Shown here in pieces: positions 1 through 64,000 of a stretch of 64,000 nucleotides of DNA. The notes below the pieces were generated by a model. That model was not told the origin of the DNA, did not search any database, and saw only the letters and a list, made by a program, of their open reading frames with translations. Within the stretch, counting starts at the first letter, position 1, and every line of letters starts with the position of its first letter. Where the stretch lies: positions 4,040-68,039 of the forward strand of contig LWCA01000043.1 of assembly GCA_001642005.1 (NCBI GenBank). The letters run 5' to 3'. The DNA is from Intoshia linei. Lineage: Eukaryota > Animalia > Orthonectida. Both the position numbers and the translations under genes were made by a program.

Positions 1-395
1 TGCCAATATTTGGATTTAAAGTCTAATGTTGTAAATATTGTTTTCATTGTTTTTTTTTACACTGGACTCTGATTGGAGTAAAAACGATATTACTTAGTTT
101 TCAACAATTTTATCCATTATACATTGATTATAATCTACTTAAGTATACTTTATATAATTGACATTGATAAGATCATTAATTGGTAAAACTTAAACGCAAA
201 TATAAATGTTAATAATCTGGATTATGGCCCGAATTTGATTAGAAGTAAATAAGGTCCTAGACAATTTGACGGTCAATATCGGTCAAAATTTGTTGTTTTT
301 TTTATATTGTTGACGAACCTTTTATGTTCAAAGTTACATGTTAGACTTAATCAAAGTGAAGTTGACGAATCAATTGACTCTTTTAAAAGATAAAA

Positions 396-2046
396 ATGGA
401 ATTCATTTTATCTTGTATCGGTTATGCCGTTAGTTTTGGTAATGTGTGGAGGTTCCCATATCTGTGTTACAAACACGGTGGAGCGATTTTTTTGATACCT
501 TACTCTATAATGCTCATTTTAATTGGAATTCCCATTTTTTGCCTAGAATTGATTATTGGACAGTTTACCAGTCGCGGGCCAATAAATTGCTTTAAACATA
601 CGCCTATTCTAAAAAGCATTGGGCTTAGTATGGTGATAGTTTCTGTATTAATTGCGCTGTATTATAATATAATCATCGGGTGGGCTGCTCTCTATTTAGC
701 AAAGTCTTTGATAAGTGTTTTGCCGTGGAGCAGCTGCGTGGTGGGTTTCAAAAATATACGAATGGAACATGCTATAATGGGAAAATTTTAGTTGGGTTGT
801 CCAATGCAACTCTTGCTATGCAAAATGGAATAAAACCCAAATTACCGGCAGAAGGATACTTTTTGAATGAGGTATTAGGCATATCAAAATCAAATCATTT
901 GTTCGATTTCGTTGAAATAAAATGGCAAGTTGCGCTGTCTCTATTCATCATGTGGGTCATTATATTTTTTTCAATGTGCAGAGGAATTTAATCTTCAAGT
1001 AAGGTGGTTTATTTTATGGCTTTATTTCCCTATTTAATGCTCATAATTCTATTTATTAGGGCCGTAACATTAGAGGGTGCATCAGAGGGTATCCGCTTTT
1101 ATTTATTAAATGTTAAATGGGAGGCCTTATTAACTGAGCCATTTGAAAGGATGCTGCAGTACAAATATTTTTCTCACTGCCTGCCGGTATAGGAGGGTTA
1201 ATAACGTTGGGTTCGTATAATGAATTCAACAACAATGTGTTGAGAGATGCTTTATTAATCCCTATAACCAATTGCTTAACCAGTTTTTTTGTGGGCTTTG
1301 TCATTTTCGGGTTTTTGGGATTCTTAGCCGGACAATTAAACACAAGTGTCGATGAAGGTGTGGCTGGAGGTGTAGGTTTAGCGTTTATAGTTTATCTTGC
1401 GACTATATCTTATATGAAATTATCTCCATTATAGAGTGTAATGTTTTTTACAATGTTAATAACTTTAGGATTGGATTCGGAATTTACACTCATTGAAACG
1501 GTCACGACGGCCATATTTGACAATTTTCCAAAACTCAAAAAAAGGAAATGGTTAACTTTTCTTGTTGCGTGTTCAATTATTTTCATTCTTGCTCTCCCAA
1601 TGTGCACAAATGGTGGTGTTAGGTTCCTTGATATACTTGATGTTTATTCAGCTTCATTTAATGTTTTTATTATTGCAATATTGGAATGCGTCATGATATC
1701 GTATTGGTATGGACTCAAAAATATAAAAAATGACATCTCCGACATGATTGGTACTGAAAGATTTCTTTTTCCAGTTTGAGCCGCTTGTTGGAGTTTCCTT
1801 ACTCCAGTAACAATTATATTTATTTTAGTCTTTAACTGTATCGACTACACAAGCTTATATTCTAATGACAATAAATATTTGGTTTGGTCCGATATTTTTG
1901 GCTGGTCAATTACAATTATATCTCTATTGCCAATAATTGTTGTAGCTTTATATCAAATTTTCAAGGAGATATCAACAGACACAGGTTTTTTGGGTGCCAT
2001 CATAAAAGCCAAAAATGCGAATTACCCTATACGATCAAAAAAATAA
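396..2046 (+). pseudogene. SLC6 (Na+/Cl- dependent neurotransmitter/amino-acid transporter) pseudogene, intronless
   Basis: SLC6 motifs [43 protein letters not shown] and LGLDSEF run collinearly across successive ORFs. Frameshifts at ~750 and ~1140; in-frame stops at 989 (TAA), 1144 (TGA), 1432 (TAG) and 1777 (TGA); terminal TAA at 2044-2046. Confidence 0.93.
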
Positions 2047-3885
2047 AGGCATTATATATTTATATTATTTGTATATTTTAAATAAACATGTAATATTCAA
2101 TTTTAACGAATTATTCAGTTATTCCATTTCATTTATATTGTAGTATACATTGATTATGTAGTCAGTGGTTCTCAACTTTTTAACATTAAAAACTTTTATA
2201 TTTTCCAAATTATGAAAATTATCATAAACTTATAAAAAATTAACGGCCATAAACACCAAATTACCCAATAGTTTAAATAATGAAAAAACTAATAGTCCTA
2301 AAATTTAAAACAATATTACATTTAATAAAACTTTGTCCAGTTAACCTATTCAAAAATTTTTAATGTCATAGTTAATCTTTCACGATCAGAAAAGCAATTT
2401 ACTATATCGCAGTGTTAGAGTTATAATGTTCTATCTGCATAAACATAGTTTTTCATAAATCGACTTTAAAATTTAAAAGTACTATATTGCCTAAAATATA
2501 ATTTTTATGTTGAAATTTAATTATACTATTGAGTTTTTTAATATTTGTTAAAGTATATCGAAAAATTTCGTACAATAAAAATAATAACATTAGGGTTTTT
2601 CAGAACTTAAATTTCACTAATAGAACAATCTGTATAACTATTTGATTTGGAAAAAATGCAAATAGAACATTATTCTATAGAAATTATTAACATTTAACAT
2701 TTTTATCATCAAAATTAATTTTTATCAATTTATATTTAAATTATAGAATTCTTTACTCATTGTCCATTTTGATTAACATAGTTTTAATATATTTCTTTTT
2801 AGAATCTAAGGTTATTTTTAATAAGAATTTGATAATTTTGTAAGGAATTATCAAGTCGAGATATAGTAATTGAACCAGTAAATGTTCGTTATATAATATA
2901 ATAATACGTTTTCAAGCTTATTTTTTTTGGTAAAAATGTAAAAGATATGATTTAAAACATTTTTCATAACAAACCTCATTTTTGACAAAAATGCAGATAG
3001 AACATTATAACAGAATTAATATTTTTTAATATTAACAAACACTGCGATATACTATTTTTATAGAAATTATTTTAAAATATGAAATAATTAACGGTCTAAG
3101 AATATAAAAATGATTATTCTGATACAGCTTATTCCATTTGATATTTGTACAAAATTTCAACCCTAGAAATCAAAGTAAATTAAATTTAATGGGAATTCAT
3201 CGACCTCGATTAGCGTGGCATGACGGAACATCTGTGCAATATATTCTTGTGGCTTAGTTATGTGTCTAGTTAACCCTATAGAGAATGTACTTTGTGTGAA
3301 TACGTTTATTATCCAGTATTGGTCAATTGAATTTGGTGATAAATTATTTATAAATTGAAACAATCTAGTCACCTGCAAAATCATATTTAAGGCCTCAAAA
3401 AATGTTTTTATAAATGAAATAAATGTAAAGGTTTTTATGTGAAACCCTTCTATCTAGAATTGGCGGAGATGGTATTTAAAAGGGCTAATGAGAAAATATA
3501 CCACTTAAAATCTAATTAAATGTTGGAACAAGTTTGATTAGAATCCATAAAATGAGATTCATTTATGATTTTTATTAATATAATACATTGTACAATAAGG
3601 TGTCTCAAAAAAAAATGAAAGATTATATTTTAGAATATCCTTAAGTATATTAGTTATCAAGTAGAAAAAAATGATAATTCCAAAATATTAATTCATTCCA
3701 ACCAATATTGAAGATAGGTTGGGAATATATTTTCCAAATAAAAAAAAAAAACAACTAAAGTGCTTTTTTGACTGTGAAGTCACTTTATCAGATTCTTTTC
3801 TATCTATTTAACTAAAAAAACTGAAACAAACAAAACATTTATTTATATAATTGGAAATTGACATAAATAATATACATAAATTTGC

Positions 3886-6747
3886 TCAACTTTTAACGTA
3901 TAACATAATGTAAACAAGTTGTTCTAAATTGTTAAATATAAGCATTTTATACCAACTTTACCTTGAAAATCGGTACTTTTTTTGGTACATTTACTTTGAC
4001 TTTTCATGAATTTAAATTTACGTTGTAAAAATGGTATTTGATACTTATATCTAAAATATAAATGATTAATAAAAATTTCATGTACTTGAATTTTTTTTCA
4101 ATTAATTTCCAATCGATAGAAAATTGGTGAACAGGTTTTTGTTTATATATTCTAAACTAATATAAAACTGTAAAATTTTAAAATACCTCTTGATTAGTCT
4201 GTAATTTTTGATAGGGTTCCATTTTCTAGTCTGAACAATCACAGATTGAACCCTATTTAATAAAATTATTTTTTGATATAAATTTTTCAACTAAATTCAA
4301 TGCAATCGTATAATAAGTATTAAAATGCAGTGTAGATGAGTTACCGTATTAACACTATATGTGTATTTTTTTACTGAACAAAATGGAATTGAAATAAACC
4401 ATTCCATAACTCAATGGAAAAAATATTCCCATTTATTTAATCTACATAATCTGTTTGCTAATACAAATTATGTTATACAATCCGTGAAAAATGTGTGCAA
4501 CATTTTCGAGTCCCAAGATTCTAATTTCGCGCGAAGTAGAAACGTGCCTGAAAATAATCTAGTAAAGGTGTCGTGACAAATATTTTGAGAAACAACGCTT
4601 AATACATAATACAATTATTAAATTTTAACAAAATATGCCAGTATTATACGCGGAATATTAATAAATACATACCAATGATTCTTACATTGTTCAATACTTC
4701 TAGTTTTGACTTTTAGAATGATATCATCCCAAGGCATATCAGAATAAGATACATTATTACCCTTGCATTCAGCAATAGCCTCTAAAAAATTGGTACATTC
4801 CTTTTCATTCCATTTTCCAGAATCTAAAATTAAAGATATTAATACATATATAATCTATGAATCTATGTATAATCCAATCAATTATATTATAACTGTAAAT
4901 TTTCGAATTTTGCATAGCGTCCATTTTATTCTGTACAGATCTACCATTTCGACCCATATCAATTCCAATTTTTACCCAGTTGTTTCCATTTATCTCGTGC
5001 AGTTTTATTAATTTTTCAATTTCTTCTTTGGTAAATTGACCCTTTTTGGTGTGACCGAGACACATACGATGAGCAGCATTATACACTGATATTTTACGTC
5101 TATTAAGCCCCTTGCCTAAAAATAAAAATTGAATAATACACCTTTTTTATATATGTAAATTTAATAAATTGTAAATCGAAAAGTATCAATATATAACACT
5201 GTCAATAAGTTTAGTTAATTATAAATTTTCAAAAATTACACATATAAGAATAGAATTCTATTGTATTTCGTTTCTTTATTCTATTTTTACCAGTATAGTT
5301 GAAAATGTCAAATCTATCTTGTAAATCCTTATCCTATAATTTAAAAAATTTTTAATCGATAGTTACAATTTTCAATTATTTAAGGGTCTTGGCGTTTTTA
5401 GAATCAACTTATAAATTTTTTCAATTTTATGGTAAAAATTTCTAGAAAAAATGATAAGTCTTAAATACAAAATTTTAAAGAGAACTTACTAGAATGTAAA
5501 TTTTAAGGATTAAAAACTGAAAAATGAAATTGATGGTAAACATAATTATTTAAATTATAATTTAAAAGATGGCTTTTATCAGAAAAATCATCCTAAAAAC
5601 GTCTTAAAATTTTAAATTATCATTTTTGGCTAATTTTATATAAATAATTAAAAAGTGATATTTTTAGAAGAAAAATTACACACAAACCTTCAATTTACCC
5701 TTAAAATTTAAATCATTATTTTGAATAAATTCAAAATAGTGGTTTTTAAAAGAATATGACCATCAAACCCTCTCAACAATTGACAAACATTTTTGAAATA
5801 AAACATCGAAAATTGTAGTTGTTAAAAGAAAAATGGCTTCAAAAATTCTCAAAATATGCCAAAAGGTTACACAATGCTTATCTTTGATAGAATTTAAATG
5901 AAAAATAAAAAATTGAGGTTTTTATCTTAAAAAAACCTCAAATCCTCTAAAAATTTACTTAAAAAATAGATAAACCTTTGAAATAAAATCATATGAAAAA
6001 TTAAAAATGGAGGTTTTTACCTTAAAAAAACCCCCTCAAAACGTATTTAAAAATTTGATAAGCCTTTTTTAAAATAAAATCATATGAAGAATTAAAAATT
6101 GTAGTTATTAAAAGAAAAATGACCTCAAACCCTCTGACAACTTAATTAAAAATTGTAGTTTTTAAAAAAAAAATTGTCTCAAAACTTCTCAAAATATGCC
6201 TAAAAGTTACACAATGCTTATTTTTAATAGAATTTAAATAAAAAATGAAGGTTTTTATTATAAAAAAAACCATCAAACCTCTCAAAGTTTACTTAAAAAA
6301 TTGATAAGCCTTTTTTGAAATAAAATCATATGAAAAATTAAAAATTTAGGCATTTTAAAAGAAATATGGCCCTCAAAACCTGTACTAAATATACTATAAA
6401 ATTAGAATGTTTATTTTTGATAGAATTAAAATGAAAAATTGAGGTTTTTATCTTAAAAATCCCTCAAACCCTCTCAAAATTTACTTTAAAAAATTATTAA
6501 GCATTTTTTGGAATAAAATCATATGAAAAATTAAAAATAGTGGTTTTTAGAAAAAAAAACGGCTCCCCAACTTCTCAAAATTACAAATACTAAAAAATAT
6601 TTAATATCTTAAATGTATTACAAGTAAATACTAAAAAAATAGACTTACTTTGCAATATAGATCAATGTTTTTGCTGAGTTGTTTCAATTCTTCGCTTGAA
6701 TATCTTCCAGAGTTAAAAGTCTCATCTTCAATAAGAGTACTTTTCAT
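3886..6747 (-). CDS. Myb/SANT-repeat protein of the TTF1/DMTF1 (Reb1-like) family, multi-exon
   Basis: Exon 1 (6747-6649) MKSTLIEDETFNSGRYSSEELKQLSKNIDLYCK ends at a GTAAGT donor. Later exons give KKGQFTKEEIEKLIKLHEINGNNWVKIGIDMGR, SGKWNEKE...MPWDDIILKVKTRSIEQCKNHW and IDWKLIEKKF. Probable stop TGA at 3888-3886. Confidence 0.8.
5500..6580. repeat. Degenerate intronic minisatellite array
   Basis: Recurring units such as AAATAAAATCATATGAAAAATTAAAAAT, CCCTCAAA and TTACACAATGCTTA within the first long intron of the Myb gene. Confidence 0.75.
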
Positions 6748-6852
6748 TGTTAATAACGATAATTATCAAAAATTAAACAATAAAGTTTGTATCCTAGTAA
6801 TTTTGACTGCGCGTGATTAAAAAATTTAAGCAAATATTACAATTTATTTAAA

Positions 6853-8500
6853 ATGTGGAAATATTTGATATTTCTATTTCATTTCGGCCTTCTCGAATTG
6901 GGTAAAATTTTATTAACGAATCAAAACAAGTTTATTCAAAATATGCACTAAACTAGTGACATAATTTAATTTACATGTAGTTTTTTTTATAATATAGTCA
7001 TTCTAACTATTTAGATATTCCTATTCAAAATTGTAGTAAGTACAGTAGAGAATTAAAAATATGCGTACAATGTGAATACAAGTATCGACTTGATTCCAAT
7101 AAATGTCTGGGTAAACGAAATTATTTTATATATGTATAATATCAATAACCGTGAGTCACGGTCCGTGACTACAACCCGGAGGTTGATTACCGTATTGAAC
7201 TAGATTTAAATATTTTTATTTAGAAACTATTATATGCACTACAACCTGCATTTATTAGGTGGTAAAAAATTTGTATTCAAATTTTTATATTTTTTTTCAG
7301 ATGATTGCAATTCAAATCCGTGTTTAAATGGTAGTGATTGTATCGCTATATACAGCAGTCCATATTTTCGATGTAAATGTTTATTTGGTTTTAGTGGAGT
7401 CCTATGTGAAACTAGTAATCTACACTTGTATATGAAATGTACCGTGTTATGTTCCAAATTTCTATCCTATTGTTGAAGCATTGTCCCACTAAATCACTGA
7501 AAAAATGTAAATAAAAAATTGAAACGTTTTTGAAAAGTTTACTGTTAGGAGTAATTATAAAAAATTTTGAACATGACAAAATACCTGTAAAATATTTCTA
7601 AATAATATAACATAAAAATAGAAATAAACTACTGTGAACCCAATCCATGTTTAAACAACGGCATATGTACAAGAATTAACAATAAAGAAAAATATACATG
7701 CACCTGTTCAACCCCATTCCAAGGCAAAAGCTGTCAAATTAGTAATTTAAGCTTTTAATCCAAACTTTTTTTAATTTAAATAATAATTAGGAGGTAATTG
7801 TGTTTATAAAAAACTATTTAAATTTTAAAAGACAAAATCTGCGTATTGAATCCATGCCAAAATGAAAGCAGATGTGTTGAAACAGTGCATGCTCCGTTTT
7901 ATTATTGTATATGCAATTCCGCTTACAGTGGTCGCGATTGCCAAAACCGTAATTTTAAAAATATTAATGCAGTGTTCTCAACCCTATTAGCGACATAAAA
8001 TCTGTTTCAAGGTTTTCATATCGACTACTGAAATTATTTTTTAAATGAAATGAACAATTTTAAACTAAACCAACATTTTTTTAACCTTCCACCACACAGG
8101 CTGGAAAAATGTCATGTACAATTTAACTAATATTCTAGTAATTTTATCTTGCAATCCAAATCCATGCGATCAACACCACAAATGCAATATTAATTACGAC
8201 ATGTATACCTGTGAATGCCCGGAAGGGACTGCTGGAGCATCTTGTGAAAAACGTAAAATTTTGATTATATTTCTGTAGAATTTTTGAAAATAGCTCTCGA
8301 TATATGTAAAACCGGCATTGTGAAACATGGGGGAAAATGTGAATATTCATACACTTGTTCTAATGTAATTTATTCAATTTATAAATATTTACTAAATTCA
8401 GGACAATAATTCTGGTCAAACCACCCAAGAACAAAAATCATTTCAACAGGTATAATTTTTAAATTTTTTTTAATACTTAATATTTTCAAAGAAAACATGA
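6853..8500 (+). CDS. Secreted protein with four or more EGF-like repeats, one per exon
   Basis: Hydrophobic exon 1 MWKYLIFLFHFGLLEL. Phase-1 EGF exons at ~7301-7414 (CNSNPCLNGSDC...CKCLFGFSGVLCE), ~7623-7741 (CEPNPCLNNGIC), ~7832-7948 (CVLNPCQNESRC) and ~8138-8252 (CNPNPCDQHHKC). 3' end approximate. Confidence 0.85.
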
Positions 8501-8605
8501 ACGGATACAACATAATTAACTGTATTTTACATACAAGTAAGTGATGAAATGTTCAATATTAAAATAGTTAAATAAATTTATTAAATCTCTCAAACTGACT
8601 ACATT

Positions 8606-11600
8606 TTACACTCTTTTGTACAAAAACATGTAGCCCATATTAATATCTTCAGTAGAATTTGAAACAACTGATTCATCGTTAAATAATGACCATTCGTTTT
8701 TATCACTATTGGGATCGTTTTTAATGTAAGCTACATAATGACCAGAATTGGTAGAATTACCCATATGACGAATACACCCAATTAGTTTGTAATCTAAAAT
8801 GACAGATTCATGTCAATATTTTAACCAAAAACCTCCTTTTCCATTAAGATATTTTTCGTCTTGATCTTCTTCGTCTTCACTACTACTACTACTGCTGTTC
8901 ATGTCCAAAATGTGTCCTATAGCCATTTCCACATTATTACCCTGTGTAAAAAATAATTAGTAATATTATTAAATATAATTAGTGTTTCTTAATTTTTTTA
9001 CTTTAGGGCGCACCATTGAAATACATGAAAGTTTGGCCCACCTTTAAATTTTGATAAAAAAAGACATTTTGAACAATAGTATATTGGTTTTTAACGGGAA
9101 ATTTGGTTATTTTCTTTGCGGTACACCTGAAAACTACTCATGGCTTACCAGTGCGCCGCTGCGCATTTAAGAATTACTAGTAAACTAATATTACGCATTT
9201 TTTAAGAGCTTTAATAGATTTTTTCTTGTTCATTTGCATGGCAAGCAACTGTTCCAAAGCAAACGAATCTACCTTGTCGTTTACTAAATTTTTTTAACTC
9301 AAAAATTATACAAATTCAAACATTGACAGCTCAATTCCATCAGCGATACCACGTCTTTACAGGTAGAATTTTTCAAAATTGTATCTATTGCTATGTTTTT
9401 AACTACACCCAATTGAATAAGTTGGCTGACTAAAAGTTGGTTCTCTTCTGAAAAATTATCAAATTTGTTTTGATATGTTTCTAATAAAATATATTTATAA
9501 TTGTCAATATTGTATTACATCGTTAATTTAAAGTTTAAGAAGTCATTTTTACGGACTTTAGGTAATTTAATAAAATGACTGTAGAGTATACAGGTGTGTG
9601 AAAAGGTTAGGGTCATGTAACGGGTTTAATATTTTAAATTAATACGTTATTTCAAAAAAACTTGGTATGGTGGGCGAAATTTAGTTCATCCAGAAAAGTA
9701 ATGCTGCAATCCCCGCTAGACGTTAATAAAAAATAATTTTAAATTTTAGGAAAAAAATTCCTCAAATTTTTATTAAAATTCAGTAAAACACCTCTAATAC
9801 ACTTTTCATATTTGGTTTAAAAAATTACCATTCAAACTTTTTTTGAAATTTTCTCAAAAATCGTTTTTATCATTTTTACCCTTTTTTAAATTTATATTAA
9901 AAAATTCCTCTAAACCCTTTTTTAAATTTAATAGAAAAGAATAATTAGAAGAAATTTTTTCTCAATTTTTTTTTACCTTCTTCAGATTCTACAGTAGGCT
10001 TATCGGCTCTAATCCAATCCAAATTAATTTCGTTCGGTGCATCAACTTTGGCCTCTAAATTTATAAAAAAGCTGAATTATTAAAATAACTTAGTTTGGAA
10101 ACATTGTAGTTTTTATCAAAGTTAAATTTGCTGATTGAAATCATCAAATATGGCGGGAAAGAAGAGATACCAAATGATCTAAAATGGTGTACTGATTTAA
10201 AATACAATTCACTAATTACATGAAAGATTCCGTTTTATCTAAAGTATTGTCAATTATTTTACATTTCGTGGTATATCTGCTCAAAATTTTCTTCAAAGAA
10301 ATGACAGTAAACTCGTCTTTTCTGAAGGTTAGGAATACATTTATATTAATTAATCGCATTTTACTTGGTTAATTTATCATGTTTTAAATTGGAATCACAA
10401 TCTACCATAATTTCAGGTGTAAGTTGAAGTAATAGAATGTACTCGCTATAACTTTTAACACGAATTTTACGGTTTTTAGATTGAATTTTTTCAACTTTTT
10501 CAAATCGAAACAAATCAGCAATTGAATTTCCTTTAAAATTGGGAGGTTGATTTGATTTTTTCTAAATAACTATAAAGTATCATAATTGTAAATACAAACT
10601 GATAGTTTTGACAACAAAAAATCAAAAAATTCGGCAGCGTCTTGTTGTTGTTTAGATTTGTATAAGTTGTTTTCTTTTCCGATCAGAGTCCTCATAAGAG
10701 TTGGGCGAATTGAAGTGGGTCTCTAATTATCGATGAATATACATAATATAAATCTACCACAATTTTATTTTCAGTTTCTTTGGATAAATTGCAATAATTT
10801 ACTTCATGTGCCAATTTAGATCTAAACGTCAGATTCAATATTACTGATTGTTTAGGATATATTGTGACGGTTGTAGTATATTTTTCGTATTAGTACAATT
10901 TTTGCATACAAATTTAATTTTTAAAAAAATCTTATTCATAAAAACAATTAAGTCATCATTTTATTTATATTACTATTTACAACAATAATTTTTACACAAC
11001 TAGCAAAATAAAAATTAATTACATTTGTAACAAAAAATTATTAGGTGCATTTAAAATACATTGTTGGTTTTTCATTACAGAAGCCAAAATTTGATCATAT
11101 TTGTCAACGTACCTAAAAATATTTAAAAATTATTGATATTAAATTACATTTCTCGAAATTCTTCAAGGTGGAATAATAATTGAAGTATTGAATTAATATA
11201 ACAACTATTTCCTAAATTATCCAGTCCTACAAAACTAGGACCATTCAATTTTTGACAGTTTTCATCTTTAGCCAACAAAAAATCCGAAACGTTATTGTTT
11301 AATTCTATTTCCAATTCATTCATCGTCTTTTCTGTCTAATATTATTAATTTAAACTACGGTTAGTGAAATTTATAAACTTTAAGGGTTTTGGATCATTCC
11401 AACTAATGAAGGTCAATTTATCAATTATTTTGGGAAATATAATGAAAATTTACCAATCGAAAATGTTTTGACTCTAATCTACCGTAAACCTTGATTAATT
11501 TGTAAGATTACACAAATGAAGTCCATTTTCTAGAACGACATTTATTTGAGCGATGTATCTTAGACTCTAAGTTTAGAGCTCTAAAACTTAGAGCGATATA

Positions 11601-14600
11601 ATCATTCATCTTACTAATTTATGATATTATTCATTTTTTCACTCAATTTTTAAAGATTTTGAAGATAATTTTAAGTCAAAAATGAAGTAAGGTTTTTAAG
11701 GCATTTTTTTTCACCTTATTACATAAATTATCTTCAAAATATTTTAAAATGTCTCCCTTAAGCTAGTGTGGCCATGAATACGTAGAAATAACTATGTTTT
11801 ATAACAAAATAAATTTTAAAAATAAATCCAAATTTTACAATTATGAGAAATTTCCTTTCTAGATAACACAAAATATGTTTTTTCTATGTATAAAATATGG
11901 CACACTATTTAATCCCTACCAAATCTTACCACCAAAATTATCTTCAAAATCTTTAAAAAATGTGTGAAAAAAAATTTAAAAACCCTAGCAAATTTGTAAC
12001 CCAAAATTGTCTAAAAATATTTAAAAAATAATAGAAAAATTGTTCCCTTACAAGCCTTACAGAATCTTTGGACCAAAATTATCTTCAAAATTGTTCCCAC
12101 AAAAATTTGGTCAAACAATGAATAGTATGATTAATTAGCAACATCTATGATTATGTCGCTCTAAGGCAGTGTTTCTCAACCGATGCGCCCAGAAAAAACT
12201 AAGTGCACCCAAAGAATAATTCACAAATATAAAAACAAAACAAAGCTAAGGTTTTCTACTATGCTGCAAATAAAAAACATGAAAATGAAACGAATTATAT
12301 ACATATATAAATACAGGAGGAGATACGTGTGTTTATTAACCATAGAGTCCAAGAATTGATAAAATATGTAAAAACAAACCGTCTAAAGATATCACTAATG
12401 TGTAATATGTTAATTTTTTTTAAATTATAATTAGTAATTAATAAACTACACTTCGAACCGTTTTCGTATTTCACAATACGGTAATAACTAGTCCACCTAA
12501 AATTTTTAATTTGCTTCAAGTGCCTCCCAGTGGAAAAAAGGTTGTGAAAAAAAATTAATTAAGTATAATTTAAATCGCTCAATGAATGTTCGCACACAAA
12601 CAATACAAATTTAATAAATTCCAGAATAATTCTTTGCTATGGGTTTATGAAAAATTATAATTAATTAATAAATATACCTTTTCACAAGAATCAGCATCAA
12701 TTCCAAAATGTTGTAGGTGTTTGTTGAGATATGGATCTATAACTAATGCTTTATCTTCATAACTGTAAACATCTAGAATAGTTCACTTATTGCCATTTTA
12801 ATTATATTGTATAAACCCGCTGTTCCATTATGAATTGTTCCTAGTTTAACAACAATAGGATAACCAGTTTTCGTATAATGATCCATAGCATGATTGTTTC
12901 CACCCATGCCAGTCCAGTAGCTTCTACCGCAATTTATATTTCCATCTTTCAAGTTTAACCATAAATTAGTGGTCAAATCACACATAGAACAGCTTAATTT
13001 TGATTTTATATCAATTTTACATATTTTAGTATTTTGAATTAATTCTTTTGCAACACTAAAATATATAATCAATTAATCATATTAGAGCCTTACACGGTAC
13101 GATATTTTAAATTATTAACACGCTCTTTTTTTGATTACGATGCGCACATCATGATTCATGACAAGTATTGTTTCCCATTTTCTATATACTAACCATTCCA
13201 CATATACATCACCAGGAACAAGTACGATTTGTAGTACAGATACTGAAAAATAAGTTTCAAGTGAATTATTAAAATTACAATTAAAATTTTTTATCCACTT
13301 TTGTTTAATTAATTGATTTTTATTTGAAAATTTTTAATATTTATTATAGAGTTGACAGATGCTTGGAATTTATCTCAAAGCATATACGACCGCTACATTA
13401 TTATTGCAAAAATCTCACTTTTACCCCACTATTAATAAAATTTAACAAAAAAATACAAATTCAAACCTTTTGACAAAAATTGACTTTTAGCAATATATTT
13501 TTGAAAAATCTTCAAATCCAAAAATCAAACCCCTAAAAAAATGCCCTTTTTCCAATATTTTTTTAAAAAACACGATTTAATCAAATAGTATGAGAAAAAA
13601 CTTTAATTTTATCATAAATGTTTTATATTTCATGTTTCCTTTGGCGTGCAACAAAAAATAAATATTTTGAAATGGGGGTCCGTACACTATTTGAATCGGG
13701 AACCATTGATCTAAAATTACTGTTGTAAAATTTAATTTAGTTATCACTGCGTTACCGATCCGTTAAAACATTTTCATACTTTTGCCGTAAGAGTCACAAA
13801 GTTGGTAAACGTTTAACTATACGATTTCAAGTAACTAACCATTACCATTTTATAGTATAATCCAGTTTCATCACAAATTCCATACATCGTCTGGCTTATT
13901 TTCAGAAATTTTCTTAAGAAATACACTTAGAAAAAAATAATTTTTAGAAATGACTCAATACTAACATAAAAAATAGAAATTTTGGCCATATAATACTTGT
14001 TATAATTTTAATTGTAATGAAGTTTCTGTTTATATTTATATATTTAATGGTATAGATCAGTTTTTATTGGGTCTAATAAAACAAGTTAAGATCAAATAAT
14101 TTGTTTTATATGAAAAAATTTTAAATAAATCAATAATAAACATTATACTCAAAAAACCCTGTAATAGTGAAAAGGCATTGTATCAAATTGACTGCGCACT
14201 AAATTTCTCCAACACAATTCGAAAATATAATTAAATTTATTATTTAAAACTAGATTTAAAAGCTCGTGCTGCGAACCGTGTTACCGACAATTTTAATTGA
14301 CATAATTACAATGTATTATAATAACTTAAAATATCTTATGCTCTTATTTTCAAAATATCCTGTAATTGAGTTATTTCGATTAATATGAAACACTACAAGA
14401 ATTTAATTTATTTTTATTGTATTAAAACTTTTTGGGACTCTAATTTCTAAATAAATGGTAACACAGACAGACTGTGCGTGGATTACCAAAAAAAAAAAAA
14501 ATTAAAAACACGTTGAAATTTCGGAAATATGTAACTTTATAGATAAACTACCGTTCAGAAATTTATATTTTCTAAAAATAAATTACAGTGAAATTTTCAA

Positions 14601-16208
14601 CGCTTCGTCTTCCCATTTTTCAATATTGTTTTCCAACAAACATTGCGTGTAAGCCGACTTGGCATTAATCAATATATTAGCACTGTCAGTAATCTAAAAA
14701 TTAACGTCATTCACTCATAATAATATATATAATATAACTCAGCCGTTTCTACATAGTTTGTAATATCGAGTACCCATCAAAAAATACTTTCTACGTACCC
14801 TCAAATAAAATTTTTTGTTAATTTGTCGTTATATTGCACAATTCACTAGTATAAATGTGCTACATAATAATAAAATCATTTTACAGTATTTTAGACAAAT
14901 ACTTTATATATTTTATTTATCTAATAAATTTACAAAATATTAAAGAAAAGTAATTATTGAAATGATGATCCCTCGTAAAAATTATCGAATTTTAAGCTTA
15001 AATTTTAATTCCACACGTAATAAAATACACAAGGCATTCCAAAACCAAAATATATTCGAGCCCTAACCTCTTTATTCAACAATTCTGCATCTGCAATTAA
15101 ATCATATTCCTCTGAATCAGGATAAATGTAAATATTGTACTTTTCGACAACATCATAAATATCAGTGAACCCTCCATCCACACCTAAAAACATAAATAAT
15201 AAATATAATAAAATTAACAAACCTATAGCCAATTTAGTGGGTTCCTTATTTGTTAAATCCTAAATATTGATAATCAAAAAAGTAAATAGCAAAATTATGT
15301 AAACCAGCGGTCGCAAGTGTTGGTTCAAGTGCGACTACCGGTCGCAAAAAAAATATGAAAAATTTAGACACTAATACGATATAAAATACATTGTAATTCA
15401 ATAATAATACATGTATTTTTTGTAAGCAATTACATTCAAAGCGTTTCGCAAAAAAAAATAATGTGAAACTGCCCGTCCGGGCTAAAAAAAACTTTGCGAA
15501 TCTCTAAGCCAAACCAAAAACGCATCGAATTATCAAAACTAATCAATTAAGCATTCCGATTATACAAATTATGTATTTAGTATATGATTCAAGATAAATT
15601 TTAATAACCTTTTTAGTTTTGACGATTTTGTATTGTAAAAATATACACTTTTGGGTCGCTTTACAATACGGTTCCATAAATTGACGGCTCATTCCAATAA
15701 AATTGTTCATACATATGTAAATTCCATTTTCATGTTCCTATTAATAATGTTATAAAATGTTTCTATATGTTAATAATATCTATTAATCTGTATTACTAAC
15801 ATAAAGCTAGACCCAATATGAATAATTAAATTTTACCAAGACTAAATAAAAAGTAATTCAACCAAACCCAAAGAAGAAACTTCTCTTAATTAAACCATAC
15901 AAGAAAAAAACAGTATCATTTAAATACCTATACAAACAAACCATTTGAAAGCAGTACACTGAAGAAAACCTAATAATTTATTACCAAAAGACAACAGAAT
16001 AATACATTTTAACCAAAAATTAAGGAGTAAAACTCATCTAACCAACAATTAACCTAATAGTACTAAAATATACTATAAATTGTAACAATTTAAACACAAT
16101 TTATGAATTTACCGGTGAAGTGGCGCTAAATACGCATTCATCTTTAAATATCAAATCAAATTTACTAGGTTGTTTTACTAAGTAGTCTGTTAATGATTTT
16201 TTAACCAT
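8606..16208 (-). CDS. USP5: Ubiquitin C-terminal hydrolase USP5/USP13 (Ubp14) family, multi-exon
   Basis: N-terminus MVKKSLTDYLVKQPSKFDLIFKDECVFS; ZnF-UBP CSMCDLTTNLWLNLKDGNINCGR...GGNNHAMDHYTKTGYPIVVKLGTI; Cys box VGLDNLGNSCYINSILQ (~11240-11180); QQDAAEF (~10650); His box HMGNSTNSGHYVAYIK...FNDESV; C-terminus GYMFLYKRV*. Confidence 0.93.
11587..12165. mobile_element. Foldback-like non-autonomous element (long terminal inverted repeats, internal inverted minisatellite)
   Basis: Left CTTAGAGCGATATAATCATTCATCTTACTAATTTATGATATTATTCATT vs reverse complement of right CTTAGAGCGACATAATCATAGATGTTGCTAATTAATCATACTATTCATT. Internal TTTTGAAGATAATTTT and AAAATTATCTTCAAAA units occur in opposite orientations. 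Confidence 0.75.
13840..13920 (-). mobile_element. pogo/Tigger (DDE_1) transposase relic fragment
   Basis: Minus strand reads LKKISENKPDDVWN-(1-nt shift)-CDETGLYYKMV, matching the N-x-DETGL first catalytic Asp motif. Lies in a USP5 intron. Confidence 0.6.
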
Positions 16209-16310
16209 TCTTTCCTTAAATAGTTTTATCGATGAAATCAAATTTTAAATTTTAAACAACTTTATTTTTCATTTTACAAGTTTATTTTTAGTGTAAAGCA
16301 ATATCAGGCT

Positions 16311-19300
16311 ATGAGGCATTTAAATTTGTTGAAATCGTGGAAATATTTGAATTGTGGTTTCGGTAATAATATAATTATATTATTAATGGCTTCTTATTTT
16401 TTTAGTTCAGAAATGCAGAAATTTAAATACGAAATATTTATGTGGTAATTTAAGTTGCATATTTAATTTTTATATATAGATTTTTTGTTTTTATAATGGC
16501 GTCTACTTAAATCTAACCATTTTTACTAAAATCCAACCCTTTTTATCAAAACACAACTATTTTTACTAAAATCCACAATTTTTACTAAAATTCAACCCTT
16601 TTTACCTAAACCCAACCATTTTTACTAAAATCCAACAATTTTTATCAAAACCCATGATGCAAATTTTAAAATCATAAACATTATCATAAATTTAAATTTA
16701 AAAAAATATCTTCAGGGCCAAAATTTGCTAAATTTACAGGTGGTAGACTTGTATCATGTTAACACACATAAAAAATTTCAATCCGAATAAGTGACGACTT
16801 CACGGTGAAAAAAGCATTTTAGTATTCATATTTTATTACAGTATAATTTTATTTTGTTGGAATTTATGCTATTTATGACAATTTTTAGGATTGGACTGTT
16901 TTTACTTTATTTTCATATTATACACACATTCTGTCTAATAAATTAAAAAAATGCGATATTAATTGTTTTGAAAATGCTTTACGCAAATGTTAACAAAAAA
17001 ATTAAGATGGAATAATTTACTTTAAAGTAAAAAATAATGTGATATGACGGTTTCACCTGAAACAAATTTGGGAACCACTCCTTTAAAGGATTGATAATAG
17101 TTAATAGTAGGATTTTTAAATTAGATTTTCAACGTGTATTTATTTTTTTGGTATAATAAAAGAGTGCCCTCGGCAGAGCTAGGTGCTGTTTGTACGTAGT
17201 ACAGAACTGCCAAGCTAGTATAAATATATAATTACATAAACTATTCCATAGAAGATTAAAGATATTCCACTTTAAAAAATAAAATTTTTCAAGTTTGTAA
17301 CGAAAATCCAAAGAACAATTTAATTTTAAAGGATTTTTCCCATAAGAATTGTAAAAATGGAATTTTCCTTTTAAGTTTGATAAAATTTTATTTTTCCCTT
17401 AAGAGTTTGTAAATTTTGATTTTTAGTAAAATTGGGTGAATTTAAGAATATTCTGTTTTATAGTTGTTTAATGATTTTTAGAAGACAATTGGAAATCTTT
17501 TAACGATTCAGTGGATCATTATAATTTAGGTATATGATGTATATAATTACATTTGTAATATGATTTTTTTTGTATTAGTATCGATCAGTGGTTCTCAACC
17601 TTTTTTAGAATCGCCAAACCAAAAATTCATACATATTTTTTTAAATGTCTCCATAATAATAATTAATAATTATAATTCAATATAAAAAATGATATATTTT
17701 TAGTTCTATAAAATTTTCTATATTTTGTCAATTGTTTCTTAATTTTTTCAAAAATTTATCCATAGAACCAAATCGGCACTGAATGTCAAACCCTAATGTA
17801 CATTGTAAAATTTCAATTTAGATATGTTAAGTGAAAAAGTTATTGCAAAATTAAACAAAAAACATTCAATTAATATGGCATACATTAGTTTGGTTTATTA
17901 TATATTTATTAAATATTTATATGTTTATTATTAGATTTATATATAATTTTTTAAAAGTTTTAAATTTAAATAAAAAAAATTTGGCTGATTATGAGACCCT
18001 CTATAACTTTTTGGAGCAACTTGATATAATATATAATTTATAGTAAATTTTACATTTATTCTTTTGAAATCAGTTGAAATAATTTACATTGGTTCTTTAG
18101 ATTTCTTCTAAATTAAAAGATAGTCACCACGACATGAGCATGTTCTTTAAAGACGTATTACAAAAGTTATGAGACTTATTTATTTATTAAAATTAATTTA
18201 GATTTAGAAAAGTAAATGCTAGCATTTTTACCCCTGATTATTTTGACTATTCAATTTTACGTAATGTTTACGAAACCAATAATATAGATTTATTGAACGA
18301 AATTATTGATAACCCCGTATATTTAATATTTAACATTTTTATTTTAAAATTAAAAAGTTAATATATTTACATGTATTTTAGAAAACATATGGAGTATTTT
18401 TAACCAAACATTTCGCGCTAATTTTATTACAACAATATATCGATACAAAAGATTTTTGTAGTAATGTTTAGCGTAATTAATATAAAGTACATCAAAGTTG
18501 GAAATGATGATATTTCAGCAGGGTCGTGAAAATGGAAAGGGCATTTTGTTGAGACTCTGAGTCAGATTAAACGGATAGGTCTCCCTTTATACAAATTGTT
18601 ATAAAACAAGAAATTGTCCAAGAAACTATGAATATAATTATCAAATGTAAATAACCCCTCAATCACTTTACAATAAAAAATATTAGATTCTGACGACTCA
18701 ATGATGATCATTGACCGGGTCACGTTGGCCCGTATATCATGAGTCGATAATTTTATTTGTGTGGTTATTTTTTGACAATTAAATATAAAATATCTTAACT
18801 TTTACCAAATTAAAATTTAAATGTAGACGCTTTTTATGTCATAAAAAGATTGTTATTTCAAGATGATTTATTTTTAAACAAACAAATATCATCAATGTCG
18901 ATGATTTGTGCAATTGAAAAATCATTCAACCTTCAAGAATCCGAAAATGAGTCTGTAGTTTTGGAATCCAAAGATGAATTAGATGATGTATTCTTTATAA
19001 CACACCTTTAAAATTTAAATTTTTAGGATGATGATATTGAGGAATCGGTATTAGTTAATTACTAGAACAATTTTATTTATATTGACTAGATTGCATATTA
19101 TAGAATTGGATATATTAATAATCATTATTTTGACAATTTTTTCGATCTTGATAAAGATGATTCTATTATTGGAAAATGTTTGTTGGAACTGACTGATAAA
19201 AAATGCAAATTTTTAATTGATGTAAACGAAAAATCGCAAGTTTACGACAATGCCTATTCATCCTTACGTTTATTAGGACTTTCCTTGAATGAACAATTTG

Positions 19301-22233
19301 AACAAGCTATTAGTTTTTTACAGGAAATTGAAAATGATGCAACTTGTATAGACGTTCATTCGGTAATTTTTTTGATTTGCAAATTTTTCTAACCTGTACC
19401 TCAAATTTTTTTTAATTGAACCAATCAGGAAATAAAGCATGTGACATTTTCCAAGTTTTAAAAAATGAATCTTGAATTTTAAAATAATTTTTCAACGTAT
19501 TTTTAACTAAAGTTTTAAGTCAATTTAATAATAATTTAATTTTTTTTTTACATTATTTAGTTAAATTGTTTCACTAAAACTATCACTGCGTTTAAATCTG
19601 TCGAAACTGACCCGACACTAGGTAAAAGTAAAGGAGAATTAGTATATGAAGACTGTTTGCCATTTTTGCTTCATGATGAAAAGCAGTCATTGTTGGATAA
19701 ATTTGAGGTAAAATATTCATAAATAATAGTAGTAGTTTCCATATTAATATTTTAATAAGTTTTATAAAAAATTATTAATTACGTTAGCCCGCATATTGGT
19801 ACAATTTTATTTAGCTTCACCCCTGCAACTTAAAAAAGTAAGGCGACATTCAGTTGAGCGATACATAATCATCGATTTTGTTAATTCATCATAATATTTA
19901 TTTTTTGACAATATTTTTGAGGTTTTGTCAAGGACAAAACGTACATTTTGTAGTGTTTTTAAGTTAAGTTTTTTTCACCCAATTTTTAAAGATTTTAAGA
20001 CAATTTTGGGATCAAAGTTTTTATTGAGTTTTTAAGGGAATATCATTATTTTTACACAATTTTTTAAAATTTTGAAACAAAATTTTATAGGGTATTAAAG
20101 GGAATAATATTGTTTTTTCCCAATTTTAAAAGATTTTGAAAATAATTTTGTAGGGTCTTTTAAGAAAGTTTTTTTACCCACTTTTTAAAGATTTTGAAGA
20201 CAATTTTGGGACCAAATTTAATAGGGTTTTAAAGGGAATATTATTTTTTTACCCAATTTATAATAATTTTGAAGATATTTTGGGACCAAAATTATGTATA
20301 AGATAATAAAAATATAATAAAGAAACCTACAAAATGTCGTGAAAAATCAATGATGTGATAAATTAATAAAATCGAAGATGTATCGCTGAAATGAATATCG
20401 CTCCAGAGAATGGATGTCAAAAAGCAAATATATCAATTTTCACATGACATTTTTTAAAAAATTTAGTAAAATTATGTTTTCAACATAATTTAAATAAACA
20501 TCATATCATGGAATTTTTTATTATGATTGGGAAAAATCAATAAAATGTGTAATATTTTAAATTGCATACATTTTTGAGTTTGTGTTTTTAAATCTTCAAA
20601 TCTTTCAAAATCTCAATCTGAGATGTAGGCTGAACGATAAGGAAATGAAACTTTCAACAATTGAAACTTTTTAAGGCGATCAATTTTGTTATAAGCAAAG
20701 GTTTACCATTTTTTTCCTTTATTGTGAATCCTTAAAAAATAATAGTAAAATAAGTTGAGTTTAAACTATTTTAATAGAATACTACAGGAATTATTGTAAA
20801 TAATTTTTGTGTCGTTCTTTTGAATTTAAATTGATGTTTGCAAATGTCTGGATTCAATGTATTAATTAAATAAACTATAGTTATAATGGTTACTACGCTA
20901 CTTCTTCCCTTCAAAAACGACGAAGTCGTCAAATCGTTTGGGCAAACGGTTTTCCCTAGAGCGGTATTGTTGGCGGTAGAAATCCTTGACCTTTATGTTT
21001 ATGGATGTAAGGTTTTTGGTTTTTTGATAAAATTGGCATATTTTTTCTATAATTTCTTGAGTGGTAAGATTCTTACTTTGGCACTTTTTTGTCGTAATAT
21101 TTTTTCATACGTTTTCGATAATTGTTTGCATGTATCTCAGCTGAAGCATCACATTATATGCAATTTTGTTTAAATTTGGAATGGGTAAGTCGAGATTTTT
21201 AGGTAGTAGTATCATTGCTGGAGACTCATTTGTTTTTGATGTGGATAAATTTCTGATTTTCATTAAAAACCATGGAAGTTTTTCATCCCAGTTATCACAG
21301 GATTCATTACAATTTGTACGTATAAGATCTCGCAATGTACGTTGCATGCGTTCCACCGATCCATTGGATTTATGATCATAAGGTTTTGTGTAGGTGTGCT
21401 CGGTTTTAGTTTTATCGAATAGTTGTATACTTAGAATGTATACTTACAATACTGTATGTATGTGATATAATTGTATACTTAGTTGTATAATTTCTAAATG
21501 CTTTAATTTCATTTAATATTCAAATACATCATATTCTAAATCTTAAAAGAATGAAAATAAACTTTTTTGTGGTCTAATCACATCCCAAGAATCTCAAAAG
21601 TTTTTATGCCCATGAACCAGGTTCACGTTCCTGTAAACATTACAAAAAATTATGTGGGTTTTTAATCTTATCTTGAAATAATAACACAAAACTGAAAAAA
21701 TTTTAGAATTTTAGAAAATTTAATTTTGAAAAAATAAAATAAAATTCATTTTTTAATAAATGACAATGGACATGTCGGAATTAAAATTTTAAAAAATCCT
21801 TAATTACACATTACATTTTATTGTGACATATAATTAAAGTTTAACCCAATTAATTTTAAATTAGAAAATTATGAACAATTTGAAAAAAAAAAATTGCATA
21901 GATGAAAAAAACTCCAACATTTCCAATTTATTACAATATCTATACAAAAACTATGAATGCAACTTGGATAATTTAATTGAAAGTCACTCTGATTTTATAA
22001 AGTCAGCTGAAAGCGATAGAATAATTGCTTTACACAAGAGTATTGAATATGAAAAGATGAACCAATCCAAGGAAAAAATAATACTAGATTTGTTGAATAT
22101 GAGAGACAAAGAAGAAAAATTACGTTATTTTAAAAATGTAAAAGATATAGACATGCTAGTTGCAAATCTCCCGTCATGGCGGGTTGAATATTTTGACCAA
22201 GATTATGCTAAACTGAAAGATAATAAAGATTAA
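16311..22233 (+). CDS. MRPS27: Mitochondrial ribosomal protein S27 (mS27, PPR-like), multi-exon
   Basis: Basic presequence-like MRHLNLLKSWKYLNCGF. FRKVNASIFTPDYFDYSILRNVYE...KTYGVFLTKHFALILL resembles the MRPS27 KFRHSP...YGIFPDNFTFNLLM region. Also YINNHYFDNFFDLDKDDSIIGKCLL, SLRLLGLSLNEQF and last exon DKEEKLRYFKN. Family match is from recall of the sequence. Confidence 0.8.
16503..17445. repeat. Inverted minisatellite arms enclosing a Helitron 3' portion in MRPS27 intron 2
   Basis: Left arm (16503-16655) of TTTTACTAAAATCCAACC units; right arm (17325-17445) ending TTTTTAGTAAAATTGGGTGAATTTAAG. The enclosed 16660-17218 shares blocks with the Helitron at 59198-59668 and ends in a hairpin plus CTAG|T. 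Confidence 0.65.
19843..20401. mobile_element. Second foldback-like element, same family as 11587-12165
   Basis: GCGACATTCAGTTGAGCGATACAT...ATCGATTTTGTTAATTCATCA at left vs TGATAAATTAATAAAATCGAAGATGTATCGCTGAAATGAATATCGC at right; internal TTTTAAAGATTTTGAAGACAATTTTGGG tandem units. Confidence 0.7.
20600..21790 (-). mobile_element. Degenerate retroviral-type (rve) integrase relic, Gypsy/Ginger-like, in the last MRPS27 intron
   Basis: KPYDHKSNGSVERMQRTLRDLIR...WDEKLPWFLMKIRN...TNESPAMILL (21420-21190) matches the integrase core PYHPxSNGxVERxNRTL...WDxxLP...SPAxLL. Downstream IDRLKKF and upstream FEILGM remnants. Stops and frameshifts present; outer limits approximate. Confidence 0.8.
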
Positions 22234-22320
22234 AAGGTGTACAATGTACATTATACAATAAATTTCTAAACAGTTTAATTAAACTATGCTAAAATACCAA
22301 CATTGGCCAACACTGACCCT

Positions 22321-23681
22321 TTAAAAAGACTCTTTATCGTCAAAATCGCAAACTTCAATATTTGACAGAGAAAATTCTGTATTTGAACTTGATATACTTT
22401 TTGCAATATTACGAGATCTACGATATGACGTTTTCGGACGATTTGGTCTTTTCGGTGAATTACGTTGGTTTGGTGATGTACTAGATTTTTTCGTTGTGAA
22501 GGATTTTTCAGGGTGTTTTCTTGGAATGTAAATTCCATTTGAATCGAGACTTCTTTTATCGACTACGTTATTCCTAAATTATTAAATTCATTATAAAGTT
22601 ATTTAATAGTACCAGTTGTAACGGGAGCCTATCGAATAAGCGTATAAACTTTCACCGTCACTCATGATGTGGGCAGAATTTCTAAAATTTAAATTTTTCG
22701 AGAATCAAATGTTTTTTACTTTTTCAAGTTTTCATAGGTGTCTTTAATGTAATGGTTTCTGTTGATTATATTGGAGTAAACTGAAATTGGTTTAAATATT
22801 ATTATGTTAGGGTTATTTATTTTATGTTTTAAAAAAAGAAATCCTTTTATTATAAATTAAATTATATCAAAAATAACAAAATTAAAGGTACCCGTCTATT
22901 TTGTATGAAATATTAGTTTATTCCATTTATTTTTTGTTTTGATATTTTTATAAATAATAATCAAATTTAAATGTAATATTACATGATTCACTACATAATC
23001 GTGTTTGTGCTGTTTTTGGTCTAATAAATGTTTTTTTGTTTTTTTCGTACCTCAGAAGGCTAGATTTTTATTTAATTGTAAATAAAATTAATTTAAAATC
23101 TATGATTATAAACGAGTCTGTATTTTTTTTAATTTGCTTAAGTCTTTACAAATTTTGGATGGAAATTTATAAAATAAAATTATTAATTAATTTGGTAATA
23201 GTCAAAAGGTTGGTTAAAAGTTAATTTTTATCATACATATTGTAAACATTTATCTTGAAATAAATGCTAAATTTAGAGGAATTTGAATAAAATTATCATA
23301 TATGATTACAAAAATTACGCCGATCTAGTGGGACGCCCTAATCGATCTTGTAAACTCATACAATCTGTTTGCGTAGATTTTTTTAAATACTGGTAAACTT
23401 GATCATGACGTTTGTAATATGATCTTTGAGTATCGGGTCTATCAGCCTATAAAAATAAAATTGTGATAAAAAAATGTTACGCTAATATTTGAGTCTTTCA
23501 AAATATACGCTACATCACTACTATCGAGACTAAACCATGAAGGAAATACTTTCAAACCTTCAGTTTTTGACTGACTATTCATTTGTAAACTGGCTAAATT
23601 TAAACTTAAACAAATGCCGAATTTTCCTTCACCACTTTTGATTCTATAATTGTCCAATTTGTTATGTTTATTGCGATCCAT
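22321..23681 (-). CDS. Small spliced orphan gene, Ser/Arg/Lys-rich C-terminus, no recognised domain
   Basis: Exon 1 MDRNKHNKLDNYRIKSGEGKFG...; further open exons with GT-AG flanks at ~23440-23330, ~22780-22720, ~22680-22612 and ~22572-22321 (...SPNQRNSPKRPNRPKTSYRRSR...DFDDKESF*). Confidence 0.55.
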
Positions 23682-23909
23682 TGTAAGGAATATACTTTTG
23701 TTAATTTCAATTTATTTACTAAACAATGGCAATGCAAATGAGTTATTAAACTAAAAACGTGACCCAGAAATAGAATTGTATCAGTACAAATATACTTTGA
23801 ATGGAATTTGTGAGTTTAACCATACTGTAAGATTCGTGAAAATTGTTAAATATTTAATTTGTTATAAATCAATACACATGATATATTTAATAAATTTTCT
23901 GTACATTCC

Positions 23910-26900
23910 TTAATTTTTGTTAGAGAGAGATTGAACCATTTCATCAAGTAAAACCCGAATATCGTAAACTCGGTGAATTTTTTCAGATAGTCTTAAACGT
24001 TCTCCGTCAAATAAATTACCCAAAGTATCTGGTACCTGTTCAATTTGAGTAAGATTATCTTCCACTAGCCTTTGTATTCTATTCAACTCTGCATTGACCA
24101 ATTGTTGTTTGACTAATCTTGAGCCGGTGGTGACTAGAGAATCAATTTTATCAAAAATCTCAATTTCGTCACAACTAAGTTCAAATTTTGTTGAATTTTC
24201 ACGCACAGTTTCATATTTGTTGATATCGTGTTGGTAAAAATAAAAACCTTTTCTACAATAACTACAAAGATTCAAAGAACGCTCCCAAAACCATTTTTTA
24301 TATGCAAGGTTCCAACATTTCTTAATGACGTCATCGTGGATAGAGTAACCTTCTAAATTACATTGTTTACGCAAAACTGACAGGCTTTCATTGTCTATAT
24401 TGATTCCATTTCCAGGAAGAAATGTTTTTATTTCGTCAAAAATATAATTAATTTCAGAAGGTTTTCTTTTAAAAATTGCGGACCAAGGGTTGATTCCAAT
24501 CAGTTTATCAATTTCCATATTGACGGTGCGTGAATTGTCTAGGATGAAGTCAGACATTAAATATCCTGCTCGGTTCCATTCGTCCAAACTCATTTTACGT
24601 TGTTCGTTTATTACACTGTGTAAATGAAATTTAAGAATAGATAACGCTTTATTATCCCAAACAAAATTCTGTACCGTTTCATCTATAATTTTCTTTTTAG
24701 TGTTATTAATTTCTCGGTGATATGGGTGTTCAGTTTTATTTTCATTAAATTTATTTAGTAGTGCATCTTCTAACACTGATTTTCCAACTGAAATACAGGT
24801 ACTAGCTAACTCTTTTTCAATCCATGTTTTTAAGGCTATATTAATGTCGGTGCTAAATTTTCCATGGAAATTTTCGATACTGTCCAAATTCAAATCTTGT
24901 CTTATTCTATTTTTTGTTACGATTGGGAGGTAAATGTTATTTAATATTGGGGCAGAGATTTTTTCTTTTAGTTTATTTTTAATGCTGTTATCCCAAAATG
25001 CATCGCTTAAATCACTCAATTTTGCCAAATCGTCCAATATTTTGTTTCTGGTCTAAAATTAAAATTTAGATAATAATAACTTAATATAAAATCAATTGAT
25101 ATTTTAAATCAGGGTTGTAAAGAAATTATAGGTTGATGTGATGTTAATCAACATTTCAGTAACGTCGAATCCAGCTACTGTCTAGTGGCGGATCTAGGAT
25201 TTTTAGCCAGGAGGGAGAAATATATTATTAGGGATCAAACTCATATAATGTTTATTATTTGAATTTTTATTAATTACTCATGCTGTCCCTCTCTTCCTCT
25301 AAATCCTCGTTTCATGGACCTCAAACTTGATCATAACGGCCCTACTTATCTAATTTATAAAAATCAATTATCTTTTTTGGAAGAAACATGGAATACTTGT
25401 CACAAGATTATGAACACCATAAGTAAGTATCGCGATACTTTTAGTTCCAAATTGTCATCAATAGCCAAACAATTCACTACCTTCATAACTGTTTTAGGTG
25501 ACTTAGGTTACCCGATCTTAGAACACCACTATAATATCATTGAAAACACTCTTAATTTAGACAGTGATAATTTATCCATTTCTGGATACAATAATGTACT
25601 ACTTTAAAATCGTTACAAACATGGATAAAGCTTCTTCTGATTTTGAGAAATTGAAACAACCCGATTTATTAATACATTGCACCAAAGATTTCCAAGAAAT
25701 CAGATCACATCTTCTTAACCTCTGCTTAAAATCACTTTCAATAAACCTTATCATATACACGAAATTTCCAGATGACATTTATGATATTGTGCATTCCTTA
25801 TTTAAAAGTTCTAATAGCATAGAAAACTATCCTGAATGGGAGATTCCATTGCCGAACAAATTCTGGACAACTTGTTTCCATTTTGAAATTTTGATTTATC
25901 TTAATCATATACTAACATTCATTGATTTATTTTTCTTAGTATTTACATTATATTTTATATTATACTAATAAAGTGGTCAAATAATATCTATTTTCAAGAA
26001 GAAATAGACGAGTTAATAAGATTATTTCAATCAACATTGTAATTAATTGTAACTCAGTCTCTTGAAGATTTTTTTTTACTTTTGATTATTTTCTATATTT
26101 TTATATCTTATTTCTTAAGGATTTTACATATCCTTTATTATTTGCAATTTGTTACAAATAATATTAGCTCAGCATGCATGTAATAGGAGTTATGCGCAGA
26201 CTGGCGCAAAATTTTATTTCATCTATAATTTTCTTTTTCCTTTTTTCAAAAAATGACGGGCATTACGCAGACGCTGATAGGATGGACGTAAGTATTATTC
26301 GGCGTAACACGTAGTTATGTTGAATTTATATACGTAAGAACCGTTATTTTTGCGTTGTTTCCTTTAAGAAGGATCATATTCGGTGTAATGCAATTAGCAT
26401 GTTCTGTAGTATCAGGAATAATCGTAGATGGGTTGAGAGTGTTATACTCAGTCATAATAGCAACCATACAAATACAGTTTTTAGTATTTATACTATATCA
26501 AAGAGTATTTGTATGGCAAGACTGCACTCCAACTCACAAAATAATACCCACGCCTCGGTTTTGATAACCAACGTATTATCAAAACTAATAATACACAGAA
26601 TTACGTAATCGGTTATGGAATAGACCCGCCGTACTTTTCTACGGAAATCAAAGCGCGCGAACCAAAGATGATCGTAAGGTTTAACAGTAAAAAAGCTTTA
26701 CGACAATTCTCAAGCTGTTTATGTCGAAAAATATTATTGCACAATTATATGAGAGTAATACCTCTATTACGCTCGCAAGTAACGTTTGACCTAGACAGTT
26801 GTGAACAACAATATTTCGATTTGATCCCGAAGATACGTTTCGAAAATTTCTATCAATTGGAACTACCAGAACGAACCTACAAAAATTAATGAATAAAAAT

Positions 26901-29900
26901 TTCGTGTTGAATTTGGTGAAATTGCTGCCAAACTCGATGACACACTGTGACATTGATTTCAAGATAAAATATGCAAAAAATAGGACGGAGGCAATAAATG
27001 AATATAGATATCTTTGGAACGGGTATCAATACGTAATTAATTGGTACACTAACTTTATCGACGTGTTCGATGCGATTCCAATTATCGCTTTATACATTGT
27101 ACAATGTACATATAATTATTAATAAAATTATATATACAGGTTGGAGGCCATGGAATGATTGGAGTAACTGTGATGTTGAATGTGGTTTTGGAGACAAATA
27201 TAAAGTGCGAAGTTGTGCATATGGGACTGATAAATGCATTGAAGTATACTTTAAATATCAGAGATGCTTTGTGGAATGTTTTCCACATATTAATTTTAAA
27301 TTACAGTATTATATTGTTATATATCATTATATATATTATAATTAGTATGTTATGGATAATTTTCCATATTAAGCATATATCATGGCAAATCTGCAATAAT
27401 ATAATGTTAATTACACACTAGCTAAAGTTACACACTATGTAATTAACTTAACTAATGTAACAACAATGATAAAGTTGTACATAGTGTCGAGTCTATTAAT
27501 GAGAAATCTTTACAAAATGTTAAATTTTGTACCTCCACTACAAACAACGTTCAGAGTGAAACAGTAAGGTTGTTATCGGGGAAAAAGAAAAACAAGGCTG
27601 CACACGCACTCAACAAAAATGGACCACAGGGACATAGAGAACAAGGTAACATAAAGATAAATGACATAGTTAACAACATTGGAGCTTACAACAATTCTGC
27701 TCAGTGATCAAAAATAAATGATTATAAAACTGAAAACCTTTCAAAGACGCTTGAAATAATAAAACATTTAGGTGAACTTAAAACCATCGACATTTTACAA
27801 TTCTTAACCTCTGACAGGCTCGAGCATTTGCATCAGCATGCTGGAGTTTATCAGTTGGATGAACATACACAAAAAATAAATACTAATGAAATTAGATTCA
27901 GATCTACCATCTATGCTGATAGAGCTAGTATTATTCAAAATATAATGGATACGAATGAGTTATTTACGGACTATTCGTCTCATCTAGTGTATTCGACCAT
28001 CTCTATCCAGGCACTTGCTGAGATGCGAACCGGAGACCTTAGCCACCAACTGAATATATGTAAACGCCTATCTCTCAACAGAAATAAAGTTACTGGGGAT
28101 GTTAAAGTTTTCAACACTTTGAGAGCAAATAATAATTGCTGCTCATTTGTTGGAAATATGTCAGCTGTCTTCATACAACGATTAAACCAGTTTTTCGTTA
28201 TGTTACAATACGACCGTTTCCTCAGATTTTGCACAATTCAAGAAAAGCACGTAAGCAATGGATCAGTTTGAAGAAAAAATTAGTAATTTGAATATAACCA
28301 TTGATGAATTAAAGGTGACGGGTGAGGTTAAAGTGGAGAATTATATAGTTATATAGTCTAAGGGATGACCCCTGAAATTTTCCAGAGAAGGTGTATTTAT
28401 AATTTTCATCAATTTGATTTTCATATTTATTCTATTCTATCTATGGATATTGAAATTTTAATTTGCAGAATCTAAAGTTTCTACAATTCGAGTTATGTAA
28501 AGATATTGAAATTTCGTACTATCCACGACGAACACGCCAATAATGGGAATTTAATTGCTCATGTAGCAAGGACCGTGTATAGACTAGTGTTTGTGAATAT
28601 TGATGACTATATGCTAACAATGGTAATACGTTAAAAGTAAATTTCGGAGAGGAAGAGAATAACGAGTAATAATGAAAAATCATCATTTTTATAAAATTAT
28701 AAGAACTTCAAACATCTATAAAATAATAAGTAAACGAGGTAGAATTAAATTTAAAGGTGCAAAGTAAACAACCAAACATGATGATCAACATCGTTGGTTT
28801 TTGCATATTCAATAAATTGTGTTAAAAATTATAGTAATATAAAGTTGATGTTAGATTTAATCCATTGCGAAGTATTTAATTGGCCATTTATCTGTGATTT
28901 AAAAGTAGTGTGAATATTAGCGGGCATTCAAGCCGGTAATGTCAAATTACCATGTTTTATAAGTAAATTTAAAGGCGTTATTATTCGCGCGAAAACCCGC
29001 ATTGGATGGATCCTACTAAAGAGCACTCATGTCCAAAAGTGCTAATGTGGTGCGAATTTTGGAGGAGTCATGTTTTGGACCCATTCTTTTTCAACAATAC
29101 AGTGACCGGCGAGGTGTACTTGAAAATGCTACAAAATGATCTCATGCCACAGATGGAGCGCATCGGTGAAAGAAAACCCCTTTGGTTTATGCCTCCACCT
29201 GTTAAAAATCAAATAAACGATTAACGAATTAAAATAAAAAGAATTTATTAAAAAATTATAAATAGATTAAATTTCAATTTATAATTTATTTACTATTAAT
29301 CTAATGGCTGCAAGTAAGACCATAGATTTTAACAAACTCACACATAGTGAGAATAGAGCTTTACATAAAGCAATGAATTATCTAATTGACTCTACAATTT
29401 CCAATGTAGAGAAGATTAGTACAATAACGGAATACAAAAATGAAGTTAATACAAACTTTTTCTTTACGGAGAAAGAATACAAAAATATTAAAATTGAAAA
29501 CATAAGCGGATTGCTACCCTAGAATTAAGAATATACCAAATCAAATAATTCAAATCTATTTAGTTTTCTTTCACTGCTACCATATGTATTTTTCCATTGT
29601 ATATTTAAATTGTAAGATAAAGCACGAAAAACTTCCGCTTGTTCTTCAACAGAATCCTCCACAATTTTCCAAAATCGGCTACTAACAGCCTTGCTTAAAT
29701 TTGGAGTACCAGTTCTAGTATACAAATCTGCCATATTGATAGGAACGTCTATAAATTAGATATATACCAAAGTTCAAGCCATTTGGGATCGAGAACAAAA
29801 ATGTTTCACAAATTATGTGCCAAATCATTTTAGATTATATGAATAATGGTTGTTGACTATACAATAATTTTTTTCAGTTTCGAACAAAAATTAATCACTT

Positions 29901-31689
29901 ACCATTGGTGATATTGTGAACTAGTCAGATATATACGAATAAAACTTACTAGATTCTTTCGTTTTTTTAAATTTGGGATCGTTTTTATCTGAGTTCATTA
30001 GTGAGCATTTCCGGAAAAATGATTCTTCATACTGTTGTATTTCAGAAATGGTATCCTGTTGGTTTCCTCGACCAGTTACTACTGCATAATAACCTAATGC
30101 TTTGAGAGGAACTAAATAAATAATAAATTTTACATTTTAACAGTTAAAAAAACAATCAAATGCAACATAATAGGATTCGAATAAGTAAGTTTACTGTGAT
30201 AAATATTGTTATATAAATTGTAGACCCATAAAATAAAATTAAAACGAGTTTTTTAATTTAAATCAAAAAAGGTGTCGTTAAAACTATAAATTTTTAAAAA
30301 TGGCGCAATCCATGACATTTTTTAATTTTCAACATAATAAACAAAAATAACGCACACTAAAATATTATAATTATATATTATAGTAATTAATAAAAAAATG
30401 GCGCAAATTAGAAATAATATAGACCAGGTAAATAACCAAAATAAATTGACATGGCTTTGTATAAAATATAAAAAATTACGCAAAGTCCCGTTGAGAATAC
30501 GAAAAATTCTTGTTCGATCAATCATTTGCCTCTCAGCTTCATCAACTTTGGTCAATACGCATATGGTTCTTTTACCTTGTGGGTCAGCTTGCATAACATG
30601 ATCTGTAGCATTAGTGCGTTCAGCATCTATTGAACCATCCTGAACATACAAAATGATTGCATTTGGATTAGAAAGGTATTTACGATAAATGGATTTAATC
30701 TGTTGAGGCGTATCTTTTGCAATATCCTGAGTGACAGTACTAATAACCCCTGGTAAGTCGACCAGTACCATTCTGTGCAACTCTGGACCACTCACACTGA
30801 GAGATACGGGATGTTGGCTAACAGTTTCGTTTTTTCCAATCAAATTGGTCATTTTAAGTTTAATGGTATTTCGGAGATCCTTGGTATCATTTTCGTTGGT
30901 TAAATCATATTCCCTGTCATCATCTGGAAATCGAGCAATATGGTATGGTCCTTCACTCAATGTCACTTGTACCGGGCATCTCGTCATCATTTCACCTCCC
31001 CCCCTAGGAAAAATTCTGGCTTGAGCCAACATTTCCAAGACACTAGTTTTACCTGAACTTTGATCTCCGGCTACGACGACCCTGGGCATACGGTCTAATA
31101 ACAATGTCATTGAGTTTTTATCGTTTGAATCATGGGTAGCATAAGATTTTGCATAATCATTTAATTCATCGAGTAATTCAGAGTACAAATCAATTAAAGG
31201 TTTCTTAAAACGTGTTTTAGTATTTTTTCTGTCTTTGTATCTCATTTTAGTGCGAAGTAATTCTTGTCGAGTTAAACTGTATTCATCCTTTAATTTCTCC
31301 GTTTCTTCTTTATATTTAAAATTTATTGTGGATATTTCAACCTTTAATCTTTTAATTTCATCGACAAGGTTATTTATATTTACACTTAATTTTTGGTCCG
31401 CGTCATTGTTGGAATAATCTTCCTGGTCTAATTCGGTAAAGTAAGATTTAATTGGAATTAATTTGTGTGACGTATAATCTTTAAAGTGTTTATATCGGTC
31501 CTGAGAACTATTATAAATGGACGAAATGTATTTTGAAGGTTTCTCAAGCCATGTAACGCCATCAATCTGGTTGTTGTACCATGCTTGTATATTTTCAAGC
31601 TTTTGTTTGATAACATAACCTGAACCAACTGCTGTTGCTGCAACGAGATTTCTGGTTCTCAATAATGCCCTTATAATTACACTTGCCAT
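23910..31689 (-). CDS. OPA1: Mitochondrial dynamin-like GTPase OPA1, multi-exon
   Basis: [13 protein letters not shown]1 [28 protein letters not shown]3 DLPG, G4 TKVD. Next exons [16 protein letters not shown] and [25 protein letters not shown]...QWKN. 4484-nt intron at 29536-25053; last exon 25052-23910 with [12 protein letters not shown] and [16 protein letters not shown]. Confidence 0.96.
25314..25968 (+). other. Unassigned intronless coding-like fragment (two overlapping ORFs, one frameshift) inside the OPA1 intron
   Basis: ORFs 25314-25607 and 25564-25968 with globular-looking composition; visibly C-rich/G-poor on this strand relative to flanks. Confidence 0.4.
27140..27345 (+). other. 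Isolated thrombospondin type-1 (TSP1) exon, antisense within the OPA1 intron
   Basis: Acceptor ATATACAG|G at 27139, then [26 protein letters not shown]...C...RCFVEC (WxxWxxCxxxCGxG...RxC signature). Confidence 0.75.
27456..28356 (+). pseudogene. Decayed intronless ORF of unknown (possibly viral or TE) origin in the OPA1 intron
   Basis: One frame is open from 27456 to 28271 apart from a single TGA at 27705. It continues after a frameshift as [20 protein letters not shown]. Higher GC than flanking intron; no recognised motif. Confidence 0.45.
28976..29191 (+). mobile_element. Tc1/mariner-superfamily transposase internal fragment
   Basis: [10 protein letters not shown]...[41 protein letters not shown]...LWFM matches the ENPH...KVxVWCG...IGPFFF..TVTG..YL.ML...WFQQDGA segment; truncated before the second Asp. 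Confidence 0.85.
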
Positions 31690-31839
31690 AATTTAAATTT
31701 TTAACATTGTAATTTCATTTACACAATAAACTATTTATATCAATTTAAAGTTTATTTATCACAATGGTAATTTTACCGCGCAAATTCCATTATGTTTTAC
31801 CTTTGAGTATTTTTTCAATCTAAGCTGACATTTTTAATT

Positions 31840-34800
31840 ATGATTGATTATGAACGTATAAAGGTAATATTTTCTTGGTTTTTGAGTAACATAATTTTAG
31901 GTTGCTATTAAAGATTGTTTAACTTATAATAATTTGGACGATGCCATTTTTCTATCGGAAAGATTACACGCTCAAAGTATTTTTTATTATTTAAAAAAGG
32001 AACCTATAAAAATGATTCAAACTTTTAATTTAATGACTAATAATTATTCTGGTATAGATTAAACCAGCTTTTCCAAACAGGGAGTATCGGGATATTTTAT
32101 TTTTTTAAATTGAAAAATAAAGTTTCTAAATTTTTTCAAATAAGCTAGATTATACTTTTATGTTCATGAATTTTCTTAAAATTTTTAATTTAAAATTTAA
32201 TTTACCTACTTTTTTGGGTGTAGTAAATGGGACGATAAACTTTTTTTGCCTTGAACTAAAAATTTTTTAATAAAAATGATAAAAATATATAAATATGTTA
32301 ACAAAATAAGATGGGTATATAGATGAAGTCCTATGAGAATGATTTTATTTGATATTTACACTAAAATTTTTTATTTTTTAATTTAGTTAAAAACCCTGAA
32401 ACCATATACCTTTTAGCGAAAAGTTTGTACAGATCGAGAAGTACACTACGCACTTATAATTTTTTGTGTAAATTCAGGAACAACCAATTATGCACTAAAT
32501 CTAGAATAATGTGTATTCAAGTTTGTTTTGATTTAAAAAAGTAATGCCATTTTGTAAAATTTTATATATATTTTTTGTCTTAGATACAGAGAAGCTCAAT
32601 TTTTTGCATTCAATACAATGGAATGTGATAGTATCAGTTTGGATGATTTATATGCCATATATGGAAAAGAAGTGTCATTTGTAGCTCGACTTTTAGGGAA
32701 AATATACGCGTTTGTTAATCATTTTTTTAAAATTTTAAGAGGCCCAAAGTTTTTTTACCATGGTGACCTTTATAATTTCTTATTAAATCTCTTCAATTGC
32801 AAATTTTTGTATATTTACAACTTTTTAAATTTCACATGATTTAGTAAAATCTTATGAGAAAAAATTTAATTTTACCAACCCTTAAGGAAAAAATCCCTCT
32901 ATCAGATAAATAGAGTCTATCTGATCCCAAAAGAAAAAACTTAATTTTACAACCCTAGAAAAATATTATTAAAAAGTGATCATTTACAAAAAACACTTTA
33001 CAAATTGACGTATACTCAGAAAAAACAAAAAAAACTTTAAAAACCCCATGCAGGTTGATTAATAAAAAATCCATGCTTGTTTAGAATAGTAGCTTTTAAT
33101 CTAATAATTTAATTTTTATCTTTTATTTAGAATATTTGGAGATTTAAAATCATCAATTATGTATCACGCTTTTTCATTATCCATGAATCAATACAATTTT
33201 TCAAGTTTTGATAATTTATTACAACACGGTATTTTGTTAAAATTAAAATAAATAGTAAATATTGTTTACATTTTTTTTAGGTATTGAACCAGGCTTGGAG
33301 ATATTTGACGATCAGACCATTTTAAACGAGGATTTGTTAATTTATTCAAAATATATGGTTACTAAAATTCTTTCCCAATTTGATGCAAATTCATTAATTT
33401 CCATAGATGAAAGTTTACCAGTAATTTTTTATATTTTTAAACTCATGATATTCTTAGGTTGTAAATATAATAAAAAGAAATCAAAATAAAAATCCTTTAT
33501 CTATATCTCAATCTGATAATGTCGAGTTTTGTTTACTGAGGTGAATTTTTATATTAAAATTTAGAATAGAAAAAGATTTAATATATTCCTTTAATACAGC
33601 CATGTCTGAAAAAAACCAAAATGCTTATACAAAGTGTTTTTCTTTTAATTGATAATTATTTTCCAATATAGGTCCCCTCAAGATTATGTTAAATCTGTTA
33701 AAACCATACCGAAAAAATTAAAAAAAAATGAATTTGAATTTTTACCTAATAGTACAAGTATGTAGTATTCTCATTTTACATGATTTTTATTTAGTGTCGT
33801 TTCTAAGTATAATGAAGTGTATAGCTGATGCTTTTTATGAATTTTATAGATATGATACTGAAAAATTTATCAAAAAAATTCAAAGATTAAACCCTAACCA
33901 ATTTAATACTCCATGGATCCAGGGCATAATCGGAACGTGTTATTATCATTCATCAGAATATGATAAGGTTAATTTATTCAATTTTTACTTATTAAATTTT
34001 AGTCAGTTGAAGCATTCAAGTATACTAGAGAATTGGAAGAATCTTATGTGTTATTTATGGATTATTATAGTCAGACTTTATGGCATGTTAAAGATTTAGC
34101 TAAACTGTCCTTATTATCTTCTTATTATTTGGCTAATTATAGACGAGCTTCAGAGGTAAAACTTTTACTTTTTTAGATTAAAAAAAATTAAATCTATAAT
34201 ATTAACAGACGTGGTGCATAATGGGTAATTTCATCAGTGTTTCAAAATCTGGTACAGAATCATTTAAATATTTTAAAAGAGCTATTGAGGTAATTTGTGG
34301 TTTATACATTTATTTAAATTTTAATAATTTTAGATAAATCCTGAATATTTTTTATCTTATGCTATATTGGGCTGTGAATATCTTAATAATAACAAGGATG
34401 AGATTGCCATCACCAATTTTTACGATTCCATTAGATGTAATCCTCGTCATTTTATTAGCTGGTAAGTTTTGAGGAATATTTTTGTACATTTATTTAGGTA
34501 CGGTTTATCGCATTTGTTTTACAGAAATGGCAATATATCTAGATCAAAATTTTATCTAGATATTGCTCTTTCAATTAACCCAAACAATATTGTTTTACAA
34601 TGTCAATACGGACTGGTTTTTTTAACAAGAAATAAATAATTTATTTTTAGCTCTTAAGTGATATGGGACATCTCTATGAATCATTGGATCATATGGATTT
34701 ATATATATCCAAGTACCCTAAACACCCTCTATGCCGTTTCCACAAAGCAATGATTTTGTTTAACAAATCAAAGTTTAAAGTATTTTTATTTAATATTTGT

Positions 34801-35257
34801 TTCCTCAAACTCAATTAGGAATCTATGGTGGAATTGCTTATTTTGCAAGATATGATTCCAGAGGAAGCCATGATTTATTTTATGATGGGAAGGGTAATTT
34901 TACAATTAATTATGCATGTGTAATTTCTTTAAGATTTATAAACGACAAGGGAAACATCATTTAGCAAGATTGAATTTTTCTCGAGCATTGGAAGAGCATT
35001 GTTCAAATGATGATAACTTAAAACGAAATGTTAACCCTTTTTTTAAATCTGTCGCTACATTTTCTTCTAACATGGAAGTTGAGCTGCGTAATTACTAATT
35101 ACATTATATTTTTTATGCATTAAAAATATATTGTTGAAATTTAGTTGATACAACTGATACCAATTTTTCTGAAGATATCATTACGTCTTTTACAGAAATT
35201 GAAAGTGAACTATCAAGTATTTTTGAAACTTCTGTCGATGATGATGATATTTTGTGA
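31840..35257 (+). CDS. CDC27: Anaphase-promoting complex subunit 3 / Cdc27 (TPR protein), multi-exon
   Basis: MIDYERIK|VAIKDCLTYNNLDDAIFLSERLHAQ; ETIYLLAKSLYRS; QFNTPWIQGIIGTCYY; MDYYSQTLWHV; NPRHFISWYGL; PKHPLCRFHKAMILF; PEEAMIYFMMGRIYKRQGKHHLARLNFSRAL; acidic tail, stop 35255-35257. Confidence 0.92.
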
Positions 35258-35468
35258 ATTGACTCAAATTTAATAAAATATATTTTATTATGTAATTATT
35301 AACTGATTGAATTTGAAACCAAATATTTTTTATTTTTGGTAATGGTTTGTTCCTTTAATCTCATATAGTAGTTTGTGTCTCATGTGCAATTAAAATTTTA
35401 TTTTTTTAATAGTTAATATTTTTATGGGATTATGCATTTGTTAGTAATTTATATTTCAACTTTCTTTT

Positions 35469-38400
35469 TTAGGTATTGCACGTTTTACAGCACACTTGTT
35501 TAACCGTTTGTTCATTACATTTATTGTTGGATTTTGCCTCTTGACATGTCATTTCTACGTCCACATTATTATGAAAAACTAACAGTTTTACACCCACTTT
35601 TTCAATGCAATCTAATATTTAATTATAATTTTGACAATTTTTTTCTATTATTTATTTTACCTATTTGACATTTTCCACATGTTTTCTTGCAATGTTTTAA
35701 CAAAAATACACTATATACGGGATTATTACATTCATTTATGTGTTTTTTGCATTCTTCCCCAACAATGTCTATACACGAACCTATATTTTGATTAGTTAGC
35801 AATTCACATAATAATTTTAATAATAATTAAATTTTGTAAGAATTCATTTTACTTATAGTTGTAGGTTTTAGAGTAGTCGTTGTTGTAGTCGTCGGTTTTG
35901 AAGTAGTTGACGTGATAGGGTTTGAAGTTGTTGTTGTTGGGTTTACAGTAGTTGTGGTCGTTGTAGGGCCAACGGTGGTTGAAACATCAGTCGTTTTCTG
36001 AGTTGTACTTATTGTGGTAGGATTTGAAGTTGTAGGTTTTACAGTAGAGGTTGTGGTCGTTATAGGTTTTACAGTAGTGGTTGTTGTAGTCGTTGGGGTC
36101 GTGGTAGGTTTTACAGTAGTCGTTGTTGTAGTCGTAGTTGTAGTTGTTGGATTTGCTGTAGTTGTAGTTGTTGGCTTTGCAGTAGTTGTGGTCGTTGTAG
36201 GGCCAACTGTGGTTGAAAAATCAGTCGTTTTCTGAGTTGTACCTATTGTAGTCGATGTGGTAGATACGACTATATTTATAAATATAAATATTTTGACTAA
36301 ACTATGAAGTGTATGAACTAGAACTCACACCCGGGGATTTCAAAAATTTTCAATTTTATAAATTTACTTAAAATTGATTTTTTTGTATTGGTACTAATTA
36401 TTCTGTCTTGTTTGTTTGTAACGGTTAATATATTGAAAATGTGAGATGTTACTAGTGATGAATCATGATGTACGGATTGTAATCAAATCATAACATTTTG
36501 AGCTTGTTAGGGTGGTAACAATTGGATAATATAGACTTATGTTAGATTCTAGTATGAATGGCGAACCCTAAGTTAAAGGTTGGTAAAATTAGGTTTTTCC
36601 TTTTCGGGTGAGATAGAGGGATTTTTGCTTTAAAATGTTGATAAAATGAGATTTATCAAAAAAATATTGGTAAAAGGGAATTCTTTCCTTAAAGGTTGAT
36701 AAAATTAAGTTTTTTCTTTTGGGATGAGATAGAGGGAATTTTTCTTTAAAATGTTGATAAAATAGGATTTTTTCCTTAAAGGTTGGTAAAAGTAGGTTTT
36801 TTCTTATAGGTTGAGATAGAGGGATTTTTAATCTAAAAGTTTGGTAAAATTGGATATTTTCCGTAAGGGTTAGTAAAATTTTTGTTTTTTCTCATAAGAT
36901 TTTACTAAATTGGATGATAGAATGAAATATCCAAAAAATTTATAATTCATTCCTTTGGATGACCAGTTACCCATATCAGAAGCACTAATCTAAACTGAAT
37001 TTTTTAAATTTGGTAATTTCTTCCAAATCTTATACAAGTTAATCCACTTGGGTAACAAATTTTTTTTAATATAATAATCTCATAATTATGCAAAAAATAA
37101 AAAATAATATTATTTATTAATAGAGCCGAACCAACGACACTTAAATTCGCACCCCAGTAGCACACAGAATAAATTTGGTAGCGATTTGAGTTTAATATGT
37201 AAAATTATTTGTTATAATAATGTTATTTATTTTTAAATTTTTTTATATAAAAAGTGGCCCACTGGAGTCAAAGGATTGCCGATCCTTTATATAGATTGAC
37301 TCAAAATAGTTATTAAAGTTTACTTGTAACTCATATTAATGTAATTTTATAAACTAAGAGATATGACCTCTTTCTTTTTTTATCGATGAAAATTACCTGG
37401 ACAAGTACTTTTACATTCCTTTTTCATAAATTCTGGTTGAGTTTCACACATTTTCATTTCATCTTTTAGTTTTAAGCAAATTTCATTGTATTCTGGTTCT
37501 ATACAATAATGTAGTACAATTAAATGGATTAGAATTATAAATTTATTACTTGGCTCAACAGTTGTTGTCGTACCTTGACACGTACCACACGTTTTTTTGC
37601 AAAATGATTTCAATATTTCTTGTCCGACTGTATTGCAATCTTTTTTATACCTGGGGCATTCTAGATAGTTATCTGCGCATTCTGAAAAAAATTATGCATA
37701 CAATGTTATAGTAATAAATTAAAATTAATAAAATCAAACCTGTTTCTCCACTTATCTATATTTAAAAATTAGTACATTATGATTTGAATCATAAAATTTT
37801 AAAATTCAATTACATTTTTACTGTATTTTTAAATATAAAAAGTTTGAATCGAAAAAAATACCAATTTTTCACTTGACATCAACCTGCGGAGAATGACATT
37901 TCCATATCCAACTTCTAAAGATGCGATATTGTGAAATATACATAATAATAAGATTAGACAGTTTTGATTCATATTAATTTTTTATTAACTGATTTGGGTT
38001 AAATTCATTGAAGCGAAAAATAGGTATCTTTATGAAATATTTAATTTAATTTATATTTAAAATAGCACGAATGACAACAAAATTTTAAAACTTTCACACT
38101 GATTTGACATAATTTTTCTTTTTTAATTTCAGTACAATTGAGAAATTTCATTTGACCCTTAAATTCTATTTCAATTTTGGTTTCCTTTTCTTCATAGCAT
38201 ACTAAATCTTTCATTATGTATTTATTTTTAAATTTTTACAATACTATTTGTAATTATGTTATTATAATAACTATACTTTTAATAAACCTACCCTGATTGC
38301 AGAAATTACACGTCTTTTTACAATGAATGAATAATAAGGATTTATAAATTGGATATTGACAATATTTAGATAATTTCTCGCAATTTTTTTTCAAATCTTT

Positions 38401-39750
38401 ACATTCTATTAAAAATTTTAATTTATAAAATTTTAAACAACCTTTTAAACAAATATTTGAACAAAATGTTTGCATAAATAATGGATTATTTTCGCAAAAT
38501 TTGAGTTTAATTTTCAATTGTTGACAGGCTTGGTTTAGTAGTTTGTATGCTAAAATTTAAATAATCATTATTATACATGAATTTTATTGTGGTTACATTT
38601 TATTTTATTTCTTTGATGGGTTGTATTATACTGAGTATTTAAAGGAATAATTAAAGAATATTTTTTTTGATCAAAGGATGAGTAAATATTAAAAGTATTA
38701 TTTTTATAATCTTGATTAGCAAACGTAAATAACTTGTGATTTAGTTTTTGAGTCGTGTCTTTTTTAATTAAATTCACTAATCTTTCATATAGAGTAAAAT
38801 GTGGTGAAAATTCTTTCATCTGATGAGTATCAAATGTATTACTTTGCAGAGTTTGCTTATTTGAATTTAATTCAAGAGTTAAAGTTTTTTGTGTTTTGAG
38901 CATTGATTTACTTGAGTTTAGGTTTTTCGAAATAAAGGGACTGGTTTTCATAAGGTAGTTCATAACGGGATCCGTTAATTTATGAGTATAATTGTCGTCT
39001 TCAAACCGAGAGGTAGAATTTTTAGACAAACTTGACATATTGACAGTAGTAGAAGAGTTTAATGAGGTTAGAGTAATATCAGGGAATAATGTAAATAATT
39101 TTTCTTGATTCACAATTTGAGTAGTATTTTTTATTCCAGCTCGGTCATTGCTTTCATTGTCTATTTTTTTCAAAATTATCAATGTAAACAAAATTTCGAT
39201 AATTTAATTTTAATTTACAATTGTTAAACAATACCACAGTATCCGCATGTTTGAGAACAAAAGGTTTTGAGGCTTTTTACATAGTATCGATGAGTACAAA
39301 AAGATTTGTAATTATCACAATCATTATACAAATTTTGACAACCTAAATATCATTAATTTTTAAGTGTTGATCGCTATTATAGTACCCAAATGTAAAATTT
39401 CTTTTTGTGTCGTAAAAGTTGGAAATTTCGTCGAGTATGATGAATCTAAATTTTATCTTATTTTTACGTTTACCAGAAAACGTATATCTACATTAATGAA
39501 AATGTTGAGTAAATATAATACAACAATAAATATAACGTGGGTATACAAATAAAAGATACCACAGTTACCACAGGTTTTTTTGCAATAATGTTTTATATTT
39601 TTGTGTTTACAATACTTTATATATTTATTGCAATTCTTCAAGTTATCTGTACATATTTTTCCAGTTGCTAAATTTTAAATTGTAATATAAATAAAATTGT
39701 ACAATTGTGGTGCCAAATATAAATATTGCAAGTGTAATAATTTAACTATA
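35469..39750 (-). CDS. Multi-ShK (ShKT) domain protein with Thr/Pro-rich mucin stalk and C-terminal CCxxC (PLAC-like) module; 5' end unresolved
   Basis: Single-exon six-Cys ShK units ending CKKTCGNC (~39650-39560), CSQTCGYC (~39345-39232), CKKTCNFC (~38405-38292), CKKTCGTC (~37682-37550) and CKKTCGKC (~35780-35661). Two 4-Cys partial units; Thr-rich exon 36270-35853; final exon ...QVCCKTCNT*. Confidence 0.85.
36575..36915. repeat. Dispersed ~30-bp minisatellite family (AAGGGTTGGTAAAATTGGATTTTTCC-like)
   Basis: Tandem degenerate units here; related arrays at ~13450-13590, 32850-32960, 39940-40190, 41740-41960, 58055-58570 and 61160-61330. Confidence 0.7.
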
Positions 39751-40809
39751 GAAAGGATGTTATACGAGTATGTGATTTGGACTTGGAATTGATTGTAATA
39801 TCGAATAATTTGTAGATAGGATTCGACATGTTTCATCTAGTTGGGATCCACTATGTTTTCGCAGTGGTTATCGATTTAAATAGTGTCCGGACCCGTTTCA
39901 AAATATTTATTTTTTTTGATTCCAAAAGAAACATGTCTTTGCATACAAGATTTGTAAAATTGGATTTTTCAAAAAAATATTGGAAAAAGGGTATTTTTTA
40001 TTTTGGATTAAGAAATTGTAGCTCATAAGATTTGGTAAAATCTGATTTTTCAAAAAAAATAGTGGAAAAAGGGGATTTTTAATTAAGAAATTGTTGCTTG
40101 TAAGATTTGGTAAAATCGGATTTTTCAAAAAAATATTGGAAAATGAGGACATTTTCCTTCAGGGGTTGGTAAAATTGAATTTTTATTTTGTGGTCCAATA
40201 AGAGGGTTCTTTATTTTAGGGTTTGGTAAGTCAATTTGTTAAAAAATAATCGTGTAATAAAATAAAGTGATGGTTTAAAATGGTATTTTTTATTAAATAT
40301 TATTAAATAGTGGTAGAAAAATGGGATTTTTGAAATTATAACTAGCGGTCGTCTAAGTTTTGCGATAAATTCCCAAAATCGGACAACTCTGTAATAAATA
40401 TTGAAACTTATCCTATGAAAATAAACCAAAGTTAATAACATTTTTTATATATTTCATTTAAATCTCACGGGCCCCATGCATATATTTGTGGACCTCAAGC
40501 GTTCTAGGAACTACTGGTTTACCGTTATGTGTAATTTCCTAAAAAAATTATTCAAATTGGTTAAGTTTGGACCCGGCCGGCCACTCTACATCGAAATTTT
40601 TCCCTAAAAAGTTTAAATTAAACTTTATATTCATAGTAAAATGTTATAAAAATTTGTAACAAATATAAAATTAATACATATAATTTAAAATTAGTATTGT
40701 CGCGTCATTTTATAAAATTGAAATACTTGACTAATCAATAAATCATCTACATTAAACATACTAATATAATACTACATCATAACACTATAGATTATTTTGA
40801 AAATGCAAG

Positions 40810-43800
40810 TTAAACAGATATAAATATTTCATTTAAGGTATAAAAAGTGGTAATATGTTGAATTAGTGTTTGTAAAATTTTTATAGTTGTAGTAACATGC
40901 TTAGATGTACTATGTGTTGGCAATTTTGTCGTCTTTGTCAAATACTTTGATTCAGTCTCTTAATTACATGTAAGATATTATAAAATGGCTCTCATTTTAC
41001 CGTTTTTAATTTCAAATAGGTACAATCCTTTTAAATGACAAGATTTGCAACAACCTTCTTTTATTTCTAAATTTGTAAAGCATCCATGTGGCATTTCAAA
41101 TGCCATTGAATCACAATTTTTATATTTGTCGATACAGCCTATAAATTAGGTTTATTTTTTAATGTTTATTATAATTATAAGTTATTATTTTTATTTTATA
41201 TAATATCATTTACAGCAGCCCAAAAATACCACAAAAAATTAGTACCCTTTAAAAAAAATTTTGATGGATTTGTTTATTTTACATGTGAATCTAATATATA
41301 TAAAATTTTTTGTGGCCCCCTATATTGATTAGTGATTGTGATTTCTCGGGAAATGACAAAAATCGAGAACCGGGAAATTAATTTTTAATTTTCCGGGAAA
41401 AGTAAATATTTTTATTCATATATAATATAGAAGCATTAAAAATTTTAGAGACCTTAATCAATTTTAGAAACAAAAAAAAATTTAATTAATGAAATAACAC
41501 GAATTTAGCTTGAAATTTACAAATTTAATTAGAAAAAAATGTATTTATTTTAGATTGTTGAAAAAATGTTTCAAAACACACATAATATTGATAGATTCGT
41601 CTTTTTAACGCGTTCTACGTTTTGTAACGAATTTAGAAACAGTAGAGAAATTTCTTTCATTTTGTGTTGACGTAGGTTAAACGGTCATAAGGGTTTCCTT
41701 TAATTTTAACAATATTGATGATAGCGTTCCAGTTCGTAACAACTCATAATATTTTTCAAAATAATATTGGAAAAAGAGGATAATTCCCTTAAGCGTTATT
41801 AATTTGTGGTTGGAATAAGAGGTTTTTAAAAAAGTATTGGAAAAAGGATATTTTTCCATTAAGGGCTGGAAAATTAAATTTTTTTGATAAGATTTTGTAA
41901 AATCGGATTTTTGAAAAGAATATCGGTGTAAGTCAATTTTTCCATGAGGGCTTGAAATGGTAAATTTTAAATATTATAATAGAATCATATTTTCATAGTA
42001 ATAACAAACATAAATCAAATACAGGTATGTTTCAATTTTTTTTTGGAAAATCCCGGGAAATCGTAAAAATTTTGGGAAATTTAATGTTCGGAAATTATTA
42101 AACATCCCGGGAATTTTGTCCCCATTTTTTCCCGGTACAATCACTATTAGTGACCCCCAAATAGAAAATTTTTGTCATGGTTTCTTGATTTTTTCAGTAT
42201 TTTTTCTCCTTTAGGCCATATGACTCCCGTTGGGAAACCCTGATCTAAACCACCATTATTAACAATTTCAAAGCCGATGTATCAAATATGATACATTACT
42301 TAAAAAGGCTCATAACTACTAACGCTATAAATATTTTGAAATTATTTTTTTGTCGTTTAATCTAGGATATAGTATATATTGTATACAATTTGAATTTCAT
42401 GTAGAATGATATAACTGCCTTTTATAAATACAGTGTAGTTAAAAATGAAAATTTTTAAATTTACAGTGGATACCTTAGAGCAGAATTTCTTAATCTTTTC
42501 TGAGTTTTAAATTAAAATTTTTCCATTTTTGCAGGATTATTGCCCCTTCCGAAAAAATTTATTATGGACTCTTTAATAATTAAAAATAAGCAAGATATAA
42601 TTAAATTTAAATTAAATGTTTCAATAAAAATTATTTATTATAATTATATACTTACCTTTTGGTACATAATTTGGTAACTTTGCATTTTCGCAATATTCTT
42701 GAGTTGTCTCTACATTTTTTATTAGATAATTATCTAATAGATTGCTAAAATAGCTACAAATTATCATTTTATTTAAATAAGTAAATCAATAAATCTAATA
42801 ATTTTTTTGGTTTTGAAAACTCTGATTATATTTTTAGTTGTAATATGTAATTATAATAAACCCAACGATTCTTTTTGTATACACAATCCTCTGATGCACC
42901 ACATTTCACTTGCACATGGAGTACCGTCCATTATGTATGTAGGAGGAATTTGTTTATAATGATTTTCTGTTAAATGTTTGCACGATAATTTGTAGCATAT
43001 TGATTCTTGTTTAGTTTTCTATAATTATTATCATATACAGTATATTATGTAGTACATAACTTAATTGTATATAACGGCATCTCTCTAGGTCGTCTAGCGA
43101 ATTTAGCGAATATAAACATTATAATACTAATAGTATTATACTATTAATTTTTATTAGAAATTTTACATACCTTGGCCCAGTCAACACAATAAACTGTTTC
43201 TAAAATGTATATCTTTGTAAAGGATTGACGAATTGTAGAGATTTAATAGATACTTCATGTACAAAATTTAATTATACCAATGGTAAATTTAAGCCAAAAA
43301 CATGAAATTAATTTTACGTTATAATATTTATAATATTTTCCAAACATTATTTGGCATTGCTTGTCTAAAGTGTACATTGTTCCAGGTAAATTTTTTACAA
43401 TTTCCTGTTCCGGTTCATAACAAGACTGATTCAACAAGCACGTTCTTGTGTATCTATATAAAGTATGTAATGAAAAAAACACATTTTTATACGAGCCTAC
43501 ACGACCATTTAATGTATCAATGAATGCTTGAATTGAACAATCCGAAAACGTGAACATGTTATCTTTTTTCAACACGTCTATAATTCCGCCACCAGGATGC
43601 ATAATGAAAAAAGAGGATTTTGGACAATCCTCACTAGGAAAGTCTCCGTCGTGTGTCGCTCCTAAACTAATTTTTTTAATTTCGATAAAACTAAATAAAA
43701 TTTCCAATGATTTCTGAGTCACCCGATTTCGGACCCAGGATGGAAATGTATAATCACAAATTAATTATACTTGTGAGCTAGCTCGTGACTGGCTGTGTCC

Positions 43801-46800
43801 CATGAACTGATTCCTCGATCATTTATAGTTGAAAATCCTTGCCTATATTTGCATATTCCTTTGTAATAAGCAAAACCTAATAATTAATGATCCAACCTTT
43901 CATTAAATTTTTTTTTTAATCTATAAAACTATTTAAAATTGCTCAGTGGGTTGCACTTTCCCCTTTGTTATAAAAAATGGTTGAATCTAGATTGAAATCA
44001 AGTCGAATTTTATTAAATATTATTAAAAACTATATTAAAAAGTAGTTTCTTTACAGGGCACAGAAAATTAAACGAGATTTGATTAATTTATCATGAACCG
44101 TGGTCTCTGGTCGATGGCTTTTTACACGTTTCAAATTGGTGAATTATTAGTGATCTATTTTATTTACCTATTGATTCTTTATCCAATTGATATCTAAACG
44201 TTATATAAACATTAAATAATTGCTTCTCCTGGGGTCACTCGTCATCAATAATTTTATTTAGTGTGAATATACAATTTTAAGATATTTAAGGTAAATTAAT
44301 AATTTTACAAAATTATATTGAAAAATTTATCTATTCAACCAAATCTTACCTAAATAATTAAATTGTACAAAAATTTCGAGTTTGAAGCATTTTTTGATTA
44401 AATCGCTTTTCACCAATATTTTTTTGAAAAATCCATTTTAACAAAATCACTTGATACAAAATCACTCTATCCAACCCAACATTCAGTTGTGATATTATCA
44501 TGGATTTTTGCTAATTAATCATATTATTGATTTTTTTACCAGATTTGTGGTGTCTTTAACCCATTATTAATCAAAAAAAATTTTCATTCTATTTTTATCT
44601 ATATTCAAGATAATTTTGGTTGGGTTTTTAAGGAAAGTTTTTTTTCACCAATTTTTAGAGATTTTAAGTTATTTTTGGTTCTAAAATTTGTAGGGTTTTT
44701 AAGAAAAGTTTTTTTCATTCAATTTTTAGAAATTTTGAAATTTTGGATACACAATTATTTTTACAAATTGAGTGAAAAAAAATTTCAATGAAGACCCAAA
44801 CATTTTCATGAGTTTTGAGTCAAAATTTATTGGTAATATTACTAATAACTATGTTTAAAACTTGTTTGTAAATTTTTTTTCATTTGATTAAAATCATATT
44901 CAATTTTGAGTTTTAACATGTATAAGATATCAGGTATAAGGGTAACCAAATCAGTTTCTAGTTTTCAAATAATTGCTTAATTTGAACATACCCAAATTCT
45001 ACCCTCTCTTGTTTAAATTGAAAAGGTTAGACTTTATTAACGAAATTTTTTAATAATAAATTTATACTTTGTCCAATGCATCAAATGATCTGGATTCCAC
45101 CAAGTATAATTATTTCCCAATGCCCATAAACCCAAATTATGTAATAATCTTCTAGTATGTAGTGTGTTGTGTTCATTTACACTTTTTGTCAAATATTCGC
45201 ATTGTTCTATGGTCTAAAGGTAAAATAAATTGAAGTTGATATAATGTACATTAGGGCTATTCCATTTTTCTAATATAAAAATGACATATACAGAAAATGA
45301 GCACCGCTTAATTTGCTGCAGAATGATATTAATATTTTTAATTTTATCCAATAGTACTTAAAAAATATTTGAGTCAAGCATTTAAATTATTTTGACACAG
45401 TTCATATAAATTCATGTCTTTTTTTGAGATTATATAATTTTTTTAAAAATTACGAAAAGTTTGTCAGTGTACTGTGTCTAAAATAAACGATTTTTTATTG
45501 ATTTTTTTTAATTAATATGATTAGTGTCACATAATTTGTTAAATTTTAAAATGTATGGCAATTACAGGAAAAAAAATGTTTATATATTTTTTTAGTATGA
45601 AAAATGTTAAGAAAACAGAAAAAAGTACAGACGCGGGGTTTTTTGTGACGAAAATAAAAATTTTTTATATTTTTATATCATTCTGCAGCAAATTAAATGG
45701 CGATTATTATCTATATATGTCTTTTTTAAATTTCAAATAGGAATAGCCCTAATGTACATTTAATATATACACATGTAACTTATAAACAACTTAATTTTAC
45801 CTTGTGAATAACAATTTTCTTAAAAATTGTCTTTATTTTAAATTTAAATTTTTCAGAATCGATAGAATTGAACGTCATAAAAATCTAAATTAAAAAAAAG
45901 ATTAAATAGACCGTGATTCCCAATGTTTGAAACTAACGAACAATTAAAAAATAAAACTTTATTTTTCAACAATTTTCGTCATTCACCCATTCATTTATTG
46001 GGAAACACTGAAATGAATGATTCGAATCATTATTAAAAATAATAAATCAGTATGAATTTACTCCATTCATAATATGCCCATAAGTATATCGAATTTCTTT
46101 TATTGTATTCAATTCATTAAATGTATTATTTTTTAAATACCTAAAAATTACTTTAATAACACTGTTAATAAAATGCACTTGCCAATCCCAAACAGAGTGA
46201 TCCAATAGAAATAAAATTTCAACATAATAAGTTTGATAAGTTTGATTTTGAAATGTTTTAAAGTTTTTTTTTTTTTTAGTTTTTTTATTAAACCTGCTTT
46301 TATGAGTCACATAATCATGTCTTTTTCCTAATTATGTTAAAATCATAAATTATAATGTAAATATTATGATGAAAGATATTAAAATTGTCACTTTCTGAGA
46401 TATTTTATAACCATAATCTAAAATTGGTTGGCAATGTTTTTAGAGGCCTGGCCGGATTACAAAAACTTTCACATGTATTTAGTAAACGTTCTAGCAAAAA
46501 TATTGAAAAATAACCATTCCATTTTAATTCTTATTTATTTATCTATCTAATAATATTTACACGATACAACTAAACACTAAAAATTTTGATTCAGTGTCGT
46601 ATGTCGGATCTAGGAAAACTTGATTCCAGAAAATTAGTTTTCTGAGGCGTTAATATTTAATAAATATAAAAATGATAATAACAAAGTTGTATTACTTTTA
46701 GTAATTCGTTTTTGTAATTTAAATTTTAAACAAAATGTTTTGAAAATGAGATATTGAGATTGAAAAATTGCGTAGCAATGAAAAAAATTCAGAAGGAATG

Positions 46801-48708
46801 AATTATATAGATTTTCACCCATATTTCTTTATTGGAAATGTGTAGAGGTTCAATACACACTTATTTTTGAAAATGTAGGATCATTATTTACATTTTCAAT
46901 TTTTATTTTAATCGAAATATTTGAAAAATATTGGTTGAATATATTAAAAGTATTTTTCACCCGGGAATGCGTAGATTTTTGGGGTTGAAATTTTGTATTT
47001 ATATCAACTGGAATAAGCTCTATCAAAATAATCTTATTTTTTTTAATTTTCCGATTATTGATTATTTCACATTTTTTGTTATAAAATATTTCGGAAAAAA
47101 AATATATGAATATATGGATACTAAAATGCTTTTTTGACCGTGAAGGCGTCACTTATTCAGATTGAAATTTTTTGTTATTAACATGATACAACTGTGCCAC
47201 CTGTAAATTTTTTTAAATTCTATGGCTGTTTTCATAAAAAAAAGGGTAATATGGGGTTTTGGCTCTAAAGATATATTTTGTTAAAATTTAAATTTATGAT
47301 TTTAAAATCCATATCAGAGTATTTATTTTTTTAAATTCTCGAATTCGTTTGATTTTCAAAAAAAGGACAATTGAAGTTTTGACCCATAAGATGTGAATTT
47401 AAGAATTTGAAATGTATGTTATTATTACTCCCGGAAAAAAATTTAATTGAAATGTGGACTTTATAAAATTTTAACACTGGTAGTATTGAAACAAACGGTA
47501 ACAGAGACACACATAAACAAATATTGCATAGCATATTATATAAGTAAGGATGTACTTGTATATTTTTCATTCCAATGCATGTCTTCTATATCAAGTGAAT
47601 AATAAAATTGATCAGATTCAATATTTTTGTTTGATTTTAAATTGTATATGTAATGTTCATGATAAAACGAACCCTCCTATTAACATAAAAATAATTACGT
47701 TATATCCTAACTCAAATCGAACCAATCTTCTGTGAATTTTTCCGGATGATGTAATTGACGTGCTCGATATTACCGCTTTATTAATTACATTGTAATAATG
47801 AGCACAATTCTTGATTATGTTAATTAGTTATTGGGTAAATAAATTAAATTAATTTTTGAAATGTAATCTTACTGAATTGATAGAACTTGGGTCCAATATA
47901 TTCACCCCATCTAAATCAATTGGTATAGTATTCGTTAGTTTTTCATTCTTTTTTAATTGTAAGTGTAATTCCATGTTTTTATTACTCAATAAAATATTTA
48001 ACACTTTGGGTGATGGATCATTTTTATCGCTTAAATCTAATATATTTACATTTTCCGAGTAATCTAAAATATTTAGTTAGTATATAAAATTACTGTATGA
48101 AATTACTAAAACCGTGAACTGTGCCTTAAATTTACGATTTTTTTTTTATTAATATGATATGTGTTACATGATTTATGTTATATCTTGAAATTATAACAAA
48201 TGCATGGCAACTACGAGGGGAAAAAGTTTGCGATATTTTTTTTTATAATGAAAAATGTTAAGAAAACAAAAAATGCTAAAGACGCGAGATTTTTTGTGAC
48301 GAAAATGAAAAAATTTATATCATTCTGCAGTAAATTAAATGGAGATTATTATATACATATGTCTTTTTTAAATTTCAAAAAAAGTCAAAATTAGAATAGC
48401 TCTAGTGTACACTGTACAGTTTTCTCTCTTTAGTTTGACAATGTTGTGGATTTACCTTATTTTAGCGAAATAGAGGAAATGTAACGATAAAAACAATATA
48501 GAATAATATAATTTTCATTAGCTTAATGATTAATGCATAAATGTATCTTTTTTACAGCTTGATCGCCCCTGTTGATAAAACAATTTTAAAAAATGGACGG
48601 CGATACTAGGTATTTGCTAGTTTTTGAGAGAAAACTGTAATAAAATTTTAGTTTTGATCAATATTTACCTCCACATATCAACAATCCAAAGATTAGAAAT
48701 AAAATCAT
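40810..48708 (-). CDS. ADAMTS-like M12B (reprolysin) zinc metalloprotease with prodomain, catalytic domain, disintegrin-like/Cys-rich module and PLAC-like domain
   Basis: Signal exon MILFLIFGLLICG (48708-48669); prodomain LHLQLKKNEKL; YVEILFLLDHSV; GFAYYKGIC; intact zinc motif HELAHN|LGATHD across an intron (43787-43650); Met-turn FIMHP; FSDCS; LPGTMYTLDKQCQIMFG; DGTPCASEMWCIRGLC; CIDKYKNC...GCCKSC. 3' end uncertain. Confidence 0.88.
41330..42146. mobile_element. MITE with TAGTGATTGT...ACAATCACTA TIRs and subterminal CCCGGGAAA motifs
   Basis: TIRs visible at both ends; a near-identical inverted copy lies at 61045-61704. Confidence 0.8.
45252..45751. mobile_element. hAT-type MITE, 500 bp
   Basis: TIR TAGGGCTATTCC...GGAATAGCCCTA with perfect 8-bp TSD ATGTACAT (45244-45251 and 45752-45759). 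Partial copies at ~48115-48404 and ~61742-61932. Confidence 0.9.
46900..47550 (-). mobile_element. Non-autonomous Helitron copy (5' end at 47550) inserted a few nt inside an ADAMTS-like intron donor
   Basis: Reverse complement A|TCCTTACTTATATAATATGCTATGCAATATTTGTTT matches the 5' end at 59198; internal blocks shared with 49400-49990, 56328-56720 and 59198-59668. Confidence 0.7.
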
Positions 48709-50339
48709 GATTAAATTTTTGAAATAATTTTGAAAATTTTTTTTTATTAATTAATCCACCAATTGTGATATTGTCAAATAAATATTTTCATTTATTGTTT
48801 AAATTAAATTTAATTAATTGTATATTAATGTTAATTACCGTTTGTAACGGAAAATACATACTTTTCATTGTTTATACACATGTATTTGATTGAACGTATA
48901 ACATTAAGAAATTATAAATTTTCGCTTAAATAAAAATGAAACGTGATACATGGTTATATAATTTATATTGTACTGTACGTAACGTGCATTATGAATTAAC
49001 AAATTAAATTATATACATGTATGTTTTTAAAAATTTGTATTAGTCTTGTTCAACTGGATATTATATGTACGTAGCTGTAAACTAGGATCCAAGGAAGGAT
49101 CCCATGTGCATATTTTTACACATTATGTAAATACAGTGAAGCCTCCACTATTCGTTAAAATCGAAAATTCAAAATTTTTACATATTAAGTAATTTACATT
49201 GTTAGTTAAAAATGTATTTCTGTTTGTTTGTCTGTTGGTCCAGTTTATTTAAGAAAGTAAGAGTAGTCGAGTTTTAAATATTCGATGTTACTATTACAGT
49301 TTTTCGAGAGTGTAGTTTTTATCGCAAATTTAATTTTTAGAAATTGAGTCTTTCAATGTCAAAAACCCGAAATATTTTTTTTTTAAATTCAAACCCGTCC
49401 TAGAATCATAAAAAATATACAATCTAATCAAGATTTTAAATTCATTAACATTATGATAATTTTCAATTTCAAAAGCTTATATTTCCACGGCCAAAACCCC
49501 ATATTACTTTTTTTTGTAAAAAATGGAAAAAGTTCTAGAATTGTATAAAACATAAATTCTAGGTTATTTTTTAAAATCATAAGCATCATCATAAATGACA
49601 ACCTCAAAAAGTGAATCTTCATAAAAATCCCAGATTACCCTTTTTTAAAAAAATCAAAACAATCCTAGAATTTTAAACCAAATTACACATCATACAGTTA
49701 TATTTAGTTAACATATACAAAAAATTTCAATCTGACAAAGTGACGCCTTCACGGTCTAAGAAGCACTTTAGTATTCATTTTTTTATTATGGAATTATTTT
49801 ATTAAAACAATAGATTTGAAATAATAAACGGTTGTACAATTAAAAAAAAATTATTCTTATACAGCTTATTCCAGTTGATGTAAATACAAAATTTCAACCC
49901 CAGAAATCTAAGCATTCCAGGTGAAAAATAATTTTTAATATATTATCAACCAATATTTTTCAAATATTTCGATTAAAATAAAAATGTAAATATTGATCCT
50001 ATTGTACACGTGTATTTAATTTATGACTAAAATAAAATAAATTTTAAAGTAAATATTTATTGGTAACAAGTTGACAATTAAATTTAAATACCCGTTAGGT
50101 ATTAAAATTTAAAATTACGGGTATTGAATTTTCGAATAAATTTTGATAAATCATTTATGTGCGACATATATATTATTTGAACTAAAAACTATCAAAGATA
50201 AGAGCATTATCAATTATCAATTAATGAAATAGGTTAGAATTTAATTAACGTTTTAAATGGCAACAGATAATACTAAATGAGGAATGATAAATGTGAGAGA
50301 TTGAAATTAAAGAATAAGGTATAATAAATTTGATAAAAA

Positions 50340-53300
50340 TTAGTTCCAAAACAATTGCTGTTGATTATGTATACTTTGTTGGTTATCAACTTTAGGCTGA
50401 GAACAATCAGACTGAAATTTGAAAAATTCAACAACTTGGTTTTCATCAATCAAATTAAATTTTACAGAGTCTTTGAAAACACTTTTAGTGTTTTTTAAGA
50501 AATTGGTAGTTTCGGAAAATGTTTTTAATCGAAATAAAGAGACTAAATTTGTCGGATCATAAAAATAAGCTGAAATATTTCCATACTCGGCAATTCGTGT
50601 CTTTAAAAGAAATCCATCAACCTAAAAAACATGTAATTGAATCACAATAAAAATACCTCAACATTTTTTAAAATAACAAATGGAATATTATTCTCATTAT
50701 AATTGCCAATTTTTGCAGATAATTCAACAGGTATAGAATTTTTCGGTCGAAGCGAGGAATTTTTCCAATAACTTGCCGTGCTAGGTGCAGTAAAAGAGTT
50801 TTGATCGTTTTGATACATTTCTAAAATAAATTAACTACAAAAAAAATTGCTGATACTTGGCTTAAAATGAGAGTCAACATGCTGATACTCATTTGATTTT
50901 TCATTGAATTTTGAAGTATAAGATTGAAAATTTGGATAATTGCAATTTGGTTCTTTATAAAAGCTTTGATTTTGATTATAAAAAAATTTTTTAATGTTTA
51001 AATCTTTATTAATATTATGTATTTCATACACAACACTGTCCAATTTTCTTTGAAACTCAATACTGGATGATTCCATATTAAAAGCAGTAGAATTGAGGGA
51101 TGCATGTAACGTTTTTTCCTTCATGAGTAAATTTTTGAGAGAATTTTCCAAATGCACAATTTCGTTCCGCAAACCGTTCTTTGATTCAGAACTTAACCCG
51201 TCGTGATTCGTCCTGGAAGAGTAAACATTCCCACCATTTTGGTGTACATAGTTTTGATGAGATGTATTATTGATAAATTTGGAATCATGACTAAAATTGG
51301 AGTAATTTTCGAGATTATTGTACTGGCAATAAAAATTTGATTTCCGAGAGTTTTGGAGAGAATTTCTCGGATGAGAATCGAAACTGTTGTTTTTGTAAGC
51401 ACCCTTGTTTTGTGAAAAATCATTTTCATGTACAGGCAATTTAGCGGGATAATACTGTTCGTACATTTTACTAATTTGTTCATCGTTAAAATTTTTCGCG
51501 TGTTGACGATAATTATTTTCATACTCTTCTTCTTTTCGGTTCATTTGAACAATTTCAGAGTTGTAATTTTGTTTACAAACGTCCTTTGAATAATCTTTGG
51601 AACTTGCTTCGGAACAATAGTCTCGTGATTCGAAATTACGAAAATCACTAGAATTATTAGCTTCATTCCAAATATGAGTACCATTCCTCTTGGAATCTTT
51701 TGACCCGGCGGAATCTCTTTGATTCCAACCAACAGAGCTAACTTTTCCGTCTCTTTTAATATTTTGAGGTTGACTACAATTTAACCCATTTTTTTTATAA
51801 TTAACATCGTTTGATTTACTATCAAAGTTTTTACCCTTAAAATTTTTATGAACATTGTTTTTACAAGATCGATCATAATCATTTTTATTGTTATAACTCG
51901 TGGTGTTTGAACTCTTGTAGTCACTCTTTTTTTTATAGTAGCTATCACCGTTCCATACGCTGTAATCTCTGTCACTGGGATTATCGCGAGGTTTACGAAG
52001 AGCTGTACCTTTGTCGCATTGTAAAATGTTGTCATTTTGTTTTTCAACCTTGCCATTGATATCGGAAGGGCGGTTGACACGGAACTTTTCCCAAATCAGA
52101 GTACCATTATTGCTATGTTGAAATTTTTTTGAATTAACATGTTTCTTTGTCGGGATTTTAAGTCGAGAAATGTCCCAAATTTTCTTTTGACAAACAGGCA
52201 GTTGACCCCACTTTTCACTCGACTCTATTAATTCAATATTAGCAGATGATTCGTCGACCCCATCAAATGTATTCGATCTGTCTGAACCGCGAAACTGACA
52301 ATTTGGGGAAACGACAGAATTGTAGTTTTCGTGGTTTGGTGTTTCTGAGTGATTTTTAAAGTTTAGTGCAGTCTTGGAACCGAAATTTTGTAAATCTAAA
52401 GGGCCGTTGAGATAATTAGACATTTGGCTAAAATTAAATTGAGTCGGAGAAACATTCAAATCAGTGTACGATGGGTTTTTTTTAGGATTGTGGAGATTCT
52501 GACTACTCCGGTCTGCACCATGAACGCTATGACCTTCCTTGGACATGTCCAAATTACTATTTTGAGATGAAAAATATCTGCAAACTTGTTGAGTATTTTG
52601 AAGTTTGATATCGATTGAAGTAGTTGTATTAAATATTTTGCAATCATTGTTCCAATTTTTGTTTCTATTTTTTACATTTTTGAAAAGGTGCAAGTTTGTA
52701 TTACAGTTTGACCTCGATTCTTGATCAACTATTGGAAAAGTATTTTTTTTGTTTTTATCATTATTTAACTGTGGCTCGAATTTAGATGTTATACATTTGG
52801 AATTAGAGTAACTATATTTATTGTCATCGATAGAAGTGCTCCATATATCTTGATGTTTTTGGTTTACTTGGAAATTTGTGTCAGCACCACGATAGCATTG
52901 CTCGTTCGGGGCTATATTATTAATATTAAAGTTTTCAAATGCATGGTGCATTGTTCCAAATACTCCTTGGTCTTTCTTCTTGGATCGTGTATAAGGTTTG
53001 AAGGATTGAATCGTATTGGAATCCTTCAAATTATTATCCAGGTTATGCGAATGATTGGAATAATTCGAATTACTCGAATTTAGGTTATTTGTCAAATTGG
53101 GGAGCTTCCCCATAGCGAATAAAGAGTTTCCATCGTGTTCCAAGTGAGGCTTGTCACAATCAGACAGATTCATACCCGTATAGTACATTGAAGGCGCCTT
53201 AGAACCAATAACAGCTTCCTGACTTGGATTGCGTCCTTTAATTATGTATAAATGTTATCAAAAAAATTACCTGTTATTGTGATTTCTGTAGGATTTTCAT

Positions 53301-53549
53301 TTTTCTAAATTTAATTAACTAAAACTTTTTATATAAACCTATTCATATACAAAAAAATGTTCTATATGATTGCCAACATTTAAAAACTCAATACGAATTT
53401 CATTAATTAACTGTTTCCTAGGCGCACAGTATTAAAAGCACATCTTCAATGTAAATACAACTCACGCAAGTATTTGCACGATATGGTGCTTTGTATTTTA
53501 AACCATTTACGCTTCTAGACATACGTAGTCCCATTTCAAAATTCGTCAT
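50340..53549 (-). CDS. Highly divergent GW182/TNRC6 (gawky)-like protein: long N/S-rich Trp-dotted region, coiled coil, C-terminal RRM
   Basis: Large exon ~53236-50857 (contains the 785-aa ORF), 36-nt intron 50856-50821, exons 50820-50657 and 50621-50340. They encode FVILKNVE-VDGFLLKTRIAEYGNISAYFYDPTNLVSLFRLKTFSE...LIDENQVVEFFKFQ, which aligns by eye with the TNRC6 RRM [33 protein letters not shown]...ALVRYSSKEE...ASEEEISRFFAQ. Start exon tentative. Confidence 0.68.
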
Positions 53550-54201
53550 CTTATCTACAAATCACTTATGCAAAGATTTGTTAAATACTACTCTAAATCT
53601 CGCATGTATATTATACATTATTTATTATGTATATATTTGATTATAATCTATTCGGGCCAAAAATTTGTCGCATACAGCTGAAATTCAGCCTGAATATTAC
53701 AATATCCATTTGAATATTTTACACGTCAGTCAACAATTAGCACCTTGTGTAAAACTACATTTTAATAAAGTCAACAATACTTATAAATCAACAAATAAAA
53801 AACAAATAAAAGTAAAGTTTTATCAACAAGTATAATGTATCTGTAAGTCAAATATAAAATCGCTGTTCAACAGATGTATCGTAACAAATTACAAATATCA
53901 CAAATGTAATTTACAAATTGTAAACAAGTTTGTAAAAAAATTTGTAAAATTGTTGTGTCTGTAATAGCCATGAAGAGCCAATAGTTGGTCCACAAATTAT
54001 ACATGTACTATCAACACTATATCCATTAGGCCCTAGTGACTAGGGTGTCCACTTTTTCTATTAGAAAAACCCATTTGCATGTGGAATTATAAAAAAATAT
54101 ATATATTTTTGAATCTGTTTTTGATTCAAATTTAATGTGTCACGTACAGACACGTAGAAAGTTGTATAGATGTTATATATGTATGACATTATGCATTAAG
54201 G

Positions 54202-54584
54202 CAGTGGTTCTCAACCGTGTTCCGCGAAACTTAATTGGGGTTCCGTGAAATATAAATGCGATATTTTTCAATTCAATGTTTTTCTAAATTACCGTTGTTT
54301 TTAATTTTAATTTTACATAAATATATTTAATAAAAATTAAATATAATATCTAATATATAAAACCTCTGCATAAAATATCAAAATAAATTTCTCATTGATG
54401 AGGAAAAATACATTTCATTAATAAAAAATTTATGTTTTCAATATTAGAAGCGTAATTTTTTAATTAAAAATCAAATTGTTTTATATATGCGACAAGCGAA
54501 AAAAATTTTGATCATGCTTTATGTGCCGCGATTTTTTGAAATTTCATAAGAGTTCCGCGCAGTAAAAAAGGTTGAGAAACATTG
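54202..54584. mobile_element. hAT (Charlie-like) MITE
   Basis: TIR CAGTGGTTCTCAACC / GGTTGAGAAACATTG; 8-bp TSD CATTAAGG / CATTAGGG (one mismatch). Related TIR starts at 2163, 12167 and 17585. Confidence 0.85.
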
Positions 54585-55033
54585 CATTAGGGTGTTCAAA
54601 AATTTTAAAAATTAAGTCCAGCTTCAGAAAAAGTTGATTAATTAATCAAAAATGACAATAAAAAACAAATTATATAAAATAAGATAAAAATTTGCGAAGA
54701 CGCTTGCCATTTTAAATATCCCATACAAAAATGTTTATAAACACTAAAATATAACTTTATTTACTGAAATGGTATGATGATATATTGTAACTATGTTTTA
54801 AGTAATTTTGTGTTGATCTTCATGTTTGGCTGTTCACTTTGCATCTTTAAATTCAAGTGTACCTCGTTTACTTTTTATTTTATTCATGTTTAAAAATTTA
54901 TCATAATTTTATAAAAATTTTTACTAAAAATAAAAATAATTTTGTAGAATTGAATTTAAACATGCAAAATGAACAACCAAACATGACGATATATAGACAG
55001 CAATATTTGTCGTCGCAAGACATGAACTACGCA

Positions 55034-55510
55034 CAGAGCCGTTTTAATGCATGGGTAATATGGACTGTAGCCCAGGGCCACTCATTAAAAAAGGTCCCAA
55101 ATTAATAAAAGTACTTTACACTTATATCTTAAAAAGAGGCCCCAATTTATTAAAAAATACTTCACATTTATATCTTAAGAAACAGTTTATAAGTTTTGAA
55201 GTGTGGGAATTCAAATAGCTAGAAAGAAAATAATTTAAAGAATCAAAGTTCTGATAAATATTAAATTTAAAATATATTCTACAATGTTAATCATATATTG
55301 ACATAAAAACTGTTTCAAATGATAATATTAAACATTAAAACCTTTCTATTAAGTAAATATTCAAAAAATAAAGTAGGAAATCTTTGATTTTCTCTTATTA
55401 ATTTTCAAAAAAGGGGCTCTAAATTTTTTTTTTTTGCTTCACTCAAAACTTTAAAGCGCCTCCAGTTCTTTGCTTAGCCCAGGGCCACGAAGTGGTTTAA
55501 AACGGCTCTG
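55034..55510. mobile_element. hAT-type MITE
   Basis: TIR CAGAGCCGTTTTAA...TTAAAACGGCTCTG with perfect 8-bp TSD ACTACGCA (55026-55033 and 55511-55518); subterminal AGCCCAGGGCCAC repeats. Confidence 0.92.
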
Positions 55511-58500
55511 ACTACGCAGAATAGTAACATTTTTATCAAATTTTGGCCTCATTTATCAAAATAGATCATAACTATTATGCATGTTAACTATTAAATTTAA
55601 AATGCCAATTCAAGAACATTATACTCTATATATCTACTCTAGTGGCTATATGACACTACGCATCGTTTGTCAACATTTGAAAAGGGTCTATTTTTTATTT
55701 TCAGTGACCTTGAGCATAGACTAAGCCTTAGTAAATTCGGCTTTAATAAGGTCCTAAAATTTAAAAAAAGATTTAGTTGGATTTATTGATTTACAGTTTA
55801 TTCCAGTTGATGTATAAAAAAAATTTTAACATTTTATTAACCAAATTTTTTTCAAATTTTTTTAAAATTTTTGAAATTAAAATTGAAAATAAAAATTTGG
55901 GTATGAACTTATATATTTGAAACAGAAAAATGTAGGTTTGAGTCTCAGAAATTGATTTTTCGTGTTTCCATTGATAAACATTTGTTAAAAATTAACATTA
56001 ACCGGTTAATGGTTAATCATTAATGATTAATTGATATTAAAAATAACTTTATGTTCATTTTAAAATGAAATCCCAATAAAAAAAAAATTAATAAATAATA
56101 ATAAATACATTCCAATGTGGTATACAAATTTTTATTTGCGTTTTGGTTAGTAAAATTCAAAAATTTGATTTAACAATGATTGTAAATCTAGTTTTAAACG
56201 TTTGAAATTTTAAAAAACATGTCAAATTTTAGTTCCCAAAACTACATTAAAATCCTCGATTTTAAACCAATTTTAATTTTTACAAAGTATTCAAAATATT
56301 TCAAAATTCCGTAGTCCGTATCGTTAATCCTTATGTATATAAAACTCTTTGATTATCTGTCTATGTATGTGTGTTATGGTTTATTTCAATAATTAAGAGT
56401 CTTAGAATTTAAAAAAGCCCCATTTCTATTACAGATTTATTTCAGGGTAAAAATAAGATAAATTTCCATTTCAGAAACTCACATCTTACCGGTCAAAAAT
56501 CCCAATGATCTTATTTTTTGAAAATCAAACGAGTTTTAGAATTTCAAAAAATATATCTTCAGAGCCAAAACACCAAATTACCCTTTTTTAAAAAAATGAA
56601 AATAGTCCTAGTATTTTAAAACAATTTACAGTTTATATATTTATCTCCAGTTAACACACAAAAAAAAAAATTGATCTCATAAAGTAAGGTCTTCATGGTC
56701 GAAACGACACTTTTATAATCAAAATTTGTCAATATATTGATACATTGTATCAAAATCGTTCTTCATTGACATTTCTCATTTACAAAACTATACTTATTAT
56801 AATCAAATGCAAGTCGATGTAAAAATTAAAAAGCTCAAGCTAGACGATAATTTCGGCAATTATTTTGTGATTCATTTAGTCTGTCACTAGATTCATATAC
56901 CAGCTGTATAATGACAACACTAAATTTTACAAGTATACAAGTAAAATGTTTGTTAGAAAAGCATTGAATTACATTAAATAGTAAATCATGAAAATTATGA
57001 AAATATTTTTCATTCATTAAAACCCTTGTCAACCGGTAAAATGTAAAAATATATATAAAATCAAAATCAAAATGAATATCTAGCATTTTTCTTAATTCAA
57101 TGTGAATAATAATTGAAAATATCAACATTTTGAAATATACATTTATATATATCATTTAAAAGTTGTTTTATTATCTTTGCTCACTATCATGATTTATCAA
57201 ATTTATTTTGTAAAGATTACTTTAAACACAATAATATTTAAATCAAATTAGATCAAAGATAAACGACTAAAAGTCTTTATTTAATATAAATAAAACTAAT
57301 ATTTTAGATATAGACATTAATGGTGCATAATAATAAAAATTTTTGAAACCTAACATTAAGATTTACAGTTTGTAATTTTCAGTAAATTTTTCAATTTTGT
57401 TTCTTGTTATTTATCTTGATTGTGATGGAATAAAATTTTAAGTTTTATAATTTTTAACCTGGATTATTAAAATTGTGAGATGTAAAAAAATAGTTTCAAT
57501 AGTTTTTTCAGTTTTATTTTGTTATGTCTGCATTTACATTTTGCTATTGTAACCAAAATGTATCTACAATTAGATTACTCTTTTTAATCTTTTTGTAGAA
57601 ACGTTTACATTTTATGTTTATATTTATCAAAAAACTTTATGTTTTTTTTTGTTTTTATTACTTTCTAATTATATATTCTTTGTGTCTTTTTTTATAATTT
57701 TTGTTATCAAAACGTTCACTTTTTTAAGTATATTAATATATTTAATGTAAATTTAATTTTTTAAATTAATTTTTTGATTTGTTCACAGAACACAAGTTTG
57801 TATAAAATAACACCATTTTTATTAGATTTTAGAAATTCAATTTTAAATTGAATTAATCTATATATGGAAGGAACGTTGCGTCAGGGGAGACGAGCCTCAG
57901 GTTCATTTTCATTGTCAAAATTCACTTCTATGACATTTCTATTAATGATAATATTTATGATTTTAAATACTATTTAGACTCTAGACTCTAAAGTTTATGT
58001 TTTATAATATTCCAAGACTTTTCTTATATGAAAAAAAAAGAACATTTTTAAATTCAACCATTATTACAAATCCCTTAGGAAAATTCTACTTTTACTAATC
58101 ATTAAGGGAAAATTCCAGTTGTATTAACCTCTAAGGAAAAACCCAGTTATAACAACCTTTAAGGAGAAATTACACTTTACCAACCCTAATAAAAATACTT
58201 ACAAAACGAGGAAGACCACTAAAAACATCTAATAAGGCAAATATCAAATATTTTAGGACAGAAAAATCCATAATAATAAAAATTTTTTTACTTTTGTTTT
58301 AAAAGGTTTTATTTGCTTCATCATCAGTTTAAATCAGTTTTAAAGCGATTATATCCTTTATTTAGCTTTAATCTTTGTATTTAATAATTTCACTTTGTTT
58401 TTTTGTAATACTGAGTTTTTATGGGATACTCTGCAATTCCGTAAATTGTATTTTTCCTTTTAGGAATGGTGAAAGCAGAATTTTCCCTAAAGGGTTGGTA

Positions 58501-59197
58501 AAAGTAGAATTTTTCTTAAACAGTTGATAAAAGTGAATTTTTTCTTGAATGGATGGATTTTAGTAAAAATTGTTCAATTTAAGTAAAAATATATGGATTT
58601 TATTAAAAATACAGAAGATAAACAAATAGAGGTACAGCAAAGTTACCAGCATTGTTTTTGATGGTACCAGAAAATCTGGCATCTTAGGCGATACTGCATG
58701 GACCTTGAAATGTTGTTAATCACACAGACATTCAATTTTATACAAATCAAGGATCAATAAATACTTTAAGTCCATTTAAAAAACACTGTTCGGATAATGA
58801 ATGTTAACAAATTTATGCTTGATTTAATTGTAAAGTTTTAGTTTTTGAAAATGATAAATCGCGTAGCAATTTTAAAAAATGCGAAGGAATTAATTTATGG
58901 AATTGAAAACCATATTTTAGTATTTCAAATGTGTATACGTTCCATTCCCATTTTTTTTAAATGGTAGAATGAGTAGGATGAATATTTAAATTTTTGGTTG
59001 ATACGATTATAATCGTATGTTCGACACTGTATGCAAACCCAATTGTAGCCACCATATTTCTAGTTTATATACTTAAAAATTGCAAGCTATGACTCAAAAT
59101 ATAATCTACATACACATATGGCCTACAACATCGGTTTTAAATAGTTATTAGCCCCTGATGCAGATCCAATTTAGTACATGCAATGTTTAATTACAAA

Positions 59198-59668
59198 TCC
59201 TTACTAATATAATATGCTACGCAATATTTGTTTGCGTGTGTCTTACCGTCTATTTTAATAACCACTAGTCTTATAATTTTATAAAGTCCACATTTCAATT
59301 ACAGTTTTTTCCGGAGGTGTTCGCAAAATAAATTTAAACTTCCCAAACTCACATCTTACGGGTTAAAAACTCCAATTGTCCTTTTTTTGAAAATCAAACG
59401 AGTTGGAGAATAATAAATAATAATAAAAAAATATATACGCTGATACGGATTTTAAAATCATAAACATTATCATAAATTTAAATTTAAATTATATCTTCAG
59501 GGCCAAAACCCCAAACAGCAAAACAGACCCAGAATTTAAAAAAAAATTTACAGATGGTACAGTTGCATCCTGTTAACACACACAGAAAATTATTTTTTTG
59601 GTAGAATAAAAATGTACCCTCGGTAGAGCTAGGTGCCGTTTGTACGTAGTACATAACAGTCAACCTAG
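59198..59668 (+). mobile_element. Complete non-autonomous Helitron (471 bp)
   Basis: Sits between host A and T, no TSD. 5' TCCTTACTAATATAATATG...TTTGTTTGCGTGTGT; 3' imperfect hairpin GTTTGTAC-GTA-GTACATAAC followed by ...CAACCTAG. Confidence 0.8.
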
Positions 59669-61044
59669 TTAGCATATATTACACATTAGACTGCAATGAA
59701 TTGTACTAGTGAAATGTAATCTTGCCTGAATCTAATAATAAATGATCACTACTAATATACTAGTATACTAACCTTTTTTAGGTGTTTTATGTGTGATCGC
59801 AATCAACCAAACTATGACGTCTAATTTATCAAAATATTTCAGATCATTATTTTCACGCATGCCAGTTATACAAAGATTACTATTTTTAGAATCACAGTAT
59901 TATGGTGACGAATTAATATAAATTACCAAGGATTTCTTTTATGCCCAAATTTTTCCACTGTGAAAATTAAAAAAAAATTAAAACAAATTGAAAAAATTTG
60001 TCTTTTGTATATATTACAAATGGTGAACCTTAATAGAAAAAATTATAAATTACATGTATAGTTTGATATACTGTAAATTGTTCAAAATTGCAAAAACTGA
60101 AAATAAAACCATAAATCATTTAAATTGATTAAACACTGGATAAATAACAACAGCGGAAGTATATACAATGAATAAAAATGTCACAATATAAATTCAATTA
60201 AATTATTAATAAATTCTCAAAAATTGCATATAAATAAAATACCTCAATTTCCATTACTTTATTAATTTTTTTTTTATTTTTATTTGAACTTCTTTTTTTC
60301 CTTGTCTAAACAATAAATATACTAGAAAAACAAAAGGACCATTTAAATTTATTTCACAAAATTAAAAAAGCTCCTACAATAAATATATTTTAGTTCAGAA
60401 TAAACTTTTCCTTTAAATGAATTTTACAGTAAAGTGCATCAATCCACTAATATTTATTAATTGGGTAATTGAAAATACCAAATTTCCATTAATATTAGGG
60501 AAATTACAAGCATTATACTACATGCATTAGGATAAATGTTACAAAATAGCACAAATAACAAATACGAAGTCCAGACAACAATGAGATATGAATCGAAAAT
60601 TATATTAAGCAATATTTATAACTGATTAAAACTAAATGATCTAAAACATGATACAAGTTGCTTCTCAGTATATTTTAGACAAGCTATAGTTACAATTTTA
60701 ATTTACAGATTCTGAATTTGCAGACTTTTATTTGTATTTTGGTTAAAAAGTTTCATTTCTGTTTTTACGTATTTATTGTGTTTATTAATATTTATTAATG
60801 TTTAATATTAACTACATTTTAAAGCAAAATATATTAATTTTAAATGTATATCAAAATGATGAGTGTTTTGTATTACGCATTTTTAAGTTTTTTATTTTAC
60901 AGTTCAAACTACATTAACAATAGTGTGTATGTGCATTTTTTTAATTTTTGATTTATTTCTACAAAAGTTATCGTTTCAAAATATCAATATAATACAATCG
61001 TATTGATGGTTTCATTATAACCTTTAGTTTTGCTGCGTTCCTAC

Positions 61045-61704
61045 TAGTGATTGTGCCGGGGAAAAAAAATTGAGATATACCTGTATTTAATTTATGTTTG
61101 TTATTACTATGAAAATATGATTATATTATAATATTTAAAATTTACTATTTCAAAAATACCTTTTCAAGCCCTCATGGAAAAATTGTCTTACACCAATATT
61201 CTTTTCAAAAATGGATTTTACGAAATCTTATGAAATAAATTGACTTCATCAAACTACAAATAAAAAATTTAATTTTCCAGCCCTTAATGGAAAAATATCC
61301 TTTTTCCAATATTATTTTGAAAAATATTATGAGTTATTACGAACTGGAACGCTATCATCGTAATTGTTAAAATTACAGGAAGCCCTTATGACCGTTCAAC
61401 CTACGTCAACACAAAATGAAAGAAAGTTCTCTACTGCTTTTAATCTCGTTCAAAACGTAGAACGCGTTTAAAAAACTAATCTATCAATATTATGTGTTTT
61501 GAAACAATTTTTCAACAATCTAAAATAAATTTTTTTCTAATTAAATTTGTAAATTTCAATCTAGATTCGTGTTATTTTATTAATTAAATTTCAATTTGTT
61601 TCTAAAATTAATTAAGGTCTCTAAAATTTTTAATGCTTCTACATATTCTGTATATTATATATAAATAAAAATTTTTTATTTTTCCCGGGAAATCACAATC
61701 ACTA
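61045..61704. mobile_element. Inverted copy of the MITE at 41330-42146
   Basis: Same TIRs; internal sequence is the reverse complement of ~41380-42030. Confidence 0.8.
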
Positions 61705-61741
61705 CATGATCTATGTTGCTTTTTAAAATGATAATAAATGC

Positions 61742-62164
61742 ATGGCAACTACATAAAAAAAAATGTTGCCATATTTTTTTAGTATGAAAAATGTAAAGAC
61801 GCGGGGTTGTTTGTGACGAAAATAAAATTTTTTTATATTTTTATATCATTTCTCAGCAAATTAAATGGCGATTATTATCTATATATGTCTTTTTTAAATT
61901 TCAAAAAAAAAGTTCAAATAGGAATAACCCTAATGTACATTTAATAAATACACCTGTAAGTTACAAATAATTTAATTTTACCTTGTGAATAACAATTTTC
62001 TTAAAAATTGTCTTTATTTTAAATTTAAATTTTTCAGAATCGATAAAATTGAACGTCATAAAAATTTAAATTAAAAAAAAGATTAAATAGACCGCGATTC
62101 CCAATGTTTGAAACTAACGGACAATTAAAAAATAAAATTTTATTTTTCAACAATTTTCATCATT
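61742..62164 (+). repeat. Segmental duplicate of 45555-45983, including a dead copy of an ADAMTS-like exon
   Basis: Near identity extends beyond the MITE end and TSD. Exon 45801-45884 is copied at 61982-62065 with the acceptor AG mutated to AA. Confidence 0.85.
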
Positions 62165-62600
62165 TGGTTATTAGATTCATGATATCGTTTTTGACCGTGA
62201 AGATGTCGATATCAGAAACTGAAACCGAAATTATTGAAATCTCAATAAAAAAGTGTGTTGTGACTCTGGTGTTAATATAACTTTTTGTTGCTTAGTTTTC
62301 ATATTAATGTGAATATAATAATTTTTATAATTTGGTTATTAGATTCATGATACCGTTTGTGACCATGCAGATAGAGATATCGGAAAATGAAACCAAGATT
62401 TTTGAAATCACAGTAAAAAAGTGTATTAATACTCAGGATTTATAGAATAGTGGATTGCTTATTTTTCACTTTAATTTGAATACCTTAATTATAAGACTTT
62501 GGTTTTTAGAATCGTCATATCGTTTTAACCAAAATGGCAATTTTGGAAATTGAAGCTTATATTTTTGAAATCACAGCAATATTTAGTTCATATTTTATTT
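62163..62600. repeat. ~168-bp tandem repeat, about 2.5-3 degenerate copies
   Basis: TTTGGTTATTAGATTCATGATA...GAAATCACAG units starting ~62163, 62331 and 62498. Confidence 0.75.
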
Positions 62601-62768
62601 CTGAGGTCAGCGATCTGAATATCATACCCGATATGAAGCGGTAGATCGAACGCGAAAGAATCAATTCAAAACTATAAAAATTATAGTAAAATTTGTACAA
62701 TATAAATTTTTTGTTTAGTCAAAAATTTTTAAATGTAAAAATATATTTTTTGCCAATTAACATATTAA

Positions 62769-63128
62769 TTAATATTCTAAAATGAAACAATTGGCATTAT
62801 CACGTTCTTTAATATTTGGTACAATTCCAGCTGCTTCATATGTCCATCCCAGTTCAGAAGCTTCTTGTATATGGGCGCACCACGGCACAAATAGATGATA
62901 CAGAATATCAAAAGGCATTGTTTCCTGAATATGTTTGTTTTGTCGAATTTTGTATCTAATAATTGGTGCTATGGGAAACCACATTGAACATAGTCCCGCC
63001 TTAAAACAATTTTTTCCAACGGCTTCCGCGTTTTTTCTTGTAACATAACAAGGCACACAACAAGCTAAACACAGCAGTTTTGGATAACGAAAACAATTAC
63101 ATATTTCCTGATTCCAATTTTTTGACAT
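62769..63128 (-). CDS. PLAC8/cornifelin family Cys-rich protein
   Basis: W...ICNCF...CLACCVPC...NAE..G..C; IRYKIRQNKHIQ...DILYHLFVPWCAHIQEASEL; single coding exon. Confidence 0.9.
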   Translation of the reverse strand: MSKNWNQEICNCFRYPKLLCLACCVPCYVTRKNAEAVGKNCFKAGLCSMWFPIAPIIRYKIRQNKHIQETMPFDILYHLFVPWCAHIQEASELGWTYEAAGIVPNIKERDNANCFILEY

Positions 63129-63439
63129 TTTTAGAAATTGGTGCCTGTATTGTAAAATATAAATGCCAATTTTAAATAATTACATTGTTAAGTTAATATT
63201 TATAGCGAAACCAATTACGTCAGTTATTCCAATGGTTTAAAATTTAATCTTTAAATTAATGTTAGTAGTTTTGCATGTTAATTAGAAATTTCTTTAATTT
63301 AACACATCTAGCTTTAATTTGAGATTATTTTAGATTAATTTCATTTATTAAAATTCATGTAAATATTAGTTCTGATATGAATTGTCACGAATTTATAAAT
63401 TTTAATCTAATTGTGATTACAGATTCATTTTATTTCATA

Positions 63440-63915
63440 CTAATAAATTCACGTTGAAAATCTAACTTAAAAATCCTACTATTCACTATTATCAACATAA
63501 ACAAGTGGTTCCCAAACTTGTTTCAGGTGGAACCATCATATGACATTACTATTGAAAATCTAACTTAAAAATCCTACTATTCACTATTATCAATTCTTTA
63601 AAGGAAAAAATAAATTCACGTTGAAAATCTAATTTAAAAATCCTACTATTCACTATTATCAATCCTTTAAAGGAGTGGTTCCCAAATTTGTTTCAGGTGG
63701 AACCATCATATCACATTACTTTTTACTTTAAATTGAATTATTCCATCTTAATTTATTGTTTGTTAAAATTTGCGTAAAGAATTTTAAAAACAATTGTTAT
63801 TCCATTTTTTTAATTTATTAGACGAATGTGTGTATAATATTAAAAATAAAATAAAAACAGTCCAATCCTAAAAATTTTGATAAATAGCATAAATTCCATA
63901 AAAAAATAAAATTAT
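63440..63915. repeat. Dispersed repeat with hAT-like terminus (AGTGGTTCCCAAA), locally duplicated
   Basis: 63600-63915 is the reverse complement of ~16840-17150; TGAAAATCTAACTTAAAAATCCTACTATTCACTATTATCAA occurs three times. Confidence 0.8.
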
Positions 63916-64000
63916 GAAAACCTATTTTGTCATTTTCAATGTGATAATTAGGGCAAGCAAAAGTTAATAAAGTTAATTTTTGATATGTTAATTAGTTTCA

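What the first reader, a model, noticed from the sequence alone, without database searches (positions are those of the whole stretch)
25053..29536. OPA1 intron is a 4.5-kb patchwork of unrelated coding fragments, all antisense to the host gene
Seen: unlike other long introns here, which hold AT-rich MITEs and minisatellites, this one is a chain of abutting 0.2-0.9 kb coding-like pieces all on the + strand. They are unknown ORFs 25314-25968, a membrane-like/unknown segment 26254-27122, a TSP1 exon 27140-27345, a decayed ORF 27456-28356, a possible decayed frame ~28440-28670, a Tc1/mariner internal fragment 28976-29191, and an ORF start 29304-29522 ending 14 nt from the donor. Inference: a capture locus. 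Either an intronic piRNA/siRNA-cluster-like archive of invader fragments transcribed antisense by a housekeeping gene, or serial capture by a Helitron/Pack element or templated break repair. Strand is certain only for the TSP1 and transposase pieces.
Basis: partly seen in the sequence, partly recalled or inferred. Interest (0 to 1): 0.75.

Follow-up and report, generated by a model that had tools for sequence, protein, structure and literature searches.

The report
Antisense fragment mosaic inside OPA1 intron
In a tiny parasitic worm, one intron of the essential mitochondrial gene OPA1 is a real 4.5-kb chain of broken pieces of transposons, host-type genes and unknown genes that face against OPA1 wherever their direction can be read, likely built up by sloppy DNA-break repair and kept because backward-facing pieces do least harm, with a role in small-RNA defence possible but untested.

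Summary
Observation largely confirmed. The host is the orthonectid Intoshia linei. All 4 spliced (RNA) runs laid remove intron 25053-29536 exactly. Exact contigs from three further samples cover most of it; 28784-29153 and one join near 27370 were not shown bridged. It holds about nine mutually unrelated pieces. These include a 217-nt internal slice of a Tc1/mariner transposase, 90% identical to a complete element, two MITE pieces, a likely Chapaev-type piece, a TSP1 exon with flanking splice sites, and four ORFs without homologues. Six pieces are oriented by test, a seventh by a recalled motif; all oppose OPA1. DNA depth tracks GC, suggesting one copy. No Helitron ends, terminal-repeat pair or target duplication were found. 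The public nested gene model here looks like an artefact. A minor splice (1-2.5% of main-junction depth, 2 of 4 runs) joins patchwork sequence to the last OPA1 exon. Best reading: stepwise DNA-level accretion filtered by selection (0.45). piRNA source 0.25, untestable without small RNAs. The scan noted a similar mosaic in another genome (e1-8148615).

The parts
23910..25052 (-). OPA1 last coding exon (OPA1_C)
   Evidence: Pfam PF19434 E 1.5e-52; joined to 29537 in 4 of 4 spliced runs
25053..29536 (-). The 4484-nt GT..AG intron of OPA1
   Evidence: Joint 25052-29537, CT..AC on +
25053..25277 (-). Minor 225-nt intron from a cryptic donor at 25277 (ATGA|GTAATT) to the normal acceptor; leaves patchwork sequence joined to the last exon
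   Evidence: Joint 25052-25278 in X2 and X4, depth 11.5 vs 968 and 464 for the main joint; absent in X3 and X5. X2 contig runs 25278-27165 unspliced
25183..25308 (.). Decayed MITE-like repeat; left end intact, right end decayed or cut
   Evidence: 9 DNA contigs have loose ends before 25184; sub-terminal inverted pairing, z -1.1, not significant; MITE label inferred
25314..26044 (+). p1: frameshifted ORF of unknown family, host-like codon use, with a possible 35-nt intron (25939-25973) and short last exon
   Evidence: Openness 0/300 shuffles; CAI 0.70-0.72; candidate intron has an atypical AAG acceptor; no homologue
26217..26238 (+). 22-nt exact copy of OPA1 exon sequence 24677-24698, 14 nt upstream of the membrane ORF
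   Evidence: 0 of 150 shuffles reach 22 nt at either of two block sizes; longest other match from nine control stretches 18 nt; T-rich, so suggestive only
26253..27122 (+). Broken intronless ORF with hydrophobic N-terminal third; one stop (codon 13) and two frameshifts (near 26545 and 26885); foreign-looking composition
   Evidence: CpG o/e 1.4-2.0 and CAI 0.63-0.64 vs host 0.6-1.07 and 0.67-0.75; a diverged DNA paralog differs at 7 synonymous third positions in the + frame (hand count); no homologue
27099..27414 (+). TSP1-domain exon (27140-27305) with an upstream acceptor and a downstream 40-nt AT-rich intron-like stretch (27306-27345)
   Evidence: Pfam TSP_1; host-type splice signals; expressed paralog with 8 differences and other flanking sequence, plus DNA paralogs
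27407..27455 (.). Junction with repeated ACACTA words inside a 10-bp inverted repeat; contigs carry 16 nt more than the window
   Evidence: fold z -1.0, not significant
27456..28356 (+). p4: 900-nt intronless decayed ORF, one stop (27705-27707) and one frameshift near 28265; unknown family
   Evidence: Openness 0/300; only strong hit among 1.84 billion representatives is the gene model of this locus; nothing; AF2 pLDDT 37
28395..28684 (+). p5: exon-like stretch 28470-28665 between an acceptor-like and a donor-like site; weak
   Evidence: Sequence, candidate donor 28666; openness not significant
28685..28790 (.). Internal slice of a high-copy MITE-like repeat; relatives continue on both sides
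   Evidence: 85% match to 54811-54918; loose ends before 28685 and behind 28790
28791..28977 (+). Slice of a multi-copy, expressed element; likely Chapaev/Transib-type transposase (label recalled from a motif, not confirmed)
   Evidence: Paralog contigs match 28791-28977 (from_end values) and lack the window's in-frame stop; no hit
28976..29200 (+). Internal slice of a Tc1/mariner transposase, between the first and second catalytic aspartates; no element ends
   Evidence: 196/217 nt identical to L001 898-1114, with no other part of L001 in the window; L001 has 35-nt terminal repeats and a 351-aa transposase; differences by codon position 7/5/9
29304..29522 (+). p7: 72-codon ORF ending 14 nt from the donor; unknown family
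   Evidence: Openness 1/300; weak PHROG 602 hit E 2.8e-4 not borne out
29537..29748 (-). OPA1 exon upstream of the intron
   Evidence: Spliced contigs

Best explanation
The intron is a chain of DNA fragments 100-900 bases long from transposons, host-type genes and unknown genes, likely single-copy, likely added step by step by error-prone DNA-break repair and trimmed by deletions, and likely left facing against OPA1 because forward-facing pieces with splice signals would damage an essential gene. Shown: the intron is spliced out; the pieces are unrelated; the Tc1 slice lacks element ends and decays neutrally; the TSP1 piece carries intron sequence, so it came as DNA, not as mRNA; orientation is one-sided. 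Inferred: the joining process (microhomology or templated repair versus nested insertion followed by deletion, which these data cannot separate), the order of events, and selection as the cause of the orientation.
For: Three repeat families meet end to end with 0-2 nt overlap and none brings its termini: 28685-28790, 28791-28977, 28976-29200. No target duplication with terminal repeats, no TG..CA ends and no Helitron ends bracket the insert. DNA contig depth follows GC: intron 17.5 at GC 0.310, OPA1 exon contig 16.4 at 0.313, so no amplification is needed. Host-type short introns lie inside pieces on +. Two junction zones show locally copied-looking sequence: the 22-nt copy of a nearby OPA1 exon and the ACACTA repeats at 27414. 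Flank-templated 'patchwork' insertions are a described product of polymerase-theta repair (PMC8654963, passages). A neighbouring intron also holds a coding fragment in antisense. With a prior antisense bias of 0.67-0.8 (values assumed), 7 of 7 has probability 0.06-0.21.
Against: Polymerase-theta inserts in the cited paper are short and flank-derived; pieces of 200-900 nt from distant loci need another or an added route. Why one intron gathers about nine pieces while ten other long stretches of the window are mostly AT-rich repeats is not explained by neutral accretion. With no prior bias, 7 of 7 has p 0.016 two-sided. The two sharpest junctions (28790, 28976) lie in the stretch that no listed exact contig bridges. 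Both templated-junction signs are in low-complexity DNA. The empty ancestral intron was not seen.
Confidence: 0.45

Rival explanations
1. The intron is a selected single-strand small-RNA source (piRNA or endo-siRNA). OPA1 transcription reads every piece antisense, and the minor splice at 25277 would put the patchwork into a processed transcript that could reach the cytoplasm and be cut into guides against transposons and other invaders.
For: All orientable pieces are antisense. Slices of at least two families with expressed relatives are present. The minor joint is in 2 of 4 spliced runs, attached to up to 1.9 kb of patchwork, and X4 depth falls away from the 3' end (11.5, 4, 5.4, 4.9). In Drosophila an antisense transposon fragment inside a cytoplasmic host transcript is enough to start piRNA production (PMC13226689, abstract and passages). 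Mosquito core clusters use host-gene readthrough and hold antisense viral fragments (10.1101/2022.08.22.504762, passages).
Against: No small RNA could be tested. Piwi in this species was not documented. Transposase coding is only about 9% of the intron and about 10% diverged from relatives. The TSP1 piece would target an expressed host-type gene. The minor joint is 1.2-2.5% of main-joint depth, within ordinary cryptic splicing (my knowledge), uses a donor inside a repeat, and contig depth is a poor measure of level. The cited mechanism needs exonic, exported sequence; the main product removes the intron.
Confidence: 0.25
2. The insert is an old non-autonomous Helitron-like or Pack-type element that captured gene pieces elsewhere, inserted as one unit, and has lost recognisable ends.
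For: Serial capture of unrelated gene fragments without target duplication is what Helitrons do (PMC4224331, passages). The chain starts at an intact repeat end at 25184. CTAG occurs at both borders, 25182 and 29519.
Against: No CTRR|T end on + at the right border; hairpin there z -0.46. The only Helitron-like end in the intron lies inside the TSP1 exon on -, and 5 of 60 shuffles give one. No matching right terminal repeat. Depth suggests one copy. No listed contig shows the same junctions in other flanks (tables were cut).
Confidence: 0.15
3. The intron holds one or more nested genes on the + strand, such as the public 533-aa model A3Q56_00705, or the decayed remains of a small nested gene cluster.
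For: The model exists in NCBI. p1, TSP1 and p5 have + strand splice-like signals. p1, the membrane ORF and p7 begin with ATG. Nested genes tend to be antisense to the host (my knowledge).
Against: The model reads the TSP1 exon in the frame without the Pfam hit and part of the membrane piece in a frame other than its paralog's. Contigs 25278-27165, 27369-28089 and 27455-28783 run unspliced through five of its six predicted introns. No GT..AG joint inside the intron is listed (complete for X3 and X5; one search hides 6 rows). The model has no relatives (cluster of 1). Unspliced contigs may come from the OPA1 strand, so weak + strand expression is not excluded.
Confidence: 0.1
4. Part of the chain is an assembly artefact, joined through repeats or chimeric reads.
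For: No listed piece spans the whole intron. 28784-29153 has no listed exact long contig, and at 29098 all laid contigs differ from the window. Contigs meet at 27369-27370 with 2 nt overlap. The window lacks 16 nt at 27414.
Against: Exact contigs from three further samples of a second study bridge MITE/p1, p1/membrane, membrane/TSP1 start, TSP1 tail/p4 and p4/p5/MITE. A DNA contig bridges Tc1 end, p7, donor and exon (29154-30264). Both halves are anchored to OPA1 exons.
Confidence: 0.05

Closest known systems
Host-transcript piRNA sources: antisense Tirant insertions in Drosophila host exons (PMC13226689) and readthrough core piRNA clusters of Aedes (10.1101/2022.08.22.504762)
   Same: Fragments lie antisense within RNA made from a host-gene promoter; many unrelated pieces share one orientation.
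   Different: Those are exonic or downstream and proven by small RNAs. This one is intronic, only 4.5 kb, mostly non-transposon, and no small RNA has been tested.
Helitron gene-fragment capture (PMC4224331); Pack-type DNA elements (recalled)
   Same: Serial pieces of unrelated genes with intron sequence; no target duplication.
   Different: No TC...CTRR ends with hairpin, no terminal-repeat pair, no sign of further copies.
Polymerase-theta templated 'patchwork' insertions (PMC8654963)
   Same: Junctions with 0-2 nt overlap; locally repeated words; one 22-nt copy of nearby sequence.
   Different: Described inserts are short and flank-derived; here pieces are 100-900 nt from unlinked loci and about 10% diverged from relatives.
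Tc1/mariner DNA transposon (complete relative in locus L001)
   Same: 90% identical over 217 nt of the transposase.
   Different: Only an internal slice; no terminal repeats, no TA duplication; not a mobile unit.

Membership tests
Single-strand piRNA cluster | 23-32-nt RNAs with 1U bias map densely to one strand | not testable with these tools
   No small-RNA run among the 6 runs listed; all laid runs were contigs
Single-strand piRNA cluster | Fragments lie antisense to the precursor | tested here: met
   6 of 6 pieces oriented by test, plus 1 by recalled motif; p5 undecided; 2 MITE pieces have no strand
Single-strand piRNA cluster | A long processed precursor contains the region | tested here: inconclusive
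   Minor joint 25052-25278 in 2 of 4 runs; strand only from CT..AC ends; export unknown
Single-strand piRNA cluster | Enriched for fragments of mobile elements with expressed relatives | tested here: inconclusive
   About 14% recognisable transposon sequence; about 44% unknown intronless ORFs
Single-strand piRNA cluster | Host encodes Piwi-clade proteins | not testable with these tools
   No whole genome held; not stated in papers found; genome paper not held
Helitron composite | 5' TC and 3' CTRR with subterminal hairpin, inserted between A and T | tested here: not met
Helitron composite | No target-site duplication | tested here: met
   Only chance-level 4-6-mer pairs at the borders
Helitron composite | Further copies sharing ends or junctions | tested here: inconclusive
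   Depth fits one copy; genome not searchable
Pack-type cut-and-paste element | Terminal inverted repeats at both ends with a target duplication | tested here: not met
LTR-mediated chimeric retrocopy | TG..CA ends, short target duplication, introns removed | tested here: not met
   No TG..CA pair; intron sequence retained around TSP1
Templated break-repair insertion | Microhomology or short templated filler at junctions | tested here: inconclusive
   0-2 nt overlaps at two junctions not shown bridged; 22-nt nearby copy; ACACTA repeats
Templated break-repair insertion | Empty ancestral site shows a clean break point | not testable with these tools
   All samples laid carry the insert; no related genome held
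Endogenous viral elements | Homology to viral proteins | tested here: not met
   No viral relative for p1, membrane ORF, p4 or p7; these searches miss very distant relatives
Tc1/mariner (28976-29200 slice only) | Derives from a DDD/E transposase bounded by terminal repeats | tested here: met
   L001: 35-nt terminal repeats, 351 aa, DDE_3 and HTH hits below curated cut-offs, 40 residues between second and third D
Functional nested gene | Spliced + strand transcript with an intact frame | tested here: not met
   strand-blind data, so weak expression is not excluded

The most novel reading that the evidence does not exclude
A highly reduced animal parasite keeps a compact immune archive inside a housekeeping intron. 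It holds antisense slices of transposases and of genes from still-unknown viruses or mobile elements (the intronless, homologue-free membrane ORF and p4). A built-in minor splice site converts about 1-2% of OPA1 transcripts into a small-RNA precursor. I. linei is one of 3 of 538 animal proteomes with viral-type RNA polymerase genes (PMC6396948, passage), so viral capture occurs in this genome.
Probability: 0.15. Interest if true: 0.8.

Novelty: new variant of a known kind. Interest (0 to 1): 0.45.

Why it matters
If neutral, it is a clear record of how a compact animal genome shuffles gene and transposon pieces at DNA level, and it flags a public gene model (A3Q56_00705) as a likely artefact. 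If it yields small RNAs, it would show that an intron plus a minor splice site can serve as a piRNA-type memory in a lineage where genome defence was not described in the papers found. One small-RNA library and one long read would decide this.

Tried and rejected
Homologue searches found nothing: p4 among proteins of 102-328 aa; membrane middle frame among 62-200 aa; a forced two-row profile of p1 and the membrane ORF among 116-380 aa, sensitivity unmeasured. Longer parents of p1 and the membrane ORF were therefore not searched. The representative search gave 3 hits: the locus's own model and two repeat proteins judged spurious. ESM Atlas: no usable hit for p4, best 0.77 for p1; the membrane ORF has no Atlas result. 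Viral contigs gave none in 5 scans; prokaryote genomes none; plasmids and phages none. PDB sequences gave nothing below E 0.05. Rfam had 0 matches at E 1. The AF2 model of p4 had pLDDT 37, so no fold search was run. Pfam SF1-HH on p4 (19.6 bits, cut-off 29.3) and PHROG 602 on p7 are treated as noise. Apparent p1/membrane similarity (22%) is chance (z 1.2). Apparent 2-3-fold DNA depth in the intron is explained by GC. The Helitron-like end at 27261 is chance-level. The bacterial promoter scan was uninformative. No listed run was on record as RNA; X2-X5 were treated as RNA only because their contigs are spliced. X5 gives no cover of most of the intron, which proves nothing. Literature: no paper held both 'Intoshia' and 'endogenous viral'. 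None of the listings concerned this locus. The genome paper is not held. Supplements of PMC6396948 had no 'Intoshia' hit; bioRxiv supplements were not seen.


Full report
Host and gene. The one strong hit to the 27708-28268 frame among 1.84 billion representatives is a 533-aa protein, 99% identical, annotated as Intoshia linei A3Q56_00705; it maps wholly inside this intron. The window's short introns of 34-43 nt fit the short introns reported for this species (PMC6543705, passages). The flanking gene is OPA1 on the minus strand. No whole genome was held, so genome-wide questions rest on contigs from five runs laid on the region.

The intron is real. Four runs with spliced contigs (X2, X3, X4, X5) all join 25052 to 29537 with GT..AG ends on the OPA1 strand. 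DNA run X1 has exact contigs at 23173-25213, 25184-27121, 27212-27370, 27369-28739 and 29154-30264, plus 27115-27241 with one difference. Runs from three further samples of a second study carry exact contigs such as 25278-27165, 25185-25812, 27369-28089 and 27455-28783. So most junctions are confirmed in other samples, with no substitutions in the long pieces. Not shown bridged: the join at 27369-27370 and the stretch 28784-29153. The tables were cut (462 and 180 rows hidden). Two samples show 16 nt more at 27414 than the window.

What is inside. From left to right on +: 130 nt of acceptor-side intron; a MITE-like repeat whose relatives share a sharp start at 25184; p1; a spacer; the membrane-like ORF; a TSP1 exon with intron sequence on both sides; p4; a weak exon-like stretch p5; a slice of a second repeat; a slice of a multi-copy expressed element whose motif I recall as Chapaev-type (unconfirmed; searches found nothing); a Tc1/mariner slice; a spacer; p7; 14 nt of donor-side intron (sizes). 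The Tc1 label is tested. Metagenome locus L001 holds a complete 1.4-kb element with 35-nt terminal repeats. The window matches only its bases 898-1114, at 196 of 217. Differences fall 7/5/9 on the three codon positions, as in neutral decay. The translated pieces are unrelated to each other. p1, the membrane ORF, p4 and p7 have no detected homologue (see Tried and rejected for limits).

Orientation. A stop-and-frameshift path test puts p1, p4 and p7 on + (0, 0 and 1 of 300 shuffles; their minus strands 278, 22 and 11 of 300). The membrane ORF is open on both strands (0 of 300 each). Its diverged DNA paralog, seen, differs at seven synonymous third positions in the + frame (my hand count on about 60 nt of loose ends and one listed variant), which favours +. 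TSP1 and Tc1 are on + by homology. The Chapaev-like piece is on + by recalled motif and because its relative lacks the stop in that frame; the synonymous pattern there does not help (1 of 8). p5 is undecided. Seven of seven gives p 0.016 without prior bias and 0.06-0.21 with an assumed antisense bias of 0.67-0.8. One other intronic coding fragment in the window, an integrase piece at 21108-21443, is also antisense to its apparent host gene.

Copy number and ends. Depth of nine exact DNA contigs rises with GC from 2.7 at 0.21 to 24.6 at 0.32, with one short outlier; the intron contigs sit on that trend. This suggests one copy. No target duplication with terminal repeats, no TG..CA pair and no Helitron ends bracket the insert. 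Three repeat slices meet with 0-2 nt overlap and without their termini, although these joins lie in the unbridged stretch. A 22-nt exact copy of OPA1 exon sequence 1.5 kb away sits just before the membrane ORF; none of 150 shuffles at either block size reached that length, but it is T-rich.

Transcription. Besides the main splice, X2 and X4 show a joint from a cryptic donor at 25277 to the same acceptor, at depth 11.5 against 968 and 464; X3 and X5 do not. In X2 it continues unspliced to 27165. So a minor processed OPA1-strand RNA carries at least 1.9 kb of the pieces in antisense. Its start, level and export are unknown; contig depth is a poor measure. No + strand splice joint inside the intron is listed. 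The public nested model uses the TSP1 frame without the Pfam hit, and unspliced contigs cross five of its six predicted introns. I judge it an artefact.

Mechanism. The anatomy is best met by stepwise DNA-level accretion, through error-prone break repair or nested insertion with later deletion, filtered by selection against sense-facing splice signals in an essential gene (0.45). A selected small-RNA source is the main rival (0.25). The orientation and the minor splice fit what is now known of host-transcript piRNA sources (PMC13226689, abstract and passages; 10.1101/2022.08.22.504762, passages). Against it, transposase coding is about 9% of the intron, and neither small RNAs nor Piwi could be checked. 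The two readings are not exclusive: a neutral pile could be co-opted. A decayed Helitron or Pack composite (0.15; PMC4224331, passages), nested genes (0.10) and partial mis-assembly (0.05) follow.

Novelty. One-orientation mosaics of fragments are a known kind of locus, and this scan noted one in another genome. What is unusual here is the compact intronic setting in a housekeeping gene, the mix of host, transposon and orphan pieces, and the minor splice form. I found no description of the locus in the listings; the genome paper was not available. Interest 0.45; 0.8 if small RNAs and a viral origin of the orphan ORFs are shown.

Noticed in passing
L001:139-1562: Complete Tc1/mariner element with intact 351-aa transposase and 35-nt terminal repeats in a metagenome contig, 90% identical in DNA to the Intoshia slice. 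Such closeness hints at horizontal transfer; the contig's host is unknown.
   Followed up: partly
window 20880-21443: Retrotransposon integrase fragment (Pfam rve_3, E 1.3e-4, below cut-off) on the minus strand inside an apparent 2.1-kb intron of a plus-strand gene.
   Followed up: partly
window 30480-32583: One contig in X2 joins OPA1 5' exons (minus-strand splices) to plus-strand splices of the next gene from 31862 on, suggesting head-to-head genes with overlapping 5' ends; a contig does not prove one transcript.
   Followed up: no
window 27414: Contigs of two samples carry 16 nt more than the window in a short tandem-like stretch; probably a local assembly collapse.
   Followed up: partly
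window 54811-54990: MITE-like element with inverted ends, related to the 28685-28790 slice.
   Followed up: partly
window 50834-53254: 807-codon Asn/Ser-rich exon with a tryptophan motif that I recall as GW182/TNRC6-like; Pfam gave no hit. If right, it would point to a working microRNA pathway.
   Followed up: partly
window 26253-27098: The membrane-like ORF is almost as free of stops on the minus strand as on the plus strand (0 of 300 shuffles each); unexplained.
   Followed up: partly
window 29506-29522 and 25174-25197: The two borders share several GC-rich short words (GCGGAT, GCTAC, CTAG) in different order; chance level not excluded.
   Followed up: no
window 31401: C>A difference in contigs of X1 and X3 but not X2 or X4, inside OPA1 coding sequence; likely a polymorphism.
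   Followed up: no
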